From Candidatus Woesebacteria bacterium (lineage in GTDB: Bacteria; Patescibacteriota; Microgenomatia; UBA8517): a stretch of 64,000 bases of DNA. The translations under genes were made by a program, and so were the position numbers. Position 1 is the stretch's first letter, and every line of letters starts with the position of its first letter. The DNA is taken from NCBI GenBank assembly GCA_016432365.1, contig CP066686.1, positions 346,906 through 410,905 on the forward strand, in the 5' to 3' direction. The notes under the pieces were generated by a model. That model saw only the letters and a list, made by a program, of their open reading frames with translations. It searched no databases and had not been told where the DNA came from. Shown here one piece after another: positions 1-64,000 of this stretch.

Positions 1-11
1 TGGGGATCGAT

Positions 12-1211
12 ATGATAATTTCTGATCACCATCAGCAAGGGAAAATAAAACCAAAACCGTTGGCACTTATTTATACAACTCAAATTGGAGGCTCTGCGGT
101 GGCGTGGTTTTTTGCAAGAGAAATCGTTAAAAGATTTAAGATTGATGATTCAAGATTTAAGATTGGGGAACGACTACAACTCGCTGCTATTGGAACAGTA
201 GCCGACCAGCTTCCGCTTACCGGGCCAAGCAGATCAATCGTCAAACACGGCTTGGAAGAATTGAGAAATACAAGAAGACCGGGGCTTTTGAGTTTATTTG
301 AAGAAGGAAGAATAGAAAGGGAAAATGTCGGAACCTATGAAATTGGATTTCTGATTGCCCCAAGAATAAATTCGATGGGGCGTCTTAAACACGGACTGGA
401 ATCTTTACGGCTTTTGTGTACAAAGGATAAAGTAAAAGCTAAGGAAATTGCAGGAAATATCGGAAGAACCAATTCCGATAGACAAAAAATTGTTGACGAA
501 GTAGTTTTGCATGCCAAAAAGTCTTTTGCCGAGATTGAAAAACAATCAGTAATTATTTTGGCTGATGAAAGTTATCACGAGGGTGTGATTGGTCTTGCGG
601 CGGCAAAATTGGTGGAAGAGTTTTACAGGCCTGCAATCGTTTTGTCGATAAAAGAAGGTGTGGCTAAGGCCTCGGCCAGGTCGATTTCCGGATTTAATAT
701 TATCGAGTCAATTAGAAAATTTGAAGATTTGTATATCGAAGGAGGGGGACACCCAATGGCTGCCGGTTTTTCTATAAAAACTGAAAATATTCCTGAGTTT
801 TCCCATCGTTTGAACAAACTGGCAAAAGGAATGTTGACAGAAGAGCTACTTCAAAGAAGACTTAAAATAGACTTAGAACTTGATTTTGGAAAAATCAACC
901 CTGAGCTTGTCGAATGGGTTAAAAAATTTGAACCTTCAGGACTCGGAAATCCATCACCAATTTTTGTGAGTAAGAATGTAGAAATTATCTCAGTCAAAAC
1001 TGTGGGGAGGGACTCAAAACATCTTAAACTTAAACTAAAACAGAATGAACATATTTTTGACTCGATATTTTTTGGTGGGGGAGAAATTTACTCAAAACTA
1101 AAAACAGGGGCAGATTCAAACATTAACATTGTTTATCATCTAGAAGAAAATGTTTGGAATGGGAGGTCTGCTATTCAGTTGAAAATTAGGGATTTACGAC
1201 ATGCCAACTAA
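12..1211 (+). CDS. recJ: Single-stranded-DNA-specific exonuclease RecJ, C-terminal portion; the 5' end lies outside the window
   Basis: DHH motif near the N-terminus of the fragment, and a DHHA1-type GGGHPMAAGF motif; the ORF runs off the window start. Confidence 0.7.
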   Translation: MIISDHHQQGKIKPKPLALIYTTQIGGSAVAWFFAREIVKRFKIDDSRFKIGERLQLAAIGTVADQLPLTGPSRSIVKHGLEELRNTRRPGLLSLFEEGRIERENVGTYEIGFLIAPRINSMGRLKHGLESLRLLCTKDKVKAKEIAGNIGRTNSDRQKIVDEVVLHAKKSFAEIEKQSVIILADESYHEGVIGLAAAKLVEEFYRPAIVLSIKEGVAKASARSISGFNIIESIRKFEDLYIEGGGHPMAAGFSIKTENIPEFSHRLNKLAKGMLTEELLQRRLKIDLELDFGKINPELVEWVKKFEPSGLGNPSPIFVSKNVEIISVKTVGRDSKHLKLKLKQNEHIFDSIFFGGGEIYSKLKTGADSNINIVYHLEENVWNGRSAIQLKIRDLRHAN

Positions 1212-1411
1212 GCATTTTTTTGGATTGGGTATCTAACTTCACAATCCACCTTCTCTTTTACGAGAAATGTTTTTGTAACCCAGGTTTTTAGGTTTGGATC
1301 GAATATTTCCATTTCCTCCAGCCTGAATGTGTAATCGGAAGTGTTAATGCCACGGGAGGCCAGTGTTTCGATCGCAGACTCCAATTCGCTTTTTTGTCTT
1401 TCGTTTTTCAT
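1208..1411 (-). CDS. hypothetical small protein (67 aa)
   Basis: ORF only, no recognisable motif. Confidence 0.2.
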   Translation of the reverse strand: MKNERQKSELESAIETLASRGINTSDYTFRLEEMEIFDPNLKTWVTKTFLVKEKVDCEVRYPIQKNA

Positions 1412-1596
1412 TTTACATATCTTTTTTTGGACTAAAAAAAACCTCTTTTATTAAGAGGTTTGTAAACTAAGCCAAAATATACAACCCCCTAAGTAAAGAG
1501 GTTAATTGTGACCATCTTGGCGCAAGGCGAAATTTTCATAATAATCATGTATTTTTACAAATATTGACCCCCTGGTCAAGAGCTGAATATAAGTAT

Positions 1597-1625
1597 GGTA
1601 GTTTGACAGATTAATATTTTCCTAT
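1597..1625 (+). promoter_or_regulatory. sigma70-like promoter (TTGACA, 16 nt spacer, TATACT) driving the T-box leader and aspS
   Basis: near-consensus -35 and -10 hexamers read directly in the sequence. Confidence 0.4.
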
Positions 1626-1629
1626 ATAC

Positions 1630-1760
1630 TGGGTCTGGAAGCGATGATGGTAGTGACGCACCGGAGCTTGTAGTTTTAGAGAGTTATAAATAAGGGTGGC
1701 ACCGCGAGGAGACTCGCCCCTGTACCGTAATCTACGGGATAGAGGCGAGTTTTTTGTTGT
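1630..1760 (+). promoter_or_regulatory. T-box riboswitch leader with an intrinsic terminator
   Basis: conserved T-box sequence AAATAAGGGTGGCACCGCGAGG; downstream terminator helix (CTCGCC...GGCGAG enclosing CCGTA/TACGG) followed by TTTTTT immediately before the aaRS start. Confidence 0.7.
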
Positions 1761-1763
1761 AGA

Positions 1764-3107
1764 ATGAAATATATGGAAAGAATATTAATTTGTGAAACAC
1801 CAAAGAAGATAGGTGACAAGGTTCGACTTGCAGGCTGGGTAAATGCTATCCGTGATCATGGAAAGATTACTTTCCTTGATCTAAGAGATAGGAGTGGCAT
1901 AGTCCAATGTGTTGGCAAGGATCTCGAAAAAGTATCATCTGAATCTGTTGTCGAAATAATTGGATCCATTGCTGAAAGACCCGAAAAGTTAATAAATCAA
2001 AATCTAAAAACGGGAAAGGTTGAGGTCCAGATCGAGGAATTGAAAATAATCAGCAAATCCGCAGAGTTGCCTTTTGATATAGGAACAGAAGACTTGAACC
2101 TTGAACTTCCCACGCTCTTGGATTTTAGAAGTCTCACTTTGCGACACCCCAAGATAAAGGCAATATTCAAAGTTCAGGAGGTGGTAATCGATTCATTCAG
2201 AAGAGCATTGCAGGCAAAAGATTTTTTTGAATTTCAAGCGCCATCGATAATTTCCTCGGCCCCCGAGGGTGGAGCAGAAATATTTGAAGTAGATTATTTT
2301 GGACATAAGACTTATTTAGCTCAAAGCCCACAACTGTACAAATCACTACTGGTAAGCATTTTTGAAAGAGTTTTCAGTGTCAATAAAGTATTTAGGGCCG
2401 AACCAAGTGTTACCACGCGCCATTTAACCGAAGTCGTAAGTTTGGACGCTGAGTTTGGTTTTATTGAAGATTACTTAGAGGTAAAGGAAATGGCTGAATA
2501 TACGATCAAATTTGTTTTAGATCAAGTTGCTGAAAAATGTGCGAAAGAACTTGAAATGTGGGGAGCTACGATCCCTAAAGTTTCAAAAAGCATTCCGATA
2601 ATTAAGTTGAGAGAGGCTCAAGAAATAATTTATAAAAGAACAGGAAGAGACTGCCGTAAAGAAAAAGATTTGGCCCCCGAAGACGAACGCGAAATTTGCA
2701 AATGGTCTCTGGAAGAAAAAGGCTCCGATCTCGTCTTTGTAAGCCATTATCCTACAAAGGCAAGACCGTTTTATACATACCCGGATCCGGAGGACCCCGA
2801 ATTTAATCAAGGTTTTGATTTAATTGGAAGGGGGACTGAATGGATGACAGGTGGCCGTAGAATTCACGATTATCAGACGCTAATGGAACATGTCAAAGAA
2901 TGGGGGATAACACCTAAAAATATAGAACTTTACTTGCAAGCTTATAAATATGGAATGCCTCCTCTTGGAGGATTTGCATTTGGGGCTGAGAGGATAACAA
3001 TGCATATTTTAGGACTTAAAAATGTTCGTGAAGCATCGCTTTTCCCGAGAGATATGGAACGGGTCGACTTTAGATTCTCGCAAACCGAAGAAGACTCTTC
3101 AAAATAA
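1764..3107 (+). CDS. aspS: Aspartyl-tRNA synthetase, class IIb archaeal/eukaryal-type (AsnRS not fully excluded)
   Basis: OB-fold N-terminus (VRLAGWV...RDHGKITFLDLRD), QSPQLYK flipping-loop motif, FRAE motif 2, GGFAFGAERI motif 3; 447 aa. Confidence 0.7.
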   Translation: MKYMERILICETPKKIGDKVRLAGWVNAIRDHGKITFLDLRDRSGIVQCVGKDLEKVSSESVVEIIGSIAERPEKLINQNLKTGKVEVQIEELKIISKSAELPFDIGTEDLNLELPTLLDFRSLTLRHPKIKAIFKVQEVVIDSFRRALQAKDFFEFQAPSIISSAPEGGAEIFEVDYFGHKTYLAQSPQLYKSLLVSIFERVFSVNKVFRAEPSVTTRHLTEVVSLDAEFGFIEDYLEVKEMAEYTIKFVLDQVAEKCAKELEMWGATIPKVSKSIPIIKLREAQEIIYKRTGRDCRKEKDLAPEDEREICKWSLEEKGSDLVFVSHYPTKARPFYTYPDPEDPEFNQGFDLIGRGTEWMTGGRRIHDYQTLMEHVKEWGITPKNIELYLQAYKYGMPPLGGFAFGAERITMHILGLKNVREASLFPRDMERVDFRFSQTEEDSSK

Positions 3108-3113
3108 GCTGCA

Positions 3114-4094
3114 ATGAATTTACTTACCAAAAAAGACCATTTTTTGTTTTTGGCAATTTTGGCTTTTGTTTTTATATCTTCCACTGCCCTTGCCTTATCC
3201 CGATCTTACAATTTTACAAAAATTTACCAAATTGTAGTAAAGGGTGAAGATAAAAAATATCCTCCTAACCCAGTTCTTAAACAAAATTCAACCTTTCCTG
3301 TTCTTTCTGCTCAAGGAGTTCTGGTTGCGGATTTAAATTCCGGTGTGACACTCTACGAAAAAAATGCTGATCAAAAACTCCTACCGGCGTCGACTACAAA
3401 GATTGTCACGGCTCTTGTGGCCTTAGATTATTATCCGTTAAATCAGGTAATTACCGTTGGACCTGAGGTTAGGGTTGTTGGGCAAAAAATGGGACTTTTT
3501 AAGGGTGAACAAATGAAGGTGGAGGATCTCTTATACGGACTTCTGGTTTATTCTGCAAACGATGCGGCGGAAGTTTTAGCAAACAACTATTGTGCCCCAA
3601 AAGGACCAGAACAAACCCAAACTGGCGAGACGGTGTTTTGTGGATATGACGCCTTTATTTATGCCATGAACAAAAAAGCAAATGAGCTTTCCATGATTAA
3701 CAGCCACTTCGACAATCCGGTTGGCCTCGATACCGAAGGTCAATACGCAACCGTAAGAGATTTGGTTAGAGTTTCGGAGGTGGCCATGAGAAATCCGACT
3801 TTTGCAAAAATAGTTGGGACAAAACAAGTTACTTTTAAAGATGTAACCGGTAAATTTGCGTACAATCTTAATAATATTAATGCGCTTTTGGGGAGTGTCC
3901 CAGGGGTATTGGGAGTAAAAACTGGCTGGACAGAAAATGCCCGCGAAAATTTAGTAACATACATTGAACGCGATGGGCACAAAGTTATGATTGCAGTTTT
4001 GGGAAGCCAGGACAGGTTTGGAGAAACAAAAGAACTTATCGATTGGATATTTTCAAGCTACGAGTGGCAGGAAGTAAATCCTTACTCCCCGTAG
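3114..4094 (+). CDS. Serine-type D-Ala-D-Ala carboxypeptidase (peptidase S11, PBP5/6-like)
   Basis: SxxK (STTK), SxN (SAND) and KTG (KTGWT) active-site motifs; N-terminal signal/TM; translationally coupled to aspS. Confidence 0.75.
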   Translation: MNLLTKKDHFLFLAILAFVFISSTALALSRSYNFTKIYQIVVKGEDKKYPPNPVLKQNSTFPVLSAQGVLVADLNSGVTLYEKNADQKLLPASTTKIVTALVALDYYPLNQVITVGPEVRVVGQKMGLFKGEQMKVEDLLYGLLVYSANDAAEVLANNYCAPKGPEQTQTGETVFCGYDAFIYAMNKKANELSMINSHFDNPVGLDTEGQYATVRDLVRVSEVAMRNPTFAKIVGTKQVTFKDVTGKFAYNLNNINALLGSVPGVLGVKTGWTENARENLVTYIERDGHKVMIAVLGSQDRFGETKELIDWIFSSYEWQEVNPYSP

Positions 4095-5134
4095 TAGTCC
4101 GATTTTACAGCAGGCAGATAGGCGGTAAATCCGTTATCCCCCTCAAAAACATAAATGGGTTGGAAGAAATCGGTTATGGTATCAGGGTCAAAGTAAGCAA
4201 GGTAAACCCTTCTTATTTTTAGCGTATCACCATCCTTTGTTAATCCAATGTCTGCTACGAACGCATTTCCGGCTGTAAACTCGGCATACGCCTCGGTTGG
4301 GGTTTTAAGAGGGTAAGTCGAGAATTGAGTTTCGTCGACAGGAAAGTAATGATACTCAGCAGCAATTAGTTGTTGTCGTTTATTGCTGGAACCACTCACT
4401 ATTGCCCAAACATTTGCTTTATTTGGATTACCGGTCATACTTGGCAAGTCGTCGTACTGCTTTCTGAATAAATTAACTTCTATTACATCGCTTTCGGATA
4501 AAGATAGTGCACTAATTAACTTTCCGTCAGATAACTTTAAAAAGTTATGAGTCACCGGTCCGGTCAAGTCGTCCGGTAAAACCCCGGCGGTGGAGAGTGC
4601 AGACCTAAACTTAGAAGCGGCAACTTCCGCGATTGGTGGTTTGGTAGCAATTGGGGATCTGTCCGCGATTAAATCATAACTTATGGAAAAAACTCCGGTA
4701 ATGATGTTAATTTCTAAGACCGAAGGAAAATTTGAACTCCCGAATCTGTACACAGTGTCAGACACTTGGATTGGATCCTTTGTAAATTCGAGAACCTTTG
4801 CTTTGTTTTTGGCAACATCAAGCGAAAGTAAATTTGCACTGATTTTCGGCATAAAGAAAACTTTTGCCTGCCCAGGAATATTGGCGGGAAGTCCGCCCTC
4901 AGGGGTTTCGAGAACATAATTTATTTTTGGAGACGGAGAACCAGAAGGGAAAGGGACTTTTGTGAGTTTTCCAAATTTTACTGTGGGTGGAGGAGGTGGG
5001 GCAGGAAAAACCTTTTTGTATATTGCCACTCCGGAATCAAGCAAAAACTTCCCTACTATTATAAATATTATGAAAAATATTCCATATCGGATGCCCTTTC
5101 TGGCATTTATGGCAACTTGGGTAAGGCCGGTCAT
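4082..5134 (-). CDS. hypothetical membrane-anchored protein with a poly-proline tract (PAPPPPPT)
   Basis: N-terminal TM helix, proline-rich linker, no catalytic motif recognised. Confidence 0.4.
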   Translation of the reverse strand: MTGLTQVAINARKGIRYGIFFIIFIIVGKFLLDSGVAIYKKVFPAPPPPPTVKFGKLTKVPFPSGSPSPKINYVLETPEGGLPANIPGQAKVFFMPKISANLLSLDVAKNKAKVLEFTKDPIQVSDTVYRFGSSNFPSVLEINIITGVFSISYDLIADRSPIATKPPIAEVAASKFRSALSTAGVLPDDLTGPVTHNFLKLSDGKLISALSLSESDVIEVNLFRKQYDDLPSMTGNPNKANVWAIVSGSSNKRQQLIAAEYHYFPVDETQFSTYPLKTPTEAYAEFTAGNAFVADIGLTKDGDTLKIRRVYLAYFDPDTITDFFQPIYVFEGDNGFTAYLPAVKSDYYGE

Positions 5135-5289
5135 AGTTATATAGAGTATAAAAGCAGGAGAGCGGGAGAGTTTAAGTTCCGACTTATACTCTTCTACTCT
5201 TCTACTCTTTCAGTATATCGTGGCAGAGCTTCACGTTCAACTTGATATGGTGTAAGTCTACTTTTTTATCGCACAAAAAAAGATCTTGG

Positions 5290-5309
5290 CCATTTGCTAA
5301 AGCAAATGG
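5290..5309. promoter_or_regulatory. perfect 20-bp palindrome CCATTTGCTAAAGCAAATGG overlapping the gltX promoter (extended -10 TGGTAAAAT); candidate operator
   Basis: read directly from the sequence; 9-bp arms with a 2-bp spacer, 17 nt upstream of the gltX ATG. Confidence 0.35.
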
Positions 5310-5325
5310 TAAAATCTAAGGTACT

Positions 5326-6675
5326 ATGACAAAATTTCGTACTCGTTTTGCGCCTAGCCCAACAGGTTTTTTGCATATCGGTGGTCTTAGAACCGCTCTT
5401 TATGCCTACGCTTTGGCGAAACATAGCGGTGGAGATTTTTTACTTCGTATAGAGGATACCGATCAAAAACGTCAGGTTGAGGGGGCCACGGAAGCTTTGC
5501 AAAAAACTTTAAATAAATTTGATTTAGTTTGGGATGAATATTACGTTCAATCGGAAAGACAAGAAAAGGGACTATATCGCGTGGCGGCCGAAAAACTGAT
5601 TAAAGATGGTCATGCATTTTACTGCCAATGTAAATCTAAAAACGCCAAGGAGGAGGGATTTTCCAGCGTTCTTCGTGATCCATGCAGAGACAAAGGTTTA
5701 ATTGAGGGCGCTATTAAATTAAAAGTCCCGGAAAATAAAATGCTTTCTTATCGCGACTTCGTTCACAAAAAAGAAATTTCATGGAATAGCGATTCCGTTT
5801 ATGATGCAACCTTGCTCAAAACGGACGGATTTCCCACATACCATTTAGCGGTAGCGGTTGATGACACGGATATGAAGATAACACATATTTTGAGGGGACA
5901 TGATTGGCTCCCTTCCACACCGATTCACCTTTTAGTATTTGAATATTTGGGCGCAAAGGTTCCGGAAATAGGGCATGTTACAGATATCCTTTCGGCCGAA
6001 ACCGGTAAAAAATTATCAAAACGGCGCGATTCGGTTTTTGCTGAACAATTTTTGGATCAAGGATATCTTCCCGAAGCTCTTCTTAATTTTGTCATGCTTT
6101 TGGGGTGGGCTCCAAAAGATAATCGTGAACTTTTTACACTTTCGGAATTTGTCGAGCATTTTGATATTGGTGGTTTCCAAGAAGCGAATCCCAGGTTTTT
6201 GGTGGATAAATTGGATTGGTTTAATGGAGAATACATTCGCAAACTCAGCGACGCTGAGCTTTGCGAAAAATTCGAAAATCTAAATCCGAAATTCGAAACA
6301 ATGGATAAAAATTCCAAACTTGAAATTACAAAACTTCTGAAAGACAGGATTAAAAAGATTTCGGACATTAACACACTCGGTAAGTTTTTCTGGGAAGCAC
6401 CCACTGTTGACAAAAACTTATTTGGAGAAAACTACAAAGAACATTTGATCGGTGCATTTGAAGTATTCGAGAAAATTGAGGATGGGGACCTTGAAAGGTT
6501 GGGGATTTCTTTACTGGAGCTTTGCGACAGGAAAAAGTTTCCGCGAGGAGACTTTTTTATGACCATGCGTGTCGCTATTACTGGTCAAAAATTTACCCCA
6601 CCAATTAATGATTCTATGATAATTTTAGGAAAAGAAGAAACACTTGTTCGTTTGCATAAAGCTTTTAGCTCTTAG
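5326..6675 (+). CDS. gltX: Glutamyl-tRNA synthetase
   Basis: HIGH motif (PTGFLHIGG) and KMSKS motif (KLSKR); class I catalytic core. Confidence 0.85.
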   Translation: MTKFRTRFAPSPTGFLHIGGLRTALYAYALAKHSGGDFLLRIEDTDQKRQVEGATEALQKTLNKFDLVWDEYYVQSERQEKGLYRVAAEKLIKDGHAFYCQCKSKNAKEEGFSSVLRDPCRDKGLIEGAIKLKVPENKMLSYRDFVHKKEISWNSDSVYDATLLKTDGFPTYHLAVAVDDTDMKITHILRGHDWLPSTPIHLLVFEYLGAKVPEIGHVTDILSAETGKKLSKRRDSVFAEQFLDQGYLPEALLNFVMLLGWAPKDNRELFTLSEFVEHFDIGGFQEANPRFLVDKLDWFNGEYIRKLSDAELCEKFENLNPKFETMDKNSKLEITKLLKDRIKKISDINTLGKFFWEAPTVDKNLFGENYKEHLIGAFEVFEKIEDGDLERLGISLLELCDRKKFPRGDFFMTMRVAITGQKFTPPINDSMIILGKEETLVRLHKAFSS

Positions 6676-6698
6676 TTATTCGTTTTTAGGTTTTTACA

Positions 6699-7646
6699 AT
6701 GTCTCACGATCTGCCCACCACGACATACAAAATAAATAGAGAGAGAGTTGATACTGAATTTATTCGCAACAAACTCAAGTTTAAAAGCTTGGGAGTTAAA
6801 AATTCATTTAATGAAAAGTACCCTCATGTTAAAAAGTTTTTTGATGACCATGGAATTGACCTCGGTAAAATTCGTGCACATTCTGCTAAAGTCATAGCAA
6901 CCGGGGCTTTGACCGGAACATTGCTTTTTGCTCCCCCCATGGGTGTTAAGAATTTGCCGCAATTAACAGAAGTTGTAAAAAATATGACGGATGGCCAGGC
7001 CTTGGGATCAAATATTCCTTATCAGGAACTTCTATTAAACAACCTTCATGCCATTCTCCCCCAAAAAATAGGCCCTCTGGATAGGTCTACCGAAAAAAGT
7101 TTAGAACAGGTTTTCCAGCAAATTATTGGGATAAATGCCAGGGCCGGGTTGGAAGGGGAACATTTAAATACTACATACGGTTACATAGGGGCGGAACAAC
7201 ATTTAATGCGCTATCCTGGGGACACTATGGCAACTCATCCTAAAATCCCAGAGCATGATGAAGGGATGGCGCCCGGACGTGGGGCATGGGGTTATGTTCC
7301 AGCCAAAAACGAAACATGGTATGCTGTTGTCCAAACCTTATATCTGCCCGATTGGAATACACGTCAGCCGTATTTACAAAATTGGTATAAATATAGAAAA
7401 GTCCTAATTGTTAACACGATAAACGGAAACGCAGTTGTCGCCGATATTGCAGACGCCGGCCCCGCAGCTTTCACCGGAAAACATTTTGGCGGAAGTCCTG
7501 AAGTTATGAATTATCTGGGAGGGCCAAGATATAAAAAAGGACCAGTTATAGTCTTTTTTGTTGACGATCCAAATAACAAAGTACCGCTTGGACCGGTAGA
7601 GTACAATATAGTCAATATACCTGGAGTTGAATTAACACAAGCATGA
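6699..7646 (+). CDS. hypothetical protein; the C-terminus is weakly 3D/DPBB-like
   Basis: no clear motif; 4-nt overlap with the next ORF suggests an operon. Confidence 0.35.
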   Translation: MSHDLPTTTYKINRERVDTEFIRNKLKFKSLGVKNSFNEKYPHVKKFFDDHGIDLGKIRAHSAKVIATGALTGTLLFAPPMGVKNLPQLTEVVKNMTDGQALGSNIPYQELLLNNLHAILPQKIGPLDRSTEKSLEQVFQQIIGINARAGLEGEHLNTTYGYIGAEQHLMRYPGDTMATHPKIPEHDEGMAPGRGAWGYVPAKNETWYAVVQTLYLPDWNTRQPYLQNWYKYRKVLIVNTINGNAVVADIADAGPAAFTGKHFGGSPEVMNYLGGPRYKKGPVIVFFVDDPNNKVPLGPVEYNIVNIPGVELTQA

Positions 7647-7975
7647 GCAAATTATTTTTCGACCACTTACTTGATTTAAAAGAAGTGGATAAACAAATCA
7701 AAAAAGTTGCTAAAACCCCCGAGGAAAGGGAAGAGCTATGGGGATTAATAGATGAAATTGTTCACCATAAAGTAATGGGGTGCATACTCGACAATCTTCC
7801 TCGAGAACACCACGGGGAGTTTTTAGAAATGTTTCACACTTCACCTCACGACGAAGAGCTGCTGTTTACATATTTGCGTAGAAAAGTGGGCGAGAATATC
7901 GAAGGCCTTATTAAACAAGAGATCGGCGGACTTGCCGCCGAAATCTTGGAAGAAATCAAAACTACTTCTTCATAG
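7643..7975 (+). CDS. hypothetical small acidic protein (110 aa)
   Basis: ATGA overlap with the upstream ORF; no motif. Confidence 0.35.
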   Translation: MSKLFFDHLLDLKEVDKQIKKVAKTPEEREELWGLIDEIVHHKVMGCILDNLPREHHGEFLEMFHTSPHDEELLFTYLRRKVGENIEGLIKQEIGGLAAEILEEIKTTSS

Positions 7976-8159
7976 TGAACATCTTGTAAAAAGCATACAC
8001 GCCGCTAAGTCCGACTAATATATATACCCATTGGGTAATCATTCCTACTCCAAACACCATTTCGACCAAATTATATTTAAAAGCTCCAACAAGACCCCAA
8101 TTAATAGCGCCAACGACTACCAAAATCCAAGTAATATAATCCAACGTGTTCATCTTCAT
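7962..8159 (-). CDS. DUF378-family small membrane protein
   Basis: two TM helices with INWGLVG-type motif typical of DUF378. Confidence 0.55.
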   Translation of the reverse strand: MKMNTLDYITWILVVVGAINWGLVGAFKYNLVEMVFGVGMITQWVYILVGLSGVYAFYKMFTMKK

Positions 8160-8233
8160 ATATTTTTCACCTCCTTTTTAGTTACAATTCAGTATCCACT
8201 TTTTTTAGATCGCGTGTCAAGTTAGAATAGATT

Positions 8234-8572
8234 ATGGACAATCATTTTGGCGGGGTTATTTGGACGAACCACTCTTTAGACAGGTTGCGGGAGAGGGGAA
8301 TAAAACAAGGTGATGCGTGGGCAACCTGGAGAAGGCCTGACCAGTCTTATAAAGGAAATCTTCATAAAGGAGACGATGCTTGGAGATATTACAGGCAATT
8401 TGACGATCAAAGAATAGAAGTGGTTGCAAAACAAAATGAAAAAAAGGAATGGATAATACTTTCAGTCTGGTCACAACGGGTTTCCCGAAACTCCCCAGAT
8501 TCCAGATTTCAGATTCAAGATTCTAAAGTATCCTTTTGGCGCAAATTATATAATTTCATTTTTACAAAGTAA
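8234..8572 (+). CDS. hypothetical protein, DUF4258-like (toxin-like fold?)
   Basis: pattern H..LDRLRERGI ... IEVVAK...WIILSVW resembles DUF4258; weak. Confidence 0.3.
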   Translation: MDNHFGGVIWTNHSLDRLRERGIKQGDAWATWRRPDQSYKGNLHKGDDAWRYYRQFDDQRIEVVAKQNEKKEWIILSVWSQRVSRNSPDSRFQIQDSKVSFWRKLYNFIFTK

Positions 8573-8600
8573 CGCGATTAGAGTACAATTCACACTTGGT

Positions 8601-9680
8601 ATGCGCAAACTATTTAATTTCTTAAATAATTGGAGACTCAAATGGGGCAAGTGGTTTTGGATTATTCTTGGAGTTGTTGCAATTATTATTTGGCGGATTA
8701 TAGTAAATTTAAACAAACCCGTCAAAGTTGAAACGTCGAAAGTTATAAATGGAAACCTGGTTCAGTCCGTGTCAACCTCGGGAACTGTTAAGGCGGATCA
8801 ATATGCTCCGCTTACCTTTCAGGGCGGAGGACTTGTAGCTTGGGTTGGAGTAAAAGCCGGGGACGTTGTTAAAAAAGGTCAGGGGATTGCACAACTCGAC
8901 GCGATTTCACTTAATGCGGCATATCAACAGGCACTGAATAATTACAGAAATTACCAGGCTACAGCAGAAAATGTTTTAGATCAGGTTAAAGATCACTCAA
9001 CAGACGAAACTTTTTCTCAAAAAGCCACAAGAACAACAGCTGAGGTAAACCGCGACAATGCGTATAATGCTGTTTTAGCTGCAAGAGATAACTTAAAAAA
9101 CGCCACAATTTATGCTCCTTTTGCCGGAATTATTGATTCAGTTGTTCCAGCTTCCGCCGGAGTTAACGTCTTGCCGGGAGCAGCTAACTATACAATTGTA
9201 AATCCTGCAACAGTTTATTTTGATGCGGAGGTAGAAGAAACTGATTTGCCAAATGTAAAGGTAGGACAGACGGTTGATATCAGACTTGACGCTTACCCCG
9301 ATATTTTATATCAAGGAAGGGTGGAAGTTATAGGGATGGTGGCTTTTACGTCCCGCACGGGGGGAAACGCTTATCATATCCGAATTAGCCTTCCGGACAA
9401 TGTCGATCAAAAATTCAAGGTGGGTATGGGTGGGGATACTGACATAATTTTTAATACAATTAATCAGGTACTTAAAGTTTCATCTTCTGCTGTTGTAACT
9501 GACACATCTAATTACGTTTGGATAGTTGAGAACGCTAGGGCTAAGAAAGTCAAAGTGGAGATTGGGGCAACGAGCATCGATGAAACCGAAATTAAATCTG
9601 GTCTAACGGAGGGTCAGACTATTATTTCTCAGCCACCAACCCTGCTTAAGCCGGGACAAAAACTAGTAACTAGTGACTAG
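8601..9680 (+). CDS. Efflux-transporter periplasmic adaptor subunit (HlyD/MacA family)
   Basis: N-terminal TM anchor, biotin-lipoyl-like and beta-barrel segments, followed by ABC ATPase and FtsX-like permease genes. Confidence 0.7.
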   Translation: MRKLFNFLNNWRLKWGKWFWIILGVVAIIIWRIIVNLNKPVKVETSKVINGNLVQSVSTSGTVKADQYAPLTFQGGGLVAWVGVKAGDVVKKGQGIAQLDAISLNAAYQQALNNYRNYQATAENVLDQVKDHSTDETFSQKATRTTAEVNRDNAYNAVLAARDNLKNATIYAPFAGIIDSVVPASAGVNVLPGAANYTIVNPATVYFDAEVEETDLPNVKVGQTVDIRLDAYPDILYQGRVEVIGMVAFTSRTGGNAYHIRISLPDNVDQKFKVGMGGDTDIIFNTINQVLKVSSSAVVTDTSNYVWIVENARAKKVKVEIGATSIDETEIKSGLTEGQTIISQPPTLLKPGQKLVTSD

Positions 9681-9697
9681 TTGCTAGTTACTAGTCT
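9662..9697. repeat. quasi-palindromic cluster of four ACTAGT sites (AACTAGTAACTAGTGACTAGTTGCTAGTTACTAGTC) at the adaptor/ABC gene junction
   Basis: read directly; spans the stop of the adaptor gene and the start region of the ATPase gene. Confidence 0.5.
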
Positions 9698-10388
9698 TAT
9701 GTCTGTTTTAATTTCTCTATCCAAAGTTACAAAAACGTATAAATTGGGGGATGATGTAGAAGTCTCAGCTCTCAGAGGAGTAGACCTCAATATTAATGAA
9801 GGTGAATTTGTAGCAATAATCGGTCCTTCGGGAAGCGGAAAATCCACCTTAATGCATATGATTGGGATCCTTGACCAACCGACTACAGGTACAGTTGAGT
9901 TGGAAGGAAAAAATATAAGTAAACTTACCGAAGAAAAATTGGCGGAACTACGGAATAAACATATTGGTTTTGTTTTTCAAGCTTTTAATTTGTTACCAAG
10001 GACTTCTGCTTTGGAAAATGTAGAACTTCCGTTAATTTATTCAGGAGACTCGGCTTTGGTTAGAAAACAAAAAGGTGAAGAATCCTTAAGGGTTGTTGGA
10101 TTGGGTGAGCGAATGGACCATACCCCATCTCAACTTTCCGGTGGGCAGCAACAAAGAGTAGCAATTGCTCGGGCACTAATTACTAAACCTAGTTTGATTT
10201 TGGCGGATGAACCAACAGGAAATTTAGACAGCAAGGCCGGAGACGAGATAATATCTCTCTTGAAAGATCTTAATAAACAAGGAAATACGATTGTTTTGGT
10301 TACACATGAGCGGGAAATTGCCGAGCAGGCAAAAAGGATTGTTGAAATTAAAGATGGCCAAATAATTAGTGACAAAAAAATCAAATGA
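9681..10388 (+). CDS. ABC transporter ATP-binding protein (MacB/LolD-like); true start is probably the ATG about 17 nt downstream
   Basis: Walker [10 protein letters not shown], signature [15 protein letters not shown], Walker [13 protein letters not shown]-loop. Confidence 0.9.
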
Positions 10389-11587
10389 TACCTATTGGTG
10401 AAATTGTCAGACTTTCAATTCAAAGTCTGCTAAGAAATAAAACACGATCTATTCTTACCATGCTTGGAATAATTATCGGTGTTTCTGCGGTTATACTTTT
10501 AGTATCTATCGGTCAAGGTTTGCAAAATTATATTACACAGCAGTTTGAGTCTCTGGGAAGTAATTTGGTAATAGTTCTTCCCGGAAAAGTTGGTGGTGGG
10601 GGAGGTGGGTTTGGAGCCCCAAATATTGCAGGAAGCAAGTTGAGTTTGGGAGATGTGGATAAACTCTCCAGAATTGGTGGGGCAGTGGAGTCGGTCGGAG
10701 CGGGGATCGAAATGCCTTCCTCAGTTTCTTATCTTGGCAAAACAAAATATACAACAACCGCGGGGCTAACCGCGGAATATCAAAAAATGAGGAACCTTAC
10801 CGTTTCCTCTGGACGCATGATGTCCGAGAGTGATAATCGAGCCGGTAGAAACGTTGTAAATATTGGGCCGGGAATCGTTGACTCATTGTTCGGTGGGGCA
10901 AATCCTATCGGTAAACAAATAACTTTAGGTGGGCAGAAATTCCAAGTTGTCGGGGTATTAAGTAAAATCGGTTCCGGAGGATTCGGAATAGATGTGAATA
11001 GTTTTGTAGTTCTTCCCCTAACCACAGCACAAAAATTGTTCGGTATGAAGAGCGTCCAGGCAATTGGGATAAAAGCTAAAGATAAAGACAGTATTCCGGA
11101 AGTAATAAGACAAGTAAAAAAAGAATTGAGTAAAAGGTTAAAAGAGGATGATTTTTCTGTTGTAGACTCGTCAAGTCTGGTCGCGACAATTAATCAAATA
11201 CTTGGGGTTGTGACTCTTGCCCTCGGTGGAATCGCCGCAATTTCTTTAATTGTCGGCGGTGTGGGAATTATGAATATAATGCTTGTTAGCGTTACCGAGA
11301 GAACCAGGGAAATTGGACTTAGGAAAGCGGTTGGGGCCAAACCCAAGGATATTTTAATTCAATTTATAATTGAATCTGTAACCTTGTCTGTTGTTGGGGG
11401 AGGAATTGGCGTGTTGATAGGTTTTTTAGGAGCTCTTGCGATTAATCAATTTATCTCCACCACTGTTACTTTTTGGTCGGTTGCATTGGCCTTTGGAGTT
11501 TCCGCCGCAATCGGAGTAATTTTTGGCGTCGCCCCCGCCGCAAGTGCCAGTAAACTCAACCCAATTGACGCACTTAAATATGAATAG
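10385..11587 (+). CDS. ABC transporter permease, FtsX/MacB-type
   Basis: N-terminal TM, large periplasmic domain, C-terminal four-TM FtsX-like region; ATGA coupling to the ATPase gene. Confidence 0.8.
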
Positions 11588-11631
11588 CTATTCTGCTTGT
11601 AGCTTACCTGATTGCGCGCCATAATAGTTTA

Positions 11632-12681
11632 ATGGCAAAAGTTGCTGGAATAATAGTAGCGATCTTAATTATTTTAATTGGTTGGATATCAATTAAAAAC
11701 GGAACAATAAAAAATATAAATTCTGTTATTCCCAATATTCAAACTCAACTTTCGGATTACGTAATTCCCTCGGAACCCTTAAGCATCAAATTTATGCGTG
11801 CCCAAAATTATCCGGGAAGTGATATTAAAATAGAGGAGACACTCGCTCCTGGTTCAAATTATTCAAGGCACATAGTTTCGTATTATTCTGACGGTCTTAA
11901 AGAATTTGCCTTGATGACTATTCCCCAGAGTCCAAAACCCCAGAATGGATTTCCGGTAATCATTTTCAATCATGGTTATATAATTCCTGAAAAATATACT
12001 CCCGATGGAAATTACATAAGCTATGTCGATGCACTTTCTAAAGCGGGATATATTGTTTTTAAACCCGATTATCGAGGAAATGGAAAGTCGGAAGGAATTC
12101 CCGGGAGTTCATATTTCTCGCCAAACTATGCCATCGATGTTTTAAACGCAATTGGATCTGTTAAAAAATTTGTAGCTGCAGACCCTGGTAGAGTGGGTAT
12201 TTGGGGACATTCAATGGGAGCCAATATTGTTATTAGAGTTTCCGAAATTTCGCCGGAAATTAAAGCAACTGTCATTTGGGGAGGGGTAGTCGGAAGTTAT
12301 AGCGACATTCTTTATAACTGGCAAAACAGGGTTACATATAAACCTAATGCAGAAGATTTGTATTTACGGAATTTGGGCTCTCAGGATTTACTTTCCAAAA
12401 ACGGAACCCCATCTCAAAATTCAGCTTTTTGGAACTCAATAGACCCTACTACTAATTTGAATTTTATCAAAGCACCCATTCAAATTCATGTAGGTCTTGC
12501 GGATCCGCAAGTGCCACCGGACTTTTCTAAAAATTTATTTAATAAATTATCCGATCAAAAAAAACTTGTTGAATATTTTGAATATTCCGGCGCCAATCAT
12601 GATATCAATCAGTCTTTTGGCCTAGCTATGCAAAGGACAATAGAATTTTTTGACAGATATCTAAAACAACCTGAATTTTAA
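11632..12681 (+). CDS. alpha/beta hydrolase (dienelactone hydrolase/S9-like), membrane-anchored
   Basis: GHSMG nucleophile elbow, downstream Asp/His candidates, N-terminal TM. Confidence 0.6.
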   Translation: MAKVAGIIVAILIILIGWISIKNGTIKNINSVIPNIQTQLSDYVIPSEPLSIKFMRAQNYPGSDIKIEETLAPGSNYSRHIVSYYSDGLKEFALMTIPQSPKPQNGFPVIIFNHGYIIPEKYTPDGNYISYVDALSKAGYIVFKPDYRGNGKSEGIPGSSYFSPNYAIDVLNAIGSVKKFVAADPGRVGIWGHSMGANIVIRVSEISPEIKATVIWGGVVGSYSDILYNWQNRVTYKPNAEDLYLRNLGSQDLLSKNGTPSQNSAFWNSIDPTTNLNFIKAPIQIHVGLADPQVPPDFSKNLFNKLSDQKKLVEYFEYSGANHDINQSFGLAMQRTIEFFDRYLKQPEF

Positions 12682-12690
12682 GCCTCTCAT

Positions 12691-13293
12691 TCATTTAAGA
12701 ATAAATCCTTTCGAAGAACCGTAATCAATAAATCCGCTAATATCCAAAATTGTATTTTTGATTTTGCAGTTGTCAAAACCACAGCCAAATATTTTTGCTT
12801 CCCGAAAATCCGCTTTTTCTAAATTACATTTCTCGAAAACGCCATTCTCTAGAATAGATTTGTTGAAACTTACATCTGCTAAATCACACATAACAAAAAC
12901 ACTGGAAGTTAAATCTGTGTTTTCAAAATTGCAATTCCTAAGGTCAAAATTGCGTCTGTCGCTTTTGCTGCCCATCTTTAATTTTTGAAAAATACAATTT
13001 TTGGCAACAGCATCCGCAAAATTGCAGTTAGTTATCGATGCGCCTCCAAAGTCCAGAAAGCTCAACTTAGTACCCGGGAAAAAACAACCGGAAAATCCCA
13101 CGGATTCAAACATACTTTCCGAAAAATCACATGAATTAAATTTACAACTTTTAAAGTTTGTAAATTTAAATGTCAGAGCTATGAATTTACACGAATCAAA
13201 TACGTCATTTTCAAAATCACGTCCCTGAATTTCCTTTTCAATAAATATTTTTTTGTAATGTTTCATACTAATTTGATGACATCCTCCTCGCAT
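12691..13293 (-). CDS. pentapeptide-repeat protein
   Basis: tandem A(D/N)LxF-like pentapeptides across most of the length. Confidence 0.7.
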   Translation of the reverse strand: MRGGCHQISMKHYKKIFIEKEIQGRDFENDVFDSCKFIALTFKFTNFKSCKFNSCDFSESMFESVGFSGCFFPGTKLSFLDFGGASITNCNFADAVAKNCIFQKLKMGSKSDRRNFDLRNCNFENTDLTSSVFVMCDLADVSFNKSILENGVFEKCNLEKADFREAKIFGCGFDNCKIKNTILDISGFIDYGSSKGFILK

Positions 13294-13392
13294 TTAAATG
13301 CAAGGTTTCCCTTCAAGGAGGATGACATATCGGCATTCAATTCATCCCCAATTGAATCGGGGTTTTCTTGAATGCTGTTATAAAGACGCTAA

Positions 13393-14121
13393 TCATGGAA
13401 AGAGGGAAAATTTGATCCCAATTATCAGAAGAAAAAAGGCAACCACATATCTAAATTTTTCTTGTGGTATTTTACCGACCATTAATTTACCAATTTTTAC
13501 TCCAGCAATTGAAGCTAAAATAAAAAACGGAATTCCAACAGACAAACCATGATTAATTCTAGTTCCTCCGTTGAAGTAACCAAGAATTCGCGATCCGTCC
13601 ACCGCTGCGCCAACCAAACCTGTTGTAAAAACATAAATATCTTTGGGTAAATTAAATGATGTTAGGACAACGGCTCGAATCGCACCGCCTGCAACACCGG
13701 TTAATCCACCGAATAGACCAGAAAACGCACCACCAAGAAGTGCGACTTTTGTGTTGGGCGTTATCTTAAATTTAGGTCTAAGAAGAATATACGATACATA
13801 ACTTACTAAGAAAATACCAACAATACGTGATAAAACTTCAGTTGGCATTTTGAAAGTCAACGCTGCCCCTATATATGCAGCGACTATACCCGGAATTCCA
13901 AAGGCTAAAATTATTTTCCAGTTAAGACCGCGTTCAAACATAAATATTTTTGTGACGTCACTAAACCAGTGAACTAGACCAACGAATAACAATGTTTCAG
14001 GATACGGAAGAAAGAAAAGCATCACAGGCACCATTAACGTAGAGACTCCGAAGCCACTTATAGTTCCAAGTGCCGATGCGACAATTGTAAGGAGAGATAC
14101 TAGAAGTATTTCTATAACCAT
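13393..14121 (-). CDS. TauE/SafE (DUF81) family membrane transporter
   Basis: about 8 TM helices with duplicated glycine-rich repeats typical of TauE/SafE. Confidence 0.6.
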   Translation of the reverse strand: MVIEILLVSLLTIVASALGTISGFGVSTLMVPVMLFFLPYPETLLFVGLVHWFSDVTKIFMFERGLNWKIILAFGIPGIVAAYIGAALTFKMPTEVLSRIVGIFLVSYVSYILLRPKFKITPNTKVALLGGAFSGLFGGLTGVAGGAIRAVVLTSFNLPKDIYVFTTGLVGAAVDGSRILGYFNGGTRINHGLSVGIPFFILASIAGVKIGKLMVGKIPQEKFRYVVAFFLLIIGIKFSLFP

Positions 14122-14122
14122 A

Positions 14123-15319
14123 TCATTTCTTAATAAATAGAATTACGTTGGGTAGGTCTCGTCCAGGACCGGCTTTATATCCCCCGTACCAGAGAGCCGT
14201 GGAACCTCCGCTATCCAAATTTAGTGCATTTTCCATTCCCATTGCTTTCATTACGATTGCCGATTCGGCGACTGTAACGTTGTGTGCGACGCCTATATAG
14301 ACAGTATTACCTTTATTGGCTACAAAACTCCTATTCCCCTTACTCCCTTGTTTAGGATCGTCATTTCCACCAAAAGTGATGTTGCCTCCGGAAACCAAGA
14401 GCGGATAGTTACTTAACATACTGTCAATTCCCGTATCCCGTCCCCATTGGGAAACTGCAGATACAAATCGAACATAACTCCCTCCAAAAATAACTCCCGG
14501 GTTGGTGCTATATACATTATTATCGGAATTAAAATATGTTTTGTTTTTATTCATAAGTAATAGGTCAAACGAATTTGTTTTACCGGCGCATGTTGGATAT
14601 GTAGAAGGGCAAAAATACGACCCGTTAACCCCGGCATACGCTCCGTTTCTGGCTACATAAGTTGCCAAGGGGAGAACTGGACAGTCGTTTGCGCAAGTTG
14701 AATCCGAAGCGGTATCTACTATTACACGAGTTGATCCCAAATCTCCAGCTATTATATCAACCAGAAAATTTCCCCTATCTGTGGCTACTTGTTGTTTGGA
14801 ATACGATCCTGAGTTCGGTACAGATGTACTTACAGGTACATTTTTGGGAATTGCTGCGACGGATGTAGCTGCAATTCTGGCTTGTTCAGCGGCGATTTTA
14901 CTTGAAATCTCATCTAACCCCTTCTCTGCACCTATATAGTCTTGTTTGCCAAGAAGGACGAGAATGTTTGCAAACAGTGTATCAAGCCCTTTTATTTCCT
15001 TTGGTGGATTTTCCAGATCTAAAAGTTTTTCATAAATTGTAACTGCATGGGTAAATGTTTTTTGGATATTGTCAATTTGTTTTTTGAGTTCAGTGTTGGT
15101 CTTGTAAGGGTCTGCCGATTTGATATCTGTCAGTTCTTTATTTATCTCCTGAATAGTAATGGTATTTTTGGAGACTGTTGCTTTCAAAGCCGTATTCTGG
15201 AGGTAGAGGTTAACCGAATATCCAATCGACAATAGAAGTACAGCGCTTATTGCAACTAATGATATCGTCATCCACTTTTGCCCGATGAAAATTTTTTTAA
15301 TGTTTAAATTGATTGGCAT
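14123..15319 (-). CDS. secreted/membrane-anchored protein with a phosphodiester glycosidase-like (DUF2233/NAGPA-like) C-terminal domain
   Basis: N-terminal TM, coiled-coil region, C-terminal NLDSGGSTALW motif. Confidence 0.45.
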   Translation of the reverse strand: MPINLNIKKIFIGQKWMTISLVAISAVLLLSIGYSVNLYLQNTALKATVSKNTITIQEINKELTDIKSADPYKTNTELKKQIDNIQKTFTHAVTIYEKLLDLENPPKEIKGLDTLFANILVLLGKQDYIGAEKGLDEISSKIAAEQARIAATSVAAIPKNVPVSTSVPNSGSYSKQQVATDRGNFLVDIIAGDLGSTRVIVDTASDSTCANDCPVLPLATYVARNGAYAGVNGSYFCPSTYPTCAGKTNSFDLLLMNKNKTYFNSDNNVYSTNPGVIFGGSYVRFVSAVSQWGRDTGIDSMLSNYPLLVSGGNITFGGNDDPKQGSKGNRSFVANKGNTVYIGVAHNVTVAESAIVMKAMGMENALNLDSGGSTALWYGGYKAGPGRDLPNVILFIKK

Positions 15320-15323
15320 CGAT

Positions 15324-15848
15324 TCAATTTACCACAAATCTAGTATCTAAAGCCAACGGCAACACTTTTGAGTCAAGCATCTTTGTGGCAGTTTTCAAAT
15401 CCTTTTTACTTAGTGCCCTACGAATTTTTGTTGCAGAAATCTTGTTAGATTTTTCTTTTCTATCAATCAAAACTTTTGTCTTAAATCTTTCTGCCAGTAC
15501 TTTTAAATCTTCAACACTTCCGCCAAAAAAAGTAAATTTGGCTTTCATCCTTTTTTCCAATTCCTCAACACTATCCAACCATACATTGTTTGTGTCGTTG
15601 TGGAAAGTTATTAAATTGGGTTCCGGGTCGGGTAGGGGGAGAATTCTAATATTCGGATAAATAGAACGAATCATATTTTTTCGTTGACTGAAAGTATAAG
15701 GTGTGCGGGAGTTTATCGTGGTGGAAGACCCTATTATTATCAAAACGCTTTTCTCACCAAAGTCGTAAATTAATTTATCTACAATTTTTTGATGTCCAAG
15801 GTGGAAAGGACAAAACCTTCCGAGTAAGACTGAATACTCTTTCATCAT
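15324..15848 (-). CDS. nadM: Nicotinamide-nucleotide adenylyltransferase, archaeal NadM-type
   Basis: GRFCPFHLGH (H/T)xGH nucleotidyltransferase motif; 174 aa; C-terminal ISATKIR motif. Confidence 0.7.
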   Translation of the reverse strand: MMKEYSVLLGRFCPFHLGHQKIVDKLIYDFGEKSVLIIIGSSTTINSRTPYTFSQRKNMIRSIYPNIRILPLPDPEPNLITFHNDTNNVWLDSVEELEKRMKAKFTFFGGSVEDLKVLAERFKTKVLIDRKEKSNKISATKIRRALSKKDLKTATKMLDSKVLPLALDTRFVVN

Positions 15849-17839
15849 CGTTTATTTGTTGGCTGTTCATATGGTGACGCTTTCAATGCTGCAAGTAAAT
15901 CTTCAAGTTTAATTCTTGCAACTGCAACCGTGGTGTCTCCTGCCCCGTAGTAAACCAATAGTTGATCTTTTAGAATCACATATCCACAGGAAAAAACGGT
16001 TCCGGGACGAAATCCGCTCATTTCATAATTCTTTTCGGGTTCAAGTATGGGATAGTCTAAAAGATTTTTGATTGTTAAGGGATCCTTAAGGTCTAAAAGC
16101 ATTGCACCTAGTCGATATTTTAAGTCGTCTTTAGAGAGCCCGTGGAATATAAGCAGCCATCCTTGGGTAGTTCTAATTGGCGTCCCGGTTATCCCTACTT
16201 TTTCGGAGTACCATTTGTCGGACCTTGGTTCAAAAAGTATATTACCCTGAATCCATCTGCCGTCGCTAAAATCCATGGTGTCGGTATAGTCAATCCAAAT
16301 TCTGTGATTGGTTCTATGGAAAATTGCGTATTTTCCTCCGATTTTTTCTGGCAGAACACATGCGTTTTTGTCGTTTATCTCACGCGGGGAGACAATCATG
16401 GCTTTGCTCCAATTCCATTTTTTCTGCAAAAAATCATCTACACTAATAGTGCTAAAGGCTATATGGGTTGGGTCACCGTCTTTATATGCGGTGTAAAAAA
16501 GATAGAGTGTATCACCAATTCTAGTAATTCTGGGGTCTTCACAACCTAAAGTTTCGTAATCTTCTCGTGGTACATACACAGGTTTATCCAATCTTTCTTC
16601 AATGGTCACTCCATCAGTCGAATTCGCATAGCCCAGAGTCGATACATTGTCTGTCCCTTGGGCTCGGTAGAGAATGTGAACTTTTTCCTCAAGTACAATT
16701 GCAGTGGGGTTAAATGTATACATTGCTTCCCATTTGCTTAAGGGCCTTGGGGAAATAATCGGGTTTCCTTCAAATCTTGCTAAATGCGCCTTCATTGGCC
16801 TAATGCCTGCGCCGGTCTTTTCGTCAAAATACATGTTGTTAATAAGAAGGTCCAAATTAATCGATGCGACCGCGCTTACACTATCTGCCGCGCCATAATA
16901 AACGTATAAAATTCCGTCATTAACAACTGCCCCGCTTGGAAATATTACATATGGGACTTCTCCAAAAAGTTCATATTGCTCCTTCGGAGTAAGCAAGGGG
17001 TCTGTGGTTCGGGCCAGAATAGTCTGGGGATCGTCTGCTTTAAGAAGAACCGCCTCAATTCCAAATTTTTGATCAGAAGAAAAATAATCGCTGATGTACG
17101 AGTGGATCAAAAGCCATCCATATTTGGTTTTAATGGGTACTGCCCCAACTTCAACCTGGTGCGAACTGTCGCGTAGAAGGTCGATTTTATTGAGGTCAAT
17201 GTTTTTTTGCCACTTATCCCAATAATCCTCGGACCAAATGTCGTTAATTTCGTCAAAATAGGCGATACAAATTTTAGAAGGTGGCCTATCGGGATTAACA
17301 GTAATCAGCATTGCATATTTGCCGTTAATTTTTTCCGGAAAAAGGCAAGCAGCTTTGGCATTGAACGGGGTGACCAGGTGTTTTTCTTCGATAGTTTTAA
17401 AGTCGTGGGTTATCGCAACCCCAACTTTTATGCAATCAGCGTTATAGGGATAATTAGAAAGAGCGGTATAAAAGATATAATAGATATCGTCGATTTTTGT
17501 GATTCTTGGGTCTTCGCATCCATATTTTTCCCAATCGTACTCGGGTTCTATTAGTTGTTTTCTGTTTACAAAATGTATCGGGTCTGGAGAATTTGCGTAC
17601 CCGATTGTTGAAAGTTTTATTTCTTTGTCAAAATATGGCTTTGCTTTTGAAAGCGCCCTATAAACCATGTGATACAAATGTCCGTCTTCGATAACTGATG
17701 GATTAAAACTTGCCTGGTTTTCCCACCTGTTTGTGGCAGAAGGGGATAATATTGGATTTTCGAATGATCTAGTTAGCTTTAACATTAAAATTAGATAGGT
17801 CCTCTGTCCCAATACTGTCCAAATGCGGCGAATTGTCAA
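15845..17839 (-). CDS. Tandem two-domain GH130-family glycoside phosphorylase (mannoside-phosphorylase-like); true start is probably the internal Met near 17785
   Basis: two repeats of the GH130 signature (FNPSVIEDGHLYHMVYRA and FNPTAIVLEEKVHILYRAQG), each followed by CEDPRIT. Confidence 0.7.
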   Translation of the reverse strand: MTIRRIWTVLGQRTYLILMLKLTRSFENPILSPSATNRWENQASFNPSVIEDGHLYHMVYRALSKAKPYFDKEIKLSTIGYANSPDPIHFVNRKQLIEPEYDWEKYGCEDPRITKIDDIYYIFYTALSNYPYNADCIKVGVAITHDFKTIEEKHLVTPFNAKAACLFPEKINGKYAMLITVNPDRPPSKICIAYFDEINDIWSEDYWDKWQKNIDLNKIDLLRDSSHQVEVGAVPIKTKYGWLLIHSYISDYFSSDQKFGIEAVLLKADDPQTILARTTDPLLTPKEQYELFGEVPYVIFPSGAVVNDGILYVYYGAADSVSAVASINLDLLINNMYFDEKTGAGIRPMKAHLARFEGNPIISPRPLSKWEAMYTFNPTAIVLEEKVHILYRAQGTDNVSTLGYANSTDGVTIEERLDKPVYVPREDYETLGCEDPRITRIGDTLYLFYTAYKDGDPTHIAFSTISVDDFLQKKWNWSKAMIVSPREINDKNACVLPEKIGGKYAIFHRTNHRIWIDYTDTMDFSDGRWIQGNILFEPRSDKWYSEKVGITGTPIRTTQGWLLIFHGLSKDDLKYRLGAMLLDLKDPLTIKNLLDYPILEPEKNYEMSGFRPGTVFSCGYVILKDQLLVYYGAGDTTVAVARIKLEDLLAALKASPYEQPTNKR

Positions 17840-19607
17840 ACTTAAGTGCGTCCAAAAATTCGTTTACATTGGCCATGGCGGCTGCTATATATGTGTCGGA
17901 AGCGCCATAATAAACAATTAGTTTTTCATCAATTACTACAGCCCCGCACGGATAGACTACACCAGGTTTAAAACCCGAATTTTCATAATGTGCTGCAGGT
18001 TCAAGTATTGGACGGCTTGATCTATATAATACTTTTGTTGGGTCTTTCAGGTCCAGTAGCATCGCTCCAATCTTGTAAACTCCGTGATCAAAACCCACGG
18101 CTTGATAAATGGCAAGCCACCCATCCTTAGTTTTTATGGGTGGTGGCCCGATGCCGACTTTTTTACTGTCCCAAAAATTCGGTCGTGGGTGGATTCTGAA
18201 TTCACCGGAAAGCCATGCACTTTTTCCGTCGAAATCCAAATCATCGACAAAATCAATTAATATATCCGGGTAAATTCTATGGAATATTACGTATTTACCG
18301 TCAATTTTCTCCGATAAAATACATGCATTTTTGTCTACAACTCCCGGGGGTGAAATTAAAACTGACTTTGCCCAGTTTTCCCATTTTTGATTTTCGAAGT
18401 CTTTGGTTGAAATATAGGTGAGTGCCACACGGGGTTCGGATTTGCCGTTATAGGCAACGTAAGTGAGGTAAAATTTATCATCAATTTTAGTTATCCTCGG
18501 ATCTTCAATTCCGCCGTAGCCACCGCCACCCGACACAAACGGTGATGTTTTAATCGGGATATCGTAATTTGGATGTTCAAATTCCTCCTTGGGAACATAG
18601 GCAGGGGTCGAAAATCTGCTGTCGACGTTTACACCGTTACTGCTTGTTGCATACCCCAAAACAGAGGTGTCGTGATCTCCAATAGCCCTGTAGAGAAGAT
18701 GGACTTTTTCGCCGTGATAAACCGCAGCGGCGTTAAATACCTGTTTTGATTCCCAGAGATTGGAACTTGGAGTAATTATCGGGTTGTTTAGAAACCGTAT
18801 TAAAGTTGCATGCGGAAGCGGTGAGCCGCTTATTACATATTCTTCGACCGGTGTATGAACTACACAAAAAACTCCTTTTTGTTCCATTTCCCAGTAAGAA
18901 TAATATGTGCCTCCGTATTCGATAATGCCGACCGGTTTTATCGGTTTCCCTGTCCATTCCTGAGGGGCTTGCCAGTAGGCTTTTTCAGTTTTCCACTTAA
19001 CAAGAGTCGGATCTAATGGATCCAGATTAACAATCCAAATTGAATAATGGTTATGGCCTTCATGCTCTTCCTCCCGGAAGTACGTCATGACAATACCTTC
19101 CGGAGTCTCTTTAACGGAACCCATCGTATAATGGAATTTTGAGGCCGGTAAATCAACTTTTTTTATATTCCACCTTTCGTTGTCTTCCGACAGGCCAACA
19201 TTCAGCGATGTTCCACCAAAGAAAACAACAGATTGATCCTTGTGCTTGAAAAACGGAACGGAAATTGCGGCCTCGGTAATAGGGAAAAGACGTTTTGAGC
19301 CTTTCCAATGGCAAAAATCGGTTGATGTGGCCATATTCAAATATTTATGCCCAGCCTTTTCGGATAGGTATAAAAGTTGATAAATATCCCCGGTTTTTAT
19401 CGAGTTAAACGAAGAAGTTCCCAAAATTGCTTCCGACGAACTTAAACCCTCTATCGTGCATTCATCAGTATATTTATTGAATATTTTACCATCGGTACTA
19501 TAATCCATTCGAAAATTTGGAGACTTGTTTTGGGCGGGGTTATAGCAAATAAATATTTTTTCGTCGAACGAGGCTACACCCAATGTTTTAAATACGTTAT
19601 CTTCCAT
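17769..19607 (-). CDS. GH130-family glycoside phosphorylase with an additional N-terminal beta-propeller-like domain
   Basis: C-terminal half carries FNAAAVYHGEKVHLLYRAIG and IEDPRIT GH130 motifs; paralogous to the neighbouring gene. Confidence 0.65.
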   Translation of the reverse strand: MEDNVFKTLGVASFDEKIFICYNPAQNKSPNFRMDYSTDGKIFNKYTDECTIEGLSSSEAILGTSSFNSIKTGDIYQLLYLSEKAGHKYLNMATSTDFCHWKGSKRLFPITEAAISVPFFKHKDQSVVFFGGTSLNVGLSEDNERWNIKKVDLPASKFHYTMGSVKETPEGIVMTYFREEEHEGHNHYSIWIVNLDPLDPTLVKWKTEKAYWQAPQEWTGKPIKPVGIIEYGGTYYSYWEMEQKGVFCVVHTPVEEYVISGSPLPHATLIRFLNNPIITPSSNLWESKQVFNAAAVYHGEKVHLLYRAIGDHDTSVLGYATSSNGVNVDSRFSTPAYVPKEEFEHPNYDIPIKTSPFVSGGGGYGGIEDPRITKIDDKFYLTYVAYNGKSEPRVALTYISTKDFENQKWENWAKSVLISPPGVVDKNACILSEKIDGKYVIFHRIYPDILIDFVDDLDFDGKSAWLSGEFRIHPRPNFWDSKKVGIGPPPIKTKDGWLAIYQAVGFDHGVYKIGAMLLDLKDPTKVLYRSSRPILEPAAHYENSGFKPGVVYPCGAVVIDEKLIVYYGASDTYIAAAMANVNEFLDALKFDNSPHLDSIGTEDLSNFNVKAN

Positions 19608-19743
19608 TTTATGAAATTAATACCTCGACATTCAAGTTAACCACATACAGATATGTTTTTGAATGGCCATTTCGGATCAATATTTTTTAAATATGATAAT
19701 TATCTAATGTTACTATTTAGTAACACAAAATTGAATAAGTAAG

Positions 19744-20058
19744 TTATGCTTTGCTATTTTTGAGGACTAGCGCATTCTTTTTAGTCTTGGGCAATCGCTT
19801 TATTTCCGCTTCCCGTTTTAGAGCCTCAGATCTTGTAGAGAATTCTTTCTGGTAAATAATTTTTTCAGGCTTGTGGCTCTTAGTATAACGTGCCCCACGA
19901 CCTTCAACATGGTCCTTGAATCGTTTTTTGATATTGTTGGTAGAGCCTGTGTAGTAGCTACCGTCTTGGCAAAGCAGAATGTATACAAACCACATAATTT
20001 TACTGCCTATTCTCAAACCATAAAGGATTCTCGATTTTGTTTCCGTGGCGGTAGTCAA
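19744..20058 (-). CDS. GIY-YIG nuclease superfamily protein (YhbQ/UPF0213-like); probable start at the internal Met (about 19995)
   Basis: MWFVYILLCQDGSYYTGSTNNIKKR GIY-YIG motif; the conserved family N-terminus begins at the internal Met. Confidence 0.65.
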   Translation of the reverse strand: MTTATETKSRILYGLRIGSKIMWFVYILLCQDGSYYTGSTNNIKKRFKDHVEGRGARYTKSHKPEKIIYQKEFSTRSEALKREAEIKRLPKTKKNALVLKNSKA

Positions 20059-20404
20059 AAGTTATTTCTTCATCTTTTTTAATGTTTTTTAAGGCAATAA
20101 ATTCGACTATTTCTTTTTTTGGATAAATTTTGAAATTTGAGTTCGGCGTTTCGGAATGATTGTAGATTGATCCAAAACCAAGCATGATACACAAGCGTTC
20201 TTTAGTTTTTCCGAAGTAAAGAAAGTAAGTTACCAAAAAACTTTCATATAACTTAGAAGTATCACCTATTGGTATTTCTATGATCGGACATTTTTCGATA
20301 ATTTCTCCTTTTTTGATATTGCACTTAGCAAACACCCCTCGTCCGGCGCTGGAAATTTTCGACTCGGAAACGTAAATTTTATCTGATGCCGAAAGTTTTC
20401 TCAT
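20000..20404 (-). CDS. SET-domain protein (putative lysine methyltransferase)
   Basis: GRGVFA, YNHS and EEITFDY SET motifs in a 134-aa protein. Confidence 0.65.
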   Translation of the reverse strand: MRKLSASDKIYVSESKISSAGRGVFAKCNIKKGEIIEKCPIIEIPIGDTSKLYESFLVTYFLYFGKTKERLCIMLGFGSIYNHSETPNSNFKIYPKKEIVEFIALKNIKKDEEITFDYRHGNKIENPLWFENRQ

Positions 20405-20441
20405 GATGTGATTATACTATTATTCAGGTTATAATTTACTC

Positions 20442-21299
20442 ATGTCTTGGCAATTTTTGATTGGAATAAGTATATTGCTATACTCTGTTTCTGTTCTTCT
20501 CCAAAGAGTTTTGCTAAAAGACGACCAGACTGAACCAATATCCTTTTCGATATTCTTTCAGATCGGAGTTGCAACAGTTATTGGAATATTGGTTTTAGTA
20601 ATTCGCGGTGGAATCCCGATTCCAGATTTGAGTCAAATATCTTGGAGTGTTTTGGTAATGACGGCTTTATATGCTCTCGCAAATATTTTCATTTTTAAAT
20701 CCCTAAAGACCACCGAGGCTTCGAGATTTACAGTAATATTTTCAAGTAAAACACTTTTTGCTGTACTTGGTTCATCCTTGATTTTTAGAGAAGGTTTGAC
20801 AAGCGCTCAGTGGGCTGGGGCGATATTAATTGTTATGGGAGTTATCGTAATTGCGATAAAAGATTTAAGCAAGAAAATAAATAAAGGAGACATTTTTGCT
20901 CTTTTTGCAGCCGTTATGTTTGGGTTAGCTAATACAAACGATCGATTCTTGGTCCAATTTTTTGATCCTTACTCGTACGTAGTTATTGGATTTTTACTGC
21001 CAGGAGTAGCAATAGCTCTTTTTTATCCAAAAAAACTTATTAATTTTAAAATTTATTTTAAAAAGGCATTTGTTTATAAAATGGTAATCCTTTGCCTACT
21101 GTATGGCCTAGCTGCGGTAACATTTTTTGCGGCATTGCAAGCTACACCTAACTCATCACAACTTTTCTCAATTAACTCATTTGGGGCCATATTGGCTGTT
21201 GTTTTTTCAATAATTTTTCTTAAAGAAACAGACAAAATTGCTAAGAAGATTTTGGGTGCGGTAATAAGTGTTGCCGGGCTTTTGCTAGTAAATAAATGA
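20442..21299 (+). CDS. EamA/DMT-superfamily transporter
   Basis: ten predicted TM helices in two EamA-like halves. Confidence 0.7.
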   Translation: MSWQFLIGISILLYSVSVLLQRVLLKDDQTEPISFSIFFQIGVATVIGILVLVIRGGIPIPDLSQISWSVLVMTALYALANIFIFKSLKTTEASRFTVIFSSKTLFAVLGSSLIFREGLTSAQWAGAILIVMGVIVIAIKDLSKKINKGDIFALFAAVMFGLANTNDRFLVQFFDPYSYVVIGFLLPGVAIALFYPKKLINFKIYFKKAFVYKMVILCLLYGLAAVTFFAALQATPNSSQLFSINSFGAILAVVFSIIFLKETDKIAKKILGAVISVAGLLLVNK

Positions 21300-22264
21300 A
21301 ACTTAAGTTATTTGATACAGTTGAAATTATTCCGACCACTCCTTTTGATTTTGATTCAACCTTTCACAAGCCCGATCATTTTACGTCCGGTGATAATCTT
21401 TGGCAAAAGGGAATAAAGTGGCAGACGTGGAACTGTAGGGGGGAATATTTGGGACTCAAATTTGTAAACAAAGGAACTGTGGAAAAACCAAAATTGGGTG
21501 TCAACATTTATTCTAATAAAAAATTGAGCAAGGCATTTGTCGACTCACTTATCGGCGAAATTAAATATAGATACAATCTCAATTTAGATTTAGCAGACTT
21601 TTACAGAACTTTTAACGAAGATAAAATATTAGGACCAATAATTAATAAGTTTAGAGGTATGCGGCCGGGTCATCCGAGTTCCCTTTATGAATATTTGTTG
21701 ATAGGGATAGTTCTTCAAAACGCGACAGTAAGAAGGAGTGTTCAAATGTTTAAAGCCCTTTTAGAAAACTATGGAACATTATTAAAATTCGACGATAAAG
21801 AGCTTTGGTGTTTCTTTAAACCCGGAGCTTTGCAAAAAGCTTCTGAGGAGGAGTTAAGAAGTTTAAAACTTGGTTATAGAGTAAGGTCTATAAAGAGGAT
21901 CGACGACTATTTTGCGCAAGGGTTAATGGACGAAATGGTATTAAGAAAAAATGATAGAGAAACACAGAGGACAGAACTATTAAAATTGTATGGTGTTGGC
22001 CCAGCCACCGTCTGGTATCTGCTTTTTGATGTTTTTCATCATTGGGATTTTTTTAACCATGTCTCTCCATGGGAACAAAAAATATATTCTAAAGTTTTCT
22101 TCGATGTAGATCCCGAGAGTCCCGTGCCGGTTGAAAAGATATTAAAGCACTTTGAAAAATTCGGAGATTATAAACAACTGGCAGTTCACTATATTTGGGA
22201 GGATTTGTGGTGGAAAAGAAAAAACAAGAACATTCCTTGGTTAGAAAAACAGATAAGAATATAA
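21296..22264 (+). CDS. HhH-GPD superfamily DNA glycosylase (OGG/AlkA-like)
   Basis: helix-hairpin-helix LYGVGPATV followed by FDVF catalytic-Asp region. Confidence 0.5.
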   Translation: MKLKLFDTVEIIPTTPFDFDSTFHKPDHFTSGDNLWQKGIKWQTWNCRGEYLGLKFVNKGTVEKPKLGVNIYSNKKLSKAFVDSLIGEIKYRYNLNLDLADFYRTFNEDKILGPIINKFRGMRPGHPSSLYEYLLIGIVLQNATVRRSVQMFKALLENYGTLLKFDDKELWCFFKPGALQKASEEELRSLKLGYRVRSIKRIDDYFAQGLMDEMVLRKNDRETQRTELLKLYGVGPATVWYLLFDVFHHWDFFNHVSPWEQKIYSKVFFDVDPESPVPVEKILKHFEKFGDYKQLAVHYIWEDLWWKRKNKNIPWLEKQIRI

Positions 22265-23136
22265 TACCCATTGGAATGATAAACAAAAGCAAGACCATTA
22301 AATTAAAGGACGGTAGAAGTCTTGGTTACATTGAATATGGCGACCCAAAAGGAAAACCAGTATTTTTCTTTCATGGTTGGCCGGGGTCAAGATATTCCGG
22401 TAAGGAAACGGACTTGGATGCCAAAAGAATCGGGGTAAGGGTAATTTCTACAGATAGGCCCGGAATTGGATTATCGGATTTTAAAAAAGACAGAAAGCTT
22501 CTCGATTGGCCGGACGATATAGAAGAATTAGCCGATTATCTAAAAATAAAAAAGTTTTCCGTAATGGGTGTTTCCGGTGGCGGGCCATACGTGGCGGTCT
22601 GCGCATATAAAATTCCCAAAAGGATAATTAAAGCAGGGATTGTTGTTGGACTGGCTCCGATTACAAAAAAAAATTTAGAGGGAATGTCATTTCGGGGAAA
22701 TTTGGGTTGGGCTAACTATCATAGATTTCCGTTTCTAAGAACACTTTCGGCACTAAACTCGGAAATTCTCTTTAAGTACATTCCATTTCTTGGACAACTT
22801 CTCGCTTTTCCTACCAAACAAGACCACTTGGCATATGTCGAGGCTGTGAATAATAAAGTAGGCGAGGAATCCGGCGTAAAAGAAGCCTTTAGTCAGGGAA
22901 TAAAAGGACCTGCGGAAGAACTTCGAATTTATACCGATGATTGGGAATTTGATTTAAAAGATATAAAAGCAAAAGTTTACTTATGGTATGGCGCGAAAGA
23001 TAAGTGTGTTTCTTTGAATATGGCCAGGTATTATGAGTCCCGAATTCCAGGAAGCAAGTTGTATATCGATAAAAATGGTGGCCATCTTGCCAGGTACAAA
23101 TTTGAGGATAAAATATTGAAGACTTTAGTAAGTTAG
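22195..23136 (+). CDS. alpha/beta-fold hydrolase; true start likely the internal Met about 22276
   Basis: HGWPGS oxyanion region, GVSGGG nucleophile elbow. Confidence 0.7.
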   Translation: MGGFVVEKKKQEHSLVRKTDKNIIPIGMINKSKTIKLKDGRSLGYIEYGDPKGKPVFFFHGWPGSRYSGKETDLDAKRIGVRVISTDRPGIGLSDFKKDRKLLDWPDDIEELADYLKIKKFSVMGVSGGGPYVAVCAYKIPKRIIKAGIVVGLAPITKKNLEGMSFRGNLGWANYHRFPFLRTLSALNSEILFKYIPFLGQLLAFPTKQDHLAYVEAVNNKVGEESGVKEAFSQGIKGPAEELRIYTDDWEFDLKDIKAKVYLWYGAKDKCVSLNMARYYESRIPGSKLYIDKNGGHLARYKFEDKILKTLVS

Positions 23137-24110
23137 ATTCTTAAGTACTTGTCAATATTGGTCTTGTGTTCTTCGTATGTTTTTGCGCAGTGAATTTGTT
23201 CAAATTTGTCATGCAAATAAAATAAACAATCTGTTTCTTCGGGATTTAAGGCCGCGTCTATTGCATCAATATTCGGACTGCAAATTGGGGTTGGTGGAAG
23301 ACCTTTGGTCCGGTAACTGTTGTATGGAGAGTCACTTCGTTTTTGTTCCAGGCTTATTTTTCCCCACCAGCTTCCGTCTGCCTGTTTACCAAGTGTATAC
23401 TGCATTGTTGCATCAATCTGGAGAGCCATATTTTTATTCAAACGGTTCCAAATAATTCCGGAAATTATTTTCATATCTTCCTTCCCTCCTGCTTCTCGGG
23501 CAATCAATGATGCAATCTTAAGAACCGTTGTCCATTTAATATTTTTTTCATTCGCCTCAGAGGAAAAGGGGGAAAATTTTTCGTTAAAACGATTAATAAA
23601 TCTATTCGCAATTTGCGCGCCATTCTCTTCCCGTGGTATCAAATAGGTGTCGGGGTAATAGACTCCCTCAAAATACTCAGGTTTGGTATTTGTATAAACA
23701 GTATTCCACTTTTCAAGTGTTTCAGGGTCCCAATCAAGAGCTTTTGCCAGTTTTTCCCCGACTTGCTCTTTTCGGGGACAAAAAGAAATCGTGATCCAAG
23801 ATAAATCTTCTTTTGACGTGACCTTTTCCATCACCTGCCAAGCATTCATACTTTGGCTCAATTTATAACCACCGGGGGACGTAAATTTTCCCAATGCAAA
23901 AGTATCCATTAGGAAATTAAAACCAGTTGCGCTTTTTATTAATCCCTCTTTTTCCAATTCTTTTGCAATATCAAAATCAATTTGATCTTGGGGAATTACA
24001 AACACTTGGGTCTGTATAGAGTTCCCAGGTGAGTCAAAATAAACAAACCAGATTATAGAAGCAGAAACTAAAAATAGAAGAATAATGAAAATCACCAGTA
24101 GCTTTCTCAT
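23133..24110 (-). CDS. mltG: Endolytic murein transglycosylase MltG (YceG-like)
   Basis: N-terminal TM, YceG-like C-terminus with GLPPTPICSPN motif. Confidence 0.75.
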   Translation of the reverse strand: MRKLLVIFIILLFLVSASIIWFVYFDSPGNSIQTQVFVIPQDQIDFDIAKELEKEGLIKSATGFNFLMDTFALGKFTSPGGYKLSQSMNAWQVMEKVTSKEDLSWITISFCPRKEQVGEKLAKALDWDPETLEKWNTVYTNTKPEYFEGVYYPDTYLIPREENGAQIANRFINRFNEKFSPFSSEANEKNIKWTTVLKIASLIAREAGGKEDMKIISGIIWNRLNKNMALQIDATMQYTLGKQADGSWWGKISLEQKRSDSPYNSYRTKGLPPTPICSPNIDAIDAALNPEETDCLFYLHDKFEQIHCAKTYEEHKTNIDKYLRI

Positions 24111-24153
24111 CTTTGTTTGCCCCCCGTATTATAACAGTAGAAAATGCTATGGC

Positions 24154-24813
24154 CTAAATAAATCGGTATAAGACGGCCGGACGATGAGGGACGTTTTTTT
24201 GGATCATGGTCACTTTGCGAATCGTTCCGGAGCTAATAATCTTCTTTCTAAAATTTCTGTTGTCCAGTTTCTTTTTTCCGATAATTTCATGAACAGTCTG
24301 AAGACCGTTGAGCGGAAAATAAGGGGGCATAAACTCTTTAACTATCTGGTTATCCAAATTTTCCTTAAGATATTCCAAAGCTTTTTCTATAATTTCCTTA
24401 TGGTCAAATGCCAGTTTTGGTAAGGTTCCTATTCTTTGAAAATTATCAAAATTGGCCACTTTATCAGGAGAAATTAAAGCAATAAACCCGATAGAAACAA
24501 CTCTGCCTCTGGGGTCGCGGTTGGGCTTAGTGAATGAATAAAATTGTTTTAAAAATACATTTTTCTTACCAAAAATATCTTTAATTTTTCTGGACAGTGT
24601 CTGCTCGGCTGACTCTAGTTTCCTAAGTAGCCCTCCGGGAAGTTCTGACAGATTTTTGTATGGTTCTTTTTCGCGGGAATTCAGGTACACAAGAAGCTCA
24701 CCGTCTTTAATTGTAAGAATGACTGCATTTACAGCAATACTACTCTCCTCATAGCCCGACAAGATTTTTGTCCTCATTAGAGTTATTGTATCACACCTTA
24801 ACGTAAAAATCAC
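24154..24813 (-). CDS. Nudix-like domain regulator, NrtR-like (paralog of 59023..59679)
   Basis: Nudix-fold-like N-terminus lacking a canonical Nudix box, C-terminal winged-helix-like region, shared C-terminal RPA(V/T)LYRF motif with its paralog. Confidence 0.5.
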   Translation of the reverse strand: MIFTLRCDTITLMRTKILSGYEESSIAVNAVILTIKDGELLVYLNSREKEPYKNLSELPGGLLRKLESAEQTLSRKIKDIFGKKNVFLKQFYSFTKPNRDPRGRVVSIGFIALISPDKVANFDNFQRIGTLPKLAFDHKEIIEKALEYLKENLDNQIVKEFMPPYFPLNGLQTVHEIIGKKKLDNRNFRKKIISSGTIRKVTMIQKNVPHRPAVLYRFI

Positions 24814-24894
24814 GTATTGATTTAAATTGGTTTAGTTTTACAATCGTCATGCTTAGCGTTATTAATACGTTAAGAATGGAAAGGGGGTGAAAAT

Positions 24895-25221
24895 ATGTCG
24901 CCAGAAAGAATCAAACCAATAAGTCAAAAAGAAGTTGCCAACGAAAAACAAAGGCTGTTCCCGAATGAAGTTTTCGAAGCATTTAACGAGATGATCATTC
25001 AAAATGCCGGGGGAGGTGGTGGACAAATATCTGTCGATCAGGGGGAAGTGGTAAAACTGATGGTAAAAAAAGGCCTGAATCGTGATCAAATATTCAAAAA
25101 CGGTTGGCTGGATGTAGAAGATGTTTACAGAAAAGCAGGTTGGAAAGTAGAATACGATAAACCGGCTTACAACGAAGACTACTCAGCCTACTTTATATTT
25201 AGCCGGTCAGATAAAGGTTAA
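24895..25221 (+). CDS. hypothetical protein (108 aa) with a poly-Gly tract
   Basis: ORF divergent from the NrtR-like gene; no motif. Confidence 0.3.
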   Translation: MSPERIKPISQKEVANEKQRLFPNEVFEAFNEMIIQNAGGGGGQISVDQGEVVKLMVKKGLNRDQIFKNGWLDVEDVYRKAGWKVEYDKPAYNEDYSAYFIFSRSDKG

Positions 25222-25233
25222 GTTCAGTACGGG

Positions 25234-25866
25234 TCAAGCGGCCGCTGGCCCAGCAATGTAGCTACGCACCTTATCGTAAACGGATTCAACCGGATCGTTT
25301 GCGTCGATTTCGACAACATTCCAATTGGGGTGATTTCTAATTATTCTCAATCTTTCGTCAAGTTGGTTGTAAAATTTATCTAGCCGGCTCTTTAGCGCGT
25401 CTTCGGTGTCGTCACTTCTTTTTCTGGCATTTTTCCCAGTTACCAGTCTTTCGAAACAAACTTCAATGGGTATATTTAAATAAATTATTGTTATGGGAAG
25501 GTCCCTTCCTGCTTTTTCTAAAGTTGCCTTAAATTCTCGGGTCTCTTCGACAGTGCGAAAACCACCGTCTAGGATAAAACCATTTTCAGTGTCTTCGCGG
25601 CTAAATCTGTCGCTCATAATTTCGAGGAGTAAATCACCGGCCAGGTATGTATGTTCGGAAAACATTACTCTGCACGCTTCACCCAGTCTTCCGGGATCAT
25701 TGGCTGCATATTCACGAAGGGTGTCCCCGGTAGTTAAGTATGGCTTACCGGATTCAGAAGATAGTAGATTTGCAATTGTAGTTTTTCCCGATCCTTCAGG
25801 GCCAATGAAAGATATTATTCTTTTCCCGATGTTGATTCTCTCCTGTCCAAAATCAATCTCTTTCAT
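25234..25866 (-). CDS. adenylate-kinase-family nucleotide kinase
   Basis: P-loop GPEGSGKTT, NMP-binding GFILDGGFRT, short LID RKRSDD. Confidence 0.55.
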   Translation of the reverse strand: MKEIDFGQERINIGKRIISFIGPEGSGKTTIANLLSSESGKPYLTTGDTLREYAANDPGRLGEACRVMFSEHTYLAGDLLLEIMSDRFSREDTENGFILDGGFRTVEETREFKATLEKAGRDLPITIIYLNIPIEVCFERLVTGKNARKRSDDTEDALKSRLDKFYNQLDERLRIIRNHPNWNVVEIDANDPVESVYDKVRSYIAGPAAA

Positions 25867-25957
25867 GAAGTGATATTATGATTGGAGCAAATAAAAAACA
25901 AGAGGCTTGTCTAAGTTCTTTTATGTCCAACTGAGGAGGGCCAAGACAATTTGGAGA

Positions 25958-26722
25958 CTACAATGAAGGAACCTCGTTAATTAAGAAATCAACAAATATT
26001 TTTCCGACAGCTTTATTTGCCCTGATATTTGGATGGGAGTCAACTGGGATTAGACTGCAATATTCTCTTTTCAACATATTTGTATTCTTTCCTGTTTTAT
26101 CAGCCAGCAGATCAAAAAAGTTAAATACCGCCAGGTTCTTTTGTTTCTGACTTGCAAGCCAGACTGATAATTCTCTTGCATTCTCGGCCCATTCCGGTTT
26201 TGTAACCTCGTGTCGTAGTGGGGGCGGCGTAAAGATAACAAACTTGTTTGGAAATCTTGAAAGCCCCTGAATTATTAGTGAATAATATCTTTTATATTCC
26301 TCCAGTTTTTCTTTAGTTTCTATTTTTGATGTTGGAAAACAATTTTTAAAAATTACAATATCAAATTTTAAAATGTTCCCTAAAGTAAAATCTTCCGGAC
26401 TTCTGTTAAATATATCTGCGTATTCTTTGGGGGAGTTGTTGCTGATTACTATTTTAAAATCTTTTCCGACCATTTTACCTCGCCCATCCGTAAGTCCTGT
26501 CCTAAAAGTAAAGCGACCCAATATTTTAGACAAAAGAAACGACGGGTAAAGGTCGTAACCGTGATCCCAAAACTCAATATTGGGAGCAACCTTTTTTAAC
26601 AATTTTCGAATTTTTCCAAAGTAGATTAGAAGACCGCCGGTTGAATGATGGATAAAAAGTACTCTAATTCTATTCGTCACAAATGAAGTATAAATCAAAT
26701 TAGAAGAATTGTGATATGCCAA
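25958..26722 (-). CDS. hypothetical protein
   Basis: ORF only. Confidence 0.3.
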   Translation of the reverse strand: MAYHNSSNLIYTSFVTNRIRVLFIHHSTGGLLIYFGKIRKLLKKVAPNIEFWDHGYDLYPSFLLSKILGRFTFRTGLTDGRGKMVGKDFKIVISNNSPKEYADIFNRSPEDFTLGNILKFDIVIFKNCFPTSKIETKEKLEEYKRYYSLIIQGLSRFPNKFVIFTPPPLRHEVTKPEWAENARELSVWLASQKQKNLAVFNFFDLLADKTGKNTNMLKREYCSLIPVDSHPNIRANKAVGKIFVDFLINEVPSL

Positions 26723-26751
26723 TTCCGCAGTAGTACCAAGATGGTATAATT

Positions 26752-27378
26752 GTGAACATGGAGTATAAATATATTATTTTTGATTGTTTTGGGACTCTGG
26801 TTTCTGACGACGAGATTAATATAAAAGGCAAGCTTCTAAGAGAAAAGTTATCAGAAACCGAGAATTTAGTCTTTGTGGCACATTGGAGAGATTGGCATAG
26901 AAATAGTTATTTGTTAGAAAAATTTATCGGGGATATTGCAGATACAGGCCTATTTAATGACGAAAAAATAGCGTTAATTAAAGACCGAGTGACTATTGAA
27001 TCCCTCTCATTATATGAGGAAGTTTTACCGACACTAAGGTCTTTAAAAGAAAAAGGCTACAAACTTGCCATCCTTTCAAACGCACCCCCCAGTGTTAAAG
27101 AACTATATAAAAATAAAAAGGATTTAAATGTCTTGATTGAAGAGGTTTTTTGGTCATGTGATTTGGGTTGCGGAAAACCTGAAAAACAGATTTTTAAGGT
27201 AGTAATAGACTCTCTAAAGTGTAAAGCGGATGAGGTTTTGTATGTAGGTGACTCCTATGAAAATGACTACCTGGGAGCTAAAAATGCCGGAATTGATTCA
27301 ATACTTATTGATAGGCAAAAAAGGTTCAACTTAAAAAATAGCATAGAAGACTTATCAGAGCTGATAGATCTGGTGTAG
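26752..27378 (+). CDS. HAD-superfamily hydrolase (subfamily IA)
   Basis: motif I FDCFGTLV, motif II LSNA, motif IV GDSYENDYLGAKNAG. Confidence 0.75.
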   Translation: MNMEYKYIIFDCFGTLVSDDEINIKGKLLREKLSETENLVFVAHWRDWHRNSYLLEKFIGDIADTGLFNDEKIALIKDRVTIESLSLYEEVLPTLRSLKEKGYKLAILSNAPPSVKELYKNKKDLNVLIEEVFWSCDLGCGKPEKQIFKVVIDSLKCKADEVLYVGDSYENDYLGAKNAGIDSILIDRQKRFNLKNSIEDLSELIDLV

Positions 27379-27407
27379 TAGGTTACTTTTGCTTATAGTC
27401 GCATGTT

Positions 27408-27938
27408 TTGATAGACTTCGCCTTTATGGAACGAATCGGACGGTTGACGGCAATATATATTAGCCCCGAAGCTGGTGATTATGAAAATCCTGTTCCCATG
27501 CAAGAAGTTGACGAGGTAGAAGTTATTGAGACCGGTTTAAAAGGTGATAGGTATTCAAAGGACGGAGGTTTTTGGCAAGTTGCGGATCAAAAAAGACCCC
27601 CAGAGAAAAGAAAACTAAGGGGTGTAAGTGGTTTTTCCAGAGAGGATTTGGAAAAAGGAAATTTATTGAATGATACGAATATTGAACCAATCGACACCAG
27701 AAGAAACTTCGAAATTGAAGGAGTGGGGGATATTCAACAGTTGATTGGAAGAACAATTCAGATTGGTGAAACTGTACAAATTGATTTAACAGGCGATTGT
27801 GATTCTTGTAACCGCCCCTCAAGACTATCCGGTAAATCGGGTTATGAAAAACATGGAAAACTTGGCGGAGTAAGGGGTATGCCTAGAAAAGACAAACTGG
27901 GAGTAGTCAAAAAAGATGACCCCGTCTTTGTTATTTGA
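27408..27938 (+). CDS. MOSC-domain protein (YiiM-like)
   Basis: GLKGDRY motif and size consistent with MOSC beta-barrel. Confidence 0.45.
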   Translation: MIDFAFMERIGRLTAIYISPEAGDYENPVPMQEVDEVEVIETGLKGDRYSKDGGFWQVADQKRPPEKRKLRGVSGFSREDLEKGNLLNDTNIEPIDTRRNFEIEGVGDIQQLIGRTIQIGETVQIDLTGDCDSCNRPSRLSGKSGYEKHGKLGGVRGMPRKDKLGVVKKDDPVFVI

Positions 27939-28204
27939 ACTTTTTGCATTCAACTTTATCCATCTGGATACACAAAACCAATCTCTTAAAGATAACTTTT
28001 TAAGAGTGAAAAGCCACCAATGTGATGTTTATATCATCTGCTTCTCCCATTTCTTCCCCGGCTTTAATTAGATCTACCATTTTCCGAGGAATTAAAAATG
28101 AACCAGTCCGGCCCTTACTTTTACGAAGTTTTGTGAGTTGTTAGCGATAAGCAATTAGTCCTTGGATCGTTTGGACTTACAGTCGTTAGCGGGTGTGTTA
28201 GATC

Positions 28205-28894
28205 TTATTGTGTGAAGTCGAAAGTAGAGAGGATTTGAGAAAACTCTTTCCACTCGGAAGTTTTCTTTAGTTCTTCATAGCTTTTTGTGTTCCAAAACAA
28301 GAGATGCATATAAATAATCCGGTCTTTTTCTGGATAGGCTACGAAAGTGTTGATCTCGGGAACGTCGGTTGGTCCTAAATCCTCAGTCGCTTTATACTGT
28401 TCTGTTGTAAGGCCTCCAATCACGATATCAGACACGTCCATTTTCTTAGCTGTTTCGTTGAGAAGGTTTTTTAAAAATTCACCCCTCTCTTGATAGTTGT
28501 TTGATCCCTGTCTCTTTGAATAAACAGCGAAATCAATTTTTATAGCAGGTTTGTCTCCAAGATATTTTGCCCAATCAACCAATCCGTGATTCATGTATTT
28601 CTCGACTTCGGTTGGTGAGTAATTCTGCAAACTGTTTGAACCAAATAGAATTTCTGGATCTTTCTCGTTAAACATTTGTATGCTCCATGTCTTTGGGTAT
28701 TTAAATGAGTAATTAAAAACCGAGCTCGCATACGTTTCCCAACCGGCCGTTAAATCATCTGTAGGTTTTGTAGTGGGTGTCACTCTTAGAGTTTGTAAAA
28801 TATCACTTTTATTTGTTACAAAATAATATGAACCACAGAGTGCAACAAATATAAAAAGAACAATTAAAACAGTGGAAAAACCTTTTTGTATCAT
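28205..28894 (-). CDS. hypothetical secreted/membrane-anchored protein
   Basis: N-terminal TM/signal, no motif. Confidence 0.35.
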   Translation of the reverse strand: MIQKGFSTVLIVLFIFVALCGSYYFVTNKSDILQTLRVTPTTKPTDDLTAGWETYASSVFNYSFKYPKTWSIQMFNEKDPEILFGSNSLQNYSPTEVEKYMNHGLVDWAKYLGDKPAIKIDFAVYSKRQGSNNYQERGEFLKNLLNETAKKMDVSDIVIGGLTTEQYKATEDLGPTDVPEINTFVAYPEKDRIIYMHLLFWNTKSYEELKKTSEWKEFSQILSTFDFTQ

Positions 28895-29026
28895 AATTTA
28901 GTATCTATTATTTATGCCAACAAAACAAGTTTTTAATTGTCGGGTAGTAGAGTCGTGGGCCGTTCGGACCCATAACTAATTCATCATATTAATTCAGTTG
29001 GTGGTTGTCTATACTTAACAAACAAT

Positions 29027-29425
29027 ATGTTTCTAAAGCTTTATCTCATCGCATTCCCTATTTTTTTGGCAATCGATATGGTTTGGTTAACATTAATTGC
29101 CAAGAATTTTTATGCCAAACATATTGGGTATTTAATGGCTAAAAATCCCAATCTCTTTGCCGCACTGATCTTTTATCTCATTTTTATTGCGGGACTGGTA
29201 TTTTTTGTAATTACTCCGGCACTTGATAAAAAAATGTGGACACAGGCTCTTTTGGCAGGCGCCTTTTTTGGCTTAGTGACCTATGCAACTTATGATCTTA
29301 CAAACCTGGCAACTGTAAAAGATTGGCCGCTTATTATTACAATTGTTGATTTGATTTGGGGGATGGTACTCTCTGCATCAGTTTCTGTAATAACATACTT
29401 TATAGCTATTAAATTTGGACTATAA
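29027..29425 (+). CDS. DUF2177-like small integral membrane protein
   Basis: four TM helices, N-terminus resembles DUF2177. Confidence 0.45.
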   Translation: MFLKLYLIAFPIFLAIDMVWLTLIAKNFYAKHIGYLMAKNPNLFAALIFYLIFIAGLVFFVITPALDKKMWTQALLAGAFFGLVTYATYDLTNLATVKDWPLIITIVDLIWGMVLSASVSVITYFIAIKFGL

Positions 29426-29527
29426 CAAACTCAAAAAAATGTTTGATTTTTGAGTTTGATATATAGGAATACCATAAATTTACCTAACAACATGTCAATA
29501 AGTGACATGTTGTTTTAATATGACTAT

Positions 29528-29749
29528 ATGAATTATTACTTCGTTCTTACCCTTTCACTTCTTGGGTATATGACCGTCTGGTTTATTATTTCTGTTATCA
29601 AAAAGAGGAATGACGTTGCGGATATTGCTTGGGGATTGTGGTTTGTACTTATGGCTTGGCTCTCGTTTTTAATTTCCGGTTTTCTATTAAAGCGGTTTTG
29701 GTCAATATTTTGGTACCATTTATACCCTTACTCCCCAAGAAACCGTTGA
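29528..29749 (+). pseudogene. truncated N-terminal fragment (73 aa) of a DUF1295-family membrane protein
   Basis: KKRNDVADIAWGLWF motif matches the DUF1295 N-terminus, but the ORF stops after about 70 aa; it ends about 20 nt before a tRNA-3'-end-like repeat. Confidence 0.4.
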
Positions 29750-29770
29750 AGGTCACTTAGTGTCCAGTCT

Positions 29771-29792
29771 TGCTGGGGAACAGGGATTTGTG
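29771..29792. repeat. att-like partial copy of the tRNA-Gln 3' end (GCTGGGGAACAGGGATTTGTG)
   Basis: 17/20 identity to the 3' end of the tRNA at 30782-30855; near-identical to the copy at 30701-30722. Confidence 0.45.
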
Positions 29793-29889
29793 TCAAATTA
29801 TCTTCCCGAGCACTATCAAATCACATGACCGTAGCAAGCGGGTGCGATCTGGATATTGTTGACGTCTTACAAGCTCCTATCAAGAAAAG

Positions 29890-30609
29890 CTAGATTGAAA
29901 GGAAATCCAGTATTTTGGAGAAGGTAGATTGGTCAACTGCAAGGACTTGTCCCGTTTGGGTTGAAACAACCAGGCTTTTTGGGACAGATACATCAAAAAC
30001 GCCTAATAATTTTTCGTGCTTGGTTCCTTCAATGTTGTATGTCAAACTGCCGTCGTCTTGAGTCTCGATACGAACACTTGATGTAGAGTTGACTATCCCG
30101 GCGGCGAGCATGTTATCAGCTGCCTCTTGCGGCAAAACAGCAACCATGCGGCTTCCGGTTGGGCTAGTTACGGTTAACTCTCTTGTGACAGGATTAACCG
30201 ATAACGGGAAGTTGCTTTCAACACTAAACTTTGTTCCCTCCTGTTGAAACTCGAATTTGTTCTTGCCACTTCTGATTTTAATTTTTGATTCGCTTGTACC
30301 TTCTTTGACCTCAAATTCACTCTCTCCCTCAAACTCCTCCGGCTCGGGCGTTTCCTCCGGTTCAGGGGTTTCCTCCGGTTCAGGGGTTTCATTTTTCTCA
30401 TCCTCCTTCTCATCTTTGGTTTCGGTTTGCCCAGAAGTTCCTGAATCCTCACCTTTATTATCTGACTCGCTAAGCACATTTTCTGAGACAGACTGAGAAT
30501 TCCCGCTCTGGCTATAAACGGCAAAACCGGAAACCATCACAAATACAATAATAAGAAGTGGTAAAACAGAAACAAATCCCAAAATGTTTTTATTAGACAG
30601 CTTTTTCAT
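29890..30609 (-). CDS. secreted acidic repeat protein with (ETPEPE)n linker
   Basis: N-terminal signal/TM, Ser/Glu-rich region, three tandem ETPEPE(E) units encoded by an 18-bp tandem repeat. Confidence 0.45.
   Translation of the reverse strand: MKKLSNKNILGFVSVLPLLIIVFVMVSGFAVYSQSGNSQSVSENVLSESDNKGEDSGTSGQTETKDEKEDEKNETPEPEETPEPEETPEPEEFEGESEFEVKEGTSESKIKIRSGKNKFEFQQEGTKFSVESNFPLSVNPVTRELTVTSPTGSRMVAVLPQEAADNMLAAGIVNSTSSVRIETQDDGSLTYNIEGTKHEKLLGVFDVSVPKSLVVSTQTGQVLAVDQSTFSKILDFLSI
30336..30389. repeat. 18-bp tandem repeat x3 (CCTCCGGTTCAGGGGTTT) inside the CDS
   Basis: read directly; encodes the EPEETP repeats. Confidence 0.55.
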
Positions 30610-30700
30610 TAATAAATAAAACTAGCACAGAATAATTAAATCTGTCAATCTGTGGTTTGGGAATATTTTAACAACAAACCTTATCTGCCTAATACTTACC

Positions 30701-30722
30701 TGCTGGGGGACGGGGATTTGTG
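30701..30722. repeat. att-like partial copy of the tRNA-Gln 3' end (GCTGGGGGACGGGGATTTGTG)
   Basis: direct repeat of the tRNA 3' terminus about 60 nt from the tRNA gene. Confidence 0.45.
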
Positions 30723-30781
30723 CGCATAACATACAATTCCCTAATTAGCGCTATTAAATCACCGATACCAGCGAACGAAGT

Positions 30782-30855
30782 GGGCTGGGGAGCAGGGATT
30801 TGAACCCCAATAGGCAGATCCAGAATCTGCAGTCCTACCATTAGACGACTCCCCA
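30782..30855 (-). tRNA. tRNA-Gln (anticodon CUG)
   Basis: hand-folded cloverleaf on the minus strand: U1-A72 acceptor pair (typical of bacterial tRNA-Gln), D-stem GUCU/GGAC, anticodon stem GCAGA/UCUGC with loop UUCUGGA, T-arm GGGG-UUCAAAU-CCCU. Confidence 0.8.
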
Positions 30856-30989
30856 TCGTCGAAACTGGTTTCGCTGTCGGTTTACAGCTTACGCCTAAAC
30901 CTTATCGCTCCACCGTTTCTCCTCTCAAAATTCTCGAAGAATTTTGTACTGAGGACAAAAGGTCCAACAGTAAGGCTATTATACCATCC

Positions 30990-32030
30990 TTAGCCTGTAA
31001 TTTTGGAGGCTAAGGGAATTTTGTGGATTAGGAAAGCAGCCAAAAACGAGAGTCCGAGAACCACTCCAAAAAATATCGGGTCAAAAATAATTTTCCCTAC
31101 CGGCATAGACCCAAAAGAGTTAAACAAAGATTTCCCGACAAATTTCCAAACATTTTCCAAAATGATTACATGTATAAAGAATACAAAAAACGAAGCATCC
31201 GAAAGTTTTTTACGGGGTGAAGATTTAAGATGTTCTTTGTCAAAAATATAATAAAAAATTAAGCCGAACAAAATTGTGTAAACCAAAGTACTTGGCCTGA
31301 AGTTTGAATAAAAAGTCAGGTAATTGCCGGTCTTTAAGAAATTTGTCATTCCTTCCAAAAAAATAAAGAAGCCGGTTATTGCCGCGGAACCGGCCAAAAT
31401 AAATCTCCATTTTTTTGCAGATTCCAAGATTCTGTCTTTGTTTCTCGCAGCGACCATACCTAATATAAAGACAAAATAACACATGAGAGCGGTATGCAAC
31501 GGATCGTTAAGGTGGTATGGTTTTACATAATAATCTTGCCGCAAAATATACGCTTGAGAAATAAACAAACCAATCAGAATCCATTTGTTGGCAACAAATC
31601 TGTAAATTTTGTGGAGAAGGGGAAAAACTAAATAGAAAATAAAAAGAGTTGGAATAAAATAAAGTTGGTAAGAGGCGTTACCTAAATATAAGACTTTGAA
31701 AAAATTATCGCTGTTTTGGTTATAAACAAAAAAATAATAAATAAGACTCCAAAAAATATAAGGAATTAAAATTCTACTAAAACGCTTCCTGAGATATGAA
31801 AAATAGTTAGTGTGATTTGAATAATTAAGTTCAAGTGCAAAACCCGAGACGATAAAGAATAGGGGAACTGCAAACCTTGCGATCTGGTTCAGAAAAAGAG
31901 TAAATGGAAAACCCGTTAAGTTGTCTTTTGTCGCTTCGATTGTTCGGGTTGTTGTATGAATCAAAACCACAGCAGAAATTGCGATAGCCCTCATCGCGTC
32001 CAGTGATTTAACATAGACTTTTTCGGTCAT
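30990..32030 (-). CDS. acyltransferase family 3 (OafA-like) membrane protein
   Basis: about 10 TM helices, N-terminal LDAMRAIAISAVVLIH motif typical of acyltransferase_3. Confidence 0.65.
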   Translation of the reverse strand: MTEKVYVKSLDAMRAIAISAVVLIHTTTRTIEATKDNLTGFPFTLFLNQIARFAVPLFFIVSGFALELNYSNHTNYFSYLRKRFSRILIPYIFWSLIYYFFVYNQNSDNFFKVLYLGNASYQLYFIPTLFIFYLVFPLLHKIYRFVANKWILIGLFISQAYILRQDYYVKPYHLNDPLHTALMCYFVFILGMVAARNKDRILESAKKWRFILAGSAAITGFFIFLEGMTNFLKTGNYLTFYSNFRPSTLVYTILFGLIFYYIFDKEHLKSSPRKKLSDASFFVFFIHVIILENVWKFVGKSLFNSFGSMPVGKIIFDPIFFGVVLGLSFLAAFLIHKIPLASKITG

Positions 32031-32040
32031 ATGAATATAT

Positions 32041-33549
32041 CTATTCGATTATTTGCTCCTCTTTCTTTGCCGACAAAAACTGAACCCACGAATCAATGAA
32101 TCCCAGTATTATTTTAAATGGCGCTTCAAGGATGAAGTCAAATGTAAATGCCAAAAAGTTTAACTTGGAAAGCCCCTGGCTTAACCTGCTTCCGATTGCC
32201 AAAATTGGCAAAGAAAGAATTTCAATAAAAGTCGCTCCCCGCGCTTCCGTTCCTTTCCATGAATATACTTTAGCGATTTGAGCGATTCTATAAGCGAAAA
32301 AGGCGATTATTGTAAGGAAGAATATGAATATAAATTTACTGAAGAAGGTGTATCCTATCCGTCCTAACGTGTAATATATTGCCCAAAAAACTCCAAAGAA
32401 AAATATGGCATAGAGAATAGAGAATAGATAGTATACAAAGTTGTGATCTCCTTCACTTTCGGAATTTCTTAAGACATCTTTTTCGTTCTTAAGAGAATCA
32501 AAATTTTCCAAAATATACCAGGCACGCTCTATTAGCGAGGCTTTTTCTTTTTTGGATGGGAGCTTAATCTGCATTGTCGTTAACCACATGAGTAAGGGTG
32601 GAAAAGTCAGGTTTACCGTCAGTGGGAGAATGCTTAAATGTCCGTAGACAAATACTTCGAATGGGACTTCCAGTCCGAACGCCAGGATCATCTTGGTAAG
32701 GAATACGTAAAAAACACTTCTGACTCCGGCTGTAGCGATTTTCCCGGACATCTGGTCAAGCTGAGTTTTTAAAACTTCTTCTGCTCGTTTATCAAATACC
32801 CCCTTTTTTGTGATCGTGCTTTTAAATTCGACCGGTGCATAAAAATATATATCTCTGAGGATTATCATTGGTGGCATTTGACGCCTGACAAATTTACTGA
32901 TTCTGGGAAGTTCTTTATGCGTTCTGGCTTGTATAAATAGTTTCCAAGCCTCTTCGAACTTGTCTCTTGTGATGGTGCCTCCTGCAAGTCCAAGTATGTG
33001 GTAGGCAATTTGTTCATCATCACTTGCCGCATAAACCTTGTCGGTCGCAAAAAATGTAATTAGGTCCAGATCCGTCCCGGTCATTGCAATTTTCTGTCGG
33101 ACTACTTGGTAGGCGAAGAAAGTAAATTGTTTATAATCGGTGTTTAAATTAAAAAGTTCTTCAATTTCGGCCGAAGCAATTTTCAAAATCCACTCTGTGG
33201 GTACAGAGCTACCGATAAAACTGACATATTTTGCAAGCACATTCTTAAGATTTGCTTTGTCGGAAACTTTTAGCTCTTCATACGAAACATATTTTGCCCA
33301 AGCAAGCTCTGTTAATAAGCGGTCGGCAATTTTTATGGGATCTTTGGTCAGAATTACTATTCTTTTTAGTATCCTTTCAATTGCTGCTCGCCTTACCAGG
33401 TTATCTGCGCGGTACTCCAAGGCATTCCTTGCTTTTTCGTATACTCCTGCTAGGGTTTCTACAAAACCATTGGAACTTTCTCTGTTTTTTTCATTAATTA
33501 TTCCGCCATAAGACAAACGCGAAAGAAGCGCAACAAGTGGTTTGTTCAT
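32041..33549 (-). CDS. hypothetical protein with a large cytoplasmic N-terminal domain and C-terminal TM helices
   Basis: ORF and hydrophobicity only. Confidence 0.35.
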   Translation of the reverse strand: MNKPLVALLSRLSYGGIINEKNRESSNGFVETLAGVYEKARNALEYRADNLVRRAAIERILKRIVILTKDPIKIADRLLTELAWAKYVSYEELKVSDKANLKNVLAKYVSFIGSSVPTEWILKIASAEIEELFNLNTDYKQFTFFAYQVVRQKIAMTGTDLDLITFFATDKVYAASDDEQIAYHILGLAGGTITRDKFEEAWKLFIQARTHKELPRISKFVRRQMPPMIILRDIYFYAPVEFKSTITKKGVFDKRAEEVLKTQLDQMSGKIATAGVRSVFYVFLTKMILAFGLEVPFEVFVYGHLSILPLTVNLTFPPLLMWLTTMQIKLPSKKEKASLIERAWYILENFDSLKNEKDVLRNSESEGDHNFVYYLFSILYAIFFFGVFWAIYYTLGRIGYTFFSKFIFIFFLTIIAFFAYRIAQIAKVYSWKGTEARGATFIEILSLPILAIGSRLSQGLSKLNFLAFTFDFILEAPFKIILGFIDSWVQFLSAKKEEQIIE

Positions 33550-33651
33550 TTGACAGATTGTATACCTAAAAAGCTATTATTTGCACGCAAGTGAATAAAT
33601 GTTGCGAAAAGGTAACTTGACAGTCGGTATACTTTTTGGTAGTTTATATTC

Positions 33652-34368
33652 ATGAAGTCAAGATTGGCAATAATAAGTGTAGTCATTTTTATCGGTCTGC
33701 TTTTTCATTACAATTCAGGTGTTTATGCCAGAGATTCGTCTGATACTTCGTCCGATTCAGATGAAAGTTTGGAACTGAAGACTTCACGACCGGAACGATT
33801 TATTACCGAATTTAGAACCCCGAAACCATCAGAGTCTCCTGAGCCTTCAGAGTCGCCTGAACCTTCGGAGACGCCACGAGTAAAAGGTGTGGATCGCCTG
33901 GAGAATCAGAGACTTAGATTTTGTGAGAATCATCAAGACGAAATTGATAATCATTTGACAAGTTTAGGAAATTTGGTGGCATCAATGTTAGGAAAATTTG
34001 ATTCGATTGCGGCCAAAGTGCAAGAGTTTTATACGACAAAAGTTGCACCAACCGGCAAGACAGTCGCGAACTATGCAGCATTGGTTGCGGACATTGAAGC
34101 AAAAAGAACCGCAGTTGAGACGGCTTTAGCCAATAGTCACAAGGACGTTACTAACTTTACTTGTACCGGAGAAAATCCCAAAGGGCAGATTAGGCTTTAT
34201 AGGACTGATATGCAATTAGTCAAAAAAGCTTTACAAGACTATCGAACTTCGATTAAAAATCTGATTGTAGCAATAAAGTCGGTAGTGGGGGAAACAAATC
34301 GCGAATCTCCCGAACCAAGTGAAACGCCTAAATCGACAACCAGCCCTGTTCCGACCGCAACACCGTAA
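33652..34368 (+). CDS. secreted repeat protein with (SESPEP)n and coiled-coil region
   Basis: signal/TM, SPEPSESPEPSETP repeats at both ends, similar in style to the protein at 29890-30609. Confidence 0.4.
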   Translation: MKSRLAIISVVIFIGLLFHYNSGVYARDSSDTSSDSDESLELKTSRPERFITEFRTPKPSESPEPSESPEPSETPRVKGVDRLENQRLRFCENHQDEIDNHLTSLGNLVASMLGKFDSIAAKVQEFYTTKVAPTGKTVANYAALVADIEAKRTAVETALANSHKDVTNFTCTGENPKGQIRLYRTDMQLVKKALQDYRTSIKNLIVAIKSVVGETNRESPEPSETPKSTTSPVPTATP

Positions 34369-34664
34369 TGAAAATGAAAAATAACCAAAAAGGAATAATA
34401 CAGTTATTATTAGTAATAGGGATTGTTGCGGTGTTAACGTTTATCGGTTATCTTTTGTACACACAAAATATGCAAAAACAAAAGATTTCTGTTTCGGCGG
34501 TTCCGTCCCCTTACCAAGTTCAGTATCAAAAAGCCGGGGATGAGGTTGCACCCGTAAAAGACTCGAGCGATTTGACCTCTGTTGATGCCACACTAGATGC
34601 AACTGACATAACTGAATTAGATACCAGCCTTAATGCTTTGGGTTCGGCTACTGCAGGCTTCTGA
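34368..34664 (+). CDS. small membrane-anchored protein (98 aa)
   Basis: N-terminal hydrophobic helix; stop/start overlap with the upstream gene. Confidence 0.3.
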   Translation: MKMKNNQKGIIQLLLVIGIVAVLTFIGYLLYTQNMQKQKISVSAVPSPYQVQYQKAGDEVAPVKDSSDLTSVDATLDATDITELDTSLNALGSATAGF

Positions 34665-34672
34665 AACTTTAG

Positions 34673-35068
34673 TTAAAAGAGAATCTTCAATTTTGGGAGG
34701 AATAGAAGTGCCCCGATTATTATCGACCCCATAGAAGCTACAAGTACACACGCCGCTGCGACGTCCTTGGCGATTTTTGCTTTTTCCCGAAACTCCGGAC
34801 TTATAAGATCTACTATTTCTTCGATAGATGTGTTTACAAGTTCAAGAATTAGAACAAGCGTGATAATAGCAACCAGATTAAGCCATTCGCTAAGGTTGAG
34901 TTTAAGGGCAAAGCCCAAAATAACGGCCAACATACCGATAAACAGTTGGATTTTGAAATTTCTTTCTTGAAGAATCACACCTTTTAGTCCGTTAATGGCA
35001 AATCGGAAACTTTTTAAAAGTGAGTGCCTATGCTCCATACGATATGATACCATTTTAGTATATCTCAA
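34673..35068 (-). CDS. dgkA: Diacylglycerol/undecaprenol kinase (DgkA family)
   Basis: three TM helices and ELVNTSIEEIVD DgkA signature. Confidence 0.7.
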   Translation of the reverse strand: MRYTKMVSYRMEHRHSLLKSFRFAINGLKGVILQERNFKIQLFIGMLAVILGFALKLNLSEWLNLVAIITLVLILELVNTSIEEIVDLISPEFREKAKIAKDVAAACVLVASMGSIIIGALLFLPKLKILF

Positions 35069-35071
35069 GCC

Positions 35072-35557
35072 ATGGAGGATCTAATTATTATTTATTTTGC
35101 AAGCTTTTTCATTTATTTCCTATTCTTAGGACTTGTTGTTTTGTGGTTTATTGACGGTAAAATCAAAAAGGAACAGGTGGTTCATGCTCTGTTTGCCTGC
35201 CTTTTTGCTTGGATAATTGCCGCTCTAATAAAGCATTTTTTCCCAACCTTACGCCCTTTTGTTGTTAATGGAGGCGAGACGGGAGTAATCTTAAGGCCTA
35301 CGGACGGAGCATTTCCCTCCGAGCATACCACCCTCGCGTTCGCTCTAGCTATAACAGTTTTTATGCATGATAGGAAAATTGGTTGGTTTTTTTTGATAGG
35401 CGCTCTTACTGTCGGAATTGCCAGGGTATTAGCCAATGTTCATTATCCGATTGATATTATTGGCGGAGCTTTCTTGGGTACGTTGGTAGCAGTAATAGTT
35501 GAAAAACTACATTTTTTGGATTTGATAAACAAACTTTCTCCAAGAAACAGGAAGTAA
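35072..35557 (+). CDS. PAP2-family phosphatase (undecaprenyl-diphosphatase-like)
   Basis: PSEHTT (PSGH) and HYPIDIIGG (SRxxxxxHxxxD) acid phosphatase motifs. Confidence 0.7.
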   Translation: MEDLIIIYFASFFIYFLFLGLVVLWFIDGKIKKEQVVHALFACLFAWIIAALIKHFFPTLRPFVVNGGETGVILRPTDGAFPSEHTTLAFALAITVFMHDRKIGWFFLIGALTVGIARVLANVHYPIDIIGGAFLGTLVAVIVEKLHFLDLINKLSPRNRK

Positions 35558-35644
35558 AATTTGAGGGGCCTTGCCCCGTAATTTCGCCCTTGCGACGCAA
35601 ACATGGAGTATTTGGGAGCAAGTAAGAAAGTATGGGGTTGACAA

Positions 35645-35671
35645 TTAGCAGACGATCATTTAGACTGCTAA
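35645..35671. promoter_or_regulatory. CIRCE-like inverted repeat TTAGCAGAC-N9-GACTGCTAA overlapping the putative lon promoter (TTGACA at 35637)
   Basis: 15/18 match to the HrcA operator consensus TTAGCACTC-N9-GAGTGCTAA with exact 9-nt spacing, 8 nt upstream of the lon ATG. Confidence 0.45.
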
Positions 35672-35679
35672 ATAATTAA

Positions 35680-38100
35680 ATGCAAAAATTGCAAAAAGAT
35701 ACAGCCAGACGCGTTCCAATAGTTCCGGTAAGAGGGACTGTCGTTTTTCCTCACACCGATACGTTAGTCTCCTTCGGACGCGCAAAAAGTATTGCCGCTG
35801 TTAATTCCGCATTTCAGGAAGACAGAGTAGTTGCTATTTTTACACAAAAAGATTCCAGAACGGAGGATCCGGGCAAGGAAGATCTTTTTGAGGTTGGCAC
35901 AATCGCGACCATCACTCAAATGATGTCTACGGACGGTGAAATTCACGCCTTGATCCGTGGGCAAGCAAGAATTAGCCTTCTCGAAATACTTACCGAAGAG
36001 CCGTTCCTTGTTGGTAAAGTTGAAGAAATCCCTGAGGAGATTGAGGTAACCCCCGAAATTTCTGTGTTGGCAAAAAATCTTCAGGAGTTATTCAAAAAAT
36101 CTATTAATTTGGGCAAACAAGCAGAAATAATGACTGTTATGAAGTTGGTCTCCGGCGGGGTCGAGCCTGTCGAAATGGTAGACCAGGTAGCATCGCTTTT
36201 GGAAGTGAAACAAAATGAAAAACAAAAGCTTTTGGAAGAATTAAATCTTAAAACACGTTTAGATAAAGTCTCGGAGTTGCTTGTAAAAGAGGTAAATGCT
36301 CTTGAAGTTGAGCGAACCATCTCATCAAAAACACAAAAGAGATTTGAGGATCAGATGAAAAAGGCCATGCTTCGGGAAAAGAAGAGAACAATTGAAGAAG
36401 AGTTGGGAGAGATGGCAGATGAGGGAGAACTAACTAATGAAGAAGCCAAAGAGTATAAAAATAAAATCAAAGAGGCCGGGATGCCTTTAGAAGTAAGAAA
36501 TAGAGCAGAAAAAGAACTTAAACGTCTAGTTAGTATGTCTCCCAACAACCCCGAGGGAGCCTATATAAGAAACTATTTAGATTGGCTTTGTGACATGCCC
36601 TGGAGCAAGGTAAGTCCCAACAATGTTGCTATGAAGAAAGCGGCCAAAATTTTGGAAGATGAGCATTTTGGAATTGACAAAGCAAAAGAGAGAATTTTGG
36701 AATTTATGGCTGTGATGAAAATTAAAAAGGCTGCCAAAATCAAAGATGGCGGGGCACATCCGACAATTCTTTGTTTCATTGGGCCCCCAGGGGTTGGTAA
36801 AACTTCAATTGGAAGATCGATTGCAAAAGCACTGAATCGTAAATTTGTCAGGGTTTCTCTTGGAGGAATCAGAGACGAAGCGGAGATTAGGGGACACAGG
36901 CGCACCTATGTCGGTGCACTTCCTGGCCGTATTGTTCAGGGAATCAAAGATGCGGGTACAAAAAATCCTGTTTTTATGTTGGATGAAATAGATAAAATCG
37001 GAGTAGATTTCCGAGGCGATCCAAGTTCTGCACTTTTGGAAGCCCTGGACCCTGAACAAAACAAAGAGTTTTCCGATCATTATTTGGAAGTTCCTTTTGA
37101 TTTGAGCGAAGTCATGTTTATTTGTACCGGAAATGTGTTGGATACAATTCCGGGTCCACTCAAAGATAGAATGGAAGTAATAACATTCCCGGGTTATACC
37201 GAAGTGGAAAAATTTCAGATTGCGAAGAAATTCCTTTGGCCCAAACAGTTAAAAGCTACGGGGTTGGAAGATAAGAAAATCGAAATAGAAGACGCCGGTC
37301 TTAAAGAGGTAATAGGTAGCTATACCAGGGAAGCCGGGGTACGTAATTTGGAAAGAAATCTGGCCTCGGTTTGCCGCAAAGTGGCAAGACTTGTCGCGGA
37401 AGGCAAAAAATACCCCAAAAAAGTTGAAGTTTCCAATATCCGTAAATTCTTAGGGAGTCATAGATTTTCGTCCCAAATTGCTGAGAAAAAAGATGAGGTG
37501 GGAGTAAGTACGGGACTTTCCGTAACTCCGTTTGGCGGCGAAATATTATTTATCGAAGTGTCTTTAATGCCGGGGAAAGGTAAGCTTACATTAACCGGAC
37601 AGTTGGGAGATGTTATGCGGGAGAGCGCCAAGGCAGCCTTCACCTGGACGCGCTCGCATTACTACGAACTAGGTCTTAAACCAAATTTTTCGGAAAATAT
37701 TGATATCCACATCCACGTTCCAGAAGGAGCGGTTCCTAAAGATGGTCCCTCAGCCGGTGTGTCGATTACTACAGCCCTAGTTTCTGCTCTCACAGGAGTT
37801 CCTGTTAAACGTGATGTGGGAATGACCGGAGAGGTTACTCTGCGCGGCCACGTACTCGAAATTGGGGGACTTAAAGAAAAATCGATTGCAGGGCACCGTG
37901 CTGGTCTAAAAACTATTATTGCTCCCAAGGAGAATAAAAAAGATTTGGATGAGTTTCCGGAGGCTGTTAAGAAAGATATTAAGTTTGTTTTTGCGGAAGA
38001 AGTAGAAGATGTACTAAAGGTAGCACTTTCGGAATGGCCGCTCAAAGTCCGCAAGGAAACAAAGTTTACTTCAATTTCCTCAACCCTTGTGGCCAATTAA
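35680..38100 (+). CDS. lon: ATP-dependent protease Lon (LonA)
   Basis: LON N-domain, AAA+ Walker A GPPGVGKTS, Walker B, protease Ser-Lys dyad (DGPSAGV ... K). Confidence 0.9.
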   Translation: MQKLQKDTARRVPIVPVRGTVVFPHTDTLVSFGRAKSIAAVNSAFQEDRVVAIFTQKDSRTEDPGKEDLFEVGTIATITQMMSTDGEIHALIRGQARISLLEILTEEPFLVGKVEEIPEEIEVTPEISVLAKNLQELFKKSINLGKQAEIMTVMKLVSGGVEPVEMVDQVASLLEVKQNEKQKLLEELNLKTRLDKVSELLVKEVNALEVERTISSKTQKRFEDQMKKAMLREKKRTIEEELGEMADEGELTNEEAKEYKNKIKEAGMPLEVRNRAEKELKRLVSMSPNNPEGAYIRNYLDWLCDMPWSKVSPNNVAMKKAAKILEDEHFGIDKAKERILEFMAVMKIKKAAKIKDGGAHPTILCFIGPPGVGKTSIGRSIAKALNRKFVRVSLGGIRDEAEIRGHRRTYVGALPGRIVQGIKDAGTKNPVFMLDEIDKIGVDFRGDPSSALLEALDPEQNKEFSDHYLEVPFDLSEVMFICTGNVLDTIPGPLKDRMEVITFPGYTEVEKFQIAKKFLWPKQLKATGLEDKKIEIEDAGLKEVIGSYTREAGVRNLERNLASVCRKVARLVAEGKKYPKKVEVSNIRKFLGSHRFSSQIAEKKDEVGVSTGLSVTPFGGEILFIEVSLMPGKGKLTLTGQLGDVMRESAKAAFTWTRSHYYELGLKPNFSENIDIHIHVPEGAVPKDGPSAGVSITTALVSALTGVPVKRDVGMTGEVTLRGHVLEIGGLKEKSIAGHRAGLKTIIAPKENKKDLDEFPEAVKKDIKFVFAEEVEDVLKVALSEWPLKVRKETKFTSISSTLVAN

Positions 38101-38105
38101 AAAAA

Positions 38106-38139
38106 CCTCCGTCTGAGAAAATTTCCCAAAAAACGGAGG
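38106..38139 (-). terminator. stem-loop (CCTCCGT/ACGGAGG) followed by a T-run on the minus strand; likely terminator of the 38171-39316 gene
   Basis: read directly from the sequence. Confidence 0.35.
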
Positions 38140-38170
38140 TTCATTGTAACTAGGTTACAGAAAAAGTTTG

Positions 38171-39316
38171 TTATCTGCGTTGAAGGCCTTTCAAGAAATT
38201 CCTCGTCATCGGATCATCGAGTCCGCGTATGGCAGCCTCACTTTCCTGTTTGGTGACATGTTCACCATCGAGCTGTTTGCCAAGTGCAACCAGGACGTTT
38301 CCAACGTTGGGTTCATCTCTTGTGACAGCTTCCTTGTGGCAAAAATGCGCAAAGTCATCAATTCCACCAGGACCATCGCGACGGAAGCTCGGCCATGCAC
38401 GGTCAAAGGCATCGGCATCAAGCTTGGTAAAGTGGCGTATGAATTTTGCCATTTCTGTCCAGTGGCCTGATGTAAACCATGGTCTGCCGTCTTGATAGTG
38501 CCAGCCTTTGTCATCTGTTTGGCGTGCAGCGCTTAGGATACGCCTATGTAGGGTGGTTGAAACAGGGAGTGGGGCCCAATGCCACGATTCGTAAATACTG
38601 ATTGTTTCCGGAATTGGGAGGCGGTCATATTCAGCATACTGCTTTCCCTTCCACACCTTGACGATTTTATGGTTCCAATAGGAGCCATAGTGATCGTAAG
38701 GCTCAATCACGGCCGTGTTTCGATTCCAGTTAAGGTCATACTTAATGGCAATCAGCTTTCCTTGACCAACCGAACCATAAGACCATTTTCCTTCATTACG
38801 CTTGAGGTAAGCTTCTGCTTTTTCGCCTGTGACAACTGACAATCCACCTTTAAGGAACTCTGGGTAAAGGTAGAGAATCCCATTTTCCGTATCCCATTCC
38901 TTGACCTTCATGCGGAGTTCCGGTGCGAACATTCCACGTTCCTCATCGTTGTTGAAGACGAAGGTAAAGGTGGAACCATCAACCAGTTCGTAATACGTGA
39001 CAGCGCCGCACTTTTCGCATTTATGTCCGTGCGATTGGATGCCGGTGGTGGAAATCTGTTGATGACAGGTACCGCAAATACCAAAACGAAGATTCGGAAG
39101 TTTAGCGAACCAAAGCGACCAACCGTTTATCTCCATTGTGGCAACAGGAACGCCGTCTTTCTTGCGGTAATCTGATTGGCGGAGGTCTTCAACTTCATAT
39201 CCACTCTTTCGGAGCTCTTTCAACAGGCGATTGAGGGCTTCTGGTGTTTTGGCATAAATATCCCCCATTACGTCGATGAGATCGTCATTTTTGACAGTGA
39301 GATTTAACCCTAACAT
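38171..39316 (-). CDS. hypothetical protein with a CxxC...CxxC zinc-ribbon; GC content is elevated relative to the flanks
   Basis: CGTCHQQ...HGHKCEKCG motif; about 50% GC versus about 40% around it. Confidence 0.4.
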   Translation of the reverse strand: MLGLNLTVKNDDLIDVMGDIYAKTPEALNRLLKELRKSGYEVEDLRQSDYRKKDGVPVATMEINGWSLWFAKLPNLRFGICGTCHQQISTTGIQSHGHKCEKCGAVTYYELVDGSTFTFVFNNDEERGMFAPELRMKVKEWDTENGILYLYPEFLKGGLSVVTGEKAEAYLKRNEGKWSYGSVGQGKLIAIKYDLNWNRNTAVIEPYDHYGSYWNHKIVKVWKGKQYAEYDRLPIPETISIYESWHWAPLPVSTTLHRRILSAARQTDDKGWHYQDGRPWFTSGHWTEMAKFIRHFTKLDADAFDRAWPSFRRDGPGGIDDFAHFCHKEAVTRDEPNVGNVLVALGKQLDGEHVTKQESEAAIRGLDDPMTRNFLKGLQRR

Positions 39317-39484
39317 TGATGCCTCCTTTAGGCCTCAAATTGAATACAGATATTAAAAATATTCTGTTTTTTGTGAATGTACTTAAGACACTGAGGCTGA
39401 ATGTTACTACCACCACATTTCAAAGTCAATTATTACAGGGTGTGTTAACTGAAGAATCACGGAGGTCGATTTGTATTTTTAGGA

Positions 39485-40156
39485 TCAGCTATTGCCTGAA
39501 TCCTCTAAAACGCCAACGCTTAAGTCTGTTCCGTCGTAATTAAAAATGAAAGTAATAGGTTTTTCTTTGTTGTTAACAATATAAAGGTTTTGACGGGAAC
39601 TGTTGGCAAAGGCTCCAGGCATAAAGCGGATGGAAACTCCATATTCCCTGGGAACATCGTTGATCTTAGCAAAGTCGTGTCTGGCAAGAGACACGGATGT
39701 AAGACCAGCATCCAAGGCAACCCAATGTATGAACGATGCTAAATGGCAGACACCGTCCCCAACTAAGTACCCGTCAGATTTAAAACCGTCATCTGAGTTA
39801 AAGTGGGCATTAGTGGTCTTGACCACGGTTTTGCTGTATTCAGGCAAAACTTGATCGTGAAAGGCAAAACCCTCTCCGGGTTTAAGGGTAAACTGGGTTT
39901 GAAACGGTTTTTCTACTTCTGGCCAGGAAATATCCTCTCTGTTCTTTACATCACCGTCCATATACCTGAGGGTTAAAAGAATGTTGTCCCTAAAGACCTC
40001 GTTTACCGAGGCTACGTTGTACCTATTTTCCATGGAATAGCTACGGGATGCCAACTCCACGCTGGAGGCTCCAGACACACGGGGGGTGTGCGGGTTAGAA
40101 ACTAAGGCCATAATTAGCAATAAGTCAGTAAACATAGGTAAAAAGACCCGAAGCAA
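39485..40156 (-). CDS. VanW-like domain protein (secreted)
   Basis: signal peptide and GDGVCHLASFIHWVALDAGL resembling the VanW GxGVCQ motif. Confidence 0.45.
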   Translation of the reverse strand: MLRVFLPMFTDLLLIMALVSNPHTPRVSGASSVELASRSYSMENRYNVASVNEVFRDNILLTLRYMDGDVKNREDISWPEVEKPFQTQFTLKPGEGFAFHDQVLPEYSKTVVKTTNAHFNSDDGFKSDGYLVGDGVCHLASFIHWVALDAGLTSVSLARHDFAKINDVPREYGVSIRFMPGAFANSSRQNLYIVNNKEKPITFIFNYDGTDLSVGVLEDSGNS

Positions 40157-40250
40157 GTTCAGGCGAGTGTGAATTCTATCATACTATGGGGCGGAAGTCA
40201 ACTTTAGTGGGGGAGCTTTACATCAGTCGAAGAATCGGCTAATCTGGAAT

Positions 40251-40907
40251 ATGACCAGAAAAAAGTTAACAAAAAAATTCAATTGGTTTAATTTTGCATT
40301 ATTTTTTCTAGCTTCAATTGCAGGTGTTTTTGTCCTCCAAAAATCAATTATAGGGACCACCTGTGCAAATACAGGAAGTTGTAAGGAAAGCTTGAGTCTC
40401 AAAGTTGAAAATGGAGCTGTCGGAAAATTTAACGGTCAAAAAGTAACACCTCCTCAAATAGATCTTGCGAAGAAGGAAACTCCAACCAAAGTTTTGGGTG
40501 AAGCGACTCTTACTGGAGAAAAACATATTTATGTTGATTTAACTACCCAAACCCTTTCGGCTTATCAGGGAGATACACTTTTCTTGCAAACCCTCATTTC
40601 TTCGGGCAAATCATTTCCGACGCCAACAGGTGAATTCACAATTTGGGAAATGTTGCGTGCCACGCGTATGTCCGGTGGATCAGGGGCTTTTGCATACGAT
40701 TTACCAAATGTTCCATATGTGATGTTTTATTCAGGCAGTGGAATTGCCGCGGCGCAGGGCTTTAGTCTTCATGGGACTTATTGGCACAACAACTTTGGCC
40801 ACCCCATGAGTCATGGCTGTGTAAACATGAGGACAATAGATGCAGAAAAGATTTTTTATTGGGCGGAGGTAGGAACTAAAATAACAGTATATGGACAAGC
40901 ACCTTAG
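40251..40907 (+). CDS. L,D-transpeptidase (YkuD domain)
   Basis: catalytic SHGCVNM motif, N-terminal TM anchor. Confidence 0.7.
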   Translation: MTRKKLTKKFNWFNFALFFLASIAGVFVLQKSIIGTTCANTGSCKESLSLKVENGAVGKFNGQKVTPPQIDLAKKETPTKVLGEATLTGEKHIYVDLTTQTLSAYQGDTLFLQTLISSGKSFPTPTGEFTIWEMLRATRMSGGSGAFAYDLPNVPYVMFYSGSGIAAAQGFSLHGTYWHNNFGHPMSHGCVNMRTIDAEKIFYWAEVGTKITVYGQAP

Positions 40908-41508
40908 TTTTTATATCACCGCTTTTATCTTCGCAGTTATTGGTATACTCCTTCTGGTCCAGTCTGGAAAAGGGAACAACCCCAAAGTGCCGGCATTCGT
41001 AGAAGCTGTACAACCAAGCTCGTCCCCTATGAGCTTATCAATTGAAGAAGCGCTTTCGCCGGATGGCAAAAAAATTTTGATGATGAAGCAACAAGCTAAA
41101 GACGGTGTGATTACTTATACATTTTCTGTTTTGACACCCGCTGATAATTCAAAAAAAATTGTGTTTACAAAGACGTTCGGGCCTGAGACCACACTTGTGA
41201 TTCCACGCAACACTTTTTCACCCGATAATAAGTATGCTTTGTTGGCAGAAAAGAGTGGCGAAAAATTTGCATATTTTGTTATCCCACTTTTTGATTCACC
41301 AAATTTTCAAGAACCTCTAAACCTTCCTGTCATTAACGACCACTTTTATACCAAGTATCAGGATTACAAAATTACGGATGTTACAGGTTGGGGTGGTATA
41401 GGTCTTGTAGTTGTAAATACGGACATGGCTGCAGGCGGAATTGGGCCATCTTTTTGGTTTGATGTTTCAAACTCGTCTTTTATTATGCTTTCGACACGCT
41501 TCAACTAA
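40891..41508 (+). CDS. hypothetical secreted/membrane-anchored protein
   Basis: N-terminal TM, no motif; overlaps the end of the Ldt gene. Confidence 0.35.
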   Translation: MDKHLSFYITAFIFAVIGILLLVQSGKGNNPKVPAFVEAVQPSSSPMSLSIEEALSPDGKKILMMKQQAKDGVITYTFSVLTPADNSKKIVFTKTFGPETTLVIPRNTFSPDNKYALLAEKSGEKFAYFVIPLFDSPNFQEPLNLPVINDHFYTKYQDYKITDVTGWGGIGLVVVNTDMAAGGIGPSFWFDVSNSSFIMLSTRFN

Positions 41509-41513
41509 CTGGT

Positions 41514-43082
41514 TCAATCAGTTCGGTAATGGCATCCGGCACTTTTGGTGTTTTCCCATGCAGCGTTTGCTATTAAGTTACCGACCAGTACTAAATTTCT
41601 AAGTCCGATTAATGATTCGTTTAGATTTTTTTGTTGATAAAAACTTTCAATTCTGTGAGTAAGATACGAAAGATCTGCTTTGGCTCTAGTTAAGCGTTCT
41701 TTATTTCTCACCAGGCCTACACAATTCCACATTATTTGTTTAATCAAATTTGTATCTTGATTAATAAGTGCAGGGTCGGGATCTTCTTTGCCTTGATCGA
41801 CCCATTGGGGAATTTGGGTTGGATTTGGAACTTGTGTTTTTTTTGTCCGGTTGATGTTGTGGGCAGCGATATATCCCCAGGTTAATCCTTCAAGAAGAGA
41901 AGTCGAGGCAAGTCGATTTGCACCATGAAGGCCGGTACAGGCAACTTCGCCTACGGCATATAAATTTTTTATGGTTGTAGCGCCATTCTCATCCACCCAA
42001 AGCCCACCGCAATGATAATGGGCGGCAGGAACAACAGGAACCAGATCGCGGGTTAAATCGATTCCGTATTTTAAACACTCTTTGTGGATATTGGGAAAGT
42101 GGGTCAAGATTCTTTCCTTCGAAATATAACTTTTTAGGTCCAGATAGACATTTGTTATTCCGCCTTCCAGCATTTCTGTATAAATCGCACGTGCTACAAC
42201 ATCCCGGGGGGCAAGGTCCTTCCACTGTTTACTGTATTTATCCATGAAAGGGACGCCATTTGAATTTGTTAGGCGAGCGCCATCTCCCCGTATGGCCTCG
42301 GTAAGCAAGAAACGCGGAGCATCTTTGTGGTAAAAAGCAGTAGGATGAAACTGAACATACTCCATATTGATTACGCGTGCGCCGGCCCTTTGGGCCATAG
42401 CAATTCCATCTCCACGAGCCCCATCCGGGTTTGTTGAATATAAGTAGACATTTCCAAGTCCGCCGGTTGCCAAGACCACATTTTTTGCAATGATTCTAAC
42501 GACCCTTTTATCTATTGGATCAAAGAAATAGGCTCCAAGACAGGCGACGGGGTCGTAAATTGCCAACTTGTTTGTAGAATTGTGTGATGAAGTAATTAGG
42601 TCGACAGCGGAAAGATTTGCGAGGAGTTTAATCTTTTTATTACTTTTGACTTTTTCTATTAAGGCACTTTCTATTGATTTACCGGTAGCGTCGGCTTGAT
42701 GGATTATTCTGGCAATGCCGTGTCCGCCTTCCTTTGCCAGTGAGAGGTCAAATCCTTCCCGGTCAAACGAAACGCCAATTCTGTCTATAAGAAATTTTTT
42801 GACCAGGGACGGTCCAACTTTCGTCAAAATATCAACCGCCTTTGGATTTGATAGATTTACCCCGGCATTGAAGATATCTTTTGCCAGGAGGGATGGGGAG
42901 TCGTCCTTGCCCTTATAAATAATTCCACCCTGAGCATAATAAGTATTTGATTCCTCAGGTTTTTTATTTTTGGTAATAAGAATAACCTTATGCCCTAAGT
43001 GTGCAAGTTCCAGGGCGCATGTAGCACCCGCAATTCCACTTCCGATAATGAGAGTATCAGTAGTAACTAATTCTTTTTGCAT
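41514..43082 (-). CDS. nadB: L-aspartate oxidase
   Basis: FAD-binding GSGIAG fingerprint, succinate dehydrogenase/fumarate reductase flavoprotein fold, 522 aa; lies in the nadC-nadA-nadB cluster. Confidence 0.85.
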   Translation of the reverse strand: MQKELVTTDTLIIGSGIAGATCALELAHLGHKVILITKNKKPEESNTYYAQGGIIYKGKDDSPSLLAKDIFNAGVNLSNPKAVDILTKVGPSLVKKFLIDRIGVSFDREGFDLSLAKEGGHGIARIIHQADATGKSIESALIEKVKSNKKIKLLANLSAVDLITSSHNSTNKLAIYDPVACLGAYFFDPIDKRVVRIIAKNVVLATGGLGNVYLYSTNPDGARGDGIAMAQRAGARVINMEYVQFHPTAFYHKDAPRFLLTEAIRGDGARLTNSNGVPFMDKYSKQWKDLAPRDVVARAIYTEMLEGGITNVYLDLKSYISKERILTHFPNIHKECLKYGIDLTRDLVPVVPAAHYHCGGLWVDENGATTIKNLYAVGEVACTGLHGANRLASTSLLEGLTWGYIAAHNINRTKKTQVPNPTQIPQWVDQGKEDPDPALINQDTNLIKQIMWNCVGLVRNKERLTRAKADLSYLTHRIESFYQQKNLNESLIGLRNLVLVGNLIANAAWENTKSAGCHYRTD

Positions 43083-43083
43083 T

Positions 43084-44175
43084 TTAACTAATTGTCATCA
43101 TTCGTCTGACCGCAACTTCTGCAGGGCGTCTAATTTCTTCGGGGATCGTTACTTCATACTGATCAAATCTGAGGGCATCGAGAGTTTGTTCTAATGTAAT
43201 TGTGTGCATAAACTTACATCGTATATTGCACATTCTAACTAAGTTTTCGTTAAGTTCCGGGTGAGTGGCAACTATATTGTCAGCCATGGAACATTCTGTA
43301 AGAAGTGCAATTTTTTTATCTGCTCCGTTTTCCGTAACCCATTTTGTCATTGCAGAAGTACTTCCGGAAAAATCCGATTTTGCGATTACACCCGGCGGAC
43401 ATTCCGGATGGGCCAAGATGACTGCTCCCGGATAATCTTTTCTTATGTCATCGACAAGTTGGGGAGTGTATTGTTCGTGAACATAACAGCGGGCATCCCA
43501 TCCGATTATTGTCGGTTTTTGGGTAACTTCTGCTTCACTTTTGACAGAATCTTTTGTCGGGAAATATAAATCCATTTTTAGATCATTCGCAACATTGCCG
43601 GCCATATATTTGTCCGGAAGAAATATAACTGATGGTACGTTGAAATACTTTTTAGCCCAAGCAATTACCTGGTTAACATTTCCTGAAGTACAACATACAT
43701 CAGTCAAAGCTTTAACGTCGGCAGTTGTATTGATGTAACTTACTATTGGGAGATTGGGATATTTTTCGCGGAGCCAAACAAGATTTTCCGGTTTAATTCC
43801 TTCCGCCAGAGAACAACCGGCATCAAGTGATGGAATTAAAACTTTTTTGCTTGGATTTAAAATCTTGGCAGTTTCAGCCATAAAATGAACACCGCAAAAA
43901 ACGATCGTATCTGCATCTGTTTCCGCTGCACGTTTAGAAAGTTCCAGCGAGTCCCCTCTAAAATCAGGAACTGTGTGGAAGAGAACCGGCTCCATATAAT
44001 TATGTCCCAAAATCACGGCATTTTTCTGACGTTTCAATTCCATGATTTGACTAACCAGGTCTGCTTTATATTTAAGTTCGAAATCTGGCACCACGCTTTC
44101 CGGAATTGATCTTCTGAGATCGACTCTTAATCTTTCGTAAACTTCACTTGATGATTCTTGTCGTTCTGTTTTCAT
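43084..44175 (-). CDS. nadA: Quinolinate synthase
   Basis: three-repeat NadA architecture with conserved Cys ligands; 363 aa; operon context. Confidence 0.8.
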   Translation of the reverse strand: MKTERQESSSEVYERLRVDLRRSIPESVVPDFELKYKADLVSQIMELKRQKNAVILGHNYMEPVLFHTVPDFRGDSLELSKRAAETDADTIVFCGVHFMAETAKILNPSKKVLIPSLDAGCSLAEGIKPENLVWLREKYPNLPIVSYINTTADVKALTDVCCTSGNVNQVIAWAKKYFNVPSVIFLPDKYMAGNVANDLKMDLYFPTKDSVKSEAEVTQKPTIIGWDARCYVHEQYTPQLVDDIRKDYPGAVILAHPECPPGVIAKSDFSGSTSAMTKWVTENGADKKIALLTECSMADNIVATHPELNENLVRMCNIRCKFMHTITLEQTLDALRFDQYEVTIPEEIRRPAEVAVRRMMTIS

Positions 44176-45065
44176 TATATTTCTAAACTAACATCCATCG
44201 CTTTTACCGAATGGGTGAGGGCACCTACTGAAATGTGAGTTACACCCGTTGCTGCAATACTTCTTACTGTTTGGAGATTGACGTTTCCGGAAGCTTCGAG
44301 TGGAACACGGCCGTTGGTAATACTAACGGCCTCACGCATTTTTTCTAAACTCATGTTGTCAAGTAAAATTCTATTGACAGGGAACTTTAAAGCTTCGGTT
44401 AGCTCTTCAATATTTTTTACTTCCACCTCGACGGGGAGGTTTAAAGAGTTTGCTGTAAGAACTTTTTCCAAGGTTGCGCCGATAGTTCCCACCGCCGCAA
44501 TGTGGTTGTCTTTAATGAGAATTGCGTCACTTAAGTTATAACGGTGATTTTGTCCGCCTCCCGCTTTAACCGCTATTCTGTCCATCAGTCTTAAACCGGG
44601 GGCGGTTTTTCTGGTATCCAGAATTATTGTTTCGTACGGCTCAACGGCCTTTACAAATTGATGTGTTAGGGTTGCAATTCCGCTCATTCGTTGAAGAAAA
44701 TTCAAAGCAACTCTTTCGGCGGTTAATATACTTCTGGTTTTCCCAAAAATTGTAGCGGGAATGTCACCTTTTTTTACTTCTGTGCCATCTGGAATTATAT
44801 GTTCAAATTGAATATCCGGATCAAAAGTTTCAAATGTAATTCTTGCGATATTTAGCCCGGCGATAACACCCTCGCTTTTTACCAGAAGTTCTGCGGTTGA
44901 CCTTGCTTCCTCGGGGATAGAGAGATTGGTGGTCACGTCTCCGTTAATGCCAACATCTTCCGCAAGCGCCCCTTTTACTATTTGAACAATTTTTTCGTTC
45001 TCGATCATATGTGTATAAATTACACTTTCTAAAATGAGTGTATTCCTTACACTAACTATTGTCAA
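44175..45065 (-). CDS. nadC: Nicotinate-nucleotide pyrophosphorylase (carboxylating)
   Basis: TRKTAPGLR motif and QPRTase fold length. Confidence 0.85.
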   Translation of the reverse strand: MTIVSVRNTLILESVIYTHMIENEKIVQIVKGALAEDVGINGDVTTNLSIPEEARSTAELLVKSEGVIAGLNIARITFETFDPDIQFEHIIPDGTEVKKGDIPATIFGKTRSILTAERVALNFLQRMSGIATLTHQFVKAVEPYETIILDTRKTAPGLRLMDRIAVKAGGGQNHRYNLSDAILIKDNHIAAVGTIGATLEKVLTANSLNLPVEVEVKNIEELTEALKFPVNRILLDNMSLEKMREAVSITNGRVPLEASGNVNLQTVRSIAATGVTHISVGALTHSVKAMDVSLEI

Positions 45066-45079
45066 GTATCAGTTAAAAG

Positions 45080-46297
45080 ATGGTACAATCATCAATTAGA
45101 ATGGCAAAAGAAAGCGCTGAAATAAAAGTCGACGACAGACTAAAGTATCTGAGTTTCGGCAAAGATGCTTATTATAATGAGTTTACCTACCAACCGGACG
45201 AGACTCCTGATATCCGACTCGATATATTTCTCAAAGACCCGGCCAGAGTAAAAGAGCGGGGAAAGATGCTGGACAACATTGACACCCTAGATAGACGACT
45301 TGGGGATCCCGAAACTTTAAAGCTAACAGGTGAGGAATCTTTTGACAAGCAGTTAATTAAAACAGTTAAACAAGTTGCTGTTAGTTCCGGAGCTTCACCC
45401 GATTTCATTAATAGTCTTGATAAGCCGGGAATGTTATTTGCTCATCAAAAAGAAATCGGCGATTCGGGAGTTGCCCTCTTCCAACAAATTGAGGAAGTAG
45501 TTGGACCTGGCCGGATTTTATCTTCCAGACAAGTAATCTTGATGGAATTCGCCGATCGAACACACGACACATTTAAGCTCCTGGGGAGCATGAATGCCCA
45601 AATAGACCCTGATCATGAGGTTGTTTATAGAAAAATCATGGGCAAACATCTGGAAGGCAAGGCTTTTATTCCTACCAAAGGGGATCCGATTGTTTTTACC
45701 GCCGAGGACGTAAAATTTATTACGTCAGTTGTCGGTTTTCATGAAGATATTTGGCGAGAGGAAAGTTTTGCAAAACAGGCAAACTTTCTTAAACAGTCAA
45801 ATGATGTTAATAGTCCTGAAGTTGCGGTGGCCAGAGCCCGCACTGTCTTACATGTCATAGATATTTTCGGGAACGCCGTTAGGTTTGAGAGTGGCGTTCT
45901 TAAAATTGTAAATGCAGAAGCATTTCAAGCAAGGTTTGTTGACTTATTTACGCGCCACATAAGCTTGCCATTAGTAACAAATGGAGACACTACATTAATT
46001 GATTGGTCCCGCGGAAAAGTATTTCGACCATCATGGGGTCTTCATGGGGTGGCTGGATTAACATGGACGTTTGGGATACTTAAAGATGAGTGGGGAATTG
46101 ACGTTGATCCGAATCTGAACCTATCAGTTCAGAATGGAATTCTTGGAGTACTAAAGGAGGCAGAGAGGGCGATAACAGAAACACAGGCGGGAACTTCAAA
46201 ATATCGGTCGACTAATGATCCCGAACTTTCGGCAAAACTTACAGTTATTCAGAATACCATAACCAAGTTGGAAGATGAAATTAAAAAGGGAAAGTGA
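45080..46297 (+). CDS. hypothetical protein (405 aa)
   Basis: ORF with typical composition, divergent from nadC; no motif. Confidence 0.4.
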   Translation: MVQSSIRMAKESAEIKVDDRLKYLSFGKDAYYNEFTYQPDETPDIRLDIFLKDPARVKERGKMLDNIDTLDRRLGDPETLKLTGEESFDKQLIKTVKQVAVSSGASPDFINSLDKPGMLFAHQKEIGDSGVALFQQIEEVVGPGRILSSRQVILMEFADRTHDTFKLLGSMNAQIDPDHEVVYRKIMGKHLEGKAFIPTKGDPIVFTAEDVKFITSVVGFHEDIWREESFAKQANFLKQSNDVNSPEVAVARARTVLHVIDIFGNAVRFESGVLKIVNAEAFQARFVDLFTRHISLPLVTNGDTTLIDWSRGKVFRPSWGLHGVAGLTWTFGILKDEWGIDVDPNLNLSVQNGILGVLKEAERAITETQAGTSKYRSTNDPELSAKLTVIQNTITKLEDEIKKGK

Positions 46298-46530
46298 TTT
46301 GACTTTAGCCTTACTCAGCCATTCCCCATGTGATACGAGACCATACTTGCTCGCACCGAAATAAAAATTATAGGTCGTGGGATCTATTATATTTGGTTAA
46401 TTCTGGTAAAATACTCGTAGCGCCCCGTTCTCACCCCACGAAATTCTCTTAGAATTTCGAGAGGAGGAATAGTCAAGCGGTAGGGTTTAAGCGCTAGTGG
46501 TAAACCCAAAAGCGAAACTTATTCCGACGA

Positions 46531-46550
46531 GGCCCCATCGTCTTAGCGGA
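46531..46550. repeat. partial duplicate of the tRNA-Glu 5' end (GGCCCCATCGTCTTAGCGG)
   Basis: first 13 nt identical to the tRNA at 46595, then diverges; does not fold as a tRNA. Confidence 0.4.
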
Positions 46551-46594
46551 GCAAATGCGACGCGGACGATTGCGTAGCATGCCAATTCAGAATT

Positions 46595-46667
46595 GGCCCC
46601 ATCGTCTAGCGGTCTAGGACACTAGATTCTCATTCTAGTAACTTGGGTTCGAGTCCCAATGGGGTCA
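46595..46667 (+). tRNA. tRNA-Glu (anticodon CUC)
   Basis: hand-folded cloverleaf: acceptor GGCCCCA/UGGGGUC, D-stem GUCU/GGAC, anticodon stem CUAGA/UCUAG with loop UUCUCAU, T-arm UUGGG-UUCGAGU-CCCAA, discriminator A. Confidence 0.8.
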
Positions 46668-46707
46668 CCCACTTCGTTCGTTTCCCATTGTGTCTCGATA
46701 GTGCTGT

Positions 46708-49260
46708 TTGGGGCTTCGCATTTTGCACACGAGTCCCAATGGGGTTACAGGTGGGATAATTTGGTATACTTTATGCGTGACTCAAAAGGGCCTCACAACA
46801 GCAAAAGCGAATAGGTTATTGGCCCAATATGGAACAAATGAGATTAAAGAAAAGCCAAAAGCCACTTTGTTTCAGGTTTTTCTGTCACAATTTACAAGTC
46901 TTCTTGTAGTTCTTTTAATCTTAGCTTCAATAGGATCAATTTTTTTGGGTGACTTATTGGATGGTGTATTTATCCTGTTAATAGTAATCATTAATGGCAT
47001 TCTTGGTTTTATCCAAGAATACAAAGCCGAAAAAGCCATAAAAGCTTTAAAGAACATGACTGTTTCCCAAGTACGGGTAATTCGTGACGGAGTTGAACAG
47101 ATGATCGACTCTAAATTCATTGTAAAAGGAGACATAGTTAACCTTAATGAGGGGGACAAGATACCGGCTGATTGCGTAATAATTGAGGGTCTCCATTTCG
47201 AGGCGAACGAAGCATCGCTTACAGGTGAGTCATTCCCTGTCGGAAAAAATATTCATGACAATATATTCCTAGGTACAATTGTTTCCAAAGGTAGGTGTAT
47301 TGCCGTTGTCGAAAAAACCGGTATGAATACACGTTTTGGAAAAATTGCATATACCTTGTCTGAGATTGAGGATAACGAGACCCCGCTTCAAAAAAAACTA
47401 ACACTTCTTGGAAAACAACTGGGAATTCTGGCAATCGGATCCAGTTTAGTTGTATTTATAATCGGTTATTTTAAGAATAACGGATTAATTGAAATGATTT
47501 TAACCAGCGTTAGCTTGGCGGTTGCGGCGGTTCCTGAAGGCTTACCCGCGGTTATAACAATAACACTCGCCCTTGGAATGGAAAGAATGGCCAAAAAACG
47601 TGCTATTCTCCGAAAATTATCTTCGATTGAAGCTCTTGGTGGGGTCACTGTAATAGCTACTGATAAAACTGGTACGTTGACTAAAAACGAAATGCACGTA
47701 ACTAAACATTGGTTGAACAGTGATGTAAAACTTTCACAAATTATAACTGCAGGAATAGTTTGCAACAATTCAAGTCTGGTCTACAAACAAGATAGTGAAA
47801 CCTATGATGTTTTGGGTGATACGACAGAAGGAGCACTTCTTGTTTTTGCAAACTCAAACAAATTTGATATCGAAAAAACTAAAGGTAGTTACGAACTCCT
47901 GGAAGAGTTCGCATTCGACCCAACCTTAAAACTAATGTCCGTGGTTACAAATAAAGATGGTATCAAAAATATCTATTCAAAAGGGGCTCCCGAATCAATA
48001 CTTTCAAGGTGTGTCGGTATGGACAGTAAAAAACTTATAAAGTTGGAAATGATATTTGAAGAATATGCAAAACAGGGTTTGCGTGTTCTTGCTCTTGCGC
48101 AAAAGAAAGTGAAGACGATACCCAAAAAAAGAGAAGACGCAGAAAAAGATCTAAATTTGTTGGGGTTTGTTGGAATTTCTGACCCACCACGTTTGGAGGT
48201 CAAAGAGGCAATTAAAATTGCCGAGGTTGCAGGTATAAAAACGATAATGATAACGGGGGACAATGAACTTACCGCAAAAACAATTGCTATCCAAATCGGA
48301 CTAATTAAGAAGAATGAAGAAATTGTAACAGGTTTACAGTTTGCCAAAATGACCGACGATGAAGTGTTGGCCAGAATTGATAACATTAGAATTTTTGCGC
48401 GAACATCCCCTGACCAGAAACTCAGGATTGTTGAACTTCTTCAGCAAAAGGGGCATGTTGTTGCCGTTACGGGGGACGGAGTAAATGATGCATTGGCAAT
48501 TAAGCAAAGCGATGTTGGGGTAGCAATGGGGATAACGGGGACAGATGTGGCCAAGGAGGCTAGTGATATGATTATTACAGACGACAATTATGCGTCACTT
48601 GTGACAGCGGTTGAAGAGGGCCGTACCATATTCGATAATATTAAAAGCGCAATTAAATATTTAGTAGGCTGCAACTTTGGTGAAGTAGCCGCGGTTCTTC
48701 TGGGCATGCTTTTTGGTTGGCCTTTAATTCTCACACCACTCCAACTTCTTTATGTAAACTTGGTTACAGACGGTTTGCCTGCCATTGCGCTTGCAGCAAC
48801 TCCCAAACACGAAGGAATAATGAAACGCAACCCTCGAACAAATAAAAACATCTTTTTGGGAATTGATTTTGCTTGGTTCCTTGAAGTTGGTGTGTTAACA
48901 GCAGGTACAACTTTGACTGCCTTCTGGATTGGAATGAAGTCTGGAAACATTGAAATTGCACGAGCAATGGCCTTCACCACTCTCATACTCGTACAGCATT
49001 TCATACTCCTGGACATTCGGGTAAGAACTAGATCTTTTTTTAAAGTCAACTTGTTTAAAGATAAATTTTTCGTTTTTGCCTTTACAGCCCCGTTATTATT
49101 ACAAATATTAATTCTTTATATCCCTTATTTGGAGGGTATATTTAAAATTCAGACAATTTCTTTTATACAACTATTTGGTATTGTGGGCATTTCTTCTATA
49201 CTTTTATTTTCGTCTGAAATCAGAAAACTTTTGTTTAGGAGTTTTCGAGAAGCTAATTAG
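46708..49260 (+). CDS. P-type cation-transporting ATPase (P2-type, Ca2+/Mg2+-ATPase-like); true start is probably the GTG/TTG about 46770
   Basis: N-terminal cation-ATPase-N motif (GLTTAKANRLLAQYGTNE), phosphorylation site DKTGTLT, hinge GDGVNDALAIK, ten TM helices. Confidence 0.9.
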   Translation: MGLRILHTSPNGVTGGIIWYTLCVTQKGLTTAKANRLLAQYGTNEIKEKPKATLFQVFLSQFTSLLVVLLILASIGSIFLGDLLDGVFILLIVIINGILGFIQEYKAEKAIKALKNMTVSQVRVIRDGVEQMIDSKFIVKGDIVNLNEGDKIPADCVIIEGLHFEANEASLTGESFPVGKNIHDNIFLGTIVSKGRCIAVVEKTGMNTRFGKIAYTLSEIEDNETPLQKKLTLLGKQLGILAIGSSLVVFIIGYFKNNGLIEMILTSVSLAVAAVPEGLPAVITITLALGMERMAKKRAILRKLSSIEALGGVTVIATDKTGTLTKNEMHVTKHWLNSDVKLSQIITAGIVCNNSSLVYKQDSETYDVLGDTTEGALLVFANSNKFDIEKTKGSYELLEEFAFDPTLKLMSVVTNKDGIKNIYSKGAPESILSRCVGMDSKKLIKLEMIFEEYAKQGLRVLALAQKKVKTIPKKREDAEKDLNLLGFVGISDPPRLEVKEAIKIAEVAGIKTIMITGDNELTAKTIAIQIGLIKKNEEIVTGLQFAKMTDDEVLARIDNIRIFARTSPDQKLRIVELLQQKGHVVAVTGDGVNDALAIKQSDVGVAMGITGTDVAKEASDMIITDDNYASLVTAVEEGRTIFDNIKSAIKYLVGCNFGEVAAVLLGMLFGWPLILTPLQLLYVNLVTDGLPAIALAATPKHEGIMKRNPRTNKNIFLGIDFAWFLEVGVLTAGTTLTAFWIGMKSGNIEIARAMAFTTLILVQHFILLDIRVRTRSFFKVNLFKDKFFVFAFTAPLLLQILILYIPYLEGIFKIQTISFIQLFGIVGISSILLFSSEIRKLLFRSFREAN
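46730..46748. repeat. partial duplicate of the tRNA-Glu 3' end (CGAGTCCCAATGGGGT)
   Basis: 16-nt identity to the tRNA T-arm/acceptor about 60 nt downstream of the tRNA; lies in the predicted 5' extension of the ATPase ORF. Confidence 0.4.
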
Positions 49261-49289
49261 GGGGGGTGCCTTGATGTTATCCCATAATC

Positions 49290-49318
49290 TTGACATTTGG
49301 GGGTATGTCGTGTATACT
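49290..49318 (+). promoter_or_regulatory. consensus sigma70 promoter P1 (TTGACA-17-TATACT)
   Basis: read directly from the sequence. Confidence 0.5.
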
Positions 49319-49368
49319 ACTCTTCCTATCCGTTAAGAGTCGTATATGGTTTGATGTAGATGGAAGTA

Positions 49369-49397
49369 TTGACACGACTTTCCTGGGGTTATACAAT
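49369..49397 (+). promoter_or_regulatory. consensus sigma70 promoter P2 (TTGACA-17-TACAAT)
   Basis: read directly from the sequence. Confidence 0.5.
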
Positions 49398-49503
49398 CAC
49401 CCTCATCAGCCTTAATATTATGAAATTAAGTCCCTCTATTTATAATTTTAATACCCTTATTATTAAGGGTAATTAATTTTGGGGAGACATTAATTATTAA
49501 GGT

Positions 49504-49530
49504 CCCTCCATAAAATAGGAGGGATTTTTT
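49504..49530 (+). terminator. intrinsic terminator-like hairpin (CCCTCC-ATAAAAT-AGGAGGG) plus T6, 12 nt upstream of the greA ATG
   Basis: read directly; it sits between the two promoters and greA. Confidence 0.5.
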
Positions 49531-49542
49531 AGTATAAAGAAT

Positions 49543-50007
49543 ATGAATAAAAATCTAAAACTTACAAAGCAAGGACTCGAGACTCTGAAAAAAGAGTTTA
49601 CTGAACTTGTGGAAGTAAAACGCCCCAAACTTGTGGACAGGCTTTCTAATGCCAGATCTCAAGGGGATCTATCCGAAAACTCCGATTATCAGTCAGCCAA
49701 AGAGGAACTTGAATTCCTTGATGGCAGAATTGACGAACTTGATGAGGTGCTTAAAAATGCTACAGTTGTTGCCGCAGACGGAAAAAGCAATTCGGGAGTT
49801 GGCATTGGTACTAAAGTTACAGTTAAAGTTAACGGCAAAGAAATTGTATTTGATATAGTGGGTGAATGGGAGGCAGATCCAGTTAACAAAAAAATTTCTC
49901 ACGATTCACCACTTGGTGTGGCGCTTCTTGGCAAAAATGCAGGAGATAAAGCCGAAGTAGACGCTCCAGCCGGAAAAATTCAGTACGAGATTCTCTCGGT
50001 TGAATAA
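49543..50007 (+). CDS. greA: Transcription elongation factor GreA
   Basis: N-terminal coiled-coil with acidic tip (DLSENSDYQSAKEE), C-terminal FKBP-like domain; 154 aa. Confidence 0.85.
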   Translation: MNKNLKLTKQGLETLKKEFTELVEVKRPKLVDRLSNARSQGDLSENSDYQSAKEELEFLDGRIDELDEVLKNATVVAADGKSNSGVGIGTKVTVKVNGKEIVFDIVGEWEADPVNKKISHDSPLGVALLGKNAGDKAEVDAPAGKIQYEILSVE

Positions 50008-50037
50008 AAGTTGTCTTCAAGCTAAAATTAGCTTCGT

Positions 50038-51642
50038 ATGCACTGGGCAGACAAAGTAGCACAAGATATAATCGCTTCGAACAAATTTAAACCTTATTGG
50101 GTAGACGACATGAAGACCCCTTCAGGTTTTGCTCACATTGGTTCAATGCTCGGGCCGGTTATCCATAGCGCCGTTTATCGTGCGCTCAAGGACGCTCAGG
50201 TTGATGCAACTCTTACTTATGTTTTTAATGACTTTGATACAGCCGACGAGTTCCCTGCTCAGTTTAAAGAACTTTTGACCGGTAACGAAGGAAAAGTTCT
50301 TAAAATGGTGCCCTCGCCGGATCCCGCTTACGAAAATTTTGCAGATTACATTGCCGACGATCTTAAAAAGTCTATTGAGTATTTAGGGTTTGAGGCGAGA
50401 TATATTTCTTCTTGGGAACTTTACCATCAAGGAAAATTTGATGAGGTTATCAAAATGGCTCTGGATAATGCCGAAAAAATTCAGGATATTTACGAAAGAA
50501 TCTCCGGCAGTAAAAAGAAAGAATCCGGTTGGCTCCCATTTCAGGTAATATGTCCCAATTGTGGAAAATTAGGAACTACAAAAGTTTTTGCATGGGATGG
50601 AAAAGAAGTTTCCTATAAGTGTGAAGAAAATCTTGTGACCTGGGCAAAAGGATGTGGACATGAGGGGAAAATGTCTCCGTTTGGCGGAGCAGGAAAGCTG
50701 CCATGGAAGGTTGACTGGGCAGCCCACTGGAAAGTTATCGGTGTAACAATAGAGGGCGCCGGCAAAGATCATGCATCGGCCGGTGGAAGTTATGATATTG
50801 CAATGGCCATTTGTAAGGAAGTTTTTGGGTATCCCGAGCCTTATAAATTGCCATACGAATTTTTATTAATCGGGGGACACAAAATGTCTTCTTCAAAAGG
50901 AGTAGGACTTAAAGCCCACGATTTAGTTCAAATACTTCCCGCCTCAGTTGCCAGGTTTTTGTTTATTAATAACGATATTAAGTCTCAAGGCAATTTCGAC
51001 CCAAATGGGACAATGGCAATTCCAGACCTTTTTGATAAATATGATGAAGCTTGGGAGGCCTATGATAAGCAAAGCTTGCCATCGAATGGTAAAAATGGCG
51101 ATGAAAAGCTGGGCAGGACTTATGTTTTGTCTCAAATCAAGGAAATCCCCGGCAAGGAAAAAGGATTTTTCGCTCCACGCTTCCGTGACATTGCGAATTA
51201 TTTGTCACAAGGCCTTTCCGAAAAAGAAGTTTTGGAAAAAATGGAAAAAACAAAAGGCGGAAAAATTGACGAAAGTGAAATGGAAATTCTCGAAGAAAGA
51301 ATTAAGTATGCAAAAGTTTGGCTGCAAGATTACGCTCCTAACGAATACAGATTCGAAATGACAGAAGAAGTTCCTGAAGCGGCCAAAAAATTGTCAGATG
51401 AACAAAAGAAATACCTAACTGCAGTTGTAAAACTTTTTGATAACGAAGTTACTGCAGACTCTTTGCAAATTGATCTCTATGAACTTTCAAAACAAATGGG
51501 CCTAGCCCCCAAGGACGCGTTTTCTGCAATTTATACTGTTTTTATAGACAAAACTCACGGCCCCAGGGCCGGCATGCTTTTAACCAATTTTGGAAAAGAG
51601 AAAGTGGTTGAAAGAATTAGCAACTTATCAAAGTTAGATTGA
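50038..51642 (+). CDS. lysK: Lysyl-tRNA synthetase, class I (archaeal LysK-type)
   Basis: N-terminus MHWADKVAQDII typical of class-I LysRS, HIGS (HIGH) motif, Zn-ribbon CPNCG...C, KMSSSKG (KMSKS) motif; 534 aa. Confidence 0.8.
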   Translation: MHWADKVAQDIIASNKFKPYWVDDMKTPSGFAHIGSMLGPVIHSAVYRALKDAQVDATLTYVFNDFDTADEFPAQFKELLTGNEGKVLKMVPSPDPAYENFADYIADDLKKSIEYLGFEARYISSWELYHQGKFDEVIKMALDNAEKIQDIYERISGSKKKESGWLPFQVICPNCGKLGTTKVFAWDGKEVSYKCEENLVTWAKGCGHEGKMSPFGGAGKLPWKVDWAAHWKVIGVTIEGAGKDHASAGGSYDIAMAICKEVFGYPEPYKLPYEFLLIGGHKMSSSKGVGLKAHDLVQILPASVARFLFINNDIKSQGNFDPNGTMAIPDLFDKYDEAWEAYDKQSLPSNGKNGDEKLGRTYVLSQIKEIPGKEKGFFAPRFRDIANYLSQGLSEKEVLEKMEKTKGGKIDESEMEILEERIKYAKVWLQDYAPNEYRFEMTEEVPEAAKKLSDEQKKYLTAVVKLFDNEVTADSLQIDLYELSKQMGLAPKDAFSAIYTVFIDKTHGPRAGMLLTNFGKEKVVERISNLSKLD

Positions 51643-51722
51643 ACTGATATATTGACAGCTTATCAAAGTTAATTCGAGCTGATAGAATAACAACTATCTT
51701 AGAAATGAGGTGACAAATTATT

Positions 51723-52034
51723 ATGATGAATGAAGACATGAAGTGGATGAAAATGAAATGGATGCACAAAAATGTCATGACTGATTTTTTGATGTCTATT
51801 TCGTTTTCAGTTTTTGGAATGCTTCTTATTTTCGGGCTTGGTTTTGTCTTCCCTACAATTAATCCTTATGTAGTAATTAAATGGATTATTATAGTTGCAG
51901 GGGTAGTCTTTGCACTTTCATTTCTTAAATACCTTGTTTATATGGGTATGAAGATGAAAATGATGAAGATGATGAACACGGAGTCTCGTGATGAGGTAAA
52001 GGTTGTTAAAGCGAAAAAGACTTCCAAGAAATGA
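51723..52034 (+). CDS. small Met/Lys-rich membrane protein (103 aa)
   Basis: two TM helices flanked by MKWMKMKWM and MKMKMMKMM tracts. Confidence 0.3.
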   Translation: MMNEDMKWMKMKWMHKNVMTDFLMSISFSVFGMLLIFGLGFVFPTINPYVVIKWIIIVAGVVFALSFLKYLVYMGMKMKMMKMMNTESRDEVKVVKAKKTSKK

Positions 52035-52591
52035 CTAAAGAAAAAGCTTTAGAATTATTGCATTCAAAAATGCAATCGCAGAATCTGCGCAAACACTGTT
52101 ATAGTGTTGGCGCAGTTATGCGTTCGTTAGCAAAACATTTTAACGAGGATGAAAATCGCTATGAAATAGTTGGGCTTCTTCATGATGGAGATTATGAATT
52201 TACTAAAGATGATCCCGGTAATCATGCTAAACTTATGGCAAATTGGGCCAGGGAAAACGGTGAAACCGACGAAGAACTTCTTACAGGTATTGAATCACAC
52301 GGTTGGTTTCATCAAGGTAAAAAACCGGAAACCAAAATGCAGTGGGCTCTTTTTTGCTGCGACGAACTAACAGGTTTAATAATTGCAGTAACTTTAATCC
52401 GTCCGGATCGTAAACTCGCGACTGTCACTGTTGATAACATATTAAGTAAGTGGAATCAAAAAAGTTTTGCAGCTGGGGTCAAAAGGGAAGATATAGAAAA
52501 CTGCGAAAAAGAGCTTGGAATTACTTTAAAAGATTTTATTCAAATCGCTCTAACCGCAATGCAGGGAATTTCGGAAGAATTAGGATTATAA
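52031..52591 (+). CDS. HD-domain phosphohydrolase
   Basis: H...HD metal-binding motif (GLLHDGDYE). Confidence 0.5.
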   Translation: MTKEKALELLHSKMQSQNLRKHCYSVGAVMRSLAKHFNEDENRYEIVGLLHDGDYEFTKDDPGNHAKLMANWARENGETDEELLTGIESHGWFHQGKKPETKMQWALFCCDELTGLIIAVTLIRPDRKLATVTVDNILSKWNQKSFAAGVKREDIENCEKELGITLKDFIQIALTAMQGISEELGL

Positions 52592-52649
52592 TACCGATAC
52601 GGTATCAGATTAGTTTTGCGAAACCATATTTTCTGAAAAGTCGGAGCTA

Positions 52650-53192
52650 TTAAATTTGTCTCTCTCTTCCTTTAGTTGAAGCCCTACCACCCTGCCACTG
52701 TCCGCGATACGAGTGAACCGGATTTCCTTTTATTTCGTGGAAGTACACGGAAACATATCTTGCTCCCATTTCAATTTCTACATCTACTGGTCCCTCGTTA
52801 ATTACTCCAAAATAAAGTGGGCCGTGATAGCCGGGATTTCCGATTCCGGTTCTAACAACAAGACCTGATCTAAAAGTTGTAGTTCTGGGTTTAAATACCG
52901 CCGCAATATTATCCGGCAAATTAACTTCTTCAATTGTTTTAGTCAAATAATATTTTCCCGGTTTAAATATAAAAGTAGATTTCTTCTTTGGATCAAACGA
53001 GACTTTTTCAACCAAATTTGGAGTTTCCCTTTCATCAATTCCCAAAAAAGCTTTACCTTTAAGCGAGTAAACTTTTTCAATTCTCAGATCCAAAACGCAC
53101 CCTTCGGGATCTTTCATTTCCCTCTCGGCAAGGTTTGTAACAAGATTAATTTTTTTTATTAATTTTTTGAGTTCGCTATGTCCAAGAATCAT
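52650..53192 (-). CDS. dcd: dCTP deaminase / dUTPase-family protein
   Basis: alignment-by-eye to Dcd: VLDLRI, KPGKYYLTKTIEEVNLP, GNPGYHGPLYFGVINEG. Confidence 0.6.
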   Translation of the reverse strand: MILGHSELKKLIKKINLVTNLAEREMKDPEGCVLDLRIEKVYSLKGKAFLGIDERETPNLVEKVSFDPKKKSTFIFKPGKYYLTKTIEEVNLPDNIAAVFKPRTTTFRSGLVVRTGIGNPGYHGPLYFGVINEGPVDVEIEMGARYVSVYFHEIKGNPVHSYRGQWQGGRASTKGRERQI

Positions 53193-53213
53193 TTAACGAT
53201 TATATATCAACTT

Positions 53214-53900
53214 TTACCTTCTTTTTTCTGTCCAAACGTTTTGCCACCACTCAGATGGGTTTTGTTTCTCAATTTCTTTGGCCAAAATTTTGGCTGATTT
53301 TGAATAAAGAAGCCGGTAATGCGAATTTCCTTTTCTTCCACCGCTTTTTTTCCATCTTGCGGCTTCTTGGTTGCCAGTCATTGCGTATTCGTTAATCAGT
53401 AAAATTTGATCTAGGAGATCGGCGTCTTTTGCTATTTTTGATTCTTTTGTAAGGCGTTCCCCGTATTCATTTATAGTCTCTCTCAACTCATTTTCCGCCG
53501 GAAGTTTGTCCATTTGATCGTTGATAATTTCCTGTTCATAAACTTTTACATATTTTTTGTGTACCCAATTCTGGTCGTTGCTTCTTACTTCAGTTATGTC
53601 ATGAGACAGACACATTAAAAGAACCTTATCGGCGTCAACTTTTTCCATTTTGGCCAGTAAATATCCTATCCAAGCAACCCTAAAGCTATGAGAGGCAATA
53701 TTATCGCTCATATCATCCGTTAAAAGGCTTTGCCTATGGGCCCTGGCAATTTTTCTCATCGATCCGACCTCATATAGAAATGATGCGGTTTTTTTAATCT
53801 GACTGGGTTTTACCATTCCGGTAGTATCTTTTACCATTAAGTTTATCGGGAAGCAAGGACTCTTTTGTATATTTGTCATACCCTTTTCCGTATCCGACAT
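53214..53900 (-). CDS. HD-domain 5'-deoxynucleotidase-like protein (YfbR-like); start is probably internal
   Basis: HSFRVAW...LSHDITE HD motif. Confidence 0.55.
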   Translation of the reverse strand: MSDTEKGMTNIQKSPCFPINLMVKDTTGMVKPSQIKKTASFLYEVGSMRKIARAHRQSLLTDDMSDNIASHSFRVAWIGYLLAKMEKVDADKVLLMCLSHDITEVRSNDQNWVHKKYVKVYEQEIINDQMDKLPAENELRETINEYGERLTKESKIAKDADLLDQILLINEYAMTGNQEAARWKKSGGRKGNSHYRLLYSKSAKILAKEIEKQNPSEWWQNVWTEKRR

Positions 53901-55008
53901 CTTTCATTAACTTTGTAACAGGATTTCTGATTTTTAATGGGACCGGAAGGTTGCCGAATTTGTTAACATCAGCTAGCGCTTCCATATATGCGTTATAGGC
54001 AGATCTGTCTTTCTTCGCTTCGCTCAGATAAACAACACCTGCCGCTAAATTTTCCTGACACTCAGGGTAACCTATCGTATTGCATGCCGCAAAAACCGCA
54101 TTGGCAACTACAAGTGCGGTTGGGCTAGCGACGTCCTCTGATGCAAACACGACCATCCTCCTGGCAATATAGAGCGGGTCTTGTCCCGCCGCAACCATTC
54201 TGGCCAAGTAATAAAGAGCTGCATCTGTGTCACTTGCTCGCATAGATTTAATAAACGCAGAAATTACGTCGTAAAATTGGTCTCCATTTTTATCAAAAGT
54301 ATATTGACGTCTTTGAAGAGCGGTTTCGATGTCTGAGAGTAAAAGAGTAAGCGGAGCTTGGCCAGACGAGGCCCTGGTGGAAGAGCGGGAGAGCTGAGAA
54401 GCAATTTCGATCACATTTAACATCACCCGCGCATCGCCATTTGACGCTTCGAGTAAAAATTTCTCGGCCTTTTTGTTCACTTTCTTTTTAATGTATTTAA
54501 GAGCTCTTGTTAAAATTTTTAGTAAATCTTTTTCTGAAAGCTGAGCCAGAATTAAAACTCTACACCTGGAAAGAAGCGGTCCTATTACTTCAAATGAGGG
54601 ATTTTCGGTTGTAGCGCCAATAAATAAAATCTTGCCCGATTCAACATATGGCAATAGCTTATCTTGTTGGGCTTTATTAAAACGGTGGATTTCGTCTATA
54701 AATATTAAGGGAGATTGAGACGAGTCCTCCTCTACTACTTTTTCGATATCTTTTATTTTTGCATTAACGGCTGAAAACTCGTAAAAATCTCTTTTTAATG
54801 TGTTGGCAATAATACGGGCAAGAGTGGTCTTACCTGTACCGGGAGGACCCCAGAATATTAATGACGGAAACCCAACTTCGCTCTTCGATCTTCGCTGGGC
54901 GAGGAAAAGCTTTGAAATTATCCCGTTTGGCCCAACCAGGTTTTCCTGCCCAACAAAATCTTTTAAAGTTTTAGGTCTTAGAAGTTCCGGAAGTGGAATG
55001 TTTGACAT
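53794..55008 (-). CDS. rarA: Replication-associated recombination protein A (RarA/MgsA AAA+ ATPase)
   Basis: Walker [12 protein letters not shown], Walker [15 protein letters not shown], MgsA C-terminal domain. Confidence 0.85.
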
Positions 55009-55083
55009 ATAAAGATTTTATCCATAATAAACCCGAAAAACAACCCCCCATATTTTGAGACGATTTAGGGATATAATATTTGT

Positions 55084-56904
55084 ATGAAAGGAATTAAAAG
55101 CGGAATAGCTTCATTTAAAGAAATTTTATTCAATCTTAAACGAATGCTTGCCTTGTCCTGGCAAACAGACAAGTTTTTAACCGTCGGTTACTACGGTTCT
55201 TCCGGACTCGCGGCGATTTTTCCGATAATTGCGAGTTATATTTTTAAACTGTTTATTGATAACACAATTGCCAATTTGGGTATAAAACCAACGGTCCCTC
55301 TGATTTTAGTGGCAATTTTAGCCGCCAGATATATTTCCAGCTGGATATGGGACGTAATTTCTTGGGTATTTAAAGAAACTTATTTTGATTATTTGGTACG
55401 GTACAAACTTCAAAATAAATTCAACAATTTGTTCTGCAACAAGATTTCTCACTTGGATATTCAACATTTGGAGAATTCAGAAACTCAGGATCTTATCAAT
55501 AAAGCAAAAGATACTATGACGTGGAGACCCCCTGATTTTTTGAGGGCGTTTTCGTACCTTTTTACAAACTTGGTTGCACTTGTTTCATCCTTTTTACTTT
55601 TGGGTCAATATAACTGGTATTTACCATTTATTATTCTTCTTTTCGGTTTACCGAGGCTTTACCTGAGGGCGAAAATGGGCTCGATTCAGTGGTCTGTTTG
55701 GGGAAGCAGTACTCCGGAATCCCGCAAAATGTGGTATTTACAGTCACTTCTTACACAGAAGAATGCGATTATAGAGTCAAAAATTTTCCAATCAACAGAC
55801 TCATTAATTAAGAAAAGTATAGATATTCAAACCGATCTTTATGAAAAGAATAAAAAACCTGTCCAGAGTTTTATTAAAGTCGGTTCCATACCGCAGTTTT
55901 TTGAAATGTTTGTTGTATTTGGTTTTGCATTGGCACGTTTACCGTTGGTACTAAACGGGCAAATGTCTGTTGGAGATTTCTCGTTTTTTATCGACATGTT
56001 GGACAGGGTTTTAAATTCTGTGGCAGGAACTGTGGGCAATCTAGGTTGGATGTACGAAAACAACTTATACGTAAATCATTTTTTTGAAGTCATGAATTTG
56101 CCTAAAATTGTTCAGGAGCCGGCGAATCCAATTGCTATTGACCCATCGGTCAATCCACCGGAAATTGAATTTAAAAATGTCTCTTTCGCATACCCAAATT
56201 CTAAAAAGAGAGTTTTGAAGAATTTAAACTTTAAAATTAAATCGGGAGAAAATGTTGCTCTGGTTGGGAAAAACGGTGCCGGTAAAACTACAATAGTGAA
56301 ACTTTTGTGCAGATTTTACGATGTAACCGGGGGAGAAATACTTATTAACGGGATCAATATAAAAGATGTAGATTTAAAAGACTGGTATCGGTATTTAGGT
56401 ACGCTTTTCCAGGAATTTATTAAATATGATTTTACAGTTAAGGAAAACATTACTTTAGGAAAAACTGAAAATTTCGATCAGGAAAAAATGATTTTTGCTG
56501 CCAAGCAAAGCGGGGCAGATAAATTTATCAATGAACTTCCCAAGAAATATGATCAGATATTAGGTAAACAATTTGAAGGAGGTAAAGAGCTTTCAATAGG
56601 TCAGTGGCAAAAAATCGCAATTGCAAGAGCCTTTTACGAAGGTGCTCCGATTTTGATTTTGGACGAACCAACAAGTGCAATTGACGCCGAAACCGAATAT
56701 TCGATTTTTAAAAATCTTGACAGGGAGTATAAAAATAAAAGTTTACTTTTGATTTCCCACAGGTTTTCTACAGTCAGAAATGCCGACAGAATATTGGTAA
56801 TCGATAATGGAGAAATAATTGAAGAGGGAACCCACGAAAAATTAATTGCCAAAAAAGGAGAATATTCCACAATGTTTAACAAACAGGCGATTGGATACAA
56901 ATAA
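55084..56904 (+). CDS. ABC exporter, fused permease and ATPase (MsbA/lipid-A-exporter-like)
   Basis: six N-terminal TM helices, Walker A GKNGAGKTT, signature LSIGQWQKIAIARAF, Walker B ILDEPTSAID. Confidence 0.85.
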   Translation: MKGIKSGIASFKEILFNLKRMLALSWQTDKFLTVGYYGSSGLAAIFPIIASYIFKLFIDNTIANLGIKPTVPLILVAILAARYISSWIWDVISWVFKETYFDYLVRYKLQNKFNNLFCNKISHLDIQHLENSETQDLINKAKDTMTWRPPDFLRAFSYLFTNLVALVSSFLLLGQYNWYLPFIILLFGLPRLYLRAKMGSIQWSVWGSSTPESRKMWYLQSLLTQKNAIIESKIFQSTDSLIKKSIDIQTDLYEKNKKPVQSFIKVGSIPQFFEMFVVFGFALARLPLVLNGQMSVGDFSFFIDMLDRVLNSVAGTVGNLGWMYENNLYVNHFFEVMNLPKIVQEPANPIAIDPSVNPPEIEFKNVSFAYPNSKKRVLKNLNFKIKSGENVALVGKNGAGKTTIVKLLCRFYDVTGGEILINGINIKDVDLKDWYRYLGTLFQEFIKYDFTVKENITLGKTENFDQEKMIFAAKQSGADKFINELPKKYDQILGKQFEGGKELSIGQWQKIAIARAFYEGAPILILDEPTSAIDAETEYSIFKNLDREYKNKSLLLISHRFSTVRNADRILVIDNGEIIEEGTHEKLIAKKGEYSTMFNKQAIGYK

Positions 56905-57547
56905 CTCCATGTTTGGAACGAAAATTCTTGAAGAAAAAAAGTCTAAATTTAACGGAGATATTCGTGTTGTTAAAACCTGGGGGATGGGAACTTATATTCA
57001 AGCGAATGGGCTGACTCAGTCTGGGGGGATCGTCGAAAGTATTTGGAAACAAACTTTAAAAAAAGCGAAAAGCGATAAGCAAAGCTTGCCATCAGATGGT
57101 AAGCTAAAAGTGAAGAGCGTGCTAATACTCGGACTTGGAGGAGGTACTGTGGCAAAGATAGTTAGAAAAAACTGGCCCGAGGCAAAAATTACAGGAATAG
57201 ATATCGATCCTCTAATAGTGGAACTTGGTAATAAGTATATGGGTTTACAAAAACATAACGTTAAGACCATTATCTCCGACGCCTCTAATCTGCCTAGTCA
57301 AAAATTCGATTTAATAATTATTGATCTTTATAACGGCGACAAATTTCCCGAGAAGTTTGAAAAAGATAATTATTTAAAACTTGTAGGGCGCCATCTTACA
57401 GATAATGGTATTGCGGTGTTTAACAGACTTTATTACAAAGAGAAAAATATCGAGGCGGAGGAGTTTGGAAAAAAACTTAAGAAAATATTTAAAAACGTTG
57501 AACCATTCCGACCGGTTTCAAATATGATGTATATATGCACCAACTAA
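56846..57547 (+). CDS. spermidine-synthase-like SAM-dependent methyltransferase fold protein; likely start about 56909
   Basis: VLILGLGGGTVA SAM-binding motif I, DLIIIDLY motif; overlaps the ABC gene end. Confidence 0.5.
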   Translation: MPKKENIPQCLTNRRLDTNNSMFGTKILEEKKSKFNGDIRVVKTWGMGTYIQANGLTQSGGIVESIWKQTLKKAKSDKQSLPSDGKLKVKSVLILGLGGGTVAKIVRKNWPEAKITGIDIDPLIVELGNKYMGLQKHNVKTIISDASNLPSQKFDLIIIDLYNGDKFPEKFEKDNYLKLVGRHLTDNGIAVFNRLYYKEKNIEAEEFGKKLKKIFKNVEPFRPVSNMMYICTN

Positions 57548-58986
57548 TCTTTGGTCCGGCTTTATTCTTCGCCAGTCAGGCGCTGTTTTACGATTTGCCT
57601 GAATATTTAAATATTGTTTCAAATAACTCATTTCTCCAAGTCTTTTCTCTCGGTCACTTTCCTATTCACCCAATATTCATGGGAATTCTTTGGATTTTGA
57701 CAAGGTTCCTCCCTGTCAACGCAATTGCAATGGTTTTTGGAGCAATATCGATTATCATTTTTCATAAAATTGCCAAGTTGATATTTAAAAATGGTTCATA
57801 TTGGTTATCGACGGTTATCTTTGCGCTCTTTCCGGCAGTTTGGTTAATAAATACAAATTTGATGGTTGAGTCGGTGACTTTAACCCTTTATCTTGCGGGA
57901 CTTTATTTCTTTTTAACGAAAAAAGCGATGCCATTTTTTATCAGTTTATTTTTAATGATCGGAACCCACCTGCAGTCTATTTTTTGGATCCCGGCATTAT
58001 TTCTTGCTCCCTATATTTTTGAGGTAAATTTCAAAAAGGAGGATGTTATCAAATTTATAAAAATTGCTTTGGCCGGAATATCAATGTCCATTGTTTTTTA
58101 CATTCTCTTATATTATTGTTCCGGCAGAATTCCGGGGGGTACAACTGAGCAGCTCGCAACATATTTATCTTCGGGAATATTACGAATGATTAGAAACATT
58201 TGGCTTTCTTTTATCCGTAATTTTGGGACGCTTACACCATTTGTTTTGACATTGGTTTTGGTCAGAAAAATCAAGTCGAAAAAAGTATCAATAGCCTGGA
58301 TAATGTTTCTGGTTCTAGTCGCGATAATGGGTGCCAACTGGCAAGGGGACTTTATGGGTAGGAGAATTATTTTTTCGGGGGTAATTTTAGCACTTGGTCT
58401 TTATAAATATTTACAGAAATGGTCCGTCTTTTTCATTTTGTATTTATTACCGATCGTCGCAGCAAATGTGATTTTGTATTCAAACTCCAGTCCGTTCATA
58501 ACTCCAAATATCCCCAAAGGTCAGGTGTTAATTGAAACGCACTTTCTCAAACCCTTTATAAAATATGATGGTACGACTCTTTGGATTGGCGAAAGTGACC
58601 TTGGTGTTATCGACAATTATTTAAAAAATGGAACAAGAGTATTTTTAACCGAACAAGCTATCACGGCTCCATATTTACTCTTAGTCGGACAAAACTATCA
58701 TATCACTTCATTGGGGAAGGTTGGGGATTCGGAATCAAGATTTCTGTTCAAAAAATACACAGTTGAACAGTATAACGACAGCTTTGAGTTAAAAAGGTTC
58801 AATGGAGTAGTTTCGGCGGAGGCGGGAAGTCCGGTAATTTACTACGATCAAAGCTTTTGGGGGAGACTTGCGAGAAGGAGAATCGACTATGGAGATATAG
58901 GAACTTGGCTTTGGGCATTTGCGGCAAACCATCGCGACCCGACAGGCTGGATTTATAAAGACGCTAGAGGTGTAGTTACCTATTGA
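57535..58986 (+). CDS. polytopic membrane protein, possible GT-C-type glycosyltransferase
   Basis: more than 10 TM helices in the N-terminal two-thirds, soluble C-terminal domain; no firm motif. Confidence 0.35.
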   Translation: MHQLIFGPALFFASQALFYDLPEYLNIVSNNSFLQVFSLGHFPIHPIFMGILWILTRFLPVNAIAMVFGAISIIIFHKIAKLIFKNGSYWLSTVIFALFPAVWLINTNLMVESVTLTLYLAGLYFFLTKKAMPFFISLFLMIGTHLQSIFWIPALFLAPYIFEVNFKKEDVIKFIKIALAGISMSIVFYILLYYCSGRIPGGTTEQLATYLSSGILRMIRNIWLSFIRNFGTLTPFVLTLVLVRKIKSKKVSIAWIMFLVLVAIMGANWQGDFMGRRIIFSGVILALGLYKYLQKWSVFFILYLLPIVAANVILYSNSSPFITPNIPKGQVLIETHFLKPFIKYDGTTLWIGESDLGVIDNYLKNGTRVFLTEQAITAPYLLLVGQNYHITSLGKVGDSESRFLFKKYTVEQYNDSFELKRFNGVVSAEAGSPVIYYDQSFWGRLARRRIDYGDIGTWLWAFAANHRDPTGWIYKDARGVVTY

Positions 58987-59022
58987 CAAGGTATAGTAGT
59001 TAGTGTATATACTACAATTAGT

Positions 59023-59679
59023 ATGAAGGATACAAAGACATTTGCAGTATTGGCCACAGACGTTGCAGTTTTGACTATCGACAATGGTGTTCTTAAAGTC
59101 CTTTTAACCCAGGCGACATCTAAAAACTTTAAGGGAATGTTGACTTTGCCTGGAGGTTTAGTTGGTCATAAAGAACGTACCGAAGAAGCTGCTATAAGAG
59201 TCCTCAAGGAAATAATGATAAAAACGGATTACTATAACGAGCAACTTTATACATTCGACGATCCCGGCAGAGATCCTGAGGGTCGAGTCGTAACAGTTGC
59301 CTATTTAATGTTGGTTCCGGAAGATGAGGCTAAAAGAGTAACTAGAAAAGACGCTTCGTGGCACGCCGTGAAAACTTTACCAAAGTTGGCATATGATCAT
59401 AATGAAGTTGTGAAAGCTGCTGTGAAAAGGCTAATGGGAAAATTGACCTACACTAATATTGTTTACTCTTTGATGCCCTTGGAGTTTACTCTTTCAGATT
59501 TGCAGAAAACCTACGAAACTGCGCTGGAACTAACCCTAGATAAAAGGAATTTTATTAAAAAAATAAAGAGTTTAAATCTTGTTCATAAGACAACCCATAA
59601 GGTTGAGGGTAGTGCACACCGCCCGGCAACCCTTTACAGGTTCAGGGAGCGAAAATATAAGAGGGTTGACTTATTTTAG
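59023..59679 (+). CDS. Nudix-like domain regulator, NrtR-like (paralog of 24154..24813)
   Basis: same architecture and the C-terminal RPATLYRF motif shared with its paralog. Confidence 0.5.
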   Translation: MKDTKTFAVLATDVAVLTIDNGVLKVLLTQATSKNFKGMLTLPGGLVGHKERTEEAAIRVLKEIMIKTDYYNEQLYTFDDPGRDPEGRVVTVAYLMLVPEDEAKRVTRKDASWHAVKTLPKLAYDHNEVVKAAVKRLMGKLTYTNIVYSLMPLEFTLSDLQKTYETALELTLDKRNFIKKIKSLNLVHKTTHKVEGSAHRPATLYRFRERKYKRVDLF

Positions 59680-59822
59680 AAAATACCTATAATACGAAGT
59701 TGATATTTTTAAGCACTTTAGTTAGTGTAAAATATACATTTTCAAGATTGAAATGAAGGTTTTTCAGAAAAACCTCCTGACAATTTTTAATTTGTACTTT
59801 AACAGTTAAAGAGTGTTACTAA

Positions 59823-59836
59823 AGATTCAGAACTGT
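59823..59836. repeat. imperfect direct repeat AGAT-C-GAACTGT flanking the GC-rich cassette (left copy)
   Basis: matches 62036-62051 (AGATCGTCTGAACTGT); followed by palindrome TGTGACGGTCACA at 59838-59850. Confidence 0.3.
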
Positions 59837-59939
59837 TTGTGACGGTCACACCCTTTCGACTAAATATTAGCCGGAAGAGAGTGACTGTTACAGCAGAAAC
59901 TGAAGCTGTGATGGCATATATCTACAAAAGGAGATCACT

Positions 59940-60869
59940 ATGGACGAAACCAAAAGCACTGATTTGAGCATTGTGCCTGTAAAGCCCGATGCCGCATTGG
60001 TGGCCACCCTTACTCACGAATTCGACTTCGTCGGCGCGAGTGGGGCGAATTACGAGGCCTACAGTCTTGGTGGCAAGCCGTTGGTGGAAACACCGACTTT
60101 CAAGTTGGCTATCACCAAACTTCCGTCCGGCCAGTTTGGCTTGACGATGATTGCGTCCGAACCCAAGCACAATTGGCGGATCGAAACACAACAGCATGTT
60201 CTGCATACCTTGCAGGAAATGGCTGCGTTTGAAGACGCTGAGACAAAAGGCGATAAGCCTTTCTTCGGCGCACTTTTCCCCACCATGGTAGATACCATGG
60301 ACACGGGCGAGGACAATCCTCGGGCCGGGCTTGTAATGGGTTTCCATCCGGAAATCGCAAGCTACAAGCAGCTGGTTCCGCTCTCGGTTGTTCTCAAAGG
60401 CGGCAAACGCGTCGATCTTCAGACCAGTGTTTGGATGCTAAGTAAGGCCCTCAAGCTCCTGGACTTTGTCCACGCAATGGGTTTCGCGATCAACTGGATC
60501 GATGAGGATAATTACCTGATCGAGACTGCCCGCCACGGCGTTTTCATCCTGAATTGGATGGAATCGATCGAGGAAGCATCGGTTGATGAGCAGAAGACCG
60601 ACATCAAGGACCTTGCCAATCTCGTTTGGCGCGCTGCTGGCGGCACGGACAAATCGAATCCCCCTCATGACGAAAAGATCATGGACAAGGCCGGATACGA
60701 CAAGTTCGTCGCCTTTTTGAAGCGCTTGATGAGCGAGCCGGATACGGCTGGCAATGAAATGGACGCGCTCCTTGCGCTGGCCGATTCGATCTGGGAACGG
60801 ACTGCTTTCCCCGGCGTTCGCACGCCCGATGGCAAGAAGCGTCCTTTCCATGAATTCGTTACGTACTAG
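59940..60869 (+). CDS. hypothetical protein (309 aa) encoded in the GC-rich cassette
   Basis: strong SD (AAAGGAG 7 nt upstream of the ATG), coding-like composition at about 56% GC; weak resemblance of HAMGFAINWIDEDN to a degenerate kinase catalytic loop. Confidence 0.55.
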   Translation: MDETKSTDLSIVPVKPDAALVATLTHEFDFVGASGANYEAYSLGGKPLVETPTFKLAITKLPSGQFGLTMIASEPKHNWRIETQQHVLHTLQEMAAFEDAETKGDKPFFGALFPTMVDTMDTGEDNPRAGLVMGFHPEIASYKQLVPLSVVLKGGKRVDLQTSVWMLSKALKLLDFVHAMGFAINWIDEDNYLIETARHGVFILNWMESIEEASVDEQKTDIKDLANLVWRAAGGTDKSNPPHDEKIMDKAGYDKFVAFLKRLMSEPDTAGNEMDALLALADSIWERTAFPGVRTPDGKKRPFHEFVTY

Positions 60870-60878
60870 GAGGTCGAA

Positions 60879-62027
60879 ATGAAGACAGAAGACACTGCAA
60901 TGTTCAATACGAAAAAGTATGAATCCACTGTGGAAGCAATGCGCTCCCGCGGCGAAGAGGTTCATGCCAAAGGCCGTGAGATTTATCGCCGGACCAAGCG
61001 TATGGATCCTCTGGTTGATGTCAACGGCAAGCTCCGCTTGTCCCACAACTCGTTCAAAAAAGTTGATGGCAAGCCAGTGCTCGTCAACGGCCCAGCCCTG
61101 CCGATCTGGTCCGGGTTCGATGGAACCGGTTCGATGGGTGAAAATGCCGGCCGCGCACACGCTGCACTCGCGGAAATCAACGCGATGCTCAATGGAATCC
61201 GCGGAACCTACAATCCGCAACTCGCGACATCGGTAATTCAGGATGTGGATGACCCCCACCCTGTCTTCCAGATGTCCCAGTTTGAGCCTGATGAACGGAT
61301 CGCAGAGCAAATTCGTCTGCTGATCCCCGACGGCGCTGGTGGCGATGAGACCGAAGACTACCAGCTTGCGCTGGCCTATCTCATGTTGGCGACCGATTTC
61401 GATATCGCCAACTTCTATGGCCTCAAGGGCTATGGATTCATCGTTGGTGATGAAATCGGGCGCGAAGACGTGACCGTGAAAGATGTCGAAAAACATCTCG
61501 GCCACAAGCTTCAGAGCAAAATGACCACCAAGGCTGTTGCCAAGGAACTGGCCAAGAAGATGCATCTCTTCTACATCCACGTTCAACTTGGGCATAGCCA
61601 TGGCCATTCACCTGCCTGGTGGCAAGACAAATTCGGCGCCGGCCATGTCGTGGTCGCGACTGACGTCAGCCTCTTGGCTGAACTTCAGGCCGGGCTCATC
61701 TACGTGACCGAAACTCTCGAACCGACCGAAGCTGGTCTCTTCGAATTTCTGTCGGCTGGTGGATCGAACAAGCATGCTACCAAGAGCGCAGTTGCCAAGG
61801 TCTGGTCTTGGATCACTGAAGCCGGCGTTCCTTTCGGCGCTCAGGTCAAGCTTGCCGGTTACAAAGACCTTCCCAAACCGGGAGACGTCTTTGAGAACAT
61901 CCGTCATCAGTGGCCCGTCGGTCACAAACGCTTCGCTGAGAATGTGATCGCCCCCGAGGCGACCGTCACCGAAGTGCACGTCAGCTCTCCCAAGAGCGAA
62001 AAACCCGATTGGTCTCGCTTCGGCTAG
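60879..62027 (+). CDS. vWA/MIDAS-like domain protein (382 aa) encoded in the GC-rich cassette
   Basis: strong SD (TAGGAGGT), DGTGSMG (DxTxS MIDAS-like) followed by a LLIPDGAGGDETED region reminiscent of the vWA TDG motif. Confidence 0.5.
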   Translation: MKTEDTAMFNTKKYESTVEAMRSRGEEVHAKGREIYRRTKRMDPLVDVNGKLRLSHNSFKKVDGKPVLVNGPALPIWSGFDGTGSMGENAGRAHAALAEINAMLNGIRGTYNPQLATSVIQDVDDPHPVFQMSQFEPDERIAEQIRLLIPDGAGGDETEDYQLALAYLMLATDFDIANFYGLKGYGFIVGDEIGREDVTVKDVEKHLGHKLQSKMTTKAVAKELAKKMHLFYIHVQLGHSHGHSPAWWQDKFGAGHVVVATDVSLLAELQAGLIYVTETLEPTEAGLFEFLSAGGSNKHATKSAVAKVWSWITEAGVPFGAQVKLAGYKDLPKPGDVFENIRHQWPVGHKRFAENVIAPEATVTEVHVSSPKSEKPDWSRFG

Positions 62028-62035
62028 ATCGTCTG

Positions 62036-62051
62036 AACTGTAACACTCTTT
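62036..62051. repeat. imperfect direct repeat (right copy) flanking the GC-rich cassette
   Basis: matches 59823-59836. Confidence 0.3.
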
Positions 62052-62062
62052 TCGTGTACCCA

Positions 62063-62098
62063 CTCGCATCCTTTGGGGTGGGTACACGATCTTGCATA
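62063..62098 (+). terminator. perfect 11-bp stem hairpin (CGTGTACCCAC-N14-GTGGGTACACG) immediately after the cassette
   Basis: read directly; no strong T-run follows, so it may equally be a protein-binding site. Confidence 0.4.
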
Positions 62099-62232
62099 AG
62101 ATCTTTAATTTTTGAAACGACGTCATTGCGATGTCAATTTATTCGAAAATTAGAAAGATCCATGCAAGAAACTAACCCTCTTCCGATGTGTGTCGGAACC
62201 GATGAGCCCCAAAGGGCGAAAGGGATAATAAA

Positions 62233-63657
62233 ATGGAAAGACAAACTGCCATTGTAACAGGACTAGGCATTGGCGATGAAGCCAAGGGTGCGACAGTTGA
62301 GTGGCTTACACGCCAGCTCAATGCTCATACCAATCTCCGATCCGGCGGACCTCAGGGCGGGGCTCATATATCAAGAATCGACGGACGTGAGCAGATGTTT
62401 TCGCAATTTGGAGCCGGTACTTTTGAGGGAGCAAAAACACATCTTCTGCACATGGTGGTTAGCCCCTGGGATCTTTTCAACGAAGCAGTGGATCTTGAAA
62501 AAAATGGCGTGGAAAAACCACTCGAACGAATAACAATCGATTCAGAAAGTTTAATCCTTACCCCGTATCACAGCGCAATTAGCAGATTTAGGGAAATTAT
62601 GCGTGATGAGAAAAAAGGAACGGTGGGTAAGGGTGTAGGGGAAGCGATTCGCGACTCTAAAAATCCGGAACTTTCAATCCGGGCGTGGGAATTCTTCGAA
62701 CCCAAGGAAACACTTGCGCGTAAAGTTGAAGCGATCAGATCTTCCAAATATTCAGAGGCTCTGGAAATAATTAGACAAAAAAACGGAAAGGAAATGCCCG
62801 GGGCGGCTCAAATGGAACTAAACATTCTTCTTAATAGGAGACTGGTTGGGCAAACTGTAGACATGTTTTCTTATATGGCCGGTTTGGTTAAGATAGTTGA
62901 CCGTTCTTATCTGGACGACATTCTAAATCTTCCCGGATCGATTGTGGCGGAATCGTCACAGGCCGCACTTCTGGACCCCAGAATTGGCTTTGTGCCCCAT
63001 GTTACTCAGGTTGATACTACAGGAAGAAGGGTTATTAATACGCTTAAGGATCATGATTACAGAGGAAAAGTAATTCGGCTTGGGGTAAGCCGCACCTATA
63101 TGATAAGGCACGGTGCCGGTCCTTTTGTAAGTTATAGTCCGGAAATGACAAAAACGCTCCCTGAAGCTCATAATGCAAATCCCGTAGACACTCCATGGTC
63201 GGGTGAATTCAAAAGAGGGCATTACGATGTGGTTGCCATGAAATATGCGATTGATGCAACGGGCGGGAGGCGTGCGTACGACGGATTGGTTATAAATTTC
63301 ATGGATATTTTGAAAGATAGAAAGGAATGGGATGTGTGTGTAGCCTATGATTATGACGGCGATAAACACGATTTAGAAGATTTCTTTGTAGTTGAAAATG
63401 GTCTGATCCGAGGTATAAAAGTTCACCATGATGACGGTAGCTCGGCCCATCTCAATCACCTGGCTCAACTCACAAAACTACTCGCCAAAAGTCATCCCGT
63501 TTTAACTACATTAAAAGCTGAGGACAGCAAATCTCTTTCGGAAGTGTTTATAGATTTCGTTGAATCTAGCCTTGAAGTTCCTGTGGTTGCTACCGCCGAC
63601 GGGCCTTACGTTGAAGATAGGCATATCCGATCGGGACACGAAAATTCATTTGGTTGA
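62233..63657 (+). CDS. adenylosuccinate synthetase family protein, divergent PurA-like
   Basis: by-eye alignment to E. coli PurA: GIGDEAKG (GDEGKGK), GGPQGGAH (GGHNAGH), GTVGKGVGEA (TTGRGIGPA), SSQAALLD (GAQGTLLD), HGAGPF (VGAGPF); the GTP P-loop is degenerate. Confidence 0.55.
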   Translation: MERQTAIVTGLGIGDEAKGATVEWLTRQLNAHTNLRSGGPQGGAHISRIDGREQMFSQFGAGTFEGAKTHLLHMVVSPWDLFNEAVDLEKNGVEKPLERITIDSESLILTPYHSAISRFREIMRDEKKGTVGKGVGEAIRDSKNPELSIRAWEFFEPKETLARKVEAIRSSKYSEALEIIRQKNGKEMPGAAQMELNILLNRRLVGQTVDMFSYMAGLVKIVDRSYLDDILNLPGSIVAESSQAALLDPRIGFVPHVTQVDTTGRRVINTLKDHDYRGKVIRLGVSRTYMIRHGAGPFVSYSPEMTKTLPEAHNANPVDTPWSGEFKRGHYDVVAMKYAIDATGGRRAYDGLVINFMDILKDRKEWDVCVAYDYDGDKHDLEDFFVVENGLIRGIKVHHDDGSSAHLNHLAQLTKLLAKSHPVLTTLKAEDSKSLSEVFIDFVESSLEVPVVATADGPYVEDRHIRSGHENSFG

Positions 63658-64000
63658 TGTCAGGTCGGGCAGGAAAACCTTGCTAAGAAATAAAAGCGAA
63701 GCTATTTGTCTGTATCCAGAATCCCAAAAGTCACTTTTCCAATCGATTAGATTTGAATGTGTAGTTCCTTCCTCTTTTTTCGACGGATATAATTTTCTGT
63801 AACCTTTGTGCATTATCCGGAATTGTAGGACGTCCAATTCGAGCATAAGCAAAAGTTTTGTCCTAACCAAATCTTTTTGATCTCCGAACCTTTCCAAATT
63901 GAGGTATTTTTCCATCAAGTCCTGCCTGAATTTTGTAAGTTCCCTACCAAACCCTATCCAAACTCCACCAAATAGGAAGTGAATTTGTTCGGCCCCTATT

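Follow-up and report, generated by a model that had tools for sequence, protein, structure and literature searches.

The pairing of a vWA-MIDAS gene with an adjacent kinase-fold gene is known from the TerY-P triad and related vWA-kinase-phosphatase modules, which were reportedly set out by Anantharaman, Iyer and Aravind in 2012. A second arrangement of this kind is found in cluster C (Bxz1-like) mycobacteriophages, which carry a kinase, a vWA and a PurA-like gene; in phage MoMoMixon these are gp256 ("Ser/Thr kinase"), gp257 (hypothetical) and gp259 ("PurA-like adenylosuccinate synthetase"). Further points of comparison are PurA and phage PurZ, the MNT proteins of MNT-HEPN (MntA-HepT) systems such as HI0073, the processing stems of rRNA operons, and the ribozyme-bounded structured RNAs, namely retrozymes, viroid-like RNAs and RNA-phage genomes. 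Among type III hammerheads (Rfam RF00008), clustered bacterial representatives are described by Perreault et al. (2011, PMC3088659) as flanking prophage genes.

The window analysed here, a 64,000-nucleotide stretch of a Candidatus Woesebacteria contig (CP066686.1), holds four genes close to its end: a pseudokinase-like g1, a vWA gene g2, a divergent adenylosuccinate-synthetase-like (AdSS-like) g3 and an MNT-type nucleotidyltransferase gene g4 (Table 1). A first-pass annotation had described g1 and g2 as a two-gene cassette, a candidate for horizontal acquisition, that matches no named system. The last point was borne out: searches of Pfam, NCBIfam and PADLOC assigned neither g1 nor g2 to a named family or defence system, and no description of the four-gene operon was found in the searchable literature. 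The cassette is, however, not self-contained, as g1 and g2 form a module with the PurA-like g3 and the convergent g4. This module is present in at least 15 Patescibacteria loci, and g1-g2-g3(-g4) was found in every long contig examined (L004, L005, L007, L009, L010, L013-L015, L019-L024); all named carriers among the 101 homologues are Patescibacteria. Our preferred reading, held with about even confidence, is that the GC-rich segment represents the structured-RNA half, upstream, of an undescribed four-gene operon conserved in Patescibacteria, tiny bacteria of the candidate phyla radiation (CPR). The results reported below on conservation, covariation, gene fusion and composition are established computationally.

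Table 1. Features of the module in the window (positions are those of the window).
Feature	Position	Strand	Description
Candidate promoter	59666..59693	+	TTGACT-16 nt-TATAAT, 11/12 consensus matches; consensus match alone
Leader motif	59793..59819	+	family consensus GCACATTRACAAGTGAAGAGTGTT
Leader hairpin	59834..59896	+	5' arm holds palindrome
g1	59940..60869	+	309 aa, kinase fold, degenerate catalytic motifs (pseudokinase-like), GC3 0.65
g2	60879..62027	+	382-aa vWA-fold protein, N- and C-terminal extensions, GC3 0.63
Trailer GUAACACUCUUU	62040..62051	+	perfect complement of leader bases 59808-59819, 12/12
Perfect 12-bp hairpin	62052..62089	+	arms 62052-62063 / 62078-62089
Extended stem-loop	62090..62168	+	within g2-g3 spacer
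Type III hammerhead (predicted)	62169..62230	+	just upstream of g3; manual parse
Hammerhead stem III	62176-62179 with 62221-62224
Predicted cleavage	after C62180
Hammerhead stem I	62181-62186 with 62193-62198
Hammerhead core CCGAUGA	62199-62205
Hammerhead stem II	62206-62209 with 62214-62217
Hammerhead GAAA	62218-62221
g3	62233..63657	+	474-aa divergent adenylosuccinate-synthetase-superfamily enzyme (PurA-like), host-like GC3 0.39
g4	63646..64000	-	C-terminal 117 codons, convergent, MNT-type Pol-beta nucleotidyltransferase family

The two co-oriented ORFs of the cassette were found as annotated, with Shine-Dalgarno sequences (AAGGAG and AGGAGG), 9 nt between stop and start, and the peptides HAMGFAINWIDEDN, DGTGSMG and PDGAGGDETED in their translations. 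The proposal that g1 has a kinase-like fold devoid of the catalytic Asp is in line with both its AF2 model (pLDDT 89) and the Foldseek matches to PknB, Mnk1 and the STK40 pseudokinase (E ~1e-9); g1 also matches phrog_3043 ("kinase", E 5.7e-7) and mycobacteriophage gp256 (hhalign probability 97%). The window copy lacks all three canonical residues, namely the beta3 Lys, the HRD Asp and the DFG Asp, and, unlike the mycobacteriophage kinase, g1 fails Pfam Pkinase. On the strength of the model, the assignment of g1 as a protein-kinase fold with degenerate motifs holds. That of g2 as a vWA domain with intact MIDAS, likewise anticipated, holds as well: D81-x-T83-x-S85 and D191 are invariant, and g2 matches phrog_2971 (E 6e-20) and mycobacteriophage gp257 (E 4e-11), whereas the module proteins match neither TerY nor vWA models of Pfam. 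The annotated analogy to TerY-P nevertheless fails on the defining parts, as a PP2C phosphatase is absent from 15/15 neighbourhoods and the kinase motifs are degenerate. A further difference is the coupling to an AdSS-like enzyme and a nucleotidyltransferase.

The sharp GC jump over the two genes is real, with 54-55% GC at 59.9-62.0 kb compared to 39% elsewhere. Windows of 300 nt range from 0.50 to 0.58 over ~59.85-62.1 kb and from 0.32 to 0.47 across the 5.9 kb upstream, and the remaining 1-kb bins of the window all fall within 0.34-0.47. By gene, GC amounts to 0.539 (g1) and 0.552 (g2), compared to 0.393 for bases 1-59000, and the GC3 of both genes exceeds the 0.39 of the neighbouring genes including g3. 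The long minus-strand ORFs over this segment are codon-bias artefacts, as had been supposed, since only 2 of the 693 codons of g1 and g2 are TTA, CTA or TCA, and the antisense open stretches of other loci vary in length (102 to 502 aa) and frame.

Such a step, matching two ORFs, could reflect a recent foreign island from a higher-GC donor that entered through site-specific recombination at the short repeats on either side. The four-fold sites would fit a 55-60% GC organism, with C (0.38-0.46) well above G (0.20-0.26) and T far above A (just 0.09). We nevertheless give hardly any weight to this explanation. The same genes occupy the same chromosomal context in the related genomes L004, L019, L023 and L025 (the closest relative, 94% protein identity), a constant position that would also suit an ordinary housekeeping operon, which the module does not appear to be. 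Moreover, GC3 of g1 and g2 exceeds that of g3 and g4 in 15/15 loci (g1/g2 0.75/0.79 vs g3/g4 0.16/0.20 in L009; 0.87 vs 0.26 in L021), although the proteins are merely 40-70% identical and synonymous sites long saturated. Mean identity between loci is about equal for g2 (0.52) and g3 (0.54). Given synteny, the universal GC3 excess and this equal divergence, recent transfer is rejected. Instead of drifting towards host composition, synonymous sites are additionally constrained: third-position divergence from L025 is 0.19 for g1 and 0.25 for g2, compared to 0.35 for the NrtR-like gene and 0.32 for g3, so that synonymous change is slower in g1 and g2 than in the adjacent genes. Integrase, transposase and tRNA genes are absent from the segment borders. 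In our preferred reading, the GC excess is no relic of recent transfer but a feature maintained in the RNA ahead of the ribozyme, and the synonymous sites of g1 and g2 are pushed towards G+C.

Turning to the RNA, for which the evidence is comparative or thermodynamic prediction throughout, the candidate promoter, whose -10 hexamer and downstream bases are kept in L025, may mark the putative start of a ~240-nt leader. The leader motif precedes the first cassette gene in 14/15 loci, and its strict regular expression matches ~6 places in ~380 kb, four of them module leaders and two elsewhere. The palindrome TGTGACGGTCACA noted upstream of g1 is present at 59838-59850 and belongs to a covarying leader hairpin (RNAfold z = -3.7), for which RNAalifold yields a consensus of 23 pairs. 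Compensatory changes occur in 18 of these, and the paired share of cells is 85.5%, compared to 37-49% with the partners slid; 0/500 shuffles score as high. The G-U pairs of the hairpin indicate an RNA of the + strand.

The 3' half of the leader motif, AAAGAGTGTTAC at 59808-59819, constitutes the 5' arm of a predicted long-range helix which spans 2.2 kb and has its inverted copy, GTAACACTCTTT, at 62040-62051. A cognate inverted copy directly follows the cassette stop codon, with covariation, in 12-13 of the 15 loci, for example as GAGCGC/GCGCUC in L019 and also in L015, L021 and L013, and a C-to-U change in L025 preserves a G-U pair; L009 is ambiguous and L020 lacks the helix after g2. It is this inverted pair that is conserved at these positions, not the direct repeats that had been put forward for comparison to att sites: in L025 an 11-nt indel takes in their left copy, while their right copy (AGATCGTCTGAACTGT, at 62026-62041 rather than 62036) is altered. 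This loss in a 94%-identity relative speaks against the direct repeats as att sites and also counts against the foreign island.

The perfect hairpin annotated after g2 exists, albeit with 12-nt arms starting at 62052 instead of 11 bp at 62063, and is kept with compensatory changes in L004, L019, L023 and L025. The region 62028-62235 folds with an MFE of -73.9 kcal/mol (z = -6.6; 0/200 shuffles equally stable), and the g2-g3 spacer of L004 has a comparable architecture. Within this spacer there appears to be a self-cleaving type III hammerhead. Like RF00008 members, the element as a family has the full core CUGAUGA ... GAAA, A15.1-U16.1, C17 and three covarying stems, and it is intergenic within the operon; in an alignment of 15 sequences, 90% of cells are paired compared to 30-54% with partners slid, and 8/14 pairs show compensatory changes. 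The Rfam hammerhead models gave sub-threshold matches, far below the gathering thresholds; our covariance model R1 scores the window element at 72.8 bits (E 4e-20) and found further copies in L023, L020, L010, L014 and L015. Two copies flank the g1-g2 unit in L010, and L020 is the sole locus with the ribozyme after g3. The element is 100% identical in L025. Core position 4 is C in the window and U in all other loci; core changes usually reduce hammerhead activity (PMC3088659). In contrast to the prophage hammerheads, the element resides in a chromosomal, non-prophage Patescibacteria operon and is always tied to one gene family; it further differs in the addition of the leader-trailer helix and GC-rich structured coding RNA, and in an overlap between the stem III 3' strand and the Shine-Dalgarno sequence of g3.

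The coding RNA itself is unusually structured: of 20 cassette genes taken from 10 loci, 19 fold more stably in their native sequence than as codon-shuffled versions, with z = -5.2 and -6.5 for g1 and g2 of the window against synonymous shuffles. The excess is weak in L004 (z -1.5, -1.8) and absent in g2 of L010, and g3 controls lie around zero apart from L020 (z = -2.2), where the ribozyme follows g3, and, weakly negative, L004 (z = -1.6). As a separate observation, selection for pairing alone does not explain the strand asymmetry at four-fold sites, where C is well above G and A is low.

Taken as one transcript, these elements suggest a mechanism in which we infer RNA cleavage, end-pairing in vivo and all biochemical activities. 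A long RNA would start ~240 nt ahead of g1 and be cut by the hammerhead ~50 nt ahead of g3. The cut would free the ribosome-binding site of g3, which in the uncut RNA serves as the 3' strand of stem III, and would release a leader-g1-g2 RNA of ~2.3-2.5 kb with paired 5' and 3' ends (AAAGAGUGUUAC with GUAACACUCUUU) and a densely folded body. The operon halves could thereby differ in stability and translation. The kilobase-scale flank pairing, base-paired body and boundary hammerhead resemble rRNA operons and ribozyme-bounded RNAs by analogy only. By contrast, this RNA is DNA-encoded, protein-coding and single-copy, with one ribozyme per unit in most loci, and the module shows no sign of a circular or replicating RNA.

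Alternatively, leader motif and hammerhead/trailer could bound exchangeable GC-rich cassettes (g1-g2, g2-g1b, g1b-x) that recombination swaps between genomes and that owe their GC either to a common external pool or to a recombination hot spot with GC-biased gene conversion. Two unrelated cassette types indeed share the leader motif and terminal ribozyme (e.g. L010, L014, L015), the genes are reordered in L021 and L022, and the widely varying size of the GC3 excess would be expected from replacement followed by amelioration. Likewise, identities of g1 and g2 correlate across loci (r 0.72) and are weakly coupled to that of g3 (r 0.34 and 0.21), although the g3-g4 correlation is equally weak (r 0.37) in spite of their fusion in one genome. 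We consider exchangeable cassettes unlikely: no recombinase is associated with the loci, no GC-rich donor genome occurs among the 101 homologues, biased gene conversion predicts a strand-symmetric gain of G+C instead of C far above G, and neither the RNA-structure excess nor the slow synonymous rate is predicted.

As for the downstream half of our preferred four-gene operon, g3 belongs to the AdSS superfamily (Pfam Adenylsucc_synt, E 1.7e-41), shares the nucleotide-binding motifs of PurA and PurZ and, in the window copy, retains the P-loop GDEAKG, catalytic His and Gln of the fold. CPR bacteria rely on nucleotide salvage, and with NrtR-like, NUDIX and HD genes nearby and a chromosomal, syntenic location, the module could be an ordinary purine-salvage operon, in which g3 supplies the organism with adenylosuccinate synthetase, helped by g1, g2 and g4 as accessory proteins, and the leader is a riboswitch-like regulator. 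This appears improbable to us. With 118 bits for the purA equivalog model (cut-off 402) and 24.5 for PurZ (cut-off 300), g3 lies far under both curated cut-offs, and its nearer relatives are PurA-like proteins of phages rather than cellular AdSS. The segment GATTGRRRRTGWLD, which we take to be the L-Asp-binding loop, is replaced by PWSGEFKRGHYD, other copies carry D-to-E and Q-to-H changes at catalytic positions, the leader matches no known riboswitch family, and in L007 g3 is fused to the nucleotidyltransferase g4 (E 1e-114). Neither a MazZ nor a DatZ partner adjoins g3.

Only the C-terminal part of g4 is covered, as the gene runs past the window end, up to which its frame stays open; its 3' end shares 12 nt with that of g3, and its translation matches the C-terminal parts of the corresponding L004 and L005 genes. 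The family alignment shows a GS...DxD motif, its profile matches HI0073 (1NO5) with E 5e-4, and the core FGSRVKG-x-A...D-x-D resembles MNT. In contrast to MNT-HEPN systems, g4 family proteins are 550-620 aa long, have large conserved domains at both termini, lack a HEPN partner, and are fused or adjacent to the AdSS-like enzyme. From folds, motifs and gene neighbourhood, on which the protein roles rest, we take g3 and g4 to be a putative catalytic pair of a purine-nucleotide-activating ligase and a nucleotidyltransferase, of which g1 and g2 would be the non-catalytic sensor/adaptor subunits; these roles are the least certain part of our reading.

The closest phage relatives of g3 are found in cluster C mycobacteriophages, where the three families follow the order g1-g2-g3 and gp259-type proteins match g3 with E 1e-36 over 98% coverage (phrog_1211: E 3e-50). 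Phage matches of g3 at E <= 1e-10 comprise cluster C mycobacteriophages, Rhizobium phages and one Escherichia phage only, among which we know of no PurZ carrier. The module might be a nucleotide-based conflict system (defence or counter-defence) common to CPR bacteria and large phages, whose RNA would allow expression to be rapid or infection-proof. Conflict systems frequently contain vWA, kinase-fold and MNT-type nucleotidyltransferase parts, trios or pairs occur in ~200 cluster C mycobacteriophages as well as Rhizobium and Vibrio phages, phage copies adjoin NAD-salvage and NADAR genes, and module flanks vary between distant genomes. We nonetheless regard this as doubtful, as PADLOC gave no matches for the module proteins, no toxic effector domain is recognisable, and phages lack g4; the cluster C loci also lack the hammerhead and leader motif. 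Homologues of the g1-g2 pair recur in Patescibacteria loci and in cluster C mycobacteriophages; no defence-island neighbours are seen in the window lineage, where the module is syntenic and single-copy.

In its wider surroundings, NrtR-like, NUDIX and HD genes lie near the module; it stands without defence-island neighbours, as a syntenic single copy, in the window lineage, and its flanks differ among distant genomes. In phages, g2 adjoins a PurA-like gene in three unrelated groups, including Rhizobium and Vibrio phages.

The GC-rich gene pair near the end of the window, g1 and g2, had been read in the first-pass annotation as a self-contained two-gene cassette of possible horizontal origin. 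Both ORFs, their Shine-Dalgarno sequences and the peptide motifs reported for them are present. The pair does not stand alone: g1-, g2- and g3-like genes, the last PurA-like, are adjacent in every long Patescibacteria contig examined. There, a fourth gene (g4, 550-620 aa, nucleotidyltransferase-type) follows the g3-like gene, usually in convergent orientation; in L009 and L020 it is co-directional with g3. In L007, g3 and g4 form one 1104-aa protein, which matches the separate g4 of L005 with an E-value of 1e-114. The window is cellular: it encodes Lon, RecJ, a P-type ATPase and several aminoacyl-tRNA synthetases, among them a LysRS of class I, and has genes on both strands. The convergent g3 and g4 share 12 nt at their 3' ends (63646-63657), and overlaps of 10-35 nt occur likewise in L004, L005, L010, L015, L019, L023 and L024.

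Coordinates of the module and of related features (window coordinates unless another locus is named)
Feature	Locus	Position	Strand	Remarks
Tandem GH130 genes	window	15845-19607	-	664 and 612 aa
NrtR-like regulator	window	59023-59679	+	NUDIX and NrtR winged-helix domains, E 1e-21; directly 5' of leader
Leader motif GCACATTRACAAGTGAAGAGTGTT	window	59793-59819		~24 nt, 5' of first cassette gene
3' half of leader motif, AAAGAGTGTTAC	window	59808-59819		
Palindrome	window	59838-59850		5' arm of leader hairpin
g1	window	59940-60869	+	309 aa
g2	window	60879-62027	+	382 aa
Inverted copy of 3' half of leader motif	window	62040-62051		perfect; begins 13 nt past g2 stop
Hairpin after g2	window	62052-62089		
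Type III hammerhead	window	62169-62230	+	directly 5' of g3; stems, core, covariation
g3	window	62233-63657	+	474 aa
g4	window	63646-64000	-	last 117 codons; gene runs past window end
Second cassette	L010	3789-8181		same leader motif, long hairpin, own hammerhead
Second cassette	L015	14785-16451		same leader motif, long hairpin, own hammerhead
Second cassette	L014	15090-16949		same leader motif, long hairpin, own hammerhead
Extra hammerhead	L023	5' of g3		covariance model
Extra hammerhead	L020	between g3 and g4		covariance model
Extra hammerhead	L010	5' of g1 leader		covariance model; two ribozymes thus flank g1-g2
Extra hammerhead	L014, L015	closes second GC-rich cassette (g1b and small ORF)		covariance model

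The interval between g2 and g3 is highly structured (-73.9 kcal/mol, z = -6.6), and the perfect hairpin described earlier behind g2 is indeed found there. Its 3' part holds an element with the order stem III, C17, stem I hairpin, CUGAUGA, stem II hairpin, GAAA and stem III return strand, which is found at 13 of the 15 long loci as well as on two short contigs. CUGA(U/C)GA, GAAA and the UC at the predicted cleavage site are conserved in 14 of 15 aligned loci. The core follows the pattern C3-U4-G5-A6-N7-G8-A9 ... G12-A13-A14 with an A15.1-U16.1 pair and H17; in the window and in L025, its closest relative, it reads CCGAUGA, with C at position 4 (U4C). Between these two loci the 62 nt of the element are 100% identical, compared to 85% for the flanking spacer. 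Helices I and II end in loops and helix III is open; 90% of the alignment cells are paired, against 30-54% when the strands are slid; 8 of 14 pairs show a compensatory change, and none of 500 shuffles equals this. None of the 15 loci yields a hammerhead match at the Rfam gathering thresholds (Hammerhead_3, 17.8 bits with 48.5 needed in L004; HH9, 14 with 52 needed in the window). A covariance model built from these elements finds copies outside its training set (L023, L020, L010, L014 and L015), none in the phage loci and just one in the 64-kb window. Judged by sequence and covariation, the elements are new members of the known type III hammerhead class; self-cleavage is predicted for them, though less surely for the window copy, given its U4C change. 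In nearly all loci the 3' strand of its stem III (AGGG) is at the same time the Shine-Dalgarno sequence of g3. When the spacer is folded in isolation, the trailer behind g2 (CUCUUUU, 62046-62052) pairs with GAAAGGG (62218-62224), a stretch that serves both as 3' strand of stem III and as Shine-Dalgarno sequence of g3, while the same trailer can alternatively pair with the leader. A three-way competition of leader:trailer, trailer:Shine-Dalgarno and ribozyme stem III pairing could make folding of the ribozyme conditional.

At the other end of the gene pair, the leader motif precedes the first cassette gene in 14 of 15 loci and is followed by a long hairpin whose consensus comprises 23 pairs; compensatory changes occur at 18 of these. 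In the alignment 85.5% of the cells are paired, compared to 37-49% with slid partners, and again no shuffle out of 500 reaches the native value. The palindrome noted earlier upstream of g1 exists and forms one arm of this hairpin. Its interpretation as an NrtR operator is not supported, as the exact site occurs only in L004 and L009, whereas the covarying hairpin is found in all loci. A plain sigma-70 promoter was likewise rejected for the leader motif: it contains a -35-like TTGACA/TTAACA, but no conserved -10 element lies at the correct spacing. We therefore treat the motif as transcribed. A candidate promoter is seen further upstream, where a 76-nt insertion in L025 (~910-1000, corresponding to window 59680-59690) lies directly upstream of a conserved TATAAT; its -35 region differs between the window and L025, though the leaders are otherwise ~95% identical. 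The 3' half of the leader motif has an inverted counterpart behind g2, and cognate inverted copies with covariation were found in 12-13 of the 15 loci, for instance GAGCGC/GCGCTC in L019 and AAAAAGTGTTTA/TAAACACTTTTT in L015, and also in L021, L013 and L022. In L025 a C-to-T change retains a G-U pair on the plus strand. No known RNA family matches the leader or the g2-g3 spacer.

The reported GC jump is real: in 300-nt windows GC is 0.50-0.58 over 59.85-62.1 kb, compared to about 0.32-0.45 before and 0.40-0.49 after, and no 1-kb bin elsewhere in the 64-kb window exceeds 0.47. GC amounts to 0.539 in g1 and 0.552 in g2 (first 59 kb, 0.393), and GC at third codon positions (GC3) to 0.65 and 0.63, against 0.39 in the flanking genes, g3 included; the difference thus resides at synonymous sites. 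The long antisense ORFs over g1 and g2 result from the same codon bias, only 2 TTA/CTA/TCA occurring among 693 codons; genuine antisense genes were rejected, since neither the length nor the frame of the open stretches is conserved at other loci, in agreement with their earlier dismissal as artefacts. A recently acquired island would explain the atypical composition, which is, however, the sole genomic-island hallmark found here, without patchy presence, mobility genes or conserved att repeats. The order MgsA-like ATPase, SpeE-like methyltransferase, NrtR-like gene, module and SecA is common to the window and L004, L019, L023 and L025, and the borders of the window module hold neither an integrase nor a tRNA. 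The flanking direct repeats proposed earlier are weak (the right copy starts at 62026, not 62036) and are not kept in L025, where the left copy falls inside an 11-nt indel and the right copy is altered.

In each of the 15 loci, g1 and g2 have a higher GC3 than g3, g4 and the flanks. The excess is large in L009 (0.75 and 0.79 for g1 and g2, 0.16 and 0.20 for g3 and g4), L013 (0.74 and 0.68, g3 0.25) and L021 (g2 0.67 and the further cassette gene g1b 0.87, g3 0.26), and amounts to about 0.05-0.1 over g3 and g4 in L010 and L015. Between loci the proteins are just 40-70% identical, with about equal divergence of g2 and g3 (0.52 vs 0.54), so that synonymous sites must have been replaced many times over. 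Hence, the GC3 excess must be maintained and cannot be inherited from a donor; the horizontal-transfer reading of the g1-g2 segment is wrong. Third-position divergence between the window and L025 is lower in g1 (0.19) and g2 (0.25) than in the NrtR-like gene (0.35) and g3 (0.32); synonymous sites of g1 and g2 are thus under extra constraint. Correlations of g2 and g3 identities, tried as a transfer test, were uninformative due to saturation, g3 and g4 correlating no better than g2 and g3.

To evaluate the structure of the coding RNA, 150-nt windows of each gene were folded and compared to versions with permuted synonymous codons, which leave protein and codon usage unchanged. Of 20 cassette genes from 10 loci, 19 fold more stably in their native form (z = -5.2 and -6.5 in the window, -6.3 and -4.3 in L009, -4.9 and -4.2 in L023); the excess is weak in L004 and absent for g2 of L010. 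By the same permutation no excess folding was found for g3 and the NrtR-like gene (z = -1.6 to +2.1). The sole g3 with a folding excess is that of L020 (z = -2.2), which is also the sole locus with a hammerhead downstream of g3. Taken with g1 and g2, all RNA upstream of the ribozyme thus behaves as if selected for dense pairing, which accounts for both the raised GC3 and the slow change of synonymous sites in g1 and g2. Four-fold sites of 59940-62027 additionally show a strong strand asymmetry, with C at 0.38-0.46, G at 0.20-0.26, T at 0.24-0.27 and A at 0.09, that recurs at most loci, e.g. with A 0.02 and C 0.57 in g2 of L009; selection for pairing alone does not account for it.

Leader, hairpin and hammerhead are not restricted to the g1-g2 pair. 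Three loci carry a second cassette of the same architecture with other GC-rich ORFs, g1b (~380 aa) and an ORF of ~170 aa; g1b is unrelated to g1, and its identification as a second kinase-like protein was rejected. A system of exchangeable cassettes, to which the second cassettes would fit, is a less likely rival reading. L010 additionally has a more phage-like pair of paralogues, a 515-aa vWA protein (phrog_2971, E 1e-40) and a 448-aa PurA-like protein.

Every named homologue of g1 or g2 stems from a Patescibacteria (CPR) assembly. Searches of Pfam, NCBIfam and PADLOC with either protein gave nothing, and sequence and profile searches of the PDB nothing useful. The assumption that g1 is kinase-like is borne out for the fold and for the missing catalytic Asp: the AF2 model (pLDDT 89) is bilobal and matches protein kinases (Foldseek PknB, Mnk1 and the pseudokinase STK40, E ~1e-9, TM 0.5-0.57), and the sequence matches the phage family phrog_3043 "kinase" and, with 97% profile probability, gp256 "Ser/Thr kinase" of cluster C mycobacteriophages. 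No Pfam family, Pkinase included, covers it. The beta3 position is M in the window protein and K in distant family members, the HRD Asp is absent (the loop reads F-A-I-N-W-I-D-E-D-N), and LNW replaces the DFG-type LDF of the distant members, which keep Lys and the DFG-type Asp. The term pseudokinase-like suits g1 best. For g2 the proposed vWA fold is corroborated by its AF2 model (pLDDT 92.9), which matches integrin beta I-like, Ku80 and NorD vWA domains at E 5e-6 to 3e-4 as well as viral VWFA proteins in BFVD, and by a MIDAS of the DxTxS form (D81-x-T83-x-S85), which is invariant together with D191 in 49 sequences. At E <= 1 no vWA model of Pfam or NCBIfam matches g2; phrog_2971, without assigned function there, is its only sequence-model match. 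A profile search of 1.84 billion proteins yielded 976 family representatives (50%-identity clusters, E <= 1e-10), a family covered by no Pfam model. Collection scans with g2 gave 4 loci from GTDB genomes, 7 from JGI metagenomes and none from IMG/VR; a broad family alignment was too diverse for such a scan. The best viral structural match of g2 is BFVD A0A3G3M5V4 from Mycobacterium phage Sauce (595 aa; E 1.5e-15, TM 0.68 over the query), whose greater length suggests a fused or extended vWA form in some cluster C phages.

Another less likely rival is a conventional purine-salvage operon whose leader resembles a riboswitch. g3 carries an Adenylsucc_synt domain. By curated model thresholds it is not an ordinary PurA, nor a PurZ: it scores 118 bits (cut-off 402, NF002223) and 94.8 bits (cut-off 395.55, TIGR00184) against the purA equivalogs and 24.5 bits (cut-off 300) against PurZ. 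It is nearer to PurA-like proteins of mycobacteriophages (E 1e-36) than to any solved adenylosuccinate synthetase (AdSS; E 1e-19). In the window protein the P-loop reads GDEAKGA (PurA, GDEGKGK), and a His and a Gln are present, which in PurA are the catalytic His and the Gln of the IMP site; L004 and L005 have GEETKG and His instead of Gln. WSGEFKRGHYD stands in for the segment aligned with E. coli TTGRRRR, which we take to be the L-aspartate-binding loop, and the replacement, Q/S-G-x-[FI]-[RK]-x-G/A, is common to g3 and the phage proteins. In g4, G422, S423, D434 and D436 (GS...DxD, Pol-beta) are invariant in 13 sequences, the portion inside the window lying downstream of this motif, and the g4 profile matches the minimal nucleotidyltransferase HI0073 (E 5e-4). 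As in the window, the leader of L023 and of L025 is immediately preceded by an NrtR-like gene, and L019, L020 and L021 have other NUDIX genes within a few kb. Phage g2/g3 homologues adjoin either genes of NAD salvage (Rhizobium phages: NMNAT/NUDIX, a phosphoribosyltransferase) or a NADAR gene (Vibrio phages). These neighbours may point to NAD or ADP-ribose metabolism, or may be coincidental.

The nearest relatives of the module lie in cluster C mycobacteriophages, as uncharacterised genes for a kinase, a vWA protein and a PurA-like protein. A tblastn search of phage genomes with g2 gave 159 records from this cluster, from Rhizobium phages of ~200 kb and from ~190-kb Vibrio phages. In each group the g2 match adjoins an adenylosuccinate-synthetase-like gene, preceded in the mycobacteriophages by the kinase; the genes upstream of the match in Rhizobium and Vibrio phages were rejected as g1 homologues, and g4 has no match in phages. 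A conflict system common to module carriers and phages is a further, less likely rival, to which this shared gene set would fit; the PADLOC 2.0 defence models matched none of g1, g2 and g3, and g4 only PDC-S09 (E 0.0096, 28 residues). The analogy drawn earlier with TerY-P fails, since a PP2C appears in no neighbourhood table and the kinase motifs of g1 are degenerate. The further statement that no named system matches holds: the module is not in PADLOC, and g1 and g2 have no curated family. The context of the hammerhead differs from the prophage clusters of Perreault et al. (PMC3088659). Full-text searches of open-access papers turned up none that links these genes, ribozymes or phyla, and none that describes the gene set or Patescibacteria hammerheads; a description may exist elsewhere. 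What emerges is an apparently undescribed system of four proteins together with a ribozyme, a conserved leader, a helix spanning kilobases and a coding RNA that is structured and enriched in GC.

The computations establish the module, the g3-g4 fusion, the pattern of base composition, covariation in the RNA elements and an excess of RNA structure; on these a working model can be built. A long transcript would be cut by the predicted hammerhead ~50 nt 5' of g3. As stem III has only 4 bp, the 5' product would depart and expose the g3 ribosome-binding site, and the freed leader-g1-g2 RNA, with paired ends and a compact body, would enter a regime of stability or translation unlike that of g3. This RNA part could equally well prove right or wrong. 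We have less confidence in the protein part, in which g3 and g4 are probably catalytic, a nucleotidyltransferase acting alongside a phosphoryl-activating purine-nucleotide ligase whose second substrate has changed, and the pseudokinase and the MIDAS protein may serve as regulatory or adaptor subunits. The boldest version, a chromosomal, ribozyme-bounded, end-paired and densely folded coding RNA that has a life of its own after processing and works with the purine-nucleotide-modifying pair as a new kind of RNA-centred regulatory or conflict system, we consider unlikely. If true, its architecture would be nearer to RNA-phage genomes or viroid-like RNAs than to bacterial mRNA, the processed RNA could be exceptionally stable, possibly circular where two hammerheads flank it (L010) or possibly passed between cells, and the AdSS-like protein and nucleotidyltransferase would be a new enzyme pair with relatives also carried by large phages.

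The role of hammerhead ribozymes in bacteria has, to our knowledge, been unclear since 2011; here they would gain a fixed and testable genetic context between operon halves, with stem III also serving as ribosome-binding site for the gene that follows. The module would be an undescribed four-protein set linking CPR bacteria with large Mycobacterium, Rhizobium and Vibrio phages, and its divergent AdSS-like enzymes, whose substrate loop is replaced and which can be fused to a nucleotidyltransferase, may carry out new nucleotide chemistry. Equating atypical GC with horizontal transfer meets a clear counter-example in these loci, where synonymous sites keep a GC excess of up to 0.6 across deep divergence, together with selection for RNA structure. 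Apart from the module, the window contains two tandem GH130 (mannoside phosphorylase-like) genes, each with an N-terminal extension of ~300 aa that no Pfam model matches.
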